Positions 1 through 64,000 of a stretch of DNA of 64,000 nt are shown here, piece after piece; positions within the stretch are counted from its first letter, which is position 1; each line of letters starts with the position of its first letter. The notes beneath the pieces are model-generated. The model had not been told where the DNA came from and made no database searches. It worked only from the letters and a program-made list of their open reading frames with translations. Made by a program: the position numbers and the translations under genes. Where the stretch lies: the NCBI RefSeq assembly GCF_003790525.1, contig NZ_CP033635.1; one strand, 5' to 3'. Origin of the DNA: Escherichia coli (GTDB taxonomy: Bacteria; Pseudomonadota; Gammaproteobacteria; Enterobacterales; Enterobacteriaceae).

Positions 1-420
1 TTTGGCGATCCAGAAACCCAACCGATTATGCTGCGCATGAAGTCCGATCTGGTTGAACTCTGCCTGGCAGCCTGTGAAGGCAAGCTGGACGAGAAAACGT
101 CCGAGTGGGATGAACGCGCTTCTCTCGGCGTGGTGATGGCTGCGGGTGGATATCCGGGCGATTACCGCACCGGCGATGTGATCCACGGCCTGCCGCTGGA
201 AGAAGTGTCTGACGGCAAAGTGTTCCACGCGGGCACGAAACTGGCGGATGACGAGCAGGTAGTGACCAGCGGCGGGCGCGTACTGTGCGTCACCGCGCTG
301 GGTCATACCGTGGCAGAAGCGCAGAAACGCGCTTATGCCTTAATGACCGATATCCATTGGGACGACTGCTTCTGCCGGAAAGATATCGGCTGGCGCGCTA
401 TCGAACGCGAGCAGAACTAA
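1..420 (+). CDS. purD: Phosphoribosylamine-glycine ligase (GAR synthetase), C-terminal part; 5' end lies outside the window
   Basis: Frame-1 ORF ending at 420; translation ends ...[13 protein letters not shown], matching the PurD C-terminus as I recall it; position next to zraR fits K-12 order. Confidence 0.85.
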   Translation, partial: FGDPETQPIMLRMKSDLVELCLAACEGKLDEKTSEWDERASLGVVMAAGGYPGDYRTGDVIHGLPLEEVSDGKVFHAGTKLADDEQVVTSGGRVLCVTALGHTVAEAQKRAYALMTDIHWDDCFCRKDIGWRAIEREQN

Positions 421-1742
421 CGCGACAGTTTTGCCAAGAGCGTTTTGCGCGTGATCCCTAACTGACGGGCGGCTTCGGTTTTGTTGCCGCCCGTTTTCTC
501 CAGTGCCGCAAGAATCACCTCTTTTTCGACTTCCACCAGCGGCTGAATATCCTGACTTTGTACCAGCGGGATCGGCGTACTCGCAATCGCCAGCGGCAGC
601 TCGCGTTCGGAAATATATTCCCCGGTCAGCAGCACCACCGCCCGTTCCACCGCGTTTTCCAGTTCACGAATATTTCCCGGCCAGTCGTAGTGAATCAGCA
701 GATCCATCGCCTGGGGCGTAAAACCTTTTACCGCCTTGCGATTACGCTCGGCAAAGCGCTGAAGAAAATGGTTTGTCAGCAGAGGAATATCTTCCCGCCG
801 CTGACGCAGCGACGGAACTTCAATCGCCACCACGTTCAGGCGATAGTAGAGATCCTGGCGAAAACGCCCGGCATTCACCTCTGCGGCAAGATCGCGATGA
901 GTCGCCGCAATCAGCCGGACATCAACCGAGATGGTCTGGTTGCTGCCGACACGCTGAACTTCGCGCTCCTGAATCGCACGTAGCAGACGCACCTGCATCA
1001 TCGGCGAGATATCGCCAATTTCATCGAGAAACAACGTGCCGCCGTCCGCCTCAACAAAGCGCCCCTCCCGCCGTTTGTCGGCCCCGGTAAACGCCCCTTT
1101 TTCGTGACCGAACAATTCAGATTCCAGCAAGGATTCGTTGAGTGCCGCACAGTTGAGCGTTACCAGTGGTTTTTCACTCCGTGCGCTACTGGCGTGAATC
1201 GCCCTGGCGACCAGCTCTTTACCGGTGCCGGAATCGCCATGGATCAGCACCGTGGCTTCCGATGGCGCGACGAGGGCGATTTCACTGAGCAGGTGTTGCA
1301 TCGCCGGGCTTTTACCGACCATACCGAACTGGCTGGCAGACACCGCAGGCGTTTCAGCGTCAATACTGTGCGTATGCGCGAGGGCCTTTTCCAGCGTCGC
1401 CTGCAGGTTATCGAAATCCAGCGGCTTGATGAGATAATCCAGCGCCCCGGTTTTCAACGCCTCTACCGCCGTCTCGACGCTGGAGTACGCGGTCATAATC
1501 AGTACCGGAATTGCCGGATTTAACGCTTTGATCTCTTTGAGCGTGGCGATGCCGTCCATCTCTGCCATTCGCACATCGCAAAGCACAAGATCAAAAACCT
1601 GTTCCCGCACCTGCTCCAGCGCCTGTCGCCCGCTGTTCGCCAGCGCGACGTTATAGCCCCAGCCGCGCAGTAAAGCCTGCAAAATAGTGCAGTGGCTAAT
1701 GTCATCATCCACCACCAGAATATCGATATTATCGTGCGTCAT
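417..1742 (-). CDS. zraR: Sigma54-dependent two-component response regulator ZraR (HydG)
   Basis: 441 aa ORF with receiver domain, AAA+ sigma54-activator motifs ([14 protein letters not shown]) and C-terminal HTH; overlaps zraS stop by 4 nt. Confidence 0.93.
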
Positions 1743-3115
1743 CCTTGTGGGTCCTTACGCGTAATATTGACCGGAAGCCAGAGGGTGAACGTTGCGCCTT
1801 TTCCCTCCTGGCTTGCGACCTGAATTGTACCACCGTGTTGTTCAACAATATTATGCACGACCGCCAGCCCCAGTCCGGTGCCTTCGGCTTTGGTGGTGAA
1901 GTACGGGGTGAAGATGGCTTCAAGCTGATCTGCCGCAATTCCCTTACCGCTGTCGGTAACGCTGATTTTCACACCCGTGCCGCTTTCGCTGGCCGTCACG
2001 CTAATCACGCCATGCTGACCAATCGCCTGAATAGCATTGAGATAGAGATTCAACAGGACCTGAGTCAGCCTGTCCGGATCGGCCTGAATTTCCGGTAATG
2101 TGTCGTTGGCGGTAAAGCGTAACTGGATCTCCCGGCTGTTTGCATCCTGGCTTACCAGCTGTAATGAGTGGTTAATCAGCGTGTTGAGATCCACCGCCTG
2201 CAAAGCCAGATGCGTTGGCTTAACCAGTTCCAGCAACTCGCTTACCACGCGGTTTAAACGGTCGGCTTCTTTCGCCATCACCTGCGCCAGTTGATGCGCT
2301 TCTCCCCCTGCTGGCGCGCGTTCGGCAAAGTATTTCGCCAGCCCTTTAATCGAGGAAAGTGGGTTACGGATTTCGTGGGCAACACCTGCCGCAAGGTGCC
2401 CCAGCGCCACCAGCTTCTCTTTGCGCTTCATTTCATCCTGCAACAACTGGCGCGAGCGCAGATAGCGACGATACCAGAAGAATGACAACACGCTTGCCAG
2501 CAAGACCGTCGCCAGGGCGAAGAGGATAATCAGGGTGTTTCTCTGCTCACGATCTTCGGCACTCACAATGTTACTGGCGTCGAAAGCAATGAAAATTGCT
2601 TGTGGTGTCGCGGCATATTGCTGCATATGGCGCATCCGGTGCATTCCAGCAGCAAACATCGGTTGAAACTGGCGATAAATTTCCAGAACAGGCTCGCCGT
2701 CTGCGCTATCGATCCGCCGCCACGCTTCTTCATCTCCCGGATGTAACTGCTGCATTTCCTGCGGGGAATAAAGCTGTTTTCCCACCATGCCGGAGTTGCT
2801 ATGCATCACGATTGTTCCTTGTTCATCCGTGACCGCAAACCAACGTACACCAGGCTGCCCGGCCATTTCTTCCAGTAATGCCTGCTGCTGCGCATGATGC
2901 ATGCGCATCCCCATGCCGACGCGCGAGCCGGATTCGAGAGCACGGATAAGTACACTGCCTTTTTCCAGCAGCGTTTGTCTGGCGGCGGCAGTCTCGCGCC
3001 CATAATCGCGAATCACTGTCACCGCAAACAGCCCCACCAGCCCAACAATGACCACGGGGAGGATCGCGCTTAACCATTTAGCTAAGGAGTCTTTAGAACG
3101 TTGCATAAAACGCAT
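1739..3115 (-). CDS. zraS: Sensor histidine kinase ZraS (HydH)
   Basis: 458 aa ORF with transmembrane N-terminus and HisKA/HATPase motifs (HEIRNPL...); immediately upstream of zraR. Confidence 0.9.
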   Translation of the reverse strand: MRFMQRSKDSLAKWLSAILPVVIVGLVGLFAVTVIRDYGRETAAARQTLLEKGSVLIRALESGSRVGMGMRMHHAQQQALLEEMAGQPGVRWFAVTDEQGTIVMHSNSGMVGKQLYSPQEMQQLHPGDEEAWRRIDSADGEPVLEIYRQFQPMFAAGMHRMRHMQQYAATPQAIFIAFDASNIVSAEDREQRNTLIILFALATVLLASVLSFFWYRRYLRSRQLLQDEMKRKEKLVALGHLAAGVAHEIRNPLSSIKGLAKYFAERAPAGGEAHQLAQVMAKEADRLNRVVSELLELVKPTHLALQAVDLNTLINHSLQLVSQDANSREIQLRFTANDTLPEIQADPDRLTQVLLNLYLNAIQAIGQHGVISVTASESGTGVKISVTDSGKGIAADQLEAIFTPYFTTKAEGTGLGLAVVHNIVEQHGGTIQVASQEGKGATFTLWLPVNITRKDPQG

Positions 3116-3127
3116 CTTCTTCTTTGC

Positions 3128-3142
3128 CTGCTCATCCCTTTC
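3128..3142 (-). promoter_or_regulatory. Sigma54 (-24/-12) promoter for zraSR
   Basis: Reverse complement reads TGGCATGATTTCTGC, i.e. GG-N10-GC spacing of an RpoN promoter, upstream of zraS. Confidence 0.6.
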
Positions 3143-3213
3143 TGACAGCAGAAATCATGCCATCTTTTATCAGCGCTTACCCTGCGCTGTAACACAAAGG
3201 CTTAAGTTTCAAT

Positions 3214-3260
3214 GAGTAAAAATGACTCGCTACCCGCAGCAGGCGAGTCATTTTTACTCG
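3214..3260. promoter_or_regulatory. ZraR-binding inverted repeat (enhancer) between divergent zraP and zraSR
   Basis: Perfect 17-nt inverted repeat GAGTAAAAATGACTCGC ... GCGAGTCATTTTTACTC seen directly in the sequence. Confidence 0.7.
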
Positions 3261-3301
3261 TTTATCATGCCAGATTACCCGTCATATCAGCGTTTCGCCG
3301 T

Positions 3302-3317
3302 TGGCACGGAAGATGCA
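3302..3317 (+). promoter_or_regulatory. Sigma54 (-24/-12) promoter for zraP
   Basis: TGGCACGGAAGATGCA with GG-N10-GC spacing about 35 nt upstream of the zraP start. Confidence 0.65.
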
Positions 3318-3352
3318 ATACCCGAAGTAAGACAACCACTGGAGGATTAACC

Positions 3353-3772
3353 ATGAAACGGAACACGAAAATTGCCCTGGTAATGATGGCGCTTTCAGCA
3401 ATGGCGATGGGATCGACATCGGCATTTGCTCACGGCGGACATGGTATGTGGCAGCAAAATGCCGCGCCTTTGACCAGCGAACAACAGACAGTCTGGCAAA
3501 AAATTCATAATGACTTTTACGCCCAAAGCAGCGTGCTGCAACAAAAACTGGTGACGAAGCGTTATGAATACAACGCGTTGTTAGCCGCGAACCCACCGGA
3601 TAGCAGCAAAATCAATGCCGTTGCTAAAGAGATGGAAACGCTGCGTCAATCATTAGACGAGTTACGGGTTAAACGCGATATTGCGATGGCTGAAGCGGGT
3701 ATCCCGCGCGGTTGCGGTATGGGTTACGGTGGTTGCGATGGTGGCGGTCATATGGGTATGGGCCACTGGTAA
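3353..3772 (+). CDS. zraP: Zinc-resistance-associated periplasmic protein ZraP
   Basis: ATG at 3353 preceded by GGAGG; signal peptide MKRNTKIALVMMALSAMAMG and His/Gly-rich C-terminus; the longer ORF from 3212 is probably an upstream in-frame extension. Confidence 0.88.
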   Translation: MKRNTKIALVMMALSAMAMGSTSAFAHGGHGMWQQNAAPLTSEQQTVWQKIHNDFYAQSSVLQQKLVTKRYEYNALLAANPPDSSKINAVAKEMETLRQSLDELRVKRDIAMAEAGIPRGCGMGYGGCDGGGHMGMGHW

Positions 3773-3773
3773 A

Positions 3774-4475
3774 TCAGAACGTTTTCTCGTTGGGTTGCCA
3801 GCGACAGAAATCAGAGTTTGCCACCAACAGTAATTGCGAACCTTCGGGCGCTTCCAGCCATGCCACGCTGACATCAACAGAAGAGCGGCTCTGGCGGCGC
3901 TCGATATGCGCTATCGCCTGCGAATCTAAATCAGGTTTAATGGTTTGCCCTTCGCAGGTGGTCACAGTCTGCTCCATCGCATGCCAGCGCCCCTGGCGCA
4001 GCACGACTCTCCCCTGACGTAAGGCATCGCTAATCTGGCGGATCTGATCAGCACGATAACGGTATAAATCGATTTGGTCGTTAGAAAGCTGCTGCTTTTC
4101 CCCATCGGATTCACGTTGCATAAAGCTCAGATCGCCGCGATCGTCAAAACGCGCGCGAATGTTCACCGGCGGTTTGCTGTAAACATTGATATTGATGAGC
4201 GTGAGGTTATCGCCCTGCCAGCGATACTCTCGCGTTGTGGTATCGCCACTGCGCCACGGGCTAAACACGGCAAGCAGATGCACATTATCGCCGCTGTCTT
4301 TTCGCCAGATGCGTACCGCGCCCTGGTCTTCAGCAAATCCACTGGCGGTAAAGGGAGGAAGTGAAGAGTTGTGACTACAGGCAGTGAGAAACAGAGCGCC
4401 AGCCAGCATCAATGATCGACGCCAGAAAGACAAAAGGGGTGAAACCACCCCTTCGTTAAAACTGTTCACTGCCAC
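3774..4475 (-). CDS. yjaH: Conserved protein of unknown function YjaH (DUF1481 family), probable lipoprotein
   Basis: 233 aa ORF with N-terminal signal/lipobox-like sequence (LFLTAC); K-12 gene order. Confidence 0.8.
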   Translation of the reverse strand: MAVNSFNEGVVSPLLSFWRRSLMLAGALFLTACSHNSSLPPFTASGFAEDQGAVRIWRKDSGDNVHLLAVFSPWRSGDTTTREYRWQGDNLTLININVYSKPPVNIRARFDDRGDLSFMQRESDGEKQQLSNDQIDLYRYRADQIRQISDALRQGRVVLRQGRWHAMEQTVTTCEGQTIKPDLDSQAIAHIERRQSRSSVDVSVAWLEAPEGSQLLLVANSDFCRWQPNEKTF

Positions 4476-4481
4476 GCAATC

Positions 4482-4754
4482 TTACTTAACTGCGTCTTTC
4501 AGTGCCTTGCCAGAAACAAATGCCGGTACGTTAGCTGCGGCAATTTTGATTTCTTTACCGGTCTGCGGGTTGCGGCCAGTACGCTCAGCGCGGTGGTTCA
4601 CTTTGAAGGTACCGAAACCAACCAGTTGTACAGCATCGCCTTCTTTCAGAGACTCAGTAATTGCAGCCAGAGTGGACTCCAGAGCAGCTTTAGCCTGGGT
4701 TTTGGACAGTTCTGCTTTCTCTGCAATTACATCAATCAGTTGAGTCTTGTTCAT
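4482..4754 (-). CDS. hupA: DNA-binding protein HU-alpha
   Basis: 90 aa [93 protein letters not shown]. Confidence 0.97.
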
Positions 4755-4940
4755 AAGTTATCCTTACAATGTGTTTATCGCTTGCTAAGCATCGAGTGCG
4801 ACGGAAATGCCAGAATAGCACTCTCCTGCATACACGCACCGATAGCCACTTTTTTTCGCCCCCCAAATGTAGACCAGACGGGGGGCGAAAGGGAAGACTC
4901 CAGGTACGACAAATCAGGCGTTAAATCACGTTTTCTGGTC

Positions 4941-5531
4941 TTATTGCTGAAAAATTATACCAATATTGCTCTCACCCGCCTCACGCAGGTCTGCCCTAAG
5001 GCCTTTTATCAGCTCGATATCGCGTTCTTCGCACTCAGCTAAAAGTCGGAATATTTCCCACTGAATGTCCCATTCTTGCTCTACAGCTGGGTTTTCTTTG
5101 AGCTCTTCATCGCTCATTTCGCGACCAGCCTGAGTCATTTCCAGCATCGCAACGGTCGTGATGGAGGTCTTACTCACTTCCACCGCGTGTTCGAGCGTTT
5201 CGCCACTTAAACGCGAATGGACCAGTTCACTTAACGCCACGCATGCATCGATTGCCGGATAAACGCCGTACAGATCGAAATCGTCGGCTGAAGGAATCGC
5301 TTCTTCAAATTTCTCCAGTTGGCTGTCGAAATTTACTTTTGCGTCTTTGACGGTCAGCGTTTCCCAGATGAGATCGAGAATGCGGCGGTAAATTTGCCCA
5401 TCACCAAAACCGGTTTGCTGGCAGAACATGGCGTAATTGGGGTACATGCGTTCGCATAAGCAAGCCATGAAAGTGACGTGCTGCCAGCTTTCCAGGCGCT
5501 CCAGACGCAGATGAATTGGGTTTTGTAACAT
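4941..5531 (-). CDS. yjaG: Conserved protein of unknown function YjaG (DUF416)
   Basis: 196 aa ORF; position between hupA and nfi as in K-12. Confidence 0.85.
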   Translation of the reverse strand: MLQNPIHLRLERLESWQHVTFMACLCERMYPNYAMFCQQTGFGDGQIYRRILDLIWETLTVKDAKVNFDSQLEKFEEAIPSADDFDLYGVYPAIDACVALSELVHSRLSGETLEHAVEVSKTSITTVAMLEMTQAGREMSDEELKENPAVEQEWDIQWEIFRLLAECEERDIELIKGLRADLREAGESNIGIIFQQ

Positions 5532-5573
5532 GTTGAGTTCTCAAATACGGAAATTATCCGCAGTTTACCTGAA

Positions 5574-6245
5574 TTAGGGCTGATTTGCTGTATAGCGCAC
5601 GAACGCCGGACGTTCCGAGGCCACCGCGTCCGCCCAGCGCGTTGGCTCCGGCAGACGATAGCCTTTCATGCAGCGTTGTACCCACGCCAGCGCGCTGTCC
5701 ACGCTGACCCGATGACCGGTAGCGATAAACAACGGGTTACAGCGCGCTTTGCTGCGCCAGACCCAGGCCAGCTGCTCGCCTTTATCCATCAGTGGGGCCA
5801 GCGCGCCCGGTTCGCTGGAGAGCGGTTCGAATTTACCGCAGAGCCGTTTTTTCGCCACGCCAATGGTCGGCACATCCACCAGCAAACCAAAGTGGCTGGC
5901 AACGCCAAGACGGCGAGGATGCGAGATCCCGTGACCATCGACAAACACTAAATCCGGCTTTTGTGACAGCATCTCCCACGCTGCCAGCAGCGCAGGATAT
6001 TCGCGGAAGGAGAGAAAACCTGGAATGTAAGGCATGGTGGTGGCGATGCGGGCCACTTTATACTCCACCAGCTCAAGCGAGGGGTATTTCAGCAGCACCA
6101 TCGCCGCTCGCGTCACTTCTCCGCCCTGCTCAAATCCGACATCGGCTCCGGCGATCAGATCCGGCGGATCTTTATCGAGTCGATCCTCGCGGATCACAGA
6201 AGAAGCCAGTTCAATTTGTTGAGCGCGTAATGACGCGAGATCCAT
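5574..6245 (-). CDS. nfi: Endonuclease V (deoxyinosine 3' endonuclease)
   Basis: 223 aa ORF; downstream of hemE and nudC as in K-12. Confidence 0.9.
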
Positions 6246-6254
6246 AATCGCTCC

Positions 6255-7319
6255 TTAGCGGTGATACTGTTCAGACAAGCGATGCACTGCCTCCACAAAC
6301 ACGCCAGCATGTTCTGGCGGCACATCCTGATGAATGCCGTGACCAAGGTTAAAGACATGACCTTCGCCGTGACCGAAACCGGCAAGTATAGTCGCAACTT
6401 CTTCTTCAATGCGGGCAGGTGGCGCGTACAGCATCGACGGATCCATATTACCCTGCAGCGCGACTTTATTGCCCACGCGACGGCGCGCATCGGCGATGTC
6501 CGTTGTCCAGTCGAGGCCCAGCGCATCGCAACCGGTTTCTGCCATCGCTTCCAGCCACTGTCCGCCACCTTTGGTAAACAGCGTGACCGGTACGCGGCGA
6601 CCGTCGTTTTCACGCAGTAAACCATCAACAATTTTATGCATGTAATAGAGCGAGAACTGTTGATAATCGCGCCCGGTAAGCACGCCGCCCCAGGTGTCGA
6701 AAATCATCACTGCCTGAGCACCGGCTTTAATCTGCGCATTCAGATACAAAGTGACGCTTTTCGCCAGTTTATCGAGTAGCGCGTGCAGCGCCTGCGGATC
6801 GGCATACATCATTTTTTTGATCACGGTGAAGGCTTTGCTGCTGCCGCCTTCCACCATGTAGGTCGCCAGCGTCCACGGGCTGCCAGAAAAACCAATCAGC
6901 GGCACTTCGCCTTTCAGTTCGCGACGAATGGTACGCACCGCGTTCATCACGTAACCCAGCTCATCTTCCGGGTCCGGAATTGGCAGTTTATCGACGTCGG
7001 CTTTGCAGGTGACTGGCGAGGTAAAACGCGGACCTTCTCCGGCTTCAAAATAGAGCCCTAACCCCATCGCGTCCGGCACGGTGAGGATATCGGAAAAGAG
7101 GATCGCCGCATCCAGCGGGTAGCGACGCAGCGGTTGCAAAGTCACTTCGCACGCCAGCTCGGCGTTTTTGCACAGCGACATAAAATCGCCCGCCTGGGCG
7201 CGCGTGGCTTTATATTCCGGTAGATAGCGACCCGCCTGGCGCATCATCCATACTGGAGTGACATCAACGGGCTGGCGCAGCAGCGCCCGCAGATAACGAT
7301 CGTTTTTAAGTTCGGTCAT
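6255..7319 (-). CDS. hemE: Uroporphyrinogen decarboxylase
   Basis: 354 aa [39 protein letters not shown]... matching the URO-D signature. Confidence 0.95.
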
Positions 7320-7358
7320 TTTGGCTGTTCCTTAGTGCGTCAGGCGGTCAGTGTATCA

Positions 7359-8132
7359 TCACTCATACTCTGCCCGACACATCGCCACTGTATCTTCTAT
7401 CAGACGGCGCGCTACGGTGCCGGGCGGCGGGAGTAACGGCAAATCGTCATAGCGATACCAGTTCGCCTCAAGCAATTCTTTCGGGTCGATCACGATCTCG
7501 CCGCTGTCATATTCCGCCATAAACGCGGTCATTAAAGACTGAGGAAACGGCCACGGCTGGGAAGTCACGTAACGCAAGTTTTTAACTTTAATTCCGCTCT
7601 CTTCCATCACTTCCCGCGCGACAGCCTGCTCGAGGGTTTCGCCCACTTCGACGAATCCGGCAAGTACCGTATGGACACCGTTACGATGGCGGGTATGCTG
7701 GGCGAGGAGGATCGAATCATCGCGACGGATGGCAACAATAATGCAGGGGGCGATTTGCGGGTAGTAACGCTCACGGCAATGGCTGCACAGCATCGCCCAT
7801 TCGGTTTTGCTTGGATACATTTCATGCCCGCAGTAACCACAGTATTTATGCGATCGGTAAAACTCCGCCAGTTGCACGCCACGTCCGGCCAGTTGAAACA
7901 GCCCAACATCGAGATCAATGACCTGACGTACCGACCCCATATCGTGACGCCGCTGCTGTTGTACTAACCAAACAGGTTCCCCCTGCCATTCGCCGATTTG
8001 TAGTGCGCGCTGACCCACAAGATCGAAATTTGCCGCTTCGCCATATGGCAATTCTCCCTTCGGCAACCATAATTTTTGTTCATGGCTGACGACCCACCAG
8101 CCGTGATCTAATTTTTCAATTATACGATCCAT
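7359..8132 (-). CDS. nudC: NADH pyrophosphatase (Nudix hydrolase)
   Basis: 257 aa ORF with zinc-binding Cys cluster (CGYCGH...CSHC) and Nudix box (...[11 protein letters not shown]...). Confidence 0.93.
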
Positions 8133-8226
8133 AGCTCTTGCACTACCTTTGCATCACTGGCATGTTTAACATGGTTTTTACATTTCTCACTGAGCAGTTT
8201 TTGAATACAAACTTGCGGAGTCAATC

Positions 8227-8703
8227 ATGCTTAACCAGCTCGATAACCTGACGGAGCGCGTCAGAGGAAGTAACAAACTGGTTGATCGCTGGCTACATGT
8301 ACGTAAGCATCTGCTCGTGGCTTACTACAATCTGGTTGGCATTAAGCCTGGCAAAGAATCGTACATGAGGCTAAACGAAAAAGCCCTTGATGATTTTTGT
8401 CAGAGCCTGGTCGATTACTTGTCTGCCGGACATTTCAGTATTTATGAGCGCATTCTTCATAAGCTGGAAGGCAACGGGCAACTCGCGCGCGCCGCGAAGA
8501 TTTGGCCGCAACTCGAAGCCAATACCCAACAGATCATGGATTACTACGATTCCAGCCTGGAAACCGCCATCGATCATGATAATTACCTTGAGTTTCAACA
8601 GGTTTTATCTGACATCGGCGAGGCGCTGGAAGCGCGCTTTGTGCTGGAAGATAAGCTGATTCTGCTGGTGCTTGACGCCGCCCGCGTCAAACATCCTGCT
8701 TGA
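8227..8703 (+). CDS. rsd: Regulator of sigma D (anti-sigma70 factor Rsd)
   Basis: 158 aa ORF; divergent from nudC and upstream of thiC as in K-12. Confidence 0.92.
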   Translation: MLNQLDNLTERVRGSNKLVDRWLHVRKHLLVAYYNLVGIKPGKESYMRLNEKALDDFCQSLVDYLSAGHFSIYERILHKLEGNGQLARAAKIWPQLEANTQQIMDYYDSSLETAIDHDNYLEFQQVLSDIGEALEARFVLEDKLILLVLDAARVKHPA

Positions 8704-8763
8704 GTTCTGCGCTGTTAACGCGTAATTTACATTCAACGCCCCGTTTGTGGGGCTAATTTCTTG

Positions 8764-11458
<2,695 letters not shown>

Positions 11459-11466
<8 letters not shown>

Positions 11467-12214
11467 CCGTGACTTTATGCGTTATAGCCGCCAAATCCTG
11501 CTCGACGATATCGCTCTGGACGGGCAGCAAAAACTGCTCGACAGCCAGGTGCTGATTATTGGTCTTGGCGGGCTGGGTACACCTGTTGCGCTATACCTGG
11601 CGGGGGCTGGCGTCGGGACGCTGGTACTGGCAGATGACGACGATGTGCATTTAAGCAATCTGCAACGACAAATCCTCTTTACCACTGAAGATATCGATCT
11701 CCCGAAATCACAGGTCAGCCAACAGCGACTGACACAGTTGAATCCCGACATTCAACTGATGGCATTACAACAACGATTAACGGGTGAGACGTTAAAAGAT
11801 GCGGTTGCACAAGCCGATGTGGTGCTCGACTGTACTGACAATATGGCGACTCGCCAGGAGATTAATGCCACCTGCGTGGCACTCAACACGCCGCTTATCA
11901 CCGCCAGCGCGGTCGGATTTGGCGGTCAGTTGATGGTACTGACGCCGCCCTGGGAGCAGGGGTGTTACCGCTGCCTGTGGCCAGATAACCAGGAGCCAGA
12001 ACGCAACTGCCGCACGGCGGGCGTGGTTGGCCCGGTGGTCGGGGTTATGGGCACTTTACAGGCACTGGAAGCCATTAAGTTATTAAGCGGTATAGAGACG
12101 CCTGCGGGAGAACTCCGACTGTTCGACGGTAAATCGAGCCAGTGGCGCAGTCTGACGTTGCGCCGCGCCAGCGGTTGCCCGGTATGTGGAGGATGCAATG
12201 CAGATCCTGTTTAA
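11459..12214 (+). CDS. thiF: ThiS adenylyltransferase ThiF
   Basis: Start placed at [12 protein letters not shown] (251 aa) by homology to the MoeB/ThiF N-terminus; GLGGLG nucleotide-binding motif; CxxC pairs; overlaps thiE by 8 nt. Confidence 0.9.
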
Positions 12215-12398
12215 CGATCAACCGATGCAGTGTGTCGCCGGACTAACTGTTCACGAACTGCTGGAGCAACTCGATCAACAACAAGCAGGTGCGGCACTGG
12301 CGATTAATCAGCAAATCGTCCCGCGGGAACAATGGGCGCAACATATCGTGCAGGATGGCGACCAGATCCTGCTTTTTCAAGTTATTGCAGGGGGTTGA
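12198..12398 (+). CDS. thiS: Sulfur-carrier protein ThiS
   Basis: 66 aa MQILFNDQ...VIAGG ending in the Gly-Gly C-terminus; overlaps the thiF 3' end. Confidence 0.92.
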
Positions 12399-12399
12399 G

Positions 12400-13170
12400 A
12401 TGTTACATATTGCGAACAAAACGTTTGATTCACATCTGTTTACTGGCACCGGAAAATTCGCCTCTTCACAACTGATGGTGGAGTCTATTCGCGCTTCCGG
12501 CAGCCAACTGGTGACGCTGGCGATGAAACGCGTCAACTTGCGCCAGCACAACGACGCTATCCTCGAACCGCTTATCGCGGCGGGTGTGACCCTGCTGCCA
12601 AATACATCCGGGGCGAAAACAGCGGAAGAAGCCATTTTCGCCGCCCATCTGGCTCGTGAAGCGTTAGGCACAAACTGGTTAAAATTAGAGATTCACCCTG
12701 ACGCCCGCTGGCTGTTGCCCGATCCCATCGAAACCCTGAAAGCCGCCGAAACGCTGGTACAACAGGGATTTGTCGTGCTGCCTTACTGCGGGGCCGATCC
12801 GGTATTGTGTAAACGTCTGGAAGAAGTCGGCTGTGCAGCGGTGATGCCGCTCGGCGCGCCGATTGGCTCGAATCAGGGACTGGAAACCCGTGCCATGCTG
12901 GAGATTATTATCCAGCAAGCCACGGTTCCGGTGGTTGTCGATGCTGGCATCGGCGTTCCCAGCCATGCCGCGCAGGCGCTGGAAATGGGGGCCGACGCGG
13001 TGTTAGTGAATACGGCGATTGCCGTCGCGGACGATCCCGTCAACATGGCGAAGGCATTTCGTCTGGCAGTAGAAGCAGGCCTGCTGGCACGTCAGTCCGG
13101 ACCGGGCAGCCGCAGTCATTTTGCTCATGCCACCAGCCCGCTGACCGGATTTCTGGAGGCATCGGCATGA
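12400..13170 (+). CDS. thiG: Thiazole synthase ThiG
   Basis: 256 aa from [20 protein letters not shown]...; ATG 1 nt after the thiS stop. Confidence 0.93.
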
Positions 13171-14300
13171 AAAACTTCAGCGATCGCTGGCGACAACTGG
13201 ACTGGGACGACATCCGCCTGCGTATCAACGGCAAAACGGCTGCTGACGTAGAGCGGGCGCTAAATGCCTCGCAACTCACCCGCGACGATATGATGGCGCT
13301 GTTATCGCCAGCCGCCATTGGCTATCTGGAACCACTGGCCCAACGGGCGCAGCGTCTGACCCGTCAACGATTTGGCAACACTGTTAGCTTCTACGTCCCG
13401 CTTTATCTTTCCAATCTTTGCGCTAACGACTGCACGTACTGCGGATTCTCTATGAGCAACCGCATCAAGCGCAAAACGCTGGATGAAGCGGATATTGCCA
13501 GGGAAAGCGCCGCTATACGGGAGATGGGCTTTGAACATCTGCTTTTAGTCACTGGTGAACATCAGGCGAAAGTGGGGATGGATTACTTTCGTCGTCATCT
13601 CCCTGCCCTGCGTGAACAGTTCTCTTCACTACAGATGGAAGTGCAACCGCTGGCGGAGACGGAATACGCCGAGTTAAAGCAACTAGGTCTGGATGGCGTG
13701 ATGGTTTATCAGGAGACATATCACGAGGCGACTTATGCCCGCCATCATCTGAAAGGTAAAAAACAGGACTTCTTCTGGCGGCTGGAAACGCCGGATCGGC
13801 TAGGGCATGCGGGGATTGATAAGATAGGCCTCGGCGCGCTAATCGGCCTTTCCGACAACTGGCGAGTTGACTGCTATATGGTTGCCGAACATTTGCTATG
13901 GCTGCAACAACATTACTGGCAAAGCCGCTACTCTGTCTCCTTCCCACGCCTGCGTCCATGTACTGGCGGCATTGAGCCTGCGTCGATTATGGATGAACGC
14001 CAGTTAGTGCAAACCATCTGCGCCTTCCGGCTGCTTGCACCGGAGATTGAACTGTCACTCTCCACGCGGGAATCACCGTGGTTTCGCGATCGCGTTATTC
14101 CGCTGGCAATTAATAACGTCAGCGCTTTTTCGAAAACGCAGCCAGGTGGCTATGCCGACAATCACCCCGAGCTGGAACAGTTCTCACCACACGACGATCG
14201 CAGGCCGGAAGCGGTTGCTGCCGCGTTAACCGCTCAGGGTTTGCAGCCGGTATGGAAAGACTGGGACAGCTATCTGGGACGCGCCTCGCAAAGGCCATGA
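13167..14300 (+). CDS. thiH: 2-iminoacetate synthase ThiH (radical SAM tyrosine lyase)
   Basis: 377 aa ORF with radical-SAM CxxxCxxC motif ([10 protein letters not shown]); overlaps thiG stop. Confidence 0.94.
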
Positions 14301-14412
14301 GACAGAATGTAAGAACGTAAATTTATTCCGAGCCGCTACGGAAGATGAAAAACGCAAGGTTGTTGAAAGCGTTGTGTTTTTTTATGGTAGTGCCGTCAGC
14401 AGGAATGTTGTC

Positions 14413-14460
14413 CAGGGCGAAAAGCTTCTTCCTCGTTTCGCCCTGCCTTTCTTAATATTT
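14413..14460 (+). terminator. Putative rho-independent terminator downstream of thiH
   Basis: Stem CAGGGCGAAA / TTTCGCCCTG followed by a T-rich tract CCTTTCTTAATATTT. Confidence 0.45.
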
Positions 14461-14493
14461 CCCATGAAGAATTTGCCCTCTGAATAACACCCA

Positions 14494-14522
14494 TAAAAAA
14501 ACCCGCCGAAGCGGGTTTTTAC
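14494..14522 (-). terminator. rpoC (rplKAJL-rpoBC) rho-independent terminator
   Basis: On the minus strand AAACCCGCTTCGGCGGGTTTTTTTAT, a GC stem with U-run, about 20 nt after the rpoC stop. Confidence 0.85.
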
Positions 14523-14541
14523 GTTATTTGCGGATTAACGA

Positions 14542-17500
14542 TTACTCGTTATCAGAACCGCCCAGACCTGCGTTCAGCAGTTCTGCCAGGCTGGCAGATG
14601 CGTCTTCTGCAGTCACCTGCGGTGCAGCCGGAGCTTCACCCGCAGCACGGCGACGCATACGATCCTGGTGGTACGCGTAACCGGTACCTGCCGGGATCAG
14701 ACGACCCACGATAACGTTCTCTTTCAGGCCGCGCAATTCGTCGCGTTTGCCCGCAACGGCTGCTTCGGTCAGCACGCGAGTGGTCTCCTGGAACGATGCC
14801 GCGGAGATGAAGGACTCGGTTGCCAGAGACGCTTTGGTGATACCCAGCAGATCGCGGGAGTAAGTTGCCCCCACTTTGCCGTTCGCTTCCAGTTCGCGGT
14901 TTGCGATCTTGACGCGAGAGTATTCAACCTGTTCACCTTCCAGGAAGTCGGAGCTGCCCGCGTTAACGATGGTAGCTTTACGCAGCATCTGACGAACGAT
15001 AACTTCGATGTGTTTATCGTTAATCTTAACGCCCTGCAGACGGTATACGTCCTGTACTTCGTTAACGATGTAACGAGTAACAGCATGAACACCACGCAGA
15101 CGCAGAATGTCGTGCGGCGCTTCCGGACCGTCGGAAATTACGTCACCACGTTCTACACGTTCACCTTCGAACACGTTGAGCTGACGCCATTTCGGAATCA
15201 TCTCTTCGTACGGATCGCTACCGTCTACCGGGGTGATAACCAGACGACGTTTACCTTTGGTTTCTTTACCGAAGGAAACGATACCGCTGATTTCAGCCAG
15301 GATTGCCGGCTCTTTCGGACGACGTGCTTCGAACAGGTCCGCAACGCGCGGCAGACCACCGGTGATGTCCTTGGTACCGCCGGATTCCTGCGGAATACGC
15401 GCCAGGGTGTCACCAGAGCTGATCTGTACGCCATCTTCCAGCTGAACAATCGCTTTACCCGGCAGGAAGTACTGCGCAGGCATATCGGTACCCGGGATCA
15501 GAACGTCGTTACCCTGAGCATCAACGATTTTCAGTGCCGGACGCAGATCTTTACCACCTGCGGTACGTTCTGCGGAATCCAGAACCACCAGCGAAGACAG
15601 ACCGGTCAATTCGTCGGTCTGACGAGTAATGGTCTGGCCGTCGATCATGTCAGTAAAGCGTACAAAACCGCTTACTTCGGTGATAACCGGCATGGTGTGC
15701 GGGTCCCAGTTTGCAACGGTTTCGCCGCCAGCAACCTGTTCGCCATCGCCTTTCGCCAGTACCGCACCGTAAGGTACTTTGTAGCTTTCTTTGGTACGAC
15801 CGAATTCGTCGATCAGTTTCAGTTCGGTGTTACGGGAAGTGATAACCAGTTTACCGCTGGAGTTCACAACCGACTTCACGTTGCTGAGCTTGATGCTACC
15901 TTTGTTTTTCACCTGGATGCTGGATTCAGCAGCCGCACGAGATGCCGCACCACCGATGTGGAACGTACGCATGGTCAGCTGTGTACCCGGTTCACCGATG
16001 GACTGTGCCGCGATTACACCGATTGCTTCACCTTTGTTGATGAGGTGGCCACGCGCCAGGTCACGACCGTAGCAGTGCGCACATACACCAAAGTCGGTGT
16101 CACAAGATACAACAGAACGTACTTTAACCGCGTCGACAGAGTTCTCTTCCAGCAGGTCACACCACTGTTCGTGCAGCAGCGTGTTGCGCGGAACGAGGAT
16201 ATCAGCAGTACCCGGCTTCAGAACGTCTTCAGCAGTTACACGACCCAATACGCGATCGCGCAGCGGCTCTTTAACGTCACCACCCTCGATAACCGGAGTC
16301 ATCATGATACCTTCATGGGTACCACAATCGTCTTCGGTAACCACCAGGTCCTGCGCCACGTCAACCAGACGACGAGTCAGGTAACCGGAGTTCGCCGTTT
16401 TCAGTGCGGTATCCGCCAGACCTTTACGAGCACCGTGGGTGGAGATGAAGTACTGGAGTACGTTCAGACCTTCACGGAAGTTCGCGGTGATTGGCGTTTC
16501 GATGATGGAGCCATCCGGCTTCGCCATCAGACCACGCATACCCGCCAGCTGACGAATCTGTGCCGCAGAACCACGCGCACCGGAGTCGGCCATCATGTAG
16601 ATGCTGTTGAAGGAAACCTGCTTCTCTTCCTGACCGTCACGGTTAATAACGGTTTCAGTTTGCAGGTTATCCATCATCGCTTTGGATACACGATCGTTCG
16701 CCGCAGCCCAGATATCGATAACTTTGTTGTAGCGTTCGCCCGCAGTTACCAGACCAGACTGGAACTGCTCCTGAATTTCAGCAACTTCTGCTTCTGCCTC
16801 GGAGATGATTTCGTGTTTCTTCTCCGGGATGACCATGTCATCGATACCAACAGATGCACCAGAACGCGCTGCATAGGCAAAGCCGGTATACATGATCTGG
16901 TCCGCAAAAATAACGGTCGGTTTCAGACCGAGAATGCGGTAGCAGGTGTTCAGCATTTTGGAGATTGCTTTTTTACCCAGCGCCTGGTTGACGATGGTGT
17001 AAGGCAGACCTTTCGGTACAATCATCCACAGAATGGCACGGCCAACAGTCGTGTCTTTCAGGCTGGTTTTCGCCACTAATTCACCGTTAGCATCTTTTTC
17101 ATACTCGGTGATACGCACTTTAACGCGCGCATGCAGAGAAGCCAGACCAGAGCGATACAGACGTTCTGCTTCTTTCGGGCCAGTCAGCACCATGCCTTCG
17201 CCTTTGGCGTTAACACAGTCGCGGGTCATGTAGTACAGACCCAGTACAACGTCCTGAGACGGAACGATGATTGGTTCGCCGTTTGCCGGGGACAGGATGT
17301 TGTTGGTAGACATCATCAGCGCACGCGCTTCCAGCTGGGCTTCCAGCGTCAGCGGTACGTGAACAGCCATCTGGTCACCATCGAAGTCGGCGTTATATGC
17401 CGCACAAACCAGCGGGTGCAGCTGGATAGCTTTACCTTCGATCAGTACCGGTTCAAATGCCTGGATACCCAGACGGTGCAGAGTCGGTGCACGGTTCAGC

Positions 17501-18765
17501 AGTACCGGGTGTTCGCGGATAACTTCGTCCAGGATATCCCAAACGACAGCTTCTTCGCGCTCAACCATTTTCTTCGCAGCTTTAATGGTGGTAGCAAGAC
17601 CACGCAGTTCCAGCTTGCCGTAGATGAACGGTTTGAACAGCTCCAGTGCCATTTTCTTCGGCAGACCGCACTGATGCAGACGCAGGTATGGACCTACGGT
17701 GATTACAGAACGACCGGAGTAGTCAACACGCTTACCGAGCAGGTTCTGACGGAAACGACCCTGTTTACCTTTGATCATGTCGGCCAAAGATTTCAGAGGA
17801 CGCTTGTTAGAACCGGTGATTGCACGACCGCGACGACCGTTATCCAGCAGGGCGTCTACCGCTTCCTGCAGCATACGTTTTTCGTTACGTACGATGATGT
17901 CCGGCGCAGCCAGATCCAGCAGACGTTTCAGACGGTTGTTACGGTTAATGACGCGACGATACAGATCGTTCAGGTCAGAAGTCGCGAAACGACCACCATC
18001 CAGCGGAACCAGCGGACGCAGATCTGGCGGCAGTACCGGCAGAACGGTCAGGATCATCCACTCTGGTTTGTTACCAGACTGAACGAACGCTTCCAGCAGT
18101 TTGATACGCTTGGTCAGCTTTTTACGCTTGGTTTCGGAGTTGGTTTCGTTCAGCTCTTCACGCAGCTGTTCGCACTCTTGCTCCAGATCCATGCTCTTCA
18201 GCAGGGCCTGGATTGCTTCCGCACCCATCTTCGCGTCGAATTCGTCACCGAACTCTTCCAGCGCGTCCAGATACTGCTCTTCAGTCAGGATCTGCTGACG
18301 CTCCAGGTTGGTCATACCGCCTTCGATAACCACATAGGATTCGAAGTACAGTACGCGTTCGATATCGCGCAGCGGCATATCGAGCAGCAGGCCGATACGG
18401 GACGGCAGCGATTTCAGGAACCAGATGTGCGCAGTCGGGGAAGCCAGTTCGATGTGGCCCATACGCTCACGGCGTACTTTAGTCTGGGTCACTTCAACAC
18501 CGCACTTCTCACAGATGACGCCACGGTGTTTCAGGCGCTTGTACTTACCGCACAGGCACTCGTAATCTTTTACCGGCCCAAAGATACGGGCGCAGAAAAG
18601 GCCGTCACGTTCTGGTTTGAACGTACGGTAGTTGATGGTTTCCGGCTTTTTAACTTCACCGAAAGACCATGAACGGATCATGTCTGGCGAAGCCAGAGCA
18701 ATTTTGATCGCATCAAACTCTTCGGTTTTAGTCTGCGCTTTCAGAAACTTTAATAAATCTTTCAC
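14542..18765 (-). CDS. rpoC: DNA-directed RNA polymerase subunit beta'
   Basis: 1407 aa ORF; [33 protein letters not shown]..., zinc-binding Cys motifs and NADFDGD catalytic motif. Confidence 0.99.
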
Positions 18766-18841
18766 GGATTTGCTCCCGTCGGAGTTAGCACAATCCGCTG
18801 CCGGGTTTTACCCCGACAGCAGTGACCTGTTTGAGCGAGAA

Positions 18842-21800
18842 TTACTCGTCTTCCAGTTCGATGTTGATACCCAGCGAACGAATCTCTTTCAACAATACGT
18901 TGAAGGATTCTGGCATGCCCGGCTCCATCTGATGGTTGCCGTCCACGATGTTTTTATACATCTTAGTACGACCGTTCACGTCATCAGACTTAACGGTGAG
19001 CATTTCCTGCAGGGTGTATGCTGCGCCGTATGCTTCCAGCGCCCACACTTCCATCTCCCCGAAACGCTGACCACCGAACTGTGCCTTACCACCCAGCGGC
19101 TGCTGAGTAACCAGGCTGTAAGAACCGGTGGAACGCGCGTGCATCTTGTCGTCGACCAGGTGGTTCAGTTTCAGCATGTACATGTAACCAACGGTTACCG
19201 GACGCTCGAACTGTTCACCAGTGCGGCCGTCGTACAGGCGGATCTGACCAGAAGTCGGCAGGTCGCCAAGTTTCAGCAGCTCTTTAATTTCTGCTTCTTT
19301 CGCACCGTCGAAGACCGGCGTTGCGATTGGCATACCTTTGCGCAGGTTTTCAGCCAGACGCATAACTTCTTCATCGCTGAAGGTACTCAGGTCAACTTTC
19401 TGACGAACGTCAGCGCCCAGATCGTACGCACGCTGGATGAATTCGCGCAGTTTCGCGACTTCTTGCTGCTGTTTCAGCATGGCGTTGATCTTGTCGCCGA
19501 TACCTTTCGCAGCCATACCCAGGTGGGTTTCGAGGATCTGACCGATGTTCATACGAGACGGTACGCCCAGCGGGTTCAGTACGATGTCTACCGGCGTACC
19601 GTTTTCATCGTAAGGCATATCTTCGATCGGGTTGATCTTAGAAATTACACCCTTGTTACCGTGACGACCTGCCATCTTGTCACCAGGCTGGATACGGCGT
19701 TTAACCGCCAGATATACTTTAACAATCTTCAGCACGCCCGGTGCCAGATCGTCGCCCTGGGTGATTTTGCGGCGTTTCGCTTCGAGTTTCTTCTCGAACT
19801 CGTGTTTCAGTTCGTCATACTGCTCAGCCAGCTGTTCCAGCTGATTTTGTTTCTCTTCGTCGGTCAGGCCCAGCTCCAGCCAGCGATCGCGCGGCAGTTT
19901 GTCGAGCTTCTCAGCTTCAACGCCACCGGCTACCAGCACAGCACGGATACGGCTGAACAGACCCGCTTCGAGGATCTGCAGTTCTTCAGACAGGTCTTTC
20001 TTCGCCTGTTTGAGCTGCATTTCTTCGATTTCCAGCGCACGTTTGTCTTTTTCTACGCCATCGCGAGTAAAGACCTGAACGTCGATAACCGTACCGGATA
20101 CACCGTTTGGTACGCGCAGAGAAGAGTCTTTAACGTCAGACGCTTTCTCACCGAAGATCGCACGCAGCAGTTTTTCTTCTGGGGTCAGCTGAGTTTCGCC
20201 TTTCGGCGTAACCTTACCAACCAGAATGTCGCCACCGGTCACTTCCGCACCAATGTAAACGATACCGGATTCATCCAGTTTGGAGAGCGCAGCTTCACCC
20301 ACGTTCGGGATGTCAGCGGTGATCTCTTCCGGCCCCAGCTTGGTGTCACGGGACACACACGCCAGTTCCTGAATGTGGATGGTGGTGAAACGGTCTTCCT
20401 GAACAACACGCTCGGATACGAGGATGGAGTCTTCGAAGTTGTAACCATTCCACGGCATGAACGCTACGCGCATGTTCTGACCAAGCGCCAGTTCACCGAG
20501 GTCGGTGGACGGACCATCTGCCAGCACGTCGCCACGCTCTACCGGTTCCCCCAGAGACACACACGGCATCTGGTTGATACAAGTGTTCTGGTTAGAACGG
20601 GTGTATTTGGTCAGGTTGTAGATGTCGATACCTGCTTCACCCGGATACATCTCGTCTTCGTTAACTTTGATAACGATACGGGAAGCATCCACGTACTGAA
20701 CGACACCACCACGTTTAGCAACCGCAGTTACACCGGAGTCAACGGCAACAGCACGTTCCATACCCGTACCAACCAGCGGCTTATCAGCGCGCAGAGTCGG
20801 AACGGCCTGACGTTGCATGTTCGCACCCATCAATGCACGGTTGGCGTCATCGTGTTCCAGGAACGGGATCAGGGACGCACCGACGGATACCACCTGCTGG
20901 GTGGATACGTCCATGTAGTCAACCTGGTCACGGCTGAACAAGCTGGATTCGCCTTTGCTACGGCAAGTTACCAGGTCTTCTACGAAGTGGCCTTCTTCAT
21001 CCAGGTTGGAGTTCGCCTGGGCGATAACGTAGTTGCCTTCTTCGATAGCAGACAGGTAGTGAATTTCGTCAGTTACAACACCGTCGGTCACTTTACGATA
21101 CGGAGTCTCAAGGAAGCCGTATTCGTTAGTCTGTGCGTACACGGACAGAGAGTTGATCAGACCGATGTTCGGACCTTCAGGGGTTTCGATTGGACATACG
21201 CGACCGTAGTGAGTCGGGTGTACGTCTCGAACTTCGAAGCCTGCACGTTCACGGGTCAGACCACCCGGGCCGAGTGCGGAGATACGACGTTTGTGCGTAA
21301 TCTCAGACAGCGGGTTGTTCTGGTCCATAAACTGAGACAGCTGGCTGGAACCGAAGAACTCTTTCACTGCTGCAGAAATCGGCTTGGCGTTGATCATATC
21401 CTGAGGCATCAGGGTATCCAGATCGCCCAGAGACAGACGCTCTTTCACCGCACGCTCTACACGCACCAGGCCAACGCGGAACTGGTTTTCCGCCATTTCG
21501 CCAACAGAACGGATACGACGGTTGCCGAGGTGGTCGATATCATCGACTTCGCCTTTACCGTTACGGATATCGATGAGCTTTTTCATAACATCAATGATGT
21601 CGTCTTTGCTCAGGATACCGGAACCTTCGATTTCTTCGCGCAGCAGAGAACGGTTGAACTTCATACGACCAACCGCAGACAAGTCATAGCGGTCTTCGGA
21701 GAAGAACAGGTTCTCGAACAGGCTTTCAGCAGCTTCACGAGTCGGCGGCTCGCCAGGGCGCATCATACGGTAGATTTCTACCAGTGCGCTCAGACGGTCG

Positions 21801-22870
21801 TTAGTTGGGTCGACACGTAAGGTTTCAGAGATATATGGGCCGTGATCCAGGTCGTTGGTGAACAGCGTTTCGATACGCTTGTGACCAGACTGGCTCAGCT
21901 TAGCCAGCAGATCCAGGCTCAGCTCCATGTTCGCTGCGCAGATCAGCTCGCCGGTAGACTCATCAATATAGTCTTTAGCAACCACTTTACCTGCGATGTA
22001 CTCAACCGGGACTTCGATCAGTTTGACGTCGTCTTTTTCCAGCTGGCGAATATGGCGCGCAGTAATACGGCGGCCTTTTTCTACGTACACTTTACCGTTA
22101 GCTTCGATGTCAAAAGATGCGGTTTCACCACGCAGGCGTTCCGGCACCAGTTCCATCTGCAGCTTGTTATCACGGATTTCAAAGATAACTTTTTCAAAGA
22201 ACAGGTCGAGGATCTGCTCTGTGGTATAGTTCAGGGCGCGCAGAATGATGGTCGCAGGCAGTTTACGGCGACGGTCGATACGTACGAACAGGTTGTCCTT
22301 CGGATCGAATTCGAAGTCCAGCCAGGAACCACGGTAAGGGATGATGCGCGCGTTATACAGCACTTTACCCGAAGAGTGGGTTTTACCTTTGTCGGAGTCA
22401 AAGAAGACGCCCGGACTACGGTGCAGCTGGGAAACGATAACACGCTCAGTACCGTTGATAACAAAGGTACCGTTGTCTGTCATGAGCGGAATTTCGCCCA
22501 TGTAGACTTCTTGTTCTTTAATGTCTTTTACGGTGCCTTCCGGCGCTTCGCGCTCATAGATCACCAGACGCAGTTTAACGCGCAGCGGTGCGGAATAGGT
22601 CACGCCACGGATTTGACATTCCTGGACGTCAAACACCGGTTCGCCAAGGCGGTAGCTGACGTATTGCAGCTCGGAATTACCGCTGTAGCTCTGAATCGGG
22701 AATACGGAACGGAAAGCAGCTTCCAGACCATACTGCCCTTCAGGATCTTGCTCGATAAATTTCTGAAACGAGTCAAGCTGGATAGAAAGGAGATAAGGTA
22801 CATCCAGAACTTGTGGACGTTTACCAAAATCCTTACGAATACGTTTTTTCTCGGTATAGGAGTAAACCAT
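18842..22870 (-). CDS. rpoB: DNA-directed RNA polymerase subunit beta
   Basis: Start placed at [35 protein letters not shown] (1342 aa); the ORF track extends 11 codons further upstream. Confidence 0.98.
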
Positions 22871-23115
22871 AGGGTTCCTCAGCTCGCTGACAAGTCGACC
22901 CATCTGTCCATTGAGCGGACAGTTTGTGCAACACTATTTTGTTGACCGGAAAATGGAACACTTTCCGCAATGCCTGTTGCTATCACGCTTAAACCATTTC
23001 ATTGCGATTTACACAGAACGGACGTCCTGTCGCAGTATATTAAGTCGTCGATAGAAACAAGCATTGAAAGGCACAGCAGTAGTCAAACAGTGTGAAACGC
23101 TACTGGCGCCTTACA

Positions 23116-23150
23116 GCGCAAAAAGGCTGGTGACTAAAAAGTCACCAGCC
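23116..23150 (-). terminator. rplL-rpoB intercistronic attenuator (partial terminator)
   Basis: Minus-strand hairpin GGCTGGTGAC-TTTTTA-GTCACCAGCC followed by TTTTTG, 40-75 nt downstream of rplL. Confidence 0.8.
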
Positions 23151-23189
23151 ATCAGCCTGATTTCTCAGGCTGCAACCGGAAGGGTTGGC

Positions 23190-23555
<366 letters not shown>

Positions 23556-23621
23556 TTAAATTGTTCCTGAATATCAGAATAAGTTTATACGTAAGCGGAT
23601 GCGTTAAAAAGATAACTGCGA

Positions 23622-24119
23622 TTAAGCAGCTTCTTTCGCATCGCGTACAGCAGCCAGAGTACGAACCAGTTTGCCAGCCGAAGCTTCTTTCATGGTTGCC
23701 ATCAGGCGTGCAATTGCTTCTTCGTAGGTCGGCAGAGTTGCCAGGCGGTCGATCTGAGACGCCGGGATCAGCTCACCTTCAAAGGCAGCGGCTTTGACCT
23801 CAAATTTTGCATTCGCTTTCGCGAACTCTTTGAACAGACGAGCAGCAGCGCCCGGGTGTTCCATAGAGTATGCAATCAGGGTCGGACCAACAAACGCGTC
23901 TTTCAGGCACTCGAACGGAGTACCTTCAACAGCACGGCGCAGCAGGGTGTTACGAACAACACGCATGTATACGCCAGCTTCGCGACCTGCTTTACGCAGT
24001 TCAGTCATTTTATCTACAGTTACGCCACGGGAATCCGCAACTACTGCAGACAGCGCGCCTTTGGCTACTTCGCTGACTTCAGCAACAATCGCTTGTTTGT
24101 CTTGAAGATTTAAAGCCAT
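23622..24119 (-). CDS. rplJ: 50S ribosomal protein L10
   Basis: 165 aa [60 protein letters not shown]... Confidence 0.99.
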
Positions 24120-24377
24120 TAGCTTTGCTCCTGGATGTTTGCCAGAGAAAATCTCTGGAACTCACTTCACTCCTCCAAACGGAGAGAGCGTCTTAATTAC
24201 GGTGAGCAGAAACAAGCCAGAATATAAAAGAATAATCTTAGCGTTCTGTCACCGTCTACGCAGGGGATTAAGTTTCTTGCGAAACTCCTGCGGTCTTCGA
24301 CGGAGGCCTGGATAGGCCAGGCTCCAACGAACAAATCTTTTTAGCTGCTAACTTTCGTTAGCATACGTGGGGGTAAG
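24120..24377 (-). promoter_or_regulatory. rplJ (L10) mRNA leader, site of L10-(L12)4 autogenous translational control
   Basis: Untranslated region between the candidate PL10 promoter and the rplJ ATG; contains GC-rich hairpins such as GGCCTATCCAGGCC. Confidence 0.7.
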
Positions 24378-24406
24378 ATTGTAGACAAAATCACCGCCCA
24401 CGTAAA
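24378..24406 (-). promoter_or_regulatory. Candidate PL10 promoter
   Basis: Minus-strand TTTACG-17 nt-TACAAT immediately downstream of the rplA stop; the overlapping TTGTCT-17-TATGCT is an alternative. Confidence 0.5.
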
Positions 24407-24410
24407 GGCA

Positions 24411-25674
<1,264 letters not shown>

Positions 25675-25705
25675 CGATTAAATCGCCGCTTTTTTGATCG
25701 CTGGG

Positions 25706-26251
25706 TTAGGCTTTTTCAACCTGGCTGAAGTCCAGCTCTACCGGGGTCGCACGACCGAAGATAGAAACAGACACTTTCAGACGAGATTTCTCGTAATCCA
25801 CTTCTTCAACAACACCGTTGAAGTCAGCGAACGGACCATCATTAACACGGACCATTTCACCCGGTTCAAACAGCGTTTTCGGACGCGGCTTATCACCAAC
25901 CTGCTGCAGGCGGTTCATAATCGCATCGACTTCTTTATCGCTGATTGGTGCAGGACGATCGGAAGTACCGCCGATGAAGCCCATCACACGCGGTACGCTG
26001 CGCACCAGGTGCCAGCTCGCGTCGTTCATCACCATCTGAACGAGGACGTAGCCAGGGAAGAATTTACGTTCGCTTTTGCGACGCTGACCGCCACGGATTT
26101 CAACCACTTCTTCGGTTGGTACCATGACTTCACCAAACAAATCTTCCATGTTGTGTAATTTGATATGCTCACGCAGCGACGTTGCTACGCGGCCTTCAAA
26201 ACCGGAAAACGCCTGAACGACGTACCAGCGCTTTTTAGGAGCTTCAGACAT
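25706..26251 (-). CDS. nusG: Transcription termination/antitermination factor NusG
   Basis: 181 aa [71 protein letters not shown]... Confidence 0.98.
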
Positions 26252-26252
26252 C

Positions 26253-26636
26253 TCAGAACCTCAGGCCAGTGATAAAGGATACCAGGCGAACCAGAATACC
26301 ATCCAGTCCCCACAGGATCAGTGACATTACTGCGGTAACCGCAGCCACAATCAGCGTGGTGTGCAATGTTTCCTGGCGAGTCGGCCAAATGACCTTACGG
26401 ACTTCGGTACGCGCTTCACGGGCAAAAGCAACGGTAGCTTTACCTTTTGTCGTTAACAGCGCGACACCACCCGCTGCAGCAATCAGAATTACTACGGCCA
26501 GCGCACGCAGCGGCAGCATAATGTCGCGATAAAGATAGTTGCCGACAATCGCCACCAGGAGCAATGCCACCACAACGACCCACTTCATCGCTTCCAGGCC
26601 GCGCCCGCTTCCTTGAGCTTCGGTATTCGCACTCAT
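26253..26636 (-). CDS. secE: Preprotein translocase subunit SecE
   Basis: 127 aa membrane protein; stop 1 nt before the nusG start. Confidence 0.97.
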
Positions 26637-26804
26637 AAACCAACCTGTCAGAAGTTTTCTACAAACATTTTCACCCCGCGATCGCGAGGCAAACCAAATC
26701 GAAACGCGTATTAGCTTTTCGGATTATACGCCCTCAACAGAGCCTGTCTCAGCAATGATTATGACAAAGAAAATCACTGATGAGCCAGGTTCTGGTACGA
26801 AAGC

Positions 26805-26836
26805 GTGCAAAAAGGGCATCAAATGATGCCCTTTTA
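26805..26836 (-). terminator. tufB rho-independent terminator
   Basis: Minus-strand AAAAGGGCATCATTTGATGCCCTTTTTGCA hairpin with U-run, 30-60 nt after the tufB stop. Confidence 0.75.
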
Positions 26837-26865
26837 GTGCGCATTGCGTCAAATGTTATCGGCAA

Positions 26866-28086
<1,221 letters not shown>

Positions 28087-28164
28087 TCACCACATCAACC
28101 AGGCAACATGCCCGACTTGTTGAATGCAATAAACAGAAGGAAAAAACAGGGAGGAGAAAAGAAG

Positions 28165-28240
28165 TGGTGCTGATAGGCAGATTCGAACTGCCGACCTCAC
28201 CCTTACCAAGGGTGCGCTCTACCAACTGAGCTATATCAGC
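28165..28240 (-). tRNA. thrT: tRNA-Thr
   Basis: Reverse complement GCTGATATAGCTCAGTTGGTAGAGCGCACCCTTGGTAAGGGTGAGGTCGGCAGTTCGAATCTGCCTATCAGCACCA; cloverleaf with encoded CCA. Confidence 0.95.
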
Positions 28241-28246
28241 ACATCT

Positions 28247-28321
<75 letters not shown>

Positions 28322-28437
28322 ATCCTGGAACTCGGCTACCTGATTTTCATTCTGCACTGAATATCGAGAGAAGCTCTCTTTATTCGAGCCGGTAAGCGAA
28401 CTTATCGTCTCGGGCTACGCCATCGCGTGGCCGAAAT

Positions 28438-28522
<85 letters not shown>

Positions 28523-28530
28523 GGACTTGA

Positions 28531-28606
<76 letters not shown>

Positions 28607-28967
28607 ATCAAGTAGCGCGCATTCTATGGAGACATGCGAGTTCATGCAACTAAAAAATTGCATAATTTGTTTTATTGGTCACATTTTATGCGACACGATG
28701 AAGAAACAGCCGAACGGAGGGCAGATTAGCACACTTTTTCAACATCATTGTGCTCAACAATGCGCTCCTGCTAAACCATAATTCTTTTTATCAGATGGAA
28801 TATCTGTCACATTGCTTTTCAACGATAGCTTCCTGGGAGAGATTTTTTCTTATTATTCCTCCCCATCTGGTGTTACCCTCCTGCCCATTAACCCATTCAA
28901 CAGAACTGTGACGCGCCATGGCAAATATCGCTTTGCCGATAGAGCTATGACCGCCAGAAACATGCTT

Positions 28968-29918
28968 ATGAGTATAAAAGAGCAAACGTTAATGACGCCT
29001 TACCTACAGTTTGACCGCAACCAGTGGGCAGCTCTGCGTGATTCCGTACCTATGACGTTATCGGAAGATGAGATCGCCCGTCTCAAAGGTATTAATGAAG
29101 ATCTCTCGTTAGAAGAAGTTGCCGAGATCTATTTACCTCTGTCACGTTTGCTGAACTTCTATATAAGCTCGAATCTGCGCCGTCAGGCAGTTCTGGAACA
29201 GTTTCTTGGTACCAACGGGCAACGCATTCCTTACATTATCAGTATTGCTGGTAGTGTCGCGGTGGGGAAAAGTACAACCGCCCGTGTATTGCAGGCGCTA
29301 TTAAGCCGTTGGCCGGAACATCGTCGTGTTGAACTGATCACGACTGATGGCTTCCTTCACCCTAATCAGGTACTGAAAGAACGTGGTCTGATGAAGAAGA
29401 AAGGCTTCCCGGAATCGTATGATATGCATCGCCTGGTGAAGTTTGTTTCCGATCTCAAATCCGGCGTGCCAAACGTTACAGCACCTGTTTACTCGCATCT
29501 TATTTATGATGTGATCCCGGATGGAGATAAAACGGTTGTTCAGCCTGATATTTTAATTCTTGAAGGGTTAAATGTCTTACAGAGCGGAATGGATTATCCA
29601 CACGATCCACATCATGTATTTGTTTCTGATTTTGTCGATTTTTCGATATATGTTGATGCACCGGAAGACTTACTTCAGACGTGGTATATCAACCGTTTTC
29701 TGAAATTCCGGGAAGGGGCTTTTACAGACCCGGATTCCTATTTTCATAACTACGCGAAATTAACTAAAGAAGAAGCGATTAATACTGCCATGACGTTGTG
29801 GAAAGAGATCAACTGGCTGAACTTAAAGCAAAATATTCTACCTACTCGCGAGCGCGCCAGTTTAATCCTGACGAAAAGTGCTAATCATGCGGTAGAAGAG
29901 GTCAGACTACGCAAATAA
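28968..29918 (+). CDS. coaA: Pantothenate kinase (type I)
   Basis: Start placed at [20 protein letters not shown] (316 aa); Walker A motif GSVAVGKST; the ORF track extends upstream to 28812. Confidence 0.95.
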
Positions 29919-29946
29919 TTTTCAGGGGAGCTAATGCTCCCCTATC
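29919..29946. terminator. Probable bidirectional terminator between convergent coaA and birA
   Basis: Palindrome GGGGAGC-TAAT-GCTCCCC flanked by T-rich sequence on both strands. Confidence 0.6.
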
Positions 29947-30912
29947 TTATTTTTCCGCACTACGCAGGGATATTTCACCGCCCATCCAGGGTTTTATTAT
30001 TCCATCCTGCTCAAGCAATAAAGCGCCCTGTTTGTCTATTCCACGTGAAATGCCAAATATTTCTTTATCACCAATGATAAGTTTCACTGGGCGATTAATA
30101 AAATTATCCAGCTTTTCCCAGCGCGAAAGATAAGGTGCCAATCCTTCTTGCTCGAAGAGTTCCAGCGCCGCGCGTAATTCACGTATGAGCATGGCCGCCA
30201 ACGTATTACGATCGAGATTGATTCCCGCTTCCTGCAGCGTGATCCACCCTTGATTAACGACACTCTCTTCAACACGACGCATTGCCATGTTGATCCCGGC
30301 TCCAATGACTATTTGCGCCGCATCGCCGGTTTTGCCAGTTAGCTCCACAAGAATGCCTGCCAGCTTGCGATCCTGCAAATAGAGGTCATTAGGCCATTTA
30401 ACACGAACTTTATCTGCACCCAGCTTGCGTAATACTTCCGCCATCACGATACCGATAACCAGACTTAAACCAATCGCCGCCGCCGGGCCTTGTTCCAGAC
30501 GCCAGAACATCGACAAATATAAGTTTGCGCCAAAAGGCGAAAACCATTTCCGACCCCGGCGACCACGGCCAGCCTGCTGGTATTCTGCAACACAGGCATC
30601 GCCCGATTTAAGCTCTCCGATACGATCAAGAAGGTACTGATTCGTGGAGTCAATAACGGGCAGCACAGTTACACTACCGCCATCCAGCTGACCCAATATC
30701 TGTTCAGCATTAAGTAACTGGATAGGCTCAGGCAGGCTGTATCCTTTACCCGGAACGGTAAAGACATCAACGCCCCAGTCACGCAGTGTCTGAATGTGTT
30801 TATTAATAGCCGCCCGGCTCATTCCTAACGTTTCACCCAACTGCTCACCAGAGTGAAATTCGCCATTCGCTAACAGCGCGATTAATTTCAGCGGAACGGT
30901 ATTATCCTTCAT
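29947..30912 (-). CDS. birA: Bifunctional biotin-[acetyl-CoA-carboxylase] ligase / bio operon repressor BirA
   Basis: 321 aa ORF with N-terminal HTH and biotin-ligase GRGRRGR motif. Confidence 0.96.
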
Positions 30913-31937
30913 GAAATCGTCTCCACTGCGCTAACTTCACCTGATGCACCAATAAAGCGAACTTCAGGCTCAAGCCAGACATTAAATTTTTCACCCACTT
31001 TTTGTCTTACATGATGTGCCAGTTGCACCACATCTTCGCTTTTTGCATTGTCTTCATTAATGAGGACTAACGCCTGTTGACGGTGCACCGCAGCCCCACC
31101 CATTTGCATCCCTTTTAGCTGGCACTGATCGATAAGCCAACCTGCTGCCAGTTTTACTGAACCATCCGCCTGGGGATAATTTGGTGCTGTTGGAAATTGT
31201 GCCAGTAATGCTTTAGCCGTTTCGGCAGATACAACAGGGTTTTTGAAGAAACTACCGGCATTGCCATTCACTTTTGGATCAGGGAGTTTGGTGGTGCGCA
31301 TATGACATACCGCATTAAATACTTGCTGTGGCGTTACGGTTGTAGGATCCAGACGAGTTAAGTCACCATACGTTAGTACAGGTTGCCACTCTTTTGGCAG
31401 ACGCAGACCTACGGCTACAATGGCGAAGCGGTCCTGGTATTCATGTTTAAAAATACTGTCGCGATAGCCAAAACGGCACTCTTTGGCAGTTAAGCGCACT
31501 TGCTTGCCTGTCGCCAGTTCAACACAGTCAACATAAGCGCAAACTCGCTGTAATTCTACGCCATAAGCACCAATATTCTGGATAGGTGATGAGCCGACAC
31601 AACCAGGAATTAATGCCAGATTTTCCAGACCAGGCATACCTTCCTGCAAAGTGTATTTTACCAGGCGATGCCAGTTTTCTCCGGCTCCTACATGTAAATA
31701 CCACGCATCAGGTTCATCATGAATTTCGATACCTTTGATCCGGTTGATGATCACCGTACCGCGATAGTCTTCCAGAAAAAGTACATTACTTCCTTCACCC
31801 AGAATAAGAACGGATTGTCCTTTTGCGGTTGCATGCTGCCAGGCATTGAGTAGTTGTTGTTCGTCTTCGGCACATACAATGTGCTGAGCATTATGATCAA
31901 TGCCAAATGTGTTCCAGGGTTTTAAGGAGTGGTTCAT
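30909..31937 (-). CDS. murB: UDP-N-acetylenolpyruvoylglucosamine reductase MurB
   Basis: 342 aa ORF; overlaps birA by 4 nt as in K-12. Confidence 0.96.
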
Positions 31938-32028
31938 AGCTGCTTTCCTGATGCAAAAACGAGGCTAGTTTACCGTATCTGTGGGGGGATGGCTTGTAGT
32001 TATGACGACAGGGAGTGTTTGTAGAAAC

Positions 32029-32057
32029 GCAAAAAGGCCCAGTCTTCCGACTGGGCC
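32029..32057 (-). terminator. rrnB operon terminator (single hairpin; T2-like flanks with T1-like stem)
   Basis: Minus-strand AGAAGGCCCAGTCGGAAGACTGGGCCTTTTTGCGTTT immediately 3' of 5S rRNA. Confidence 0.8.
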
Positions 32058-32071
32058 TTCTGCTTAATTTG

Positions 32072-32191
32072 ATGCCTGGCAGTTCCCTACTCTCGCATGG
32101 GGAGACCCCACACTACCATCGGCGCTACGGCGTTTCACTTCTGAGTTCGGCATGGGGTCAGGTGGGACCACCGCGCTAAGGCCGCCAGGCA
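32072..32191 (-). rRNA. rrfB: 5S ribosomal RNA
   Basis: 120-nt reverse complement of TGCCTGGCGGCC...GGGAACTGCCAGGCAT, matching E. coli 5S as I recall it. Confidence 0.97.
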
Positions 32192-32283
32192 AATTCTGTT
32201 TCATCAGACCGCTTCTGCGTTCTGATTTAATCTGTATCAGGCTGAAAATCTTCTCTCTTCCGCCAAAACATCTTCGGCGTTGT

Positions 32284-35187
<2,904 letters not shown>

Positions 35188-35380
35188 TCACAACCCGAAG
35201 ATGTTTCTTTCGATTCGTCATCGTGTTGCGAAAATTTGAGAGACTCACGAACAACTTTCGTTGTTCAGTGTTTCAATTTTCAGCTTGATCCAGATTTTTA
35301 AAGAGCAAATATCTCAAACGTCACCCGAAGATGAGTTTTGAGATATTAAGGCAGGTGACTTTCACTCACAAACCAGCAAG

Positions 35381-35456
35381 TGGCGTCCCCTAGGGGATTC
35401 GAACCCCTGTTACCGCCGTGAAAGGGCGGTGTCCTGGGCCTCTAGACGAAGGGGAC
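35381..35456 (-). tRNA. gltT: tRNA-Glu (spacer tRNA of rrnB)
   Basis: Reverse complement GTCCCCTTCGTCTAGAGGCCCAGGACACCGCCCTTTCACGGCGGTAACAGGGGTTCGAATCCCCTAGGGGACGCCA. Confidence 0.96.
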
Positions 35457-35541
35457 GTATCAGTCTGCTTCGCAAGACGCCTTGCTTTTCACTTTCTATC
35501 AGACAATCTGTGTGAGCACTTCAAAGAACGCTTCTTTAAGG

Positions 35542-37083
<1,542 letters not shown>

Positions 37084-37258
37084 AAAAGTTTGATGCTCAA
37101 AGAATTAAACTTCGTAATGAATTACGTGTTCACTCTTGAGACTTGGTATTCATTTTTCGTCTTGCGACGTTAAGAATCCGTATCTTCGAGTGCCCACACA
37201 GATTGTCTGATAAATTGTTAAAGAGCAGTGCCGCTTCGCTTTTTCTCAGCGGCGCGGG

Positions 37259-37292
37259 GTGTGCATAATACGCTTTCCCGCTACAGAGTCAA
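37259..37292 (-). promoter_or_regulatory. rrnB P2 promoter
   Basis: Reverse complement TTGACTCTGTAGCGGGAAGGCGTATTATGCACAC. Confidence 0.85.
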
Positions 37293-37378
37293 GCATTTTT
37301 TTGCTTTTCTCTGTTGAGATTCTCAGGAGAACCCCGCTGACCCGGCGGCGTGTTTGCCGTTGTTCCGTGTCAGTGGTG

Positions 37379-37440
37379 GCGCATTATAGGGAGTTATTCC
37401 GGCCTGACAAGAGGAAATTTAAAATAATTTTCTGACCGCG
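37379..37440 (-). promoter_or_regulatory. rrnB P1 promoter with A/T-rich UP element
   Basis: Reverse complement AGAAAATTATTTTAAATTTCCTCTTGTCAGGCCGGAATAACTCCCTATAATGCGCC (-35 TTGTCA, -10 TATAAT, upstream A/T tract); Fis sites expected further upstream, overlapping the murI 3' end. Confidence 0.9.
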
Positions 37441-37455
37441 CAACATTCAACCAAA

Positions 37456-38313
37456 TCAGCCTAAAACTGCCAGTTTTTCGAGCGTTTCGAAGCCGTAACG
37501 CTGTAAAACGGGCAATAATTGTTCAGCTTCTGGCGTCATTGCCATACAAAAGGCAATATTCGCATCGGCAGATTTTGCATCCGGGGCTTCATGTTCTAAC
37601 AGCCAGGCCGTTCGGCGAGCAATCGCTGCGCCAGAATCCACCAGCCGGGTTCCCTCTGGCAGCACCTGTAACAGTTCTTCTTGTAGTAGAGGGAAATGGG
37701 TACACCCCAGTACAACGGTATCTGGCGGCTCTTTCATTCTTAACCACGGACGCAAGATACGTTTTAGCGCATCCAGAGAAACATCTTCGCCATGCAGCTT
37801 CGCTTCAGCCAACTCAACCATCTCTGCCGAACCCAGCATTTCTATCTGGCATTCATTAGCGAAACGCGCGATCAGCTCATGAGTATAAGAACGTTTAACT
37901 GTTCCGCGGGTTGCCAGTAATCCGACAATGCCATTTGCCGTCAGACGTGCAGCAGGTTTAATCGCCGGCACGACACCAACAACCGGGAAGTCGAACTTTT
38001 CGCGTAATGCAGGAAGTGAAACGGTACTGGCAGTGTTGCAAGCGACCACAGCCAGCGCAAGGGGATAACGTTTTTGCACTGCGGTGACAATTGCCACCAC
38101 TCGCTCAACAATAAACGCTTCGCTTTTTTCGCCATACGGGAAAGCGACGTTATCGAAAGCATAAATGTAATGGAGATCCGGTAAGAGATGCCGGATCTCG
38201 TCATAGACCGACAACCCACCGACGCCGGAGTCAAACACCAGCACGGTGGGACGTGGTTCAGAAGGTGTAGCTGCCAGACAAGGTGTATTCCCGTCCTGCA
38301 GTTTGGTAGCCAT
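37456..38313 (-). CDS. murI: Glutamate racemase MurI
   Basis: Start placed at [33 protein letters not shown] (285 aa); the ORF track starts 4 codons upstream; overlaps btuB 3' end by 56 nt. Confidence 0.93.
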
Positions 38314-40102
38314 AGACTGTCTCATAATCTTTGTCGAACAGGTTGGCTATTTTACCACGAACTGTCAGATGAGAGGTGACCGGATACGCAACCGCAAGAT
38401 CCCACAAGCTCACACCGCCCATTTTAACGGTTTGATAAGGATAAGATGAGTAATCCTTATCATAGCGAGTGCCTAAATACTGATAAGTAATACCCCAGTC
38501 GAAGTCATACAATTGCCAGTCGAGCTGGTATTTCACCTGCTGTTTAGCACGGCGTAACAACGGCACGTCGGTAATCGCATTACGCGCATCGACATAATCA
38601 TAACTCACAGTATGCGTCAGTGGTCCGGTATCAAAATTGGCGGTCGCCTCGACCCCCTTAATCCGCGCTTTCCCTTCGTTGTAATATTTCAGGGTGTGAT
38701 CATCATAATCGATCAAATCACTGACATCGTTACGATATCCGGAAATACGCCAGTTCACCCCAGCGGTTAAGCCTTCAAACGCGCCTTCCCACTGTTTGCT
38801 TTTCTCAGGATTCAGATTCGGATTTCCGTAGAAACCATACAGTTGCCCAAGATTAGGTGCCTTGTACGACGTGCCATAAGAAGCGATAAAACGATAGCCT
38901 TCGATGAATTCCCAACCGGCACTCGTTTGCCAGGTTCCATGACGACCAAACTGTGAGTTATCGTCGCTGCGGGCTGCGCCTTCAAATGTAAAATCGCCGA
39001 CTTGTTGCAATCCGGTCAGATAGATACCAGTGTTACGTTGATCATACCCATCCTCAACATAACCAGTACCCGGCGTCGTAGTCTGTTTCTGCCAGTCAAC
39101 GCCCGCACCAATATTACCGTGGCCAACGGTAACGTTATTTGCCCACTGGACGGTGTACTGCTTCATCTCATCCAGCGTCGCGGACGAATCATAACGACCA
39201 TAATGGGGATCGTAGTTGTAATCTTTGCTATGGCTATAGCTGGTAATGAGTTGTGATTTAATCAGTTCACCGTTATAGCGCAGCCCGGCGTCCCAACTTT
39301 GGCTATAGAGTTTACGGGTATCGAGCAACGGTGAGCCGGGAGAATAATACGCGTCATAATTGGTACGGTTATCATAGCCATAGCCGCGCACAAAGCCGCT
39401 CCAGGCATCAGTAAAGTTATGCTCCAGCGCGCCATAAAGCGTTTTACTTAAAAAACCATCGTTATCTGTCTGCGCTTGCGTTCCGGTATTACCATAGGCA
39501 ACAACATCATAACCATGAGTATGGGCATAATCGCCCAACAGCGTTACCCGTGTCTTATCCCCCAGTTGTTGCTGCGTGGAGACATCATAGTTCTGATAAC
39601 TATTGCTTCCCCACCCTGCTGAAATTTCCGTTCCGGGTTCATCGCGCGTCGTGATGATATTCACCACCCCGCCTATTGCATCGGAACCATAAACAGCGGA
39701 GCGCGGTCCACGGATATATTCAATACGCTGGACAAGCGCAATAGGGAACTGGCTAAGGTCGGCAGAACCACTCACTCCCGCCAGATTCAGGCGGACGCCA
39801 TCAATTAACACCAGCACATGACTGGCATTTGTACCGCGAATAAAAATAGATGAGAGCTGACCTGAACCGCCGTTTTGGGTGATATCGACGCCCGGAAGAC
39901 GGCGCAGCACATCATTGACCGAGGTCGACTGCCAGCGGTCGATATCCTGACGGGTCACAACGGTGGTTGGTGCAAGCACAGTGCTGCGCGGCTGTTCAAA
40001 ACGGTTAGCAGTAACGACGAGAGTATCCGGGCTGGTATCCTGTGCCCAAGCAGAAAAGGCTGTGACAGAACACGCCGTCAGCAGCGAAGCTTTTTTAATC
40101 AT
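38258..40102 (-). CDS. btuB: TonB-dependent vitamin B12 outer-membrane transporter BtuB
   Basis: Start placed at [20 protein letters not shown] signal peptide (614 aa); TonB box DTLVVTA; C-terminal aromatic residue. Confidence 0.96.
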
Positions 40103-40345
40103 TGTAAAGCATCCACAATAGAAGAAGGATGCCGCAGGTTTCATCAATATTACGCGATGATGAGAACCAGATGCGACGTTAGCCGGCAGGTCTTCGGGCT
40201 TGGAGGGGTATCTAAGATACTAAGAGATGATGACTTCCCACCGGATGGCAGTGTCCGCATAACGCAATCATCGCACCTTTCCTTACCGCTGCGCGTCAGC
40301 TCCAGATTCGCACTGGATTCCCTATTAACTCACAGGACCGGCAAG
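40103..40345 (-). promoter_or_regulatory. Cobalamin (B12) riboswitch / btuB leader
   Basis: Reverse complement contains GCCGGTCCTGTGAGTTAATAGGGAATCCAGTGCGAATCTGGAGCTGACGCGCAGCGGTAAGGAAAGGTGCGATGATTGCGTTATGCGGACACTGCCATCCGGTGGGAAGTCATCATCTCTTAGTATCTTAGATACCCCTCCAAGCCCGAAGACCTGCCGGC with the B12-box. Confidence 0.88.
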
Positions 40346-40470
40346 TGGATGCTACAGGTTGTAACAAGTTACTGTCCAGACGTAGCTCACAAATAGGAAT
40401 TCATCAAGATCTGGACATCTGATGAGCAATCCCTACAATCGCCGCGTACTTTAATTTTTCAGGATACATC

Positions 40471-41571
40471 ATGACCCCCGAACACCTTCCAACAGAACAG
40501 TATGAAGCGCAGTTAGCCGAAAAAGTGGTACGTTTGCAAAGTATGATGGCACCGTTTTCTGACCTGGTTCCGGAAGTGTTTCGCTCGCCGGTCAGTCATT
40601 ACCGGATGCGTGCGGAGTTCCGCATCTGGCACGATGGCGATGACCTGTATCACATCATTTTCGATCAACAAACCAAAAGCCGCATCCGCGTGGATAGCTT
40701 CCCCGCCGCCAGTGAACTTATCAACCAGTTGATGACGGCGATGATTGCGGGTGTGCGTAATAATCCCGTTCTGCGCCACAAGTTGTTCCAGATTGATTAC
40801 CTCACCACGCTGAGTAATCAGGCGGTGGTTTCCCTGCTGTACCATAAGAAGCTGGATGATGAGTGGCGTCAGGAAGCGGAAGCCCTGCGCGACGCACTGC
40901 GAGCGCAGAATCTGAATGTGCATCTGATTGGTCGGGCAACGAAAACCAAAATCGAGCTGGATCAAGATTACATCGATGAACGTCTGCCGGTCGCAGGGAA
41001 AGAGATGATCTACCGTCAGGTAGAAAACAGCTTTACCCAGCCGAACGCGGCGATGAATATTCAGATGCTGGAATGGGCGCTGGACGTAACCAAAGGCTCA
41101 AAAGGCGATTTACTGGAGCTGTACTGCGGCAACGGTAACTTTTCATTAGCACTGGCGCGCAATTTTGATCGGGTATTAGCCACCGAAATCGCTAAGCCGT
41201 CGGTCGCTGCCGCGCAATACAACATTGCCGCTAACCATATTGATAACGTACAAATTATTCGTATGGCGGCAGAAGAATTTACTCAGGCGATGAATGGCGT
41301 ACGCGAGTTTAACCGCCTGCAAGGGATCGATTTAAAGAGTTATCAGTGCGAAACCATTTTTGTCGACCCACCACGCAGCGGTCTGGACGGTGAAACCGAG
41401 AAAATGGTGCAGGCGTATCCACGTATTCTGTATATCTCCTGCAATCCGGAAACGTTATGCAAGAATCTGGAAACATTAAGTCAGACGCACAAGGTCGAAC
41501 GTCTGGCTCTGTTTGATCAGTTCCCCTACACGCACCATATGGAGTGCGGCGTATTACTGACCGCGAAGTAA
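40471..41571 (+). CDS. trmA: tRNA (uracil54-C5)-methyltransferase TrmA
   Basis: 366 aa ORF with SAM-MTase motifs; divergent from btuB as in K-12. Confidence 0.95.
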
Positions 41572-41610
41572 AACCCATGCCGGATGCATCAGCATCCGGC
41601 ATGATACCGA

Positions 41611-41970
41611 TTACTCAGCAACTTCCTGCTTACGGTTACGCATCTTCGCGCCAATCCAGAACACCATAATGACGGACAGTACTGCCGGGAAGAAGTTAGA
41701 GCCGATATCCGGATACTCCGCACGAACTACCGTGCTGTACAGCAGTACGCCGAGAATAAAACAGGCAGCTGCCAGACCCGGCAAGCCTACCGGCATAGTG
41801 CGATTAAGATAACGTTGATGCAGGCAGTAAACCGTCAGCACCAGGGAAATAATCGGGAATACAGAAAATGGCACAATGGAGCTAAACAGCGCTGCGAAAG
41901 TACCATTAATCGATAAGCCAGCAACTAACGCCAGCAGCAGCGTACCTCTATCTTGATTTGCTTGTTTCAT
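41611..41970 (-). CDS. yijD: Conserved inner-membrane protein YijD (DUF1422)
   Basis: 119 aa hydrophobic ORF directly downstream of fabR. Confidence 0.85.
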
Positions 41971-42674
41971 TACTCGTCCTTCACATTTCCCGGAATAATT
42001 GCGGTTTTCTCTTGTTCACGGCGATACCAGTAATAAGCCCCTTTCGAAATCATTCGCAGTTGCAGTACCAGTCGCTCTTCTAATTGCCGACGTTGTTCAA
42101 CGCCGACGTCCAACGCCTCGGCACCCGCACTGAAGACAATCGTCACCATGGCTTCGGCTTGCGCTTCAGTAAACGCACGCGGCATATGGTTTTCGAGTTC
42201 CAGATAGTCCGCAAGTTCCGCAATGAAGTGCTGAATTTCACGCGCAACGGCGGCACGAAACGCAGCGGAGGTACCGGAGCGTTCCCGCAATAATAACCGG
42301 AAGGCGTTAGGATTATTACCGATGAACTCCATAAATGTGGAGACCGAGGTGCGGATCACACTCCCGCCTTTGGCGATACGCTGACGCGCCTGGCGCATGA
42401 GTTGGCGTAGCATTAAACCGCTCTCATCAACCATGGTCAGACCCAGTTCGTCTACGTCGCGGAAATGCCGATAAAAAGAGGTGGGAGCAATGCCCGCTTC
42501 ACGCGCCACTTCACGCAAACTCAGGCTGGCGAAGCTGCGTTCAGCACTTAATTGGCTAAATGCGGCTTCCACCAGCGAACGGCGGGTTTTTTCTTTTTGT
42601 TGCGCTCTTACGCCCATCACGATGTCTGAATCCTTGCCAAAAGTACTGCTGGCACTATACCAGAGAATGAACAT
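41970..42674 (-). CDS. fabR: TetR-family repressor of unsaturated fatty-acid synthesis FabR
   Basis: TetR HTH ([19 protein letters not shown]); start ambiguous: ATG options at 42713, 42674 or 42617 (MGVRAQQ...). Confidence 0.85.
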
Positions 42675-42951
42675 ACTGGATTGCTCCAGTGTTGTGAATG
42701 AACGGTAACGCAATAAAACATATTTACTGCAATTCTTTGGCCGGTTCTTTTACGTACAACGGAAACCTGCCGCTTAAACGGAGAGTATCGTCGATAAAAA
42801 TCCAATAAAACGTTCAGGTCAAAAGTAAGAAACAGACAAAGCAAAGGCCGCTCACGATATAGCCAGATAAATGACGGGGATCAATTGGCTTACCCGCGAT
42901 AAAATGTTACCATTCTGTTGCTTTTATGTATAAGAACAGGTAAGCCCTACC

Positions 42952-44352
42952 ATGCCACATTCCTACGATTACGATGCCATAGTAATAGGTTCCGGCCCCG
43001 GCGGCGAAGGCGCTGCAATGGGCCTGGTTAAGCAAGGTGCGCGCGTCGCAGTTATCGAGCGTTATCAAAATGTTGGCGGCGGTTGCACCCACTGGGGCAC
43101 CATCCCGTCGAAAGCTCTCCGTCACGCCGTCAGCCGCATTATAGAATTTAATCAAAACCCACTTTACAGCGACCATTCGCGACTGCTCCGCTCTTCTTTT
43201 GCCGATATCCTTAACCATGCCGATAACGTGATTAATCAACAAACGCGCATGCGTCAGGGATTTTACGAACGTAATCACTGTGAAATATTGCAGGGAAACG
43301 CTCGCTTTGTTGACGAGCACACGCTGGCGCTGGATTGCCCGGACGGCAGCGTTGAAACACTAACCGCTGAAAAATTTGTTATTGCCTGCGGCTCTCGTCC
43401 ATATCATCCAACAGATGTTGATTTCACCCATCCACGCATTTACGACAGCGACTCAATTCTTAGCATGCACCACGAACCGCGCCATGTACTTATCTATGGT
43501 GCTGGAGTGATCGGCTGTGAATATGCGTCGATCTTCCGCGGTATGGATGTAAAAGTGGATCTGATCAACACCCGCGATCGGCTGTTGGCGTTTCTCGATC
43601 AAGAGATGTCAGATTCTCTCTCCTATCACTTCTGGAACAGTGGCGTAGTGATTCGTCACAACGAAGAGTACGAGAAGATCGAAGGCTGTGACGACGGTGT
43701 GATCATGCATCTGAAGTCGGGTAAAAAACTGAAAGCTGACTGCCTGCTCTATGCCAACGGTCGCACCGGTAATACTGATTCGCTGGCGTTACAGAACATT
43801 GGGCTGGAAACTGACAGTCGCGGACAGCTGAAGGTCAACAGCATGTATCAGACCGCACAGCCGCACGTTTACGCGGTGGGCGACGTGATTGGTTATCCGA
43901 GCCTGGCGTCGGCAGCCTATGACCAGGGGCGCATTGCCGCGCAGGCGCTGGTGAAAGGTGAAGCCAACGCACATCTGATTGAAGATATCCCTACCGGCAT
44001 TTACACCATCCCGGAAATCAGCTCTGTGGGCAAAACCGAACAGCAGCTAACCGCGATGAAAGTGCCATATGAAGTGGGCCGCGCCCAGTTTAAACATCTG
44101 GCACGTGCACAAATCGTCGGCATGAACGTGGGCACGCTGAAAATTTTGTTCCATCGGGAAACAAAAGAGATTCTGGGTATTCACTGCTTTGGCGAGCGCG
44201 CTGCCGAAATTATTCATATCGGTCAGGCGATTATGGAACAGAAAGGTGGCGGCAACACTATTGAGTACTTCGTCAACACCACCTTTAACTACCCGACGAT
44301 GGCGGAAGCCTATCGGGTAGCTGCGCTAAATGGCTTAAACCGCCTGTTTTAA
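42952..44352 (+). CDS. sthA: Soluble pyridine nucleotide transhydrogenase
   Basis: 466 aa [25 protein letters not shown]... flavoprotein disulfide-reductase fold; 3' end overlaps convergent oxyR. Confidence 0.96.
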
Positions 44353-45252
44353 CACTTTATCGAAATGGCCATCCATTCTTGCGCGGATGGCCTCTGCCAG
44401 CTGCTCATAGCGGCTGCGCAGTGGTGAGCCAGGACGATAAACCAGGCCAATAGTGCGGCGTGGTTCCGGCTTAATGCACGGCAGATAAACAACCCCATCG
44501 CGTTTGCGTTCCGGCGGCACAGCCAGCGCAGGCAGTAAAGTGATTCCGCTACCTGCCGCCACCATGTTGCGCAGCGTCTCCAGGCTGGTCGCGCGGAAGT
44601 GTGTATCTTCATCCGCCCCGGCTTCAAAACAGAACCCCATTGCCTGATCGCGCAAACAGTGACCATCTTCCAGCATCAGCAGTTTTTCTCCTGCCAGATC
44701 GGCCATCGGTACGCATTCGCGGTTCGCCCACGGGTGATCTTCATAGATAGCCAGCAACATTGGCTCATCAAACAACGGCACTTCAATGAATGCTTCGCTC
44801 TCTTTCACCAGCGCGAGGATCACGCAATCGAGCTTGCCGCTGTCCAGTTGCGCCAGTAACTGGTGGGTCTGTGCTTCATGCAGATACATTTCCAGCTTTG
44901 GAAAGGTCTGGTGCAGCATCGGGATAATATGCGGTAGCAGATACGGTCCAACCGTGGGAATCAAACCAATATGCAGCGGCCCGGACATCGTCTCGCCCTG
45001 CTGGCTTGCCATCTCTTTAAGGACTTTCACCTCACGCAGCACGGTACGCGCCTGATCCACCAGCAGCATTCCCGCCTGGGTGAACAATACTTTACGGCTG
45101 GTCCGCTCCAGCAACATCACGCCCAGCTCATCTTCCAGCTTACGAATTTGCCCGCTAAGCGTCGGCTGGCTAACGTGGCAGGAATCTGCCGCACGCCGAA
45201 AATGGCGGTGTTCAGCCAATGCCACCAGGTACTCAAGATCACGAATATTCAT
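44335..45252 (-). CDS. oxyR: LysR-family hydrogen-peroxide-sensing regulator OxyR
   Basis: Start placed at [45 protein letters not shown] (305 aa); the ORF track extends 15 codons upstream. Confidence 0.96.
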
Positions 45253-45346
45253 TATCCATCCTCCATTGCCACGATAGTTCGCGGCGATAGGTAGCATAGC
45301 AACGAACGATTATCCCTATCAAGCATTCTGACTGATAATTGCTCAC

Positions 45347-45455
45347 AGAAACGGAGCGGCACCTCTTTTAACCCTTGAAGTCACTGCCCGTTTCGAGAGT
45401 TTCTCAACTCGAATAACTAAAGCCAACGTGAACTTTTGCGGATCTCCAGGATCCG
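45347..45455 (+). ncRNA. oxyS: OxyS small regulatory RNA
   Basis: 109-nt GAAACGGAGCGGCACCTCTTTTAACCCTTGAAGTCACTGCCCGTTTCGAGAGTTTCTCAACTCGAATAACTAAAGCCAACGTGAACTTTTGCGGATCTCCAGGATCCGC followed by a T-run; divergent from oxyR. Confidence 0.93.
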
Positions 45456-45518
45456 CTTTTTTTTTGCCATAAAAAGCCCAGCGATAAGCCAGGCTCAAAT
45501 TAATACATATAAATGTTC

Positions 45519-46892
45519 TTACCCCAACCGAGCCTGCGCAAAAGCAATCGCCTGCGCCACCTGCTGCGGTGAGACGCCGCCTTTTGCCGCACGCTTGTCG
45601 AGGCACGATTGTAGCGACAGAATCGGATAGACATCTTCGCCAATCACCTGACTGAATTTCTGCAACTCACTGAGCGGTAGTTCTTCCAGCGGTTTGCCCT
45701 GACGAATGGCTTCCACCACCGCTTCACCCACAATATGATGCGCCTCGCGGAACGGTACGCCTTTCGCCACCAGGTAATCCGCCAGTTCAGTGGCGTTCGC
45801 ATACCCCTGCTGCGCCGCTTCCTGGCAACGCGGACGTTTCACCTGAATGCCGTCCAGCACCAGCGCCGCCATATGCAGGCAGTCCAGCCAGGTATCGAGC
45901 GCGTCGAACAGACCTTCTTTGTCTTCCTGCATATCTTTGTTGTAAGCCAGCGGCAAACCTTTCAGCGTCATCATCATGCCGGTTAACGCACCCTGCACCC
46001 GGCCGCATTTACCGCGAATCAGCTCCAGCGCATCCGGGTTTTTCTTCTGCGGCATTAATGATGAACCGGAAGTCACGCGGTCCGAAAGCTCGACAAACCC
46101 CGCTTCGCCGGTGTTAAAGAAAATCAGATCTTCAGCAAAACGCGACAGATGCACCATGCCGATAGCGGCAGCAGAAAGCAGTTCCAACACATGGTCACGG
46201 TCAGAAACGCTGTCGAGACTGTTACGGGTCGCCGAAGCAAAGCCCAGCCAGCCTGCTAACTGTTCTCGGTCGATTTCATAGGCCGTTCCTGCCAGTGCGC
46301 CACAGCCTAGCGGGCTGACATCCAGACGCTTAAGCGCGTCCTGCAAACGGCTTTCATCACGCGCCAGCATCTCAACGTAGGCCAGGCACCAGTGCGCGAA
46401 CGTCACCGGTTGAGCACGTTGCAGGTGAGTGTAACCCGGCATCACCGCGTCCTGATTGTTCTGCGCGGTCTCGACCAGAGCGGATTGTAACTGCCGGTTA
46501 GCCGTCAGCAACTCGCTAACGGTATCTTTGCACCACAGTTTCAGGTCAGTTGCTACCTGATCATTACGGCTACGCCCGGTATGCAGTTTTTTGCCTAACT
46601 GACCCACTTTGTCGATCAGTTTACCTTCCACCCAGCTATGGATATCTTCGGCGTCGCTTTCAAGGATTTGTTGTGGCCTGGCGCGAACATCTTCCAGCAG
46701 CACGTTCAGCGCCTCTTCCAGTTGCGCCTGCTCTTCTGCGGTTAACACGCCGACCGTTACCAGGGCTTTGGACCAGGCCACAGAGCCAACAATATCCTGC
46801 TCCGCCAGACGGTAATCAAAGCGCAGTGAGTCGTTGAATTGTTTGAACCGTTGATCTGCTGCCTGGGTAAAACGCCCGCCCCAAAGTGCCAT
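45519..46892 (-). CDS. argH: Argininosuccinate lyase
   Basis: 457 aa [37 protein letters not shown]...; fumarate-lyase signature [12 protein letters not shown]. Confidence 0.97.
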
Positions 46893-46952
46893 AACTCTGT
46901 TTCCTTATTTTGAAATTCAATGCCGGAAAGCTGCGCCTCCGGCCAACAAAAC

Positions 46953-47729
46953 TTAAGCTAAAATCCGCGTACCCATCGGCATACCGTTAAACAGTGCCGG
47001 AAGCTGTTCCGCATGACGCCAGGAGGCGATATCCACCGGGCGGCCCAGCGTGCGCGCAGCATCCAGCGCCGCGTTCACTTTCACTATCATGCCGTCAGTA
47101 ATAATGCCCTGCTCAATCAGTTGTTCTGCTTTCGCGGCGGTCATTTCGGCAATACGTTGCCCTTTGCCGTCGAGAATGCCGCTGACGTCGGAGAGCAAAA
47201 TCAGATCCGCGCCCAGCGTTGCCGCCAGCGCCGTTGCCGCCTGATCGGCATTGACGTTCATCAGTTGCCCTTCGTCTGTTACGCCAATGGAGCTGACCAC
47301 CGGCAGATAACCGTTCTCCAGCAAGGAGTTGATAAGCTTAGGCGAACCTGGCTGCGCCAGTCCAACATGGCCTAACTCTTCATCAAGCTGGGTCACTTTG
47401 ACGCTGTCGCCGTCACCGAGAAACAAACCTACGGCCGCAATCTGATGTTTCTTCGCCCATGCCAGCAGGGTTTTATTTGCCGTTCCCGCCAGTGCTCCGG
47501 TGATAATGTCAATCTGATCAGCAGGCGTCACCCGCAGGCCGTTTTTCTTTTTCACCGGCAGATTCAGCCCTTTCATCAGCTCATCCACCACGCAACCGCC
47601 GCCGTGCACAATCACCAGCGGACGCTGATGTGACACACGATAATTCACCAGTGCACTAAACAGACGTTCCAGCGCCTCTTCACTATCCAGCAGTACGCCG
47701 CCCAGTTTGATAATTAATGGATTCATCAT
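46953..47729 (-). CDS. argB: Acetylglutamate kinase
   Basis: Start placed at [24 protein letters not shown] (258 aa); the ORF track starts 11 codons upstream. Confidence 0.94.
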
Positions 47730-47736
47730 TGCACCC

Positions 47737-48741
47737 TTAAATAAGAGACTGCGTTTCCGCATAGCCGAAACGAATATTGGCGCACTGTACCGCTTGTGCC
47801 GCCGCGCCTTTCAGTAAGTTGTCTTCGGTCGTCACAATAATCAGATGCTCGCCCTGAACGGCAAACCCGATATCGCAAAATGGCAGCCCAACGACATTTT
47901 TCAGCGCCGGAACGCCTTTGTCATACAGCCGCACCAGCGGTTTATGGGCATACGCCTGCTGTAACACTTGCGCGACTTGCGCCTGGGTCACACCCGATTT
48001 CAGGCGGCAGGTAATGGTTTCGAGAATGCCGCGCGGGAAATTGCCCAGATGCGGGGTGAAGATAACGTCAGCACCGAGATGTGTGGCGATCTCTGGTTGA
48101 TGGCGATGGGTAAAGACGCCATACGGTTGCAGGCTAACTTCACAAAAACTATTTGAAATCGCTGCCTTACGTCCTGCACCGCTCACGCCGCTGGTAGCGT
48201 TGATCACCGGCCACTGAATGAGGTCAAGAAGATCGGCATCAATCAACGGTTTCAGCGCCAGCTGTGCTGCCGTCGGATAACAGCCTGGCACCGCAATCAA
48301 GTTTGCTTCTTTTAATTTATTACCGCACCACTCCGCCAGACCGTAGGCTGCCTGTTCCAGCAGTTCCGGGTATTGATGGGTAAAGCCGTAATATTTTTCA
48401 TAGAAGGCGGCGTCGTTAACACGAAACGCGCCGGAAAGGTCGAACACCACGCAGCCGGCTTCAAGAAATTGCGGCGCTAAATCGTGGCTAACTTCATGGG
48501 CGGTGGCGAGAAACACCACGTCCACCCCTGGGCTAAACTCGCTGATATCCGACATCGGCTGCAACGGCAGATCAACGATGCCTTTTAGCTGCGGATGCAA
48601 ATCGGAGATTAACTTTCCCGCATCATTGCTTTGCGCTGAAACAGTCAAAGCGGTTATGTTCATATGCGGATGGCGATTTACATAGGTCACTAGCTCTGCG
48701 CCAGCGTAGCCGCTGGCACCCACAATCAGCGTATTCAACAT
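47737..48741 (-). CDS. argC: N-acetyl-gamma-glutamyl-phosphate reductase
   Basis: 334 aa [43 protein letters not shown]... Confidence 0.96.
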
Positions 48742-48839
48742 CGGGGCTATTCACCTTCTTATGTCTGGTTGCCAGGTTAAACGTAAAACATTCACCTTAC
48801 GGCTGGTGGGTTTTATTACGCTCAACGTTAGTGTATTTT

Positions 48840-48880
48840 TATTCATAAATACTGCATGAATATTGATACTATCATGACCA
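48840..48880. promoter_or_regulatory. ARG boxes (ArgR operators) in the divergent argE / argCBH control region
   Basis: TATTCATAAATACTGCATGAATATTGATA, tandem 18-bp ARG-box-like palindromes overlapping the divergent promoters. Confidence 0.7.
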
Positions 48881-48894
48881 GAGGTGTGTCAACA

Positions 48895-50046
48895 ATGAAA
48901 AACAAATTACCGCCATTTATCGAGATTTACCGTGCTCTGATTGCCACACCTTCAATAAGCGCCACGGAAGAGGCACTCGATCAAAGCAATGCAGATTTAA
49001 TCACTCTGCTGGCGGACTGGTTTAAAGATTTAGGCTTCAATGTGGAAGTGCAGCCTGTGCCAGGAACTCGCAACAAATTTAATATGCTGGCAAGTACCGG
49101 ACAGGGGGCTGGCGGTTTGTTGCTGGCGGGGCATACCGATACGGTGCCATTTGATGACGGACGCTGGACGCGCGATCCGTTTACACTGACGGAGCATGAC
49201 GGCAAGCTTTACGGCTTAGGCACCGCCGACATGAAAGGCTTTTTTGCGTTTATCCTTGATGCGCTACGCGATGTCGACGTCACGAAGCTTGCAAAACCGC
49301 TCTACATTCTGGCGACTGCCGATGAAGAAACCAGTATGGCCGGAGCGCGTTATTTTGCCGAAACTACCGCCCTGCGCCCGGATTGCGCCATCATTGGCGA
49401 GCCAACGTCGCTGCAACCGGTACGCGCCCATAAAGGTCATATCTCTAACGCCATCCGTATTCAGGGCCAGTCGGGCCACTCCAGCGATCCAGCACGCGGA
49501 GTTAACGCTATCGAACTGATGCACGACGCCATCGGGCATATTTTGCAATTGCGCGATAAGCTGAAAGAACGTTATCACTATGAAGCGTTTACCGTGCCAT
49601 ACCCCACGCTCAACCTCGGGCATATTCACGGTGGCGACGCTTCTAACCGTATTTGTGCTTGCTGTGAGTTGCATATGGATATTCGTCCGCTGCCGGGCAT
49701 GACACTCAATGAACTTAATGGCCTACTCAACGATGCGCTGGCTCCGGTGAGCGAACGCTGGCCGGGTCGTCTGACGGTCGACGAGCTGCATCCGCCGATC
49801 CCTGGCTATGAATGCCCGCCAAATCATCAACTGGTTGAAGTAGTTGAGAAATTGCTCGGAGCAAAGACCGAAGTGGTGAATTACTGTACCGAAGCGCCGT
49901 TTATTCAAACGTTATGCCCGACGCTGGTTCTGGGTCCTGGCTCAATTAATCAGGCTCATCAACCTGATGAATATCTGGAAACACGGTTTATCAAGCCCAC
50001 CCGCGAACTGATCACCCAGGTGATTCACCATTTTTGCTGGCATTAA
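48895..50046 (+). CDS. argE: Acetylornithine deacetylase
   Basis: Start placed at [26 protein letters not shown] (383 aa); M20 peptidase motifs; the ORF track begins 13 codons upstream. Confidence 0.95.
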
Positions 50047-50051
50047 AACGT

Positions 50052-50102
50052 AGGCCAAACAATGTCGGATGCGATGCTTGCGCATCTTATCCGACCTACA
50101 CC
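50052..50102. repeat. REP (repetitive extragenic palindromic) element
   Basis: GTAGGCCAAACAATGTCGGATGCGATGCTTGCGCATCTTATCCGACCTACA, an imperfect palindrome of the GCCGGATGCG/REP family, just 3' of argE. Confidence 0.7.
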
Positions 50103-50347
50103 TTTGGTGTTACTCGAGGCGATTTTTTAACATTCCCATAAGTTACGCTTATTTAAAGCGTCGTGAATTTAATGGCGTAAATTCCTGCTATTTATTCGTT
50201 TGCTGAAGCGATTTCGCAGCATTTGACGTCACCGCTTTTACGTGGCTTTATAAAAGACGACGAAAAGCAAAGCCCGAGCATATTCGCGCCAATGCGACGT
50301 GAAGGATACAGGGCTATCAAACGATAAGATGGGGTGTCTGGGGTAAT

Positions 50348-52999
50348 ATGAACGAACAATATTCCGCATTGCGTAGTAATGTCAGTATGCTCGGCAAAGT
50401 GCTGGGAGAAACCATCAAGGATGCGTTAGGAGAACACATTCTTGAACGCGTAGAAACTATCCGTAAGTTGTCCAAATCTTCACGCGCTGGCAATGATGCT
50501 AACCGCCAGGAGTTGCTCACCACCTTACAAAATTTGTCGAACGACGAGCTGCTGCCCGTTGCGCGTGCGTTTAGTCAGTTTCTGAACCTGGCCAACACCG
50601 CCGAGCAATACCACAGCATTTCGCCGAAAGGCGAAGCTGCCAGCAACCCGGAAGTGATCGCCCGCACCCTGCGCAAACTGAAAAACCAGCCGGAACTGAG
50701 CGAAGACACCATAAAAAAAGCAGTGGAATCGCTGTCGCTGGAACTGGTCCTCACGGCTCACCCAACCGAAATTACCCGTCGTACACTGATCCACAAAATG
50801 GTGGAAGTGAACGCCTGCTTAAAACAGCTCGATAACAAAGATATCGCTGACTACGAACACAACCAGCTGATGCGCCGCCTGCGCCAGTTGATCGCCCAGT
50901 CATGGCATACCGATGAAATCCGTAAGCTGCGTCCAAGCCCGGTAGATGAAGCCAAATGGGGCTTTGCCGTAGTAGAAAACAGCCTGTGGCAAGGCGTACC
51001 GAATTACCTGCGCGAACTGAACGAACAACTGGAAGAGAATCTCGGCTACAAACTGCCCGTCGAATTTGTTCCGGTCCGTTTTACCTCGTGGATGGGCGGT
51101 GACCGCGACGGCAACCCGAACGTCACTGCCGATATCACCCGCCACGTCCTGCTGCTCAGTCGCTGGAAAGCCACCGATCTGTTCCTGAAAGATATTCAGG
51201 TGCTGGTTTCTGAACTGTCGATGGTTGAAGCGACCCCTGAACTGCTGGCGCTGGTTGGCGAAGAAGGTGCCGCAGAACCGTATCGCTATCTGATGAAAAA
51301 CCTGCGTTCTCGCCTGATGGCGACACAGGCATGGCTGGAAGCGCGCCTGAAAGGCGAAGAACTGCCAAAACCAGAAGGCCTGCTGACACAAAACGAAGAA
51401 CTGTGGGAACCGCTCTACGCTTGCTACCAGTCACTTCAGGCGTGTGGCATGGGTATTATCGCCAACGGCGATCTGCTCGACACCCTGCGCCGCGTGAAAT
51501 GTTTCGGCGTACCGCTGGTCCGTATTGATATCCGTCAGGAGAGCACCCGCCATACCGAAGCGCTGGGCGAGCTGACCCGCTACCTCGGTATCGGCGACTA
51601 CGAAAGCTGGTCAGAGGCCGACAAACAGGCGTTCCTGATCCGCGAACTGAACTCCAAACGTCCGCTTCTGCCGCGCAACTGGCAACCAAGCGCCGAAACG
51701 CGCGAAGTGCTCGATACCTGCCAGGTGATTGCCGAAGCACCGCAAGGTTCCATTGCCGCCTACGTGATCTCGATGGCAAAAACGCCGTCCGACGTACTGG
51801 CTGTCCACCTGCTGCTGAAAGAAGCGGGTATCGGGTTTGCAATGCCGGTTGCTCCGCTGTTTGAAACCCTCGATGACCTGAACAACGCCAACGATGTCAT
51901 GACCCAGCTGCTCAATATCGACTGGTATCGCGGCCTGATTCAGGGCAAACAGATGGTGATGATTGGCTATTCCGACTCAGCAAAAGATGCGGGCGTGATG
52001 GCAGCTTCCTGGGCGCAATATCAGGCACAGGATGCATTAATCAAAACCTGCGAAAAAGCGGGTATTGAGCTGACGTTGTTCCACGGTCGCGGCGGTTCCA
52101 TTGGTCGTGGCGGCGCACCTGCTCATGCGGCGCTGCTGTCACAACCGCCAGGTAGCCTGAAAGGTGGCCTGCGCGTGACTGAACAGGGCGAGATGATCCG
52201 CTTTAAATATGGTCTGCCAGAAATCACCGTCAGCAGCCTGTCGCTGTACACCGGGGCGATTCTGGAAGCCAACCTGCTGCCACCGCCTGAGCCGAAAGAG
52301 AGCTGGCGTCGCATTATGGATGAACTGTCAGTCATCTCCTGCGATCTCTACCGTGGCTACGTACGTGAAAACAAAGATTTTGTGCCTTACTTCCGCTCCG
52401 CTACGCCGGAACAAGAATTGGGCAAACTGCCGTTGGGTTCACGTCCGGCGAAACGTCGCCCAACCGGCGGCGTCGAGTCGCTGCGCGCCATTCCGTGGAT
52501 TTTTGCCTGGACGCAAAACCGCCTGATGCTCCCCGCCTGGCTGGGTGCAGGTACGGCGCTGCAAAAAGTGGTCGAAGATGGCAAGCAGAGCGAACTGGAA
52601 GCCATGTGCCGCGATTGGCCATTCTTCTCGACGCGTCTCGGCATGCTGGAGATGGTCTTCGCCAAAGCAGACCTGTGGCTGGCGGAATACTATGATCAAC
52701 GTCTGGTAGACAAAGCACTGTGGCCGTTAGGTAAAGAGTTACGCAATCTGCAAGAAGAAGACATCAAAGTGGTGCTGGCGATTGCCAACGATTCCCATCT
52801 GATGGCCGATCTGCCGTGGATTGCAGAGTCTATTCAGCTACGGAATATTTACACCGACCCGCTGAACGTATTGCAGGCCGAGTTGCTGCACCGCTCCCGC
52901 CAGGCAGAAAAAGAAGGCCATGAGCCGGATCCTCGCGTCGAGCAGGCGTTAATGGTCACTATTGCCGGGATTGCGGCAGGTATGCGTAATACCGGCTAA
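50348..52999 (+). CDS. ppc: Phosphoenolpyruvate carboxylase
   Basis: 883 aa [57 protein letters not shown]... ending ...GMRNTG. Confidence 0.98.
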
Positions 53000-53014
53000 T
53001 CTTCCTCTCCTGCA

Positions 53015-53046
53015 AACCCTCGTGCTTTTGCGCGAGGGTTTTCTGA
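53015..53046 (+). terminator. ppc rho-independent terminator
   Basis: AACCCTCGTGCTTTTGCGCGAGGGTTTTCTG, a GC stem with T-run 15 nt after the ppc stop. Confidence 0.8.
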
Positions 53047-53181
53047 AATACTTCTGTTCTAACACCTTCGTTTTCAATATATTTCTGTCTGCATTTTATT
53101 CAAATTCTGAATACACCTTCAGATATCCTTAAGGAATTGTCGTTACATTCGGCGATATTTTTTTCAAGACAGGTTCTTACT

Positions 53182-54915
53182 ATGCATTCCACAGAAGTCC
53201 AGGCTAAACCCCTTTTTAGCTGGAAAGCCCTGGGTTGGGCACTGCTCTACTTTTGGTTTTTCTCTACTCTGCTACAGGCCATTATTTACATCAGTGGTTA
53301 TAGTGGCACTAACGGCATTCGCGACTCGCTGTTATTCAGTTCGCTGTGGTTGATCCCGGTATTCCTCTTTCCGAAGCGGATCAAAATTATTGCCGCAGTG
53401 ATCGGCGTGGTGCTATGGGCGGCCTCTCTGGCGGCGCTGTGCTACTACGTCATCTACGGTCAGGAGTTCTCGCAGAGCGTTCTGTTTGTGATGTTCGAAA
53501 CCAACACCAACGAAGCTAGCGAGTATTTAAGCCAGTATTTCAGCCTGAAAATTGTGCTTATCGCGCTGGCCTATACGGCGGTGGCAGTTCTGCTGTGGAC
53601 ACGCCTGCGCCCGGTCTATATTCCAAAGCCGTGGCGTTATGTTGTCTCTTTTGCCCTGCTTTATGGCTTGATTCTGCATCCGATCGCCATGAACACCATC
53701 ATCAAAGGCAAACCGATTGAAAAAACGCTGGATAGTCTGGCATCGCGAATGGAACCCGCAGCACCATGGCAATTTATTTCCGGCTACTACCAGTACCGCC
53801 AGCAACTTAACTCGCTGACCAAATTACTCAACGAAAACAATGCGCTGCCGCCGCTGGCTAATTTCAAAGATGAATCGGGTAACGAACCGCGCACCTTAGT
53901 GCTGGTGATTGGCGAGTCGACCCAGCGTGGACGCATGAGTCTGTACGGTTATCCGCGTGAAACCACGCCGGAGCTGGATGCGCTGCATAAAACCGATCCG
54001 AATCTGACCGTGTTTAATAACGTGGTGACGTCTCGTCCGTACACCATTGAAATCCTGCAACAGGCGCTGACCTTTGCCAATGAAAAGAACCCGGATCTGT
54101 ATCTGACGCAGCCGTCGCTGATGAACATGATGAAACAGGCGGGTTATAAAACCTTCTGGATCACCAACCAGCAGACGATGACCGCCCGCAATACCATGCT
54201 GACGGTATTTTCGCGCCAGACCGACAAGCAGTACTACATGAACCAGCAACGTACACAGAGTGCGCGTGAATACGACACTAACGTGCTGAAGCCGTTCCAG
54301 GAAGTGCTGAAGGACCCTGCGCCGAAGAAACTGATCATCGTTCATCTGCTGGGTACGCATATCAAATACAAATACCGCTACCCGGAAAATCAGGGCAAGT
54401 TTGATGGCAATACCGATCATGTCCCGCCGGGGTTAAACGCGGAAGAGCTGGAGTCATATAACGATTATGACAACGCTAACCTGTATAACGATCATGTGGT
54501 TGCCAGCCTGATTAAAGACTTTAAAGCGGCAGACCCGAACGGATTCCTGGTTTACTTCTCTGACCACGGTGAAGAGGTTTACGACACGCCGCCGCATAAA
54601 ACCCAGGGGCGTAATGAGGACAACCCGACGCGCCACATGTACACCATTCCGTTCCTGCTGTGGACGTCGGAAAAATGGCAAGCGACTCATCCGCGTGATT
54701 TCTCACAGGATGTTGATCGTAAATACAGCCTGGCGGAATTGATCCACACCTGGTCAGATTTAGCGGGCTTATCTTACGACGGTTACGACCCAACCCGTTC
54801 AGTGGTGAATCCGCAGTTCAAAGAAACTACCCGCTGGATTGGTAACCCGTACAAGAAAAACGCGCTGATCGATTACGACACGCTGCCGTATGGCGACCAG
54901 GTAGGTAATCAGTAA
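53182..54915 (+). CDS. eptC: Phosphoethanolamine transferase EptC (YijP)
   Basis: Start placed at MHSTEVQAKPLFSWKALGWALLYFWFF (577 aa); N-terminal TM helices plus sulfatase-like periplasmic domain. Confidence 0.93.
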   Translation: MHSTEVQAKPLFSWKALGWALLYFWFFSTLLQAIIYISGYSGTNGIRDSLLFSSLWLIPVFLFPKRIKIIAAVIGVVLWAASLAALCYYVIYGQEFSQSVLFVMFETNTNEASEYLSQYFSLKIVLIALAYTAVAVLLWTRLRPVYIPKPWRYVVSFALLYGLILHPIAMNTIIKGKPIEKTLDSLASRMEPAAPWQFISGYYQYRQQLNSLTKLLNENNALPPLANFKDESGNEPRTLVLVIGESTQRGRMSLYGYPRETTPELDALHKTDPNLTVFNNVVTSRPYTIEILQQALTFANEKNPDLYLTQPSLMNMMKQAGYKTFWITNQQTMTARNTMLTVFSRQTDKQYYMNQQRTQSAREYDTNVLKPFQEVLKDPAPKKLIIVHLLGTHIKYKYRYPENQGKFDGNTDHVPPGLNAEELESYNDYDNANLYNDHVVASLIKDFKAADPNGFLVYFSDHGEEVYDTPPHKTQGRNEDNPTRHMYTIPFLLWTSEKWQATHPRDFSQDVDRKYSLAELIHTWSDLAGLSYDGYDPTRSVVNPQFKETTRWIGNPYKKNALIDYDTLPYGDQVGNQ

Positions 54916-54989
54916 ATGACCTTTGTATCGCGTCTGGCGCTATTTGCCGGATGCGATACTGTCGCAATGTTTACATCGAACTCCCCTCA

Positions 54990-55017
54990 GGCCACACTTT
55001 TCAGGTGGCCTTTTTTC
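54990..55017 (+). terminator. eptC rho-independent terminator
   Basis: GGCCACACTTTTCAGGTGGCCTTTTTTC. Confidence 0.8.
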
Positions 55018-55063
55018 ATAATGCCAGTTACTGTTTTCCCGTCTACATACCTAAGGGAATAAC

Positions 55064-55915
55064 ATGTATCACGACGTCAGCTATCTGCTCTCCCGCCTGA
55101 TCAACGGCCCGCTGTCCCTGCGCCAGATTTACTTTGCCAGCAGTAACGGCCCGGTGCCCGATCTTGCGTATCAGGTCGATTTTCCACGACTGGAAATTGT
55201 GCTGGAAGGTGAGTTTGTTGATACCGGCGCTGGAGCAACGTTAGTTCCCGGCGATGTGCTGTACGTTCCCGCTGGTGGCTGGAATTTTCCACAATGGCAA
55301 GCCCCCGCCACTACCTTTAGCGTGCTGTTTGGCAAACAGCAACTCGGCTTCAGCGTCGTGCAATGGGATGGCAAACAATATCAAAATCTGGCGAAGCAAC
55401 ACGTCGCCCGACGCGGCCCGCGCATTGGTTCTTTTCTGCTACAAACGCTCAATGAAATGCAAATGCAGCCGCAGGAGCAGCAAACGGCAAGGCTTATCGT
55501 CGCCAGCCTGCTTAGCCACTGCCGCGATTTGCTCGGCAGCCAAATCCAGACCGCCTCACGTAGCCAGGCTCTATTCGAAGCTATTCGCGATTATATCGAC
55601 GAACGCTATGCCTCCGCGCTTACCCGCGAATCTGTCGCACAGGCATTCTATATTTCGCCAAATTACCTCTCGCACCTGTTTCAAAAAACGGGGGCCATTG
55701 GTTTTAACGAATACCTGAATCACACGCGACTGGAGCACGCTAAGACGTTATTGAAAGGCTATGACCTGAAGGTAAAAGAAGTGGCGCACGCCTGCGGCTT
55801 TGTCGACAGCAACTACTTCTGCCGTCTGTTTCGTAAAAATACCGAACGCTCACCGTCGGAATATCGTCGGCAGTACCACAGCCAACTGACAGAAAAACCG
55901 ACTACTCCAGAATAA
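55064..55915 (+). CDS. yijO: AraC/XylS-family transcriptional regulator YijO (function not established)
   Basis: 283 aa ORF with C-terminal AraC-type HTH (...NYFCRLFRKNTERSPSEYRR). Confidence 0.88.
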   Translation: MYHDVSYLLSRLINGPLSLRQIYFASSNGPVPDLAYQVDFPRLEIVLEGEFVDTGAGATLVPGDVLYVPAGGWNFPQWQAPATTFSVLFGKQQLGFSVVQWDGKQYQNLAKQHVARRGPRIGSFLLQTLNEMQMQPQEQQTARLIVASLLSHCRDLLGSQIQTASRSQALFEAIRDYIDERYASALTRESVAQAFYISPNYLSHLFQKTGAIGFNEYLNHTRLEHAKTLLKGYDLKVKEVAHACGFVDSNYFCRLFRKNTERSPSEYRRQYHSQLTEKPTTPE

Positions 55916-56243
55916 GATGGGTTTGCTGCGGCGCAGAAAGCACTTTGCGTACTGCGCTCATCACCCGCTGCGGCTCACGCAGGAAAGCGTAGATGCTGCA
56001 TTGCACGTAGCGGCAATGTTCAAATCGCTCGGCACCGGCAAGCTCGATATCCGTAATCAACAGAGCAACATCCGCCCGACGGATATCCTCGTCCGCTAAA
56101 CGATTCTCCGTTCCCAGCGCGCCCTGAGTTTCAATGCTGACGCCCCACTTCTCTAACAGGCACAACTTTTCCAGCCGTTCCGCCGCCATATAAGTATGCG
56201 CCACGCCGCTGACGCAGGCGGTTACTGCCACCAGGTATGCCAT
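55902..56243 (-). CDS. frwD: PTS fructose-like EIIB component FrwD
   Basis: Start placed at MAYLVAVTACVSGVAHTYMAAERLEK (113 aa); phosphorylatable Cys motif of EIIB(Fru) family; paralog of FrwB. Confidence 0.9.
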   Translation of the reverse strand: MAYLVAVTACVSGVAHTYMAAERLEKLCLLEKWGVSIETQGALGTENRLADEDIRRADVALLITDIELAGAERFEHCRYVQCSIYAFLREPQRVMSAVRKVLSAPQQTHLILE

Positions 56244-56244
56244 T

Positions 56245-57123
56245 TTAACCTCCCACGGTAACCTGAAATCCGGCCCGCTCTGCCATTTCACGCATCGTTG
56301 CCACATCGGCTGACGACGGCGCAGACACCTCTTTCATCGACCATGTTTTCCCCAGCAGGCGGTATTTCGGTTCGCCGTACTGATGAAACGGTAACAGATG
56401 GATCTGCCTGATATTCAGCGGGATCAGCACGTCCAGCGCCTGCTGCATATTCTCCCGGCTGAGCGTGAAACCAGGGATCAGCGGTAAACGCGGGATCACG
56501 TTGACGCCCTCACTCACCAGCAAACGCAGATTCTCCAGCACGCGTGGCAGGTTCATCTTCACCACATCCCGCGCCTGAGTCGCGTCCATAATTTTTAAAT
56601 CGAACAACACTTCATCGCACAATTTCGCCAGCGGTAACAGCTTGCTGGCTGGCGCGTCTCCGGCAGTTTCGATGGCGCATGACACACCCCACAACCGCAG
56701 CCGCTGTAAAAAAAGAGTAGCAAACTCCGCCTGCATTAACACTTCGCCGCCAGAAAGCGTGACGCCGCCGCCGGACGTGCGAAAGAAAATGTCATCTTTC
56801 ATCACTTCCCGTTCCAGAGCGTCAAGGCTGATATCGCGACCAATCCGTTCAAACGCACCGGAGGGGCATTCATCCGCATCACGCAAACATTTCGCACAGT
56901 GCAGACATTTCGCCTCTCTGCGTACAGTCTGGATTTTGCCGGAGATCGACTCCGGATTAGCACACCACGGGCAAAGATGTGGACAGCCTTTAAAAAAGAC
57001 CACCGTACGAATGCCCTCGCCGTCATTCAGTGAATAACGCTGAATGTTGAAAATGCGCGCCACATCATTGCGGCGCGTTTCCACAACGTTACAGCTGATG
57101 CGCTGTCCGGCGGATGATGTCAT
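56245..57123 (-). CDS. pflC: Glycyl-radical-enzyme activating enzyme (radical SAM) PflC
   Basis: Start placed at MTSSAGQRISCNVVETRRNDVARIFNIQRYSLNDGEGIRTVVFFKGCPHLCPWCANPE (292 aa); CxxxCxxC cluster. Confidence 0.93.
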   Translation of the reverse strand: MTSSAGQRISCNVVETRRNDVARIFNIQRYSLNDGEGIRTVVFFKGCPHLCPWCANPESISGKIQTVRREAKCLHCAKCLRDADECPSGAFERIGRDISLDALEREVMKDDIFFRTSGGGVTLSGGEVLMQAEFATLFLQRLRLWGVSCAIETAGDAPASKLLPLAKLCDEVLFDLKIMDATQARDVVKMNLPRVLENLRLLVSEGVNVIPRLPLIPGFTLSRENMQQALDVLIPLNIRQIHLLPFHQYGEPKYRLLGKTWSMKEVSAPSSADVATMREMAERAGFQVTVGG

Positions 57124-59386
57124 CCTGGATCTCCTTCGACAATTCGACAAAGAAGGCGCTGTATCCGGCAACGCGCACCACCAGCCCGGCATAATCTTGT
57201 GGGCGCTGTTGCGCTTCCCGCAACGTGTCGGCGTTCACCACGTTAAACTGAATATGCTGCAACTTAAGCTGGGTAAACGCCCGTAAGAAGTCGGCCAGTT
57301 TGCGTAATCCCGCTTCACCTTCCAGGGTCGCCGGAGTGAATTTCACGTTCAGCAACGTACCGTTAGACAGCAGCGTATTATCGAGCTTACTGACTGACTT
57401 CAGTACCGCCGTTGGCCCTTGTGCGTCCTGGCCCAGCATGGGTGACAAGCCGCCGTCTGCCAGCTGTTCTCCGGCAAAACGACCGTCTGGCGTCGCGCCA
57501 ACCACCGATCCCAACGGGACGTGAGCAGAAACGGTATACGATCCCGGCGTGAAGTAGCCGCCGCGCGGGTTCTGGTATTTTTCCACTTCTTTGCAGTAGT
57601 GGCGTAACAGTTCGGCGCTGATGTTATCCACCTCGTCGATATCGTTACCGTATTTCTCGAAGCGGTTAATTAAGCGAGCACGGACTTTTTCGCCTTCTGG
57701 CGTTGCGAAGTTGGCTTTTAATACCGACAGCAATTCGTCAAAACTTAAACGCTGTTGCTCAAAAACCATACCTTTCAACGCATGGAGAGAATCGCTCAGG
57801 TTGGCGATACCGATCCCCTGTACGCCGGAGAAGTTATAACGCGCACCGCCATCGGTAATATCGCGGCCTTTTTCCAGACAATCGCTGATAAACGATGAGA
57901 GCAGCGGTACAGGTGCCCAGTCACGGTGACCGATATCGCAAATATTGCTGCCCTCAACCATCAGGGTGATGTAGTGGCTGATCTTGGCGCGGATCTGCTC
58001 CAGTAAACCTTCATAAGTCAGCGCAGCATTGCCTTCATTTTCATGCAGGCAGATTTCCATCACTTTCAGCAGATTAAACATCGCGATGTCATGCAAGCCG
58101 TAGGTTCTGCCGGGAATAGATAATTCCACACAGCCCACTACGGAATAGTCGCGTGCATCTTCCAGCGAAACGCCACGGTTGAGGAACGCTGGCACCACTA
58201 CTTCATCGTTAAAGATTTGCGGAATACCGGTGCCGAGGCGAATGGTTTCGGCGGTTTTCATCAGGAACGGCGTGTCGATCAAGGCGTTAGTGCGCACCCC
58301 CAGGTTCGGTTGCGGTAATTGCACGCTTTGATAGGCGTCAAGGCAAAGGAACGAAAGCACGTTCACCGCGCTACGTCCGTTCTCGGTTAACCCGCCGAGC
58401 AGTGCGGTATAGCCGGTCGGGAAACCGGCGAAATAACGCGCGCTACTGGTGGAGCGCAACAGCACGATGTCGTTGCATTTCACCCATAAAGATTCGAGCA
58501 GTTCTTTCAGGAACGCCGGATCTTCGCCCTGGGTTAATGATGCCTGATAGAACGGCAACATATACTGGTCGAAGCGCCCTAAAGACAGCGAACTGGCGTT
58601 GGATTCGTATTGCAGAATGATGTTCATGTACCAGAATAACTGGCACGCCTGCCAGAACGTCTGCGGCTTATGTTCGGCGTTATGGCGGGAGATCTCCGCA
58701 ATAGTCAGCAGTTCTTCGCGACGCTGGCCATCAGTGCAGCTTGCCGCCATCGTTTCCGCCAGTTCGGCGTAACGCAAAATATGTTTCTGCGAGGCTTCCA
58801 GCAGTAACAGCGCTGCCTGATAAAAGTGATTCTCCGGCTGTTGCTGACAATGTTGCTGCATCTGTGCCACCAGCTCCCCCAGCCCGTGATTCAGCAGGCG
58901 CGGGTAATCAATAATAATGTGCCCCTGGCCTTTATCCGTCTGGTTGATGCTGAAAATCTGCGTGCTGGTCGCGGCTTTTACTTCATCCGTCATCTGCCCG
59001 TTAATGAAATCTTTCATCGAACGTTTTTCCCAGTACGGGAACAACTCTTCGCGGTAGATACGTTTATCTTCTTCGCTGATAGCAAAGCGGTCCTGCGGAC
59101 GCGTCGGGAATTGATCCAGCTCTTTCAGCAGCCAGTAAGGGTCCATTTCCGGCGACATAATCCCGGCGCGTGGTTTTACGGTGCGGTTACCGGCAATCAG
59201 TTCTTCATCACGAATCGAAATTTCAACGTGTTCAAGGATATACGCTGTTGCTTTCGCCCGGCGCAATATCACCGGTTCGCCTTCGGTTTGCCGATGGCTG
59301 GCGGTATAAAGCAGCGCCCGCTCCAGCGAGATTTCACGGGTATTGGCAAACAGTGCAGTTTTGAGGCGAGAGATACGATTCGTCAT
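57089..59386 (-). CDS. pflD: Glycyl radical enzyme PflD (pyruvate formate-lyase homolog; substrate unknown)
   Basis: 765 aa ORF; C-terminal glycyl-radical motif region (...RVAGYSAFFVEL...); 35-nt overlap with pflC. Confidence 0.93.
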   Translation of the reverse strand: MTNRISRLKTALFANTREISLERALLYTASHRQTEGEPVILRRAKATAYILEHVEISIRDEELIAGNRTVKPRAGIMSPEMDPYWLLKELDQFPTRPQDRFAISEEDKRIYREELFPYWEKRSMKDFINGQMTDEVKAATSTQIFSINQTDKGQGHIIIDYPRLLNHGLGELVAQMQQHCQQQPENHFYQAALLLLEASQKHILRYAELAETMAASCTDGQRREELLTIAEISRHNAEHKPQTFWQACQLFWYMNIILQYESNASSLSLGRFDQYMLPFYQASLTQGEDPAFLKELLESLWVKCNDIVLLRSTSSARYFAGFPTGYTALLGGLTENGRSAVNVLSFLCLDAYQSVQLPQPNLGVRTNALIDTPFLMKTAETIRLGTGIPQIFNDEVVVPAFLNRGVSLEDARDYSVVGCVELSIPGRTYGLHDIAMFNLLKVMEICLHENEGNAALTYEGLLEQIRAKISHYITLMVEGSNICDIGHRDWAPVPLLSSFISDCLEKGRDITDGGARYNFSGVQGIGIANLSDSLHALKGMVFEQQRLSFDELLSVLKANFATPEGEKVRARLINRFEKYGNDIDEVDNISAELLRHYCKEVEKYQNPRGGYFTPGSYTVSAHVPLGSVVGATPDGRFAGEQLADGGLSPMLGQDAQGPTAVLKSVSKLDNTLLSNGTLLNVKFTPATLEGEAGLRKLADFLRAFTQLKLQHIQFNVVNADTLREAQQRPQDYAGLVVRVAGYSAFFVELSKEIQDDIIRRTAHQL

Positions 59387-59436
59387 GAGGAACTCCTGTG
59401 GGAAAGCGAACCCGCCCTTACGGGCGGGATAAGAAC

Positions 59437-59757
59437 TTAAGCGGTTTGTGCCAGGTGAGCTTCAATTTTGCTCATAATGGCATCAGCGCGTTTTACCGCG
59501 TCGCTGATGTTGACGCGCACGATGGTCTTGCCAGCAAAACGCTCTTCAAACTTGATGCCGATATCTTTGGTCAGAATCACCATATCGGCGCTCGCCACGT
59601 CTTCCGCAGTCAGTTCATTTTCCAGACCAATCGAGCCCTGGGTTTCTACTTTCACTTCCCAGCCTTTCGCTTTCGCGGCACTTTCCAGCGCCTCTGCCGC
59701 CATATAGGTATGGGCAACACCAGATGGACACGCGGTTACTGCAATAATTTTCGTCAT
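59437..59757 (-). CDS. frwB: PTS fructose-like EIIB component FrwB
   Basis: 106 aa MTKIIAVTACPSGVAHTYMAAEALE... Confidence 0.92.
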   Translation of the reverse strand: MTKIIAVTACPSGVAHTYMAAEALESAAKAKGWEVKVETQGSIGLENELTAEDVASADMVILTKDIGIKFEERFAGKTIVRVNISDAVKRADAIMSKIEAHLAQTA

Positions 59758-59771
59758 GGCTCGTTCCTCAA

Positions 59772-60851
59772 TTAATTAATTTCAAAATCCAAATCCAGGT
59801 CGTCTTCTTTTTCATCAGTCGAAGACCCATTTTTACGCGCCAGACTTTTCAGCACGTTCACACAAACAGCCGTCACCACTGCTCCGACAGCCACTGCTGC
59901 GATATAACCCAGCTTGCCTTCAACCACCGGCAGCACAATCAGACCACCCCAGCCTGCATAGCACTGCGCACCGACCAGCGCCGCAGTTACTGCACCACAA
60001 ACTGAACCGATCATGATGGAAGGAATAACACGCAGCGGATCGGCAGCGGCGAAAGGAATCGCCCCTTCAGTAACCCCAACACAGCCCATCACCAGTGCCG
60101 CCTTGCCGGTTTCGCGCTCTTCTGCGGAGAAATTTTTACGACCAATCAGCGTCGCCAGCCCCATCCCCAGCGGTGGAACACAAATCCCAACAGCGGCAAT
60201 AGCCACCACGGTATAAACACCCTGAGCAACGCAAATCAGCATGAAGGCATAGGCCACTTTGTTAACCGGGCCGCCCATATCGAACGCCAGCATCAGACCC
60301 ATGATCACCGCCAGCATAACAATGCTGCCCTGCTGCATCCCCTGAAGCCACTGAGTCAGGCTGTTGGTCAACGCCCCTACAGGCTCGCCCAGCCCCCACA
60401 TCATGACGCCAGCGGTAATCAGTGTGCCGACGATAGGAATGATGAAGATTGGCATCACCGAGCGCAGAACTTTATGCACCGGAATTTTCTTCAGGTAATG
60501 CACCACGATGCCGCCGATAATCCCGGCGATCAGTGCACCAAAGAAGCCCGCACCAAAGCTGTTACCAACCCAGGCACCGATAGCGCACGGAGCCAGCGCA
60601 GAGCGTTCTGCAATGGAATAACCGATGTAAGCGGCGAGGAAAGGCACCATCAGCGTCAAACCTGCAACGCCGATATCAAACAGTTTTTTCAGATTCGGAT
60701 CGGCGACGGCATCCGGCACTGCGCCTTTGCCATACAACATGACGGAAACCGCCAGCAAAATACCGCCCGATACCACGAAGGGAATCATGTGTGAAACGCC
60801 CGTCATTAAATGCTGACGAGTATTTTTCAGGATCTGCACCAACTCATTCAT
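59772..60851 (-). CDS. frwC: PTS fructose-like EIIC permease FrwC
   Basis: 359 aa polytopic membrane ORF of the EIIC(Fru) family. Confidence 0.92.
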   Translation of the reverse strand: MNELVQILKNTRQHLMTGVSHMIPFVVSGGILLAVSVMLYGKGAVPDAVADPNLKKLFDIGVAGLTLMVPFLAAYIGYSIAERSALAPCAIGAWVGNSFGAGFFGALIAGIIGGIVVHYLKKIPVHKVLRSVMPIFIIPIVGTLITAGVMMWGLGEPVGALTNSLTQWLQGMQQGSIVMLAVIMGLMLAFDMGGPVNKVAYAFMLICVAQGVYTVVAIAAVGICVPPLGMGLATLIGRKNFSAEERETGKAALVMGCVGVTEGAIPFAAADPLRVIPSIMIGSVCGAVTAALVGAQCYAGWGGLIVLPVVEGKLGYIAAVAVGAVVTAVCVNVLKSLARKNGSSTDEKEDDLDLDFEIN

Positions 60852-61159
60852 AAGCTGCTCCCGGGCTTGCGAAAGCCCATGTCCATATTTTTGATGGAAG
60901 AAACAATAGGCAATCGCAGGCGGAGCAAACAGTGGATAAAAAGGCCATTTACTGGACTTTTGTAATATCAGTACAAAAATGCGATCCGCCTCATAACTTG
61001 CGATAACCCGGAAGCATGCCGCAAAACGGCGTCTTGTGAGACGCGTCGCAAATTGGCGGTTACATTACATTTGTCCAGCTTTTGGCAGATTTGTCACATG
61101 GCAGGCCGTTGCCGTGCGCTCTTATCCTGTAAACAGAAAACCGTACCGGGAGAGAGGCA

Positions 61160-63661
61160 ATGGCCCTGATTGTGGAATTTATTTGTGAGCTACCTAACGG
61201 CGTACATGCGCGTCCGGCAAGCCACGTTGAAACGCTGTGTAATACTTTTTCATCACAAATTGAGTGGCATAACCTGCGCACTGACCGCAAGGGCAACGCC
61301 AAAAGCGCCCTTGCGCTGATTGGCACCGATACGCTGGTGGGCGATAACTGCCAGTTACTGATTTCCGGGGCCGACGAACAGGAAGCGCACCAGCGTTTAA
61401 GCCAATGGCTGCGCGATGAATTCCCCCACTGCGACGCACCGCTGGCGGAAGTAAAATCTGACGAACTGGAACCACTGCCGGTTTCACTGACCAATCTGAA
61501 TCCGCAAATTATCCGTGCCCGCACCGTGTGCAGCGGTAGCGCAGGCGGCATTCTGACGCCGATCTCTTCTTTAGATCTCAATGCGCTGGGTAATCTTCCC
61601 GCAGCCAAAGGCGTTGACGCCGAACAATCCGCACTGGAAAACGGTCTGACGCTGGTACTGAAAAACATAGAGTTTCGTCTGCTGGATAGCGACGGTGCTA
61701 CCAGCGCGATTCTGGAAGCGCACCGATCCCTGGCTGGCGATACTTCCCTGCGCGAACATTTACTGGCAGGTGTCAGCGCCGGATTAAGCTGCGCCGAAGC
61801 GATTGTTGCCAGTGCGAATCACTTTTGCGAAGAGTTCGCCCGTTCCAGCAGCAGCTACCTGCAAGAACGTGCCCTGGACGTACGCGACGTCTGCTTCCAG
61901 TTACTCCAGCAAATCTACGGTGAGCAACGCTTCCCGGCACCGGGCAAACTGACGCAGCCCGCCATTTGTATGGCTGATGAACTGACCCCCAGCCAGTTCC
62001 TCGAACTGGATAAAAATCACCTCAAAGGATTGTTGCTCAAAAGCGGCGGCACCACCTCACATACGGTGATCCTTGCCCGTTCGTTCAACATTCCGACGCT
62101 GGTTGGTGTGGATATTGATGCCCTCACTCCGTGGCAGCATCAAACGATTTATATCGACGGCAACGCTGGGGCGATTGTGGTTGAGCCAGGGGAATCCGTG
62201 GCCCGTTATTATCAGCAAGAAGCCCGCGTACAGGACGCTCTGCGTGAGCAACAGCGTGTCTGGCTGACCCAACAAGCCCGTACCGCTGACGGTATCCGCA
62301 TTGAAATTGCTGCTAACATCGCTCACTCCGTGGAAGCGCAGGCCGCATTCGGCAATGGTGCGGAAGGCGTTGGTTTATTCCGCACTGAAATGCTCTATAT
62401 GGATCGCACCAGCGCACCGGGCGAAAGCGAGCTGTACAACATTTTTTGTCAGGCGCTGGAGTCCGCCAACGGACGCAGCATTATTGTGCGCACTATGGAT
62501 ATTGGCGGTGACAAACCCGTTGATTATCTGAACATTCCCGCAGAGGCAAACCCGTTCCTCGGTTATCGCGCCGTGCGTATTTATGAAGAGTACGCGTCGT
62601 TATTTACCACACAACTACGGTCGATTCTCCGTGCCTCCGCTCACGGCAGCCTGAAAATCATGATCCCGATGATCTCCTCAATGGAAGAGATCTTATGGGT
62701 AAAAGAAAAACTGGCAGAAGCCAAACAGCAACTACGTAACGAACACATTCCGTTTGATGAGAAGATCCAGCTCGGCATTATGCTGGAAGTGCCGTCGGTG
62801 ATGTTCATCATCGATCAATGCTGCGAAGAGATTGATTTCTTTAGTATCGGTAGTAATGACCTGACGCAATATCTGCTGGCAGTGGATCGCGATAACGCTA
62901 AGGTTACTCGTCACTATAACAGCCTGAATCCGGCCTTCTTGCGGGCGCTCGATTACGCCGTGCAGGCGGTGCATCGCCAGGGCAAATGGATTGGTCTGTG
63001 CGGTGAACTGGGAGCGAAAGGTTCCGTGCTGCCTTTGCTGGTCGGTTTAGGGCTGGATGAACTCAGCATGAGCGCACCATCAATTCCGGCGGCGAAAGCG
63101 CGGATGGCGCAACTTGATAGCCGTGAGTGCCGCCAGTTGCTCAACCAGGCAATGGCCTGCCGTACGTCGCTGGAAGTGGAACACCTGCTGGCGCAATTCC
63201 GCATGACCCAACAAGACGCACCGCTGGTCACCGCCGAGTGCATCACACTGGAAAGCGACTGGCGCAGCAAAGAAGAAGTGCTCAAAGGCATGACCGATAA
63301 CCTGCTGCTGGCGGGCCGCTGCCGCTATCCGCGTAAACTGGAAGCCGACTTGTGGGCGCGCGAGGCCGTTTTCTCTACCGGTCTGGGCTTTAGTTTCGCC
63401 ATTCCCCACAGCAAATCAGAACACATTGAGCAATCCACCATCAGCGTGGCGCGTCTGGCAGCGCCGGTGCGCTGGGGCGATGATGAAGCGCAATTCATCA
63501 TTATGTTAACCCTGAACAAACATGCTGCGGGCGATCAGCACATGCGCATTTTCTCGCGCCTCGCTCGTCGCATCATGCACGAAGAATTCCGTAACGCGCT
63601 GGTTAACGCCGCCTCTGCCGACGCTATCGCCAGCCTGCTGCAACATGAACTGGAACTGTAA
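61160..63661 (+). CDS. ptsA: Multiphosphoryl transfer protein PtsA/FryA (HPr-like, Enzyme I-like and EIIA(Fru)-like domains)
   Basis: 833 aa ORF: N-terminal HPr-like His (GVHARPAS), central PEP-utilising Enzyme I domain, C-terminal EIIA-like domain. Confidence 0.92.
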
Positions 63662-63672
63662 AAGGAAACATC

Positions 63673-64000
63673 ATGGAACTGTATCTGGACACCGCTAACG
63701 TCGCAGAAGTCGAACGTCTGGCACGCATATTCCCGATTGCCGGGGTGACAACTAACCCGAGCATTATCGCTGCCAGCAAGGAGTCCATCTGGGAAGTGCT
63801 GCCGCGTCTGCAAAAAGCGATTGGTGATGAGGGTATTTTGTTTGCTCAGACCATGAGTCGTGACGCGCAGGGTATGGTGGAAGAAGCGAAGCGCCTGCGC
63901 GACGCCATTCCGGGCATTGTGGTGAAAATCCCGGTAACTTCCGAAGGTCTTGCCGCCATAAAAATGCTGAAAAAAGAGGGTATTACTACACTTGGCACCG
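63673..64000 (+). CDS. fsaB: Fructose-6-phosphate aldolase 2 (TalC), 5' part; 3' end lies outside the window
   Basis: [109 protein letters not shown], transaldolase-like fold. Confidence 0.93.

Follow-up and report, generated by a model that had tools for sequence, protein, structure and literature searches.

The last part of the window, the 64,000-nt stretch of Escherichia coli DNA analysed here, carries the frw/pflDC/ptsA-fsaB cluster and an adjoining regulator gene. The genes are listed below with their coordinates in the window.

55064–55915, + strand: yijO, AraC-family transcription factor by RefSeq annotation, predicted cluster regulator
55902–56243, − strand: frwD, second PTS EIIB, fructose family
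56245–57123, − strand: pflC, radical-SAM activase of PflD
57089–59386, − strand: pflD, glycyl radical enzyme with a published role as ring-opening lyase of 1,5-anhydromannitol-6-phosphate
59437–59757, − strand: frwB, PTS EIIB, fructose family
59772–60851, − strand: frwC, PTS EIIC membrane permease, fructose family
61160–63661, + strand: ptsA, fused HPr-EI-EIIA(Fru) phosphorelay protein
63673–64000, + strand: fsaB, fructose-6-phosphate aldolase 2, the 5′ 109 codons of a gene cut by the window end

Gene calls combined the ORF listing, megablast and the RefSeq annotation of the E. coli SMS-3-5 record, to which the region is 100% identical by megablast, and every gene identity is backed by NCBIfam profiles. 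The 3′ end of yijO overlaps frwD by 14 nt, whereas pflC and pflD overlap by 35 nt with an offset that is unchanged in nearly all loci; in the SMS-3-5 RefSeq record the next gene after fsaB, beyond the window, is gldA. Megablast matched the locus in 5425 of 5426 complete genomes of the species, with 80% or more of it present in 5393 of the 5425. Such retention in nearly all complete genomes identifies a real feature and no chance pattern. This is the ordinary, universally conserved and already known E. coli cluster, and the initial annotation was right about the gene identities, their order and the conserved, annotated character of the locus. The yijO gene was absent from its account of the cluster.

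PflD is 99% identical across all 765 residues to the K-12 protein crystallized as ‘Probable dehydratase PflD’ (PDB 8yjo, E. coli), the seven differing residues leaving the glycine and cysteine loops untouched. Both the glycine loop (RVAG741Y) and the cysteine loop (GC419VE421, of the eliminase type GCxE) are invariant in 80/80 orthologs, and the latter aligns with GCVE of the B12-independent glycerol dehydratase of Clostridium butyricum (1r8w; family match with an E-value of 5e-193) and with GCIE of the paralogous glycyl radical enzyme YbiW (PDB 8id7 and 8yjn; 39% identity to PflD), which also shares the RVAGY loop. TIGR01774, the model of the PFL2/glycerol dehydratase family, scores 1347 bits on PflD against a cutoff of 678.2. 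Its partner PflC scores 260 bits with TIGR02494 and retains, across orthologs, the radical-SAM motif CX3CX2C (residues 47–54) and the auxiliary cysteines 73, 76, 79 and 86.

According to a review (PMC12441222) that summarizes Ma et al. (J Am Chem Soc 2024;146:26187), a PTS first phosphorylates the polyol, after which PflD converts 1,5-anhydromannitol-6-phosphate to 1-deoxyfructose-6-phosphate and YbiW forms the same product from 1,5-anhydroglucitol-6-phosphate. The K-12 PflD/PflC-FsaB-GldA locus of that study has gene order and content identical to those of the window, which is SMS-3-5-like and differs from it by strain-level substitutions only. On the basis of 99% identity and the same genomic context, PflD is assigned as the ortholog of the characterized K-12 anhydromannitol-6-phosphate-cleaving enzyme. 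The initial annotation had regarded both the PflD reaction and the sugar as unestablished, a view that is now out of date given PDB 8yjo and the work of Ma et al. 2024 cited in that review (PMC12441222); the published assignment of the PflD substrate and of Frw specificity, which it had named as grounds for abandoning that view, is now available in large part.

The PTS components also match specific profiles: NF007747 for FrwD (224 bits; cutoff 153), NF007783 for FrwB (210 bits), and NF007787 (720 bits) and TIGR01427 (302 bits) for FrwC, to which the MngA IIC domain is also related. Cys10 is invariant in 74/74 orthologs of FrwB and in 74 of FrwD, where it lies within AVTACVSGVAH; mean ortholog identity is 69% for FrwD versus 90% for FrwB. 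PtsA comprises HPr (residues 10–85), EI (180–685, 481 bits) and EIIA-Fru (690–830), which bears out the HPr/EI/EIIA fusion described initially, and His16, His301 and His750 are invariant in 71/71 orthologs. With profile scores above cutoff and intact phospho-acceptor residues, Frw and PtsA are assigned to the fructose-family PTS. The portion of FsaB in the window (109 of 220 residues) matches TIGR00875 over residues 1–109 with an E-value of 8e-50, scoring 169 bits where the cutoff is 246; the SMS-3-5 record, identical in sequence, lists the full-length gene as fsa and GldA as L-1,2-propanediol dehydrogenase. The genes ptsA, fsaB and gldA form a single operon (PMC6643234). FSA accepts hydroxyacetone as donor, and the physiological role of fsaA and fsaB was still termed ‘enigmatic’ in 2020 (PMC7767278).

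The comparison of genome neighbourhoods that had been proposed as a check covered 64 species-level loci whose flanks are complete. Of these, 63 have pflC beside pflD, 59 have each of frwB, frwC, frwD and ptsA, 54 have fsaB and 36 have gldA. All 64 have a gene for a YijO-like AraC-family protein no more than 10 kb from pflD, and the gene set is retained through 12 arrangements in taxa that range from Escherichia to Vibrio, Gilliamella and Necropsobacter. Five full-flank loci, four from the Kluyvera group and one from Edwardsiella piscicida, carry pflDC without an adjacent PTS, an indication that PflD can work without it.

The spacer between frwC and ptsA contains the following elements.

60903–60908, − strand: TATTGT, putative −10 of the frwC promoter, inferred only
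60947–60963, − strand: left copy of a 17-nt box, ACAAAAGTCCAGTAAAT, conserved candidate operator facing frwC
60980–60995, unstranded: CRP-like site TGCGATCCGCCTCATA, an exact match to a CRP ChIP-peak site, footprint-conserved
61035–61050, unstranded: CRP-like site TGTGAGACGCGTCGCA, agreeing with 9 of the 10 consensus positions
61067–61083, + strand: right copy of the 17-nt box, ACATTTGTCCAGCTTTT, conserved candidate operator facing ptsA
61123–61128, + strand: TATCCT, putative −10 of the ptsA promoter in a conserved TTATcCTG block, inferred only

Three CRP-like sites matching at least 8 of 10 consensus positions occur within 308 bp, compared with ~0.1 expected. One of them, at 60980–60995, is identical to the site listed for an ETEC CRP ChIP peak at ptsA/frwC (PMC4287617). 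TGTGAGACGCGTCGCA is the sole 9/10 match to the CRP consensus in the 64-kb window, and its TGTGA half-site is kept in 12 of 13 Enterobacterales; the ACAATAG block around the putative frwC −10 is nearly invariant in 13. The mirrored 17-nt box yielded 139 matches in the spacer and 12 elsewhere, all cluster-associated. It is present as one copy on each strand in 68/71 loci, is conserved as far as Vibrio, and stands upstream of pflD itself in the PTS-less taxa. The spacer contains no consensus sigma-70 promoter and, although the pathway is strictly anaerobic, no FNR-like site.

The araBAD promoter combines the AraC I1-I2 half-sites with CRP. With the inferred start of each promoter as reference, the spacer resembles it in having tandem direct-repeat boxes (~−71 to −33), a CRP-like site whose centre lies at ~−92, and an AraC-family gene always close by, but differs in carrying the module twice, as mirror images, to serve two divergent operons. 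YijO scores 77 bits with HTH_18 and 64 bits with HTH_AraC over residues 192–270, and a Pfam search of its N-terminal 190 residues returned no match; by these profiles it is assigned as an AraC/XylS-type factor with a C-terminal double helix-turn-helix. A literature search found no description of how the cluster is regulated. From the mirrored arrangement of CRP-like sites and paired boxes, YijO is predicted to be the pathway activator that binds these boxes, a new regulatory prediction that we regard as a modest lead.

Taken as a whole, the locus is likely to encode a stand-alone anaerobic route for the breakdown of 1,5-anhydro-D-mannitol, which is the PflD arm of ‘radical-mediated glycolysis’ (Ma et al. 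2024). Judging from intact and invariant active sites, phosphate would pass from PEP to His301 of the PtsA EI domain, to His16 of HPr and to His750 of EIIA, and then to Cys10 of FrwB, FrwD or both, before being transferred to the polyol during transport through FrwC, with 1,5-anhydromannitol-6-phosphate as the product. Gene linkage points to Frw as the phosphorylating PTS. PflC would place the radical on Gly741 of PflD, as family knowledge and motifs suggest. Ring opening to 1-deoxyfructose-6-phosphate is the published net reaction; mechanistically, Cys419 may abstract the C2 hydrogen and Glu421 deprotonate the C2 hydroxyl, with diol-dehydratase-like elimination of the C1–O ring bond. By analogy, the reaction type would be a radical 1,2-elimination as in the glycerol dehydratase of C. 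butyricum and the related enzymes propanediol dehydratase, CutC and HypD, except that the leaving group is the ring oxygen of a sugar phosphate, whereas in the related eliminases it is water or an amine, and that pflD, unlike these, lies outside any microcompartment locus. The abstract of the 2024 study reportedly has FsaB cleaving the product into glyceraldehyde-3-phosphate and hydroxyacetone, and GldA reducing the latter to 1,2-propanediol; the linkage of both genes to pflD is consistent with these steps. Both divergent operons are predicted to be co-activated by CRP and by YijO, the latter binding the mirrored pair of boxes.

The historical annotation envisages instead an anaerobic fructose PTS combined with ‘formate acetyltransferase 2’, taken as a second isozyme of pyruvate formate-lyase, and with the activase of this isozyme. 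Its names persist, since RefSeq and NCBIfam still list PflD as ‘formate C-acetyltransferase’ and FrwC as ‘PTS fructose transporter subunit EIIC’. PflD does share with PflB the glycyl-radical fold, the RVxGY loop and, through PflC and PflA, activation by a radical-SAM enzyme. However, the two are only 25% identical, and PflD has GCVEL where PflB has ACCVS, lacking the vicinal pair (Cys418-Cys419) that PflB needs for C–C cleavage and acyl transfer. On TIGR01255, the equivalog model of true PFL, PflD reaches 120.8 bits, far below the cutoff of 994.2. The deposited structure carries a dehydratase name, and the published reaction, as given in PMC12441222, is the ring opening of anhydromannitol-6-phosphate. 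NF007437 (‘formate C-acetyltransferase’) covers PflD end to end (positions 1–765 of a 765-position model, 1725 bits) and therefore appears to be a PflD ortholog model bearing a legacy name; for PflD that name is a legacy misnomer. As for fructose, a fructose-like permease was proposed from sequence analysis (Reizer et al. 1995, cited by PMC6643234), an assignment made purely in silico, and the linkage of pflD to the PTS in 59/64 loci argues for a precursor of the PflD substrate, not fructose, as the Frw cargo. The historical annotation, with PflD as a pyruvate formate-lyase (EC 2.3.1.54), is already largely refuted and very unlikely to be correct.

A different reading accepts PflD as published and treats anhydromannitol as a laboratory surrogate only, the natural substrate that Frw imports and phosphorylates being, for example, another mannose-configured sugar or anhydro-sugar, or a precursor such as 1,5-anhydrofructose that is converted later. 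A literature search that covered Ma et al. 2024 through the review found no direct demonstration of anhydromannitol transport by Frw, and FrwBC and PtsA were still ‘putative’ and ‘fructose-like’ in a 2025 paper. Additional or alternative substrates are hinted at by a gene for an RmlD-like NAD-dependent reductase or epimerase within the cluster of two Vibrio loci and by a PhyH-family protein gene inside the cluster in 14/80 loci, and the EIIB paralogs FrwB and FrwD differ in evolutionary rate. On the other hand, frwCB and pflDC share an operon besides their linkage across species, which favours the PTS product as the substrate of PflD, and the review puts PTS phosphorylation of the polyol first (PMC12441222); we consider a different natural substrate rather improbable. 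That the cluster might be a cryptic, decaying remnant without present function in E. coli could be suspected from the very weak expression of fsaB and related genes under laboratory conditions (PMC7767278, PMC6643234) and from the spacer lacking a consensus promoter. Yet a weak core promoter is expected of an activator-dependent operon, all ORFs are intact in a locus matched in all but one complete genome, the catalytic residues are all invariant across 70 to 80 species, and the cis-regulatory boxes are kept out to Vibrio. Decay is already contradicted by these conservation data and is hardly credible.

The anhydromannitol pathway has a close parallel in the ybiW-ybiY locus, which likewise combines the enzyme with a dedicated activase and a nearby gene for an Fsa aldolase, fsaA. 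As the latter is divergent from ybiW-ybiY, the grouping of a glycyl radical enzyme, its activase and an Fsa aldolase occurs twice in K-12. Unlike that of pflD, the ybiW neighbourhood has no dedicated PTS, PtsA-like protein or adjacent AraC-family regulator. The two enzymes reach a common product, but YbiW acts on the C2 epimer (PMC12441222); loss of the C2 stereocentre in the mechanism outlined above would explain this convergence. PflD has thus ceased to be an orphan enzyme: the study of 2024, together with the solved structure, places it in the anaerobic breakdown of the sugar analogue 1,5-anhydromannitol.

The gene cluster at 55902-64000 of the window has a match in 5425 of 5426 complete E. 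coli genomes; in 5393 of these, the match covers 80% or more of the cluster. In E. coli SMS-3-5 it is 100% identical. Gene coordinates were taken from an ORF listing and from the RefSeq annotation of the SMS-3-5 record.

Genes of the locus, from the ORF listing and RefSeq.
55064-55915, plus strand: yijO, AraC-family regulator gene, absent from the gene list of the initial annotation
55902-56243, minus strand: frwD
56245-57123, minus strand: pflC
57089-59386, minus strand: pflD
59437-59757, minus strand: frwB
59772-60851, minus strand: frwC
61160-63661, plus strand: ptsA
63673 to window end (109 codons), plus strand: fsaB

All gene identities were confirmed by NCBIfam profiles, and the ORF listing, the RefSeq record and NCBIfam agree on the gene content initially proposed for the cluster, including PtsA as a fusion of HPr (10-85), EI (180-685) and EIIA-Fru (690-830) domains. 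The next gene after fsaB, just beyond the window end, is gldA. The cluster holds two EIIB paralogs, FrwB and FrwD, with mean identities across species of 90% and 69%, respectively. The convergent yijO and frwD share 14 nt at their 3' ends (55902-55915) with no terminator between them; judging by match coordinates, Citrobacter, Enterobacter and their relatives seem to retain this overlap. A search of 54900-64000 against Rfam gave no match at E-values up to 1. The terminator scan returned a perfect 7-bp all-GC hairpin (CCCGCCC GTAA GGGCGGG; 59411-59428, minus strand) inside the 49-nt frwB-pflD gap. The hairpin has no T-tract and is probably not a terminator; it was not counted as a feature because its folding energy is unremarkable (z = -1.0 against shuffles).

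While the anatomy of the initial annotation stands, its description of PflD as a glycyl radical enzyme with no assigned substrate was overtaken in 2024; a structure and a published reaction are now available. The structure, PDB 8yjo, is that of E. coli PflD, titled 'Probable dehydratase PflD', to which the window protein matches over all 765 residues with seven substitutions; its paralog YbiW is represented by 8id7 and 8yjn. According to the summary in PMC12441222, Ma et al. (J Am Chem Soc 2024;146:26187; doi 10.1021/jacs.4c07718) described the anaerobic degradation of 1,5-anhydroglucitol and 1,5-anhydromannitol by gut bacteria, both routes starting with PTS phosphorylation to the 6-phosphate; YbiW then converts anhydroglucitol-6-P, and PflD anhydromannitol-6-P, to 1-deoxyfructose-6-P by glycyl-radical cleavage. 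Another paper also cites this work for the two enzymes. The frw/pflDC/ptsA cluster is thus an already known system. FsaA and FsaB reportedly split 1-deoxyfructose-6-P into glyceraldehyde-3-P and hydroxyacetone, and GldA is said to reduce the latter to 1,2-propanediol. The pathway therefore explains the FsaA/FsaB aldolases, long puzzling.

Active-site comparison with characterized glycyl radical enzymes agrees with this assignment. Aligned with YbiW, PflB and glycerol dehydratase (1r8w), PflD has an intact glycine loop (RVAG741Y) and a Cys loop, GC419VE421, with the single-Cys-plus-Glu pattern of glycyl-radical eliminases, as in 1r8w, whereas it lacks the Cys-Cys pair of PflB that formate-lyase chemistry requires. 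Profile scores agree: PflD reached 1347 bits for PFL2/glycerol dehydratase, where the cutoff is 678, but no more than 121 bits for true PFL, where it is 994. PflC carries the radical-SAM CX3CX2C motif at residues 47-54 and an auxiliary Cys cluster, FrwB and FrwD each keep the phospho-Cys10, and in PtsA the corresponding histidines are intact in all three domains (His16 in HPr, His301 in EI, His750 in EIIA); none of these catalytic and phosphorelay residues of the five proteins varies among the 71 to 80 orthologous loci compared. At the YbiW locus of K-12, ybiW-ybiY is divergent from fsaA, which gives that genome two groupings of a glycyl radical enzyme with an activase and an Fsa aldolase. RefSeq annotates GldA as L-1,2-propanediol dehydrogenase in the SMS-3-5 record. 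Hydroxyacetone is a known donor for FSA, and what fsaA/fsaB do physiologically was termed 'enigmatic' as late as 2020 (PMC7767278); ptsA-fsaB-gldA has been described as a single operon (PMC6643234).

The first search for PflD homologues returned close relatives only (81-99% identical; the named ones all Enterobacterales), and a representative search at 50% identity collapsed the PflD clade into one cluster. A PflD-alignment scan using one genome per species gave 199 loci, of which the best 80 (74-99% identity) were kept; these span Enterobacterales, Gilliamella, Zophobihabitans, Necropsobacter and Vibrio. E. coli proteins were mapped onto these 80 loci, and linkage was counted in the 64 with full 10-kb flanks. 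A YijO-like AraC regulator was present in all 64, PflC in 63, FrwB, FrwC, FrwD and PtsA in 59 each, FsaB in 54 and GldA in 36. The gene set is retained through 12 different arrangements, such as that of Gilliamella, where yijO-frwD lies upstream of ptsA and fsaB follows pflC. Retention despite such reshuffling is a good sign that the genes are functionally coupled, and it supports, at the level of gene context, Frw as the probable system supplying the PflD substrate and FsaB as the probable enzyme consuming its product. In Gilliamella and Necropsobacter, frwD has been relocated together with yijO.

Linkage was thus kept in most full-flank loci, with exceptions for the PTS in four Kluyvera-group loci and Edwardsiella piscicida, where only pflD-pflC and the regulator are kept. 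In the loci of this type (L036, L037, L038, L040, L055 and L083; Kluyvera group and E. piscicida), pflD-pflC is accompanied by an AraC-family gene, and no Frw PTS, ptsA, fsaB or gldA lies nearby. The PTS-less module adjoins hydrogenase-maturation genes, namely hyp and fhlA-like genes in Kluyvera ascorbata (L036). For the nearest outgroups (P0122, P0123), the contigs were uninformative, being too short or too degraded. A metagenomic contig (L005:2514-4145) encodes, beside a DeoR-family regulator, a 543-aa protein 55% identical to PflD but without the C-terminal glycine-radical domain; this gene is probably truncated or decaying.

The 308-bp frwC/ptsA spacer (60852-61159) contains no consensus sigma-70 promoter and no FNR-like site scoring at least 7/10. 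Three CRP-like sites of at least 8/10 were observed in it, against ~0.1 expected from the window background. The site at 60980-60995 is the exact sequence under an ETEC CRP ChIP peak (PMC4287617), and that at 61035-61050 matches at 9/10, as no other site in the 64-kb window does. The third match, at 61083-61098, was assigned to the operator rather than to CRP because it shares positions with the downstream half, itself conserved, of the right operator block. A footprint across 13 Enterobacterales showed the first two CRP-like sites to be conserved, along with a pair of long blocks and, for each promoter, a putative -10 element.

Boxes and putative core promoter elements of the spacer.
60908-60903, minus strand: putative -10 element TATTGT, from the 13-Enterobacterales footprint
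60947-60963, minus strand: left 17-nt box ACAAAAGTCCAGTAAAT, core of a conserved block
61067-61083, plus strand: right 17-nt box ACATTTGTCCAGCTTTT, core of a conserved block
61123-61128, plus strand: putative -10 element TATCCT, from the 13-Enterobacterales footprint

The spacer is mirror-symmetric, two CRP-like sites being flanked by two inverted copies of the 17-nt box, and its halves can be superimposed gap-free in a single register when each is read towards its own operon. Each box has a weaker repeat ~20 nt downstream and a CRP site ~20 bp farther upstream; relative to transcription starts predicted near 60896 (minus strand) and 61135 (plus strand), the boxes lie at ~-71 to -33 and the CRP sites are centred at ~-92. 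A first, stricter pattern (ATTACA-N3-GTCCAG-N4-TGGC) missed distant taxa and gave way to the relaxed consensus ACAWWWRTCCAGYWWWT once the Vibrio and Gilliamella spacers had been analysed for inverted repeats. Scanned with at most one mismatch over the window and the best 80 of 199 loci (1.65 Mb), it matched in the window only the two spacer copies and one mismatched site at 30100. In the 80 loci, 139 matches fell inside the spacer and 12 elsewhere, all 12 cluster-associated. Two of them belong to the same spacer, on a contig that is truncated; six come from the PTS-less loci of the Kluyvera group and E. piscicida, each as the single copy and upstream of pflD; and four precede a PhyH-family gene that neighbours yijO, in Vibrio variabilis, an Enterobacterales MAG (L061) and two Yersinia loci. 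One copy per strand was found in 68 of the 71 PTS-containing loci, Vibrio, Gilliamella and Necropsobacter included. The box is therefore conserved out to Vibrio and essentially confined to the pflD gene cluster.

At araBAD, boxes and CRP sites occupy comparable positions upstream of the start, and the spacer resembles that layout when measured from the inferred starts. The 17-nt box is probably the operator of the AraC-family regulator YijO, and the simplest reading of these sequence patterns is that YijO would activate both divergent operons jointly with CRP. We give roughly even chances to a fuller proposal, in which YijO would be a dedicated activator responding to anhydromannitol or its 6-phosphate and, together with CRP, would switch both operons through a mirror-duplicated, araBAD-like module of ACAWWWRTCCAGYWWWT boxes; box, regulator and pflDC would form an ancient invariant core, and the Frw PTS, FsaB, GldA, a lineage-specific PhyH-family protein and an RmlD-like reductase would be exchangeable accessories.

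The PhyH-family protein (Fe/2-oxoglutarate-dioxygenase fold, ~255 aa) adjoins a yijO-like gene in 14 of the best 80 of 199 loci (L049:14498-15265, L084:16271-17029 and 12 further loci), its carriers being Klebsiella/Raoultella, Yersinia, Kluyvera and Vibrio variabilis; no such gene occurs in the E. coli window. The Yersinia and Vibrio copies are 67% identical, and adjacent fsaB is missing in 13 of the 14 loci. The presence of this protein beside a strictly anaerobic pathway is unexpected. In both Vibrio loci, a gene for an RmlD-like NAD-dependent reductase or epimerase (L084:13192-14049, L085:13141-13989) separates pflC from the gene of a diverged Fsa-type aldolase that has 40% identity to FsaB; given this reductase or epimerase, a different entry substrate, e.g. 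1,5-anhydrofructose, could feed the Vibrio pathway. These accessory genes could be a sign that the system has other natural substrates, such as 1,5-anhydrofructose from algal or fungal glucan lyase.

Database names lag behind the published reaction. PflD is still 'formate C-acetyltransferase' in RefSeq and NCBIfam release 20 (June 2026, NF007437), the label on nearly all named PflD homologues among the matches listed. RefSeq and NCBIfam likewise continue to list FrwC as a fructose transporter and the Frw system as a 'fructose' PTS; the label originates in a 1995 in-silico paper, and a September 2025 paper still terms FrwBC/PtsA 'putative' and 'fructose-like'. Our literature searches on Frw specificity and YijO function returned only such labels, with no accessible experiment on anhydromannitol transport by FrwC and no description of YijO. 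The names 'formate C-acetyltransferase' for PflD and 'fructose' for Frw would mislead metabolic models.

The outcome is mainly corrective, in that a locus flagged as an orphan has had a solution since 2024; the value left over lies in the persisting PflD/Frw misannotation, the still putative transporter specificity and the predicted YijO/CRP operator. With the enzymes of the cluster, E. coli and its relatives can ferment 1,5-anhydro-sugars to glycolytic intermediates and 1,2-propanediol by an oxygen-sensitive route. To this, the predicted regulation by YijO and CRP through a mirrored operator is a small addition which, if true, would leave one fewer uncharacterized gene in E. coli.
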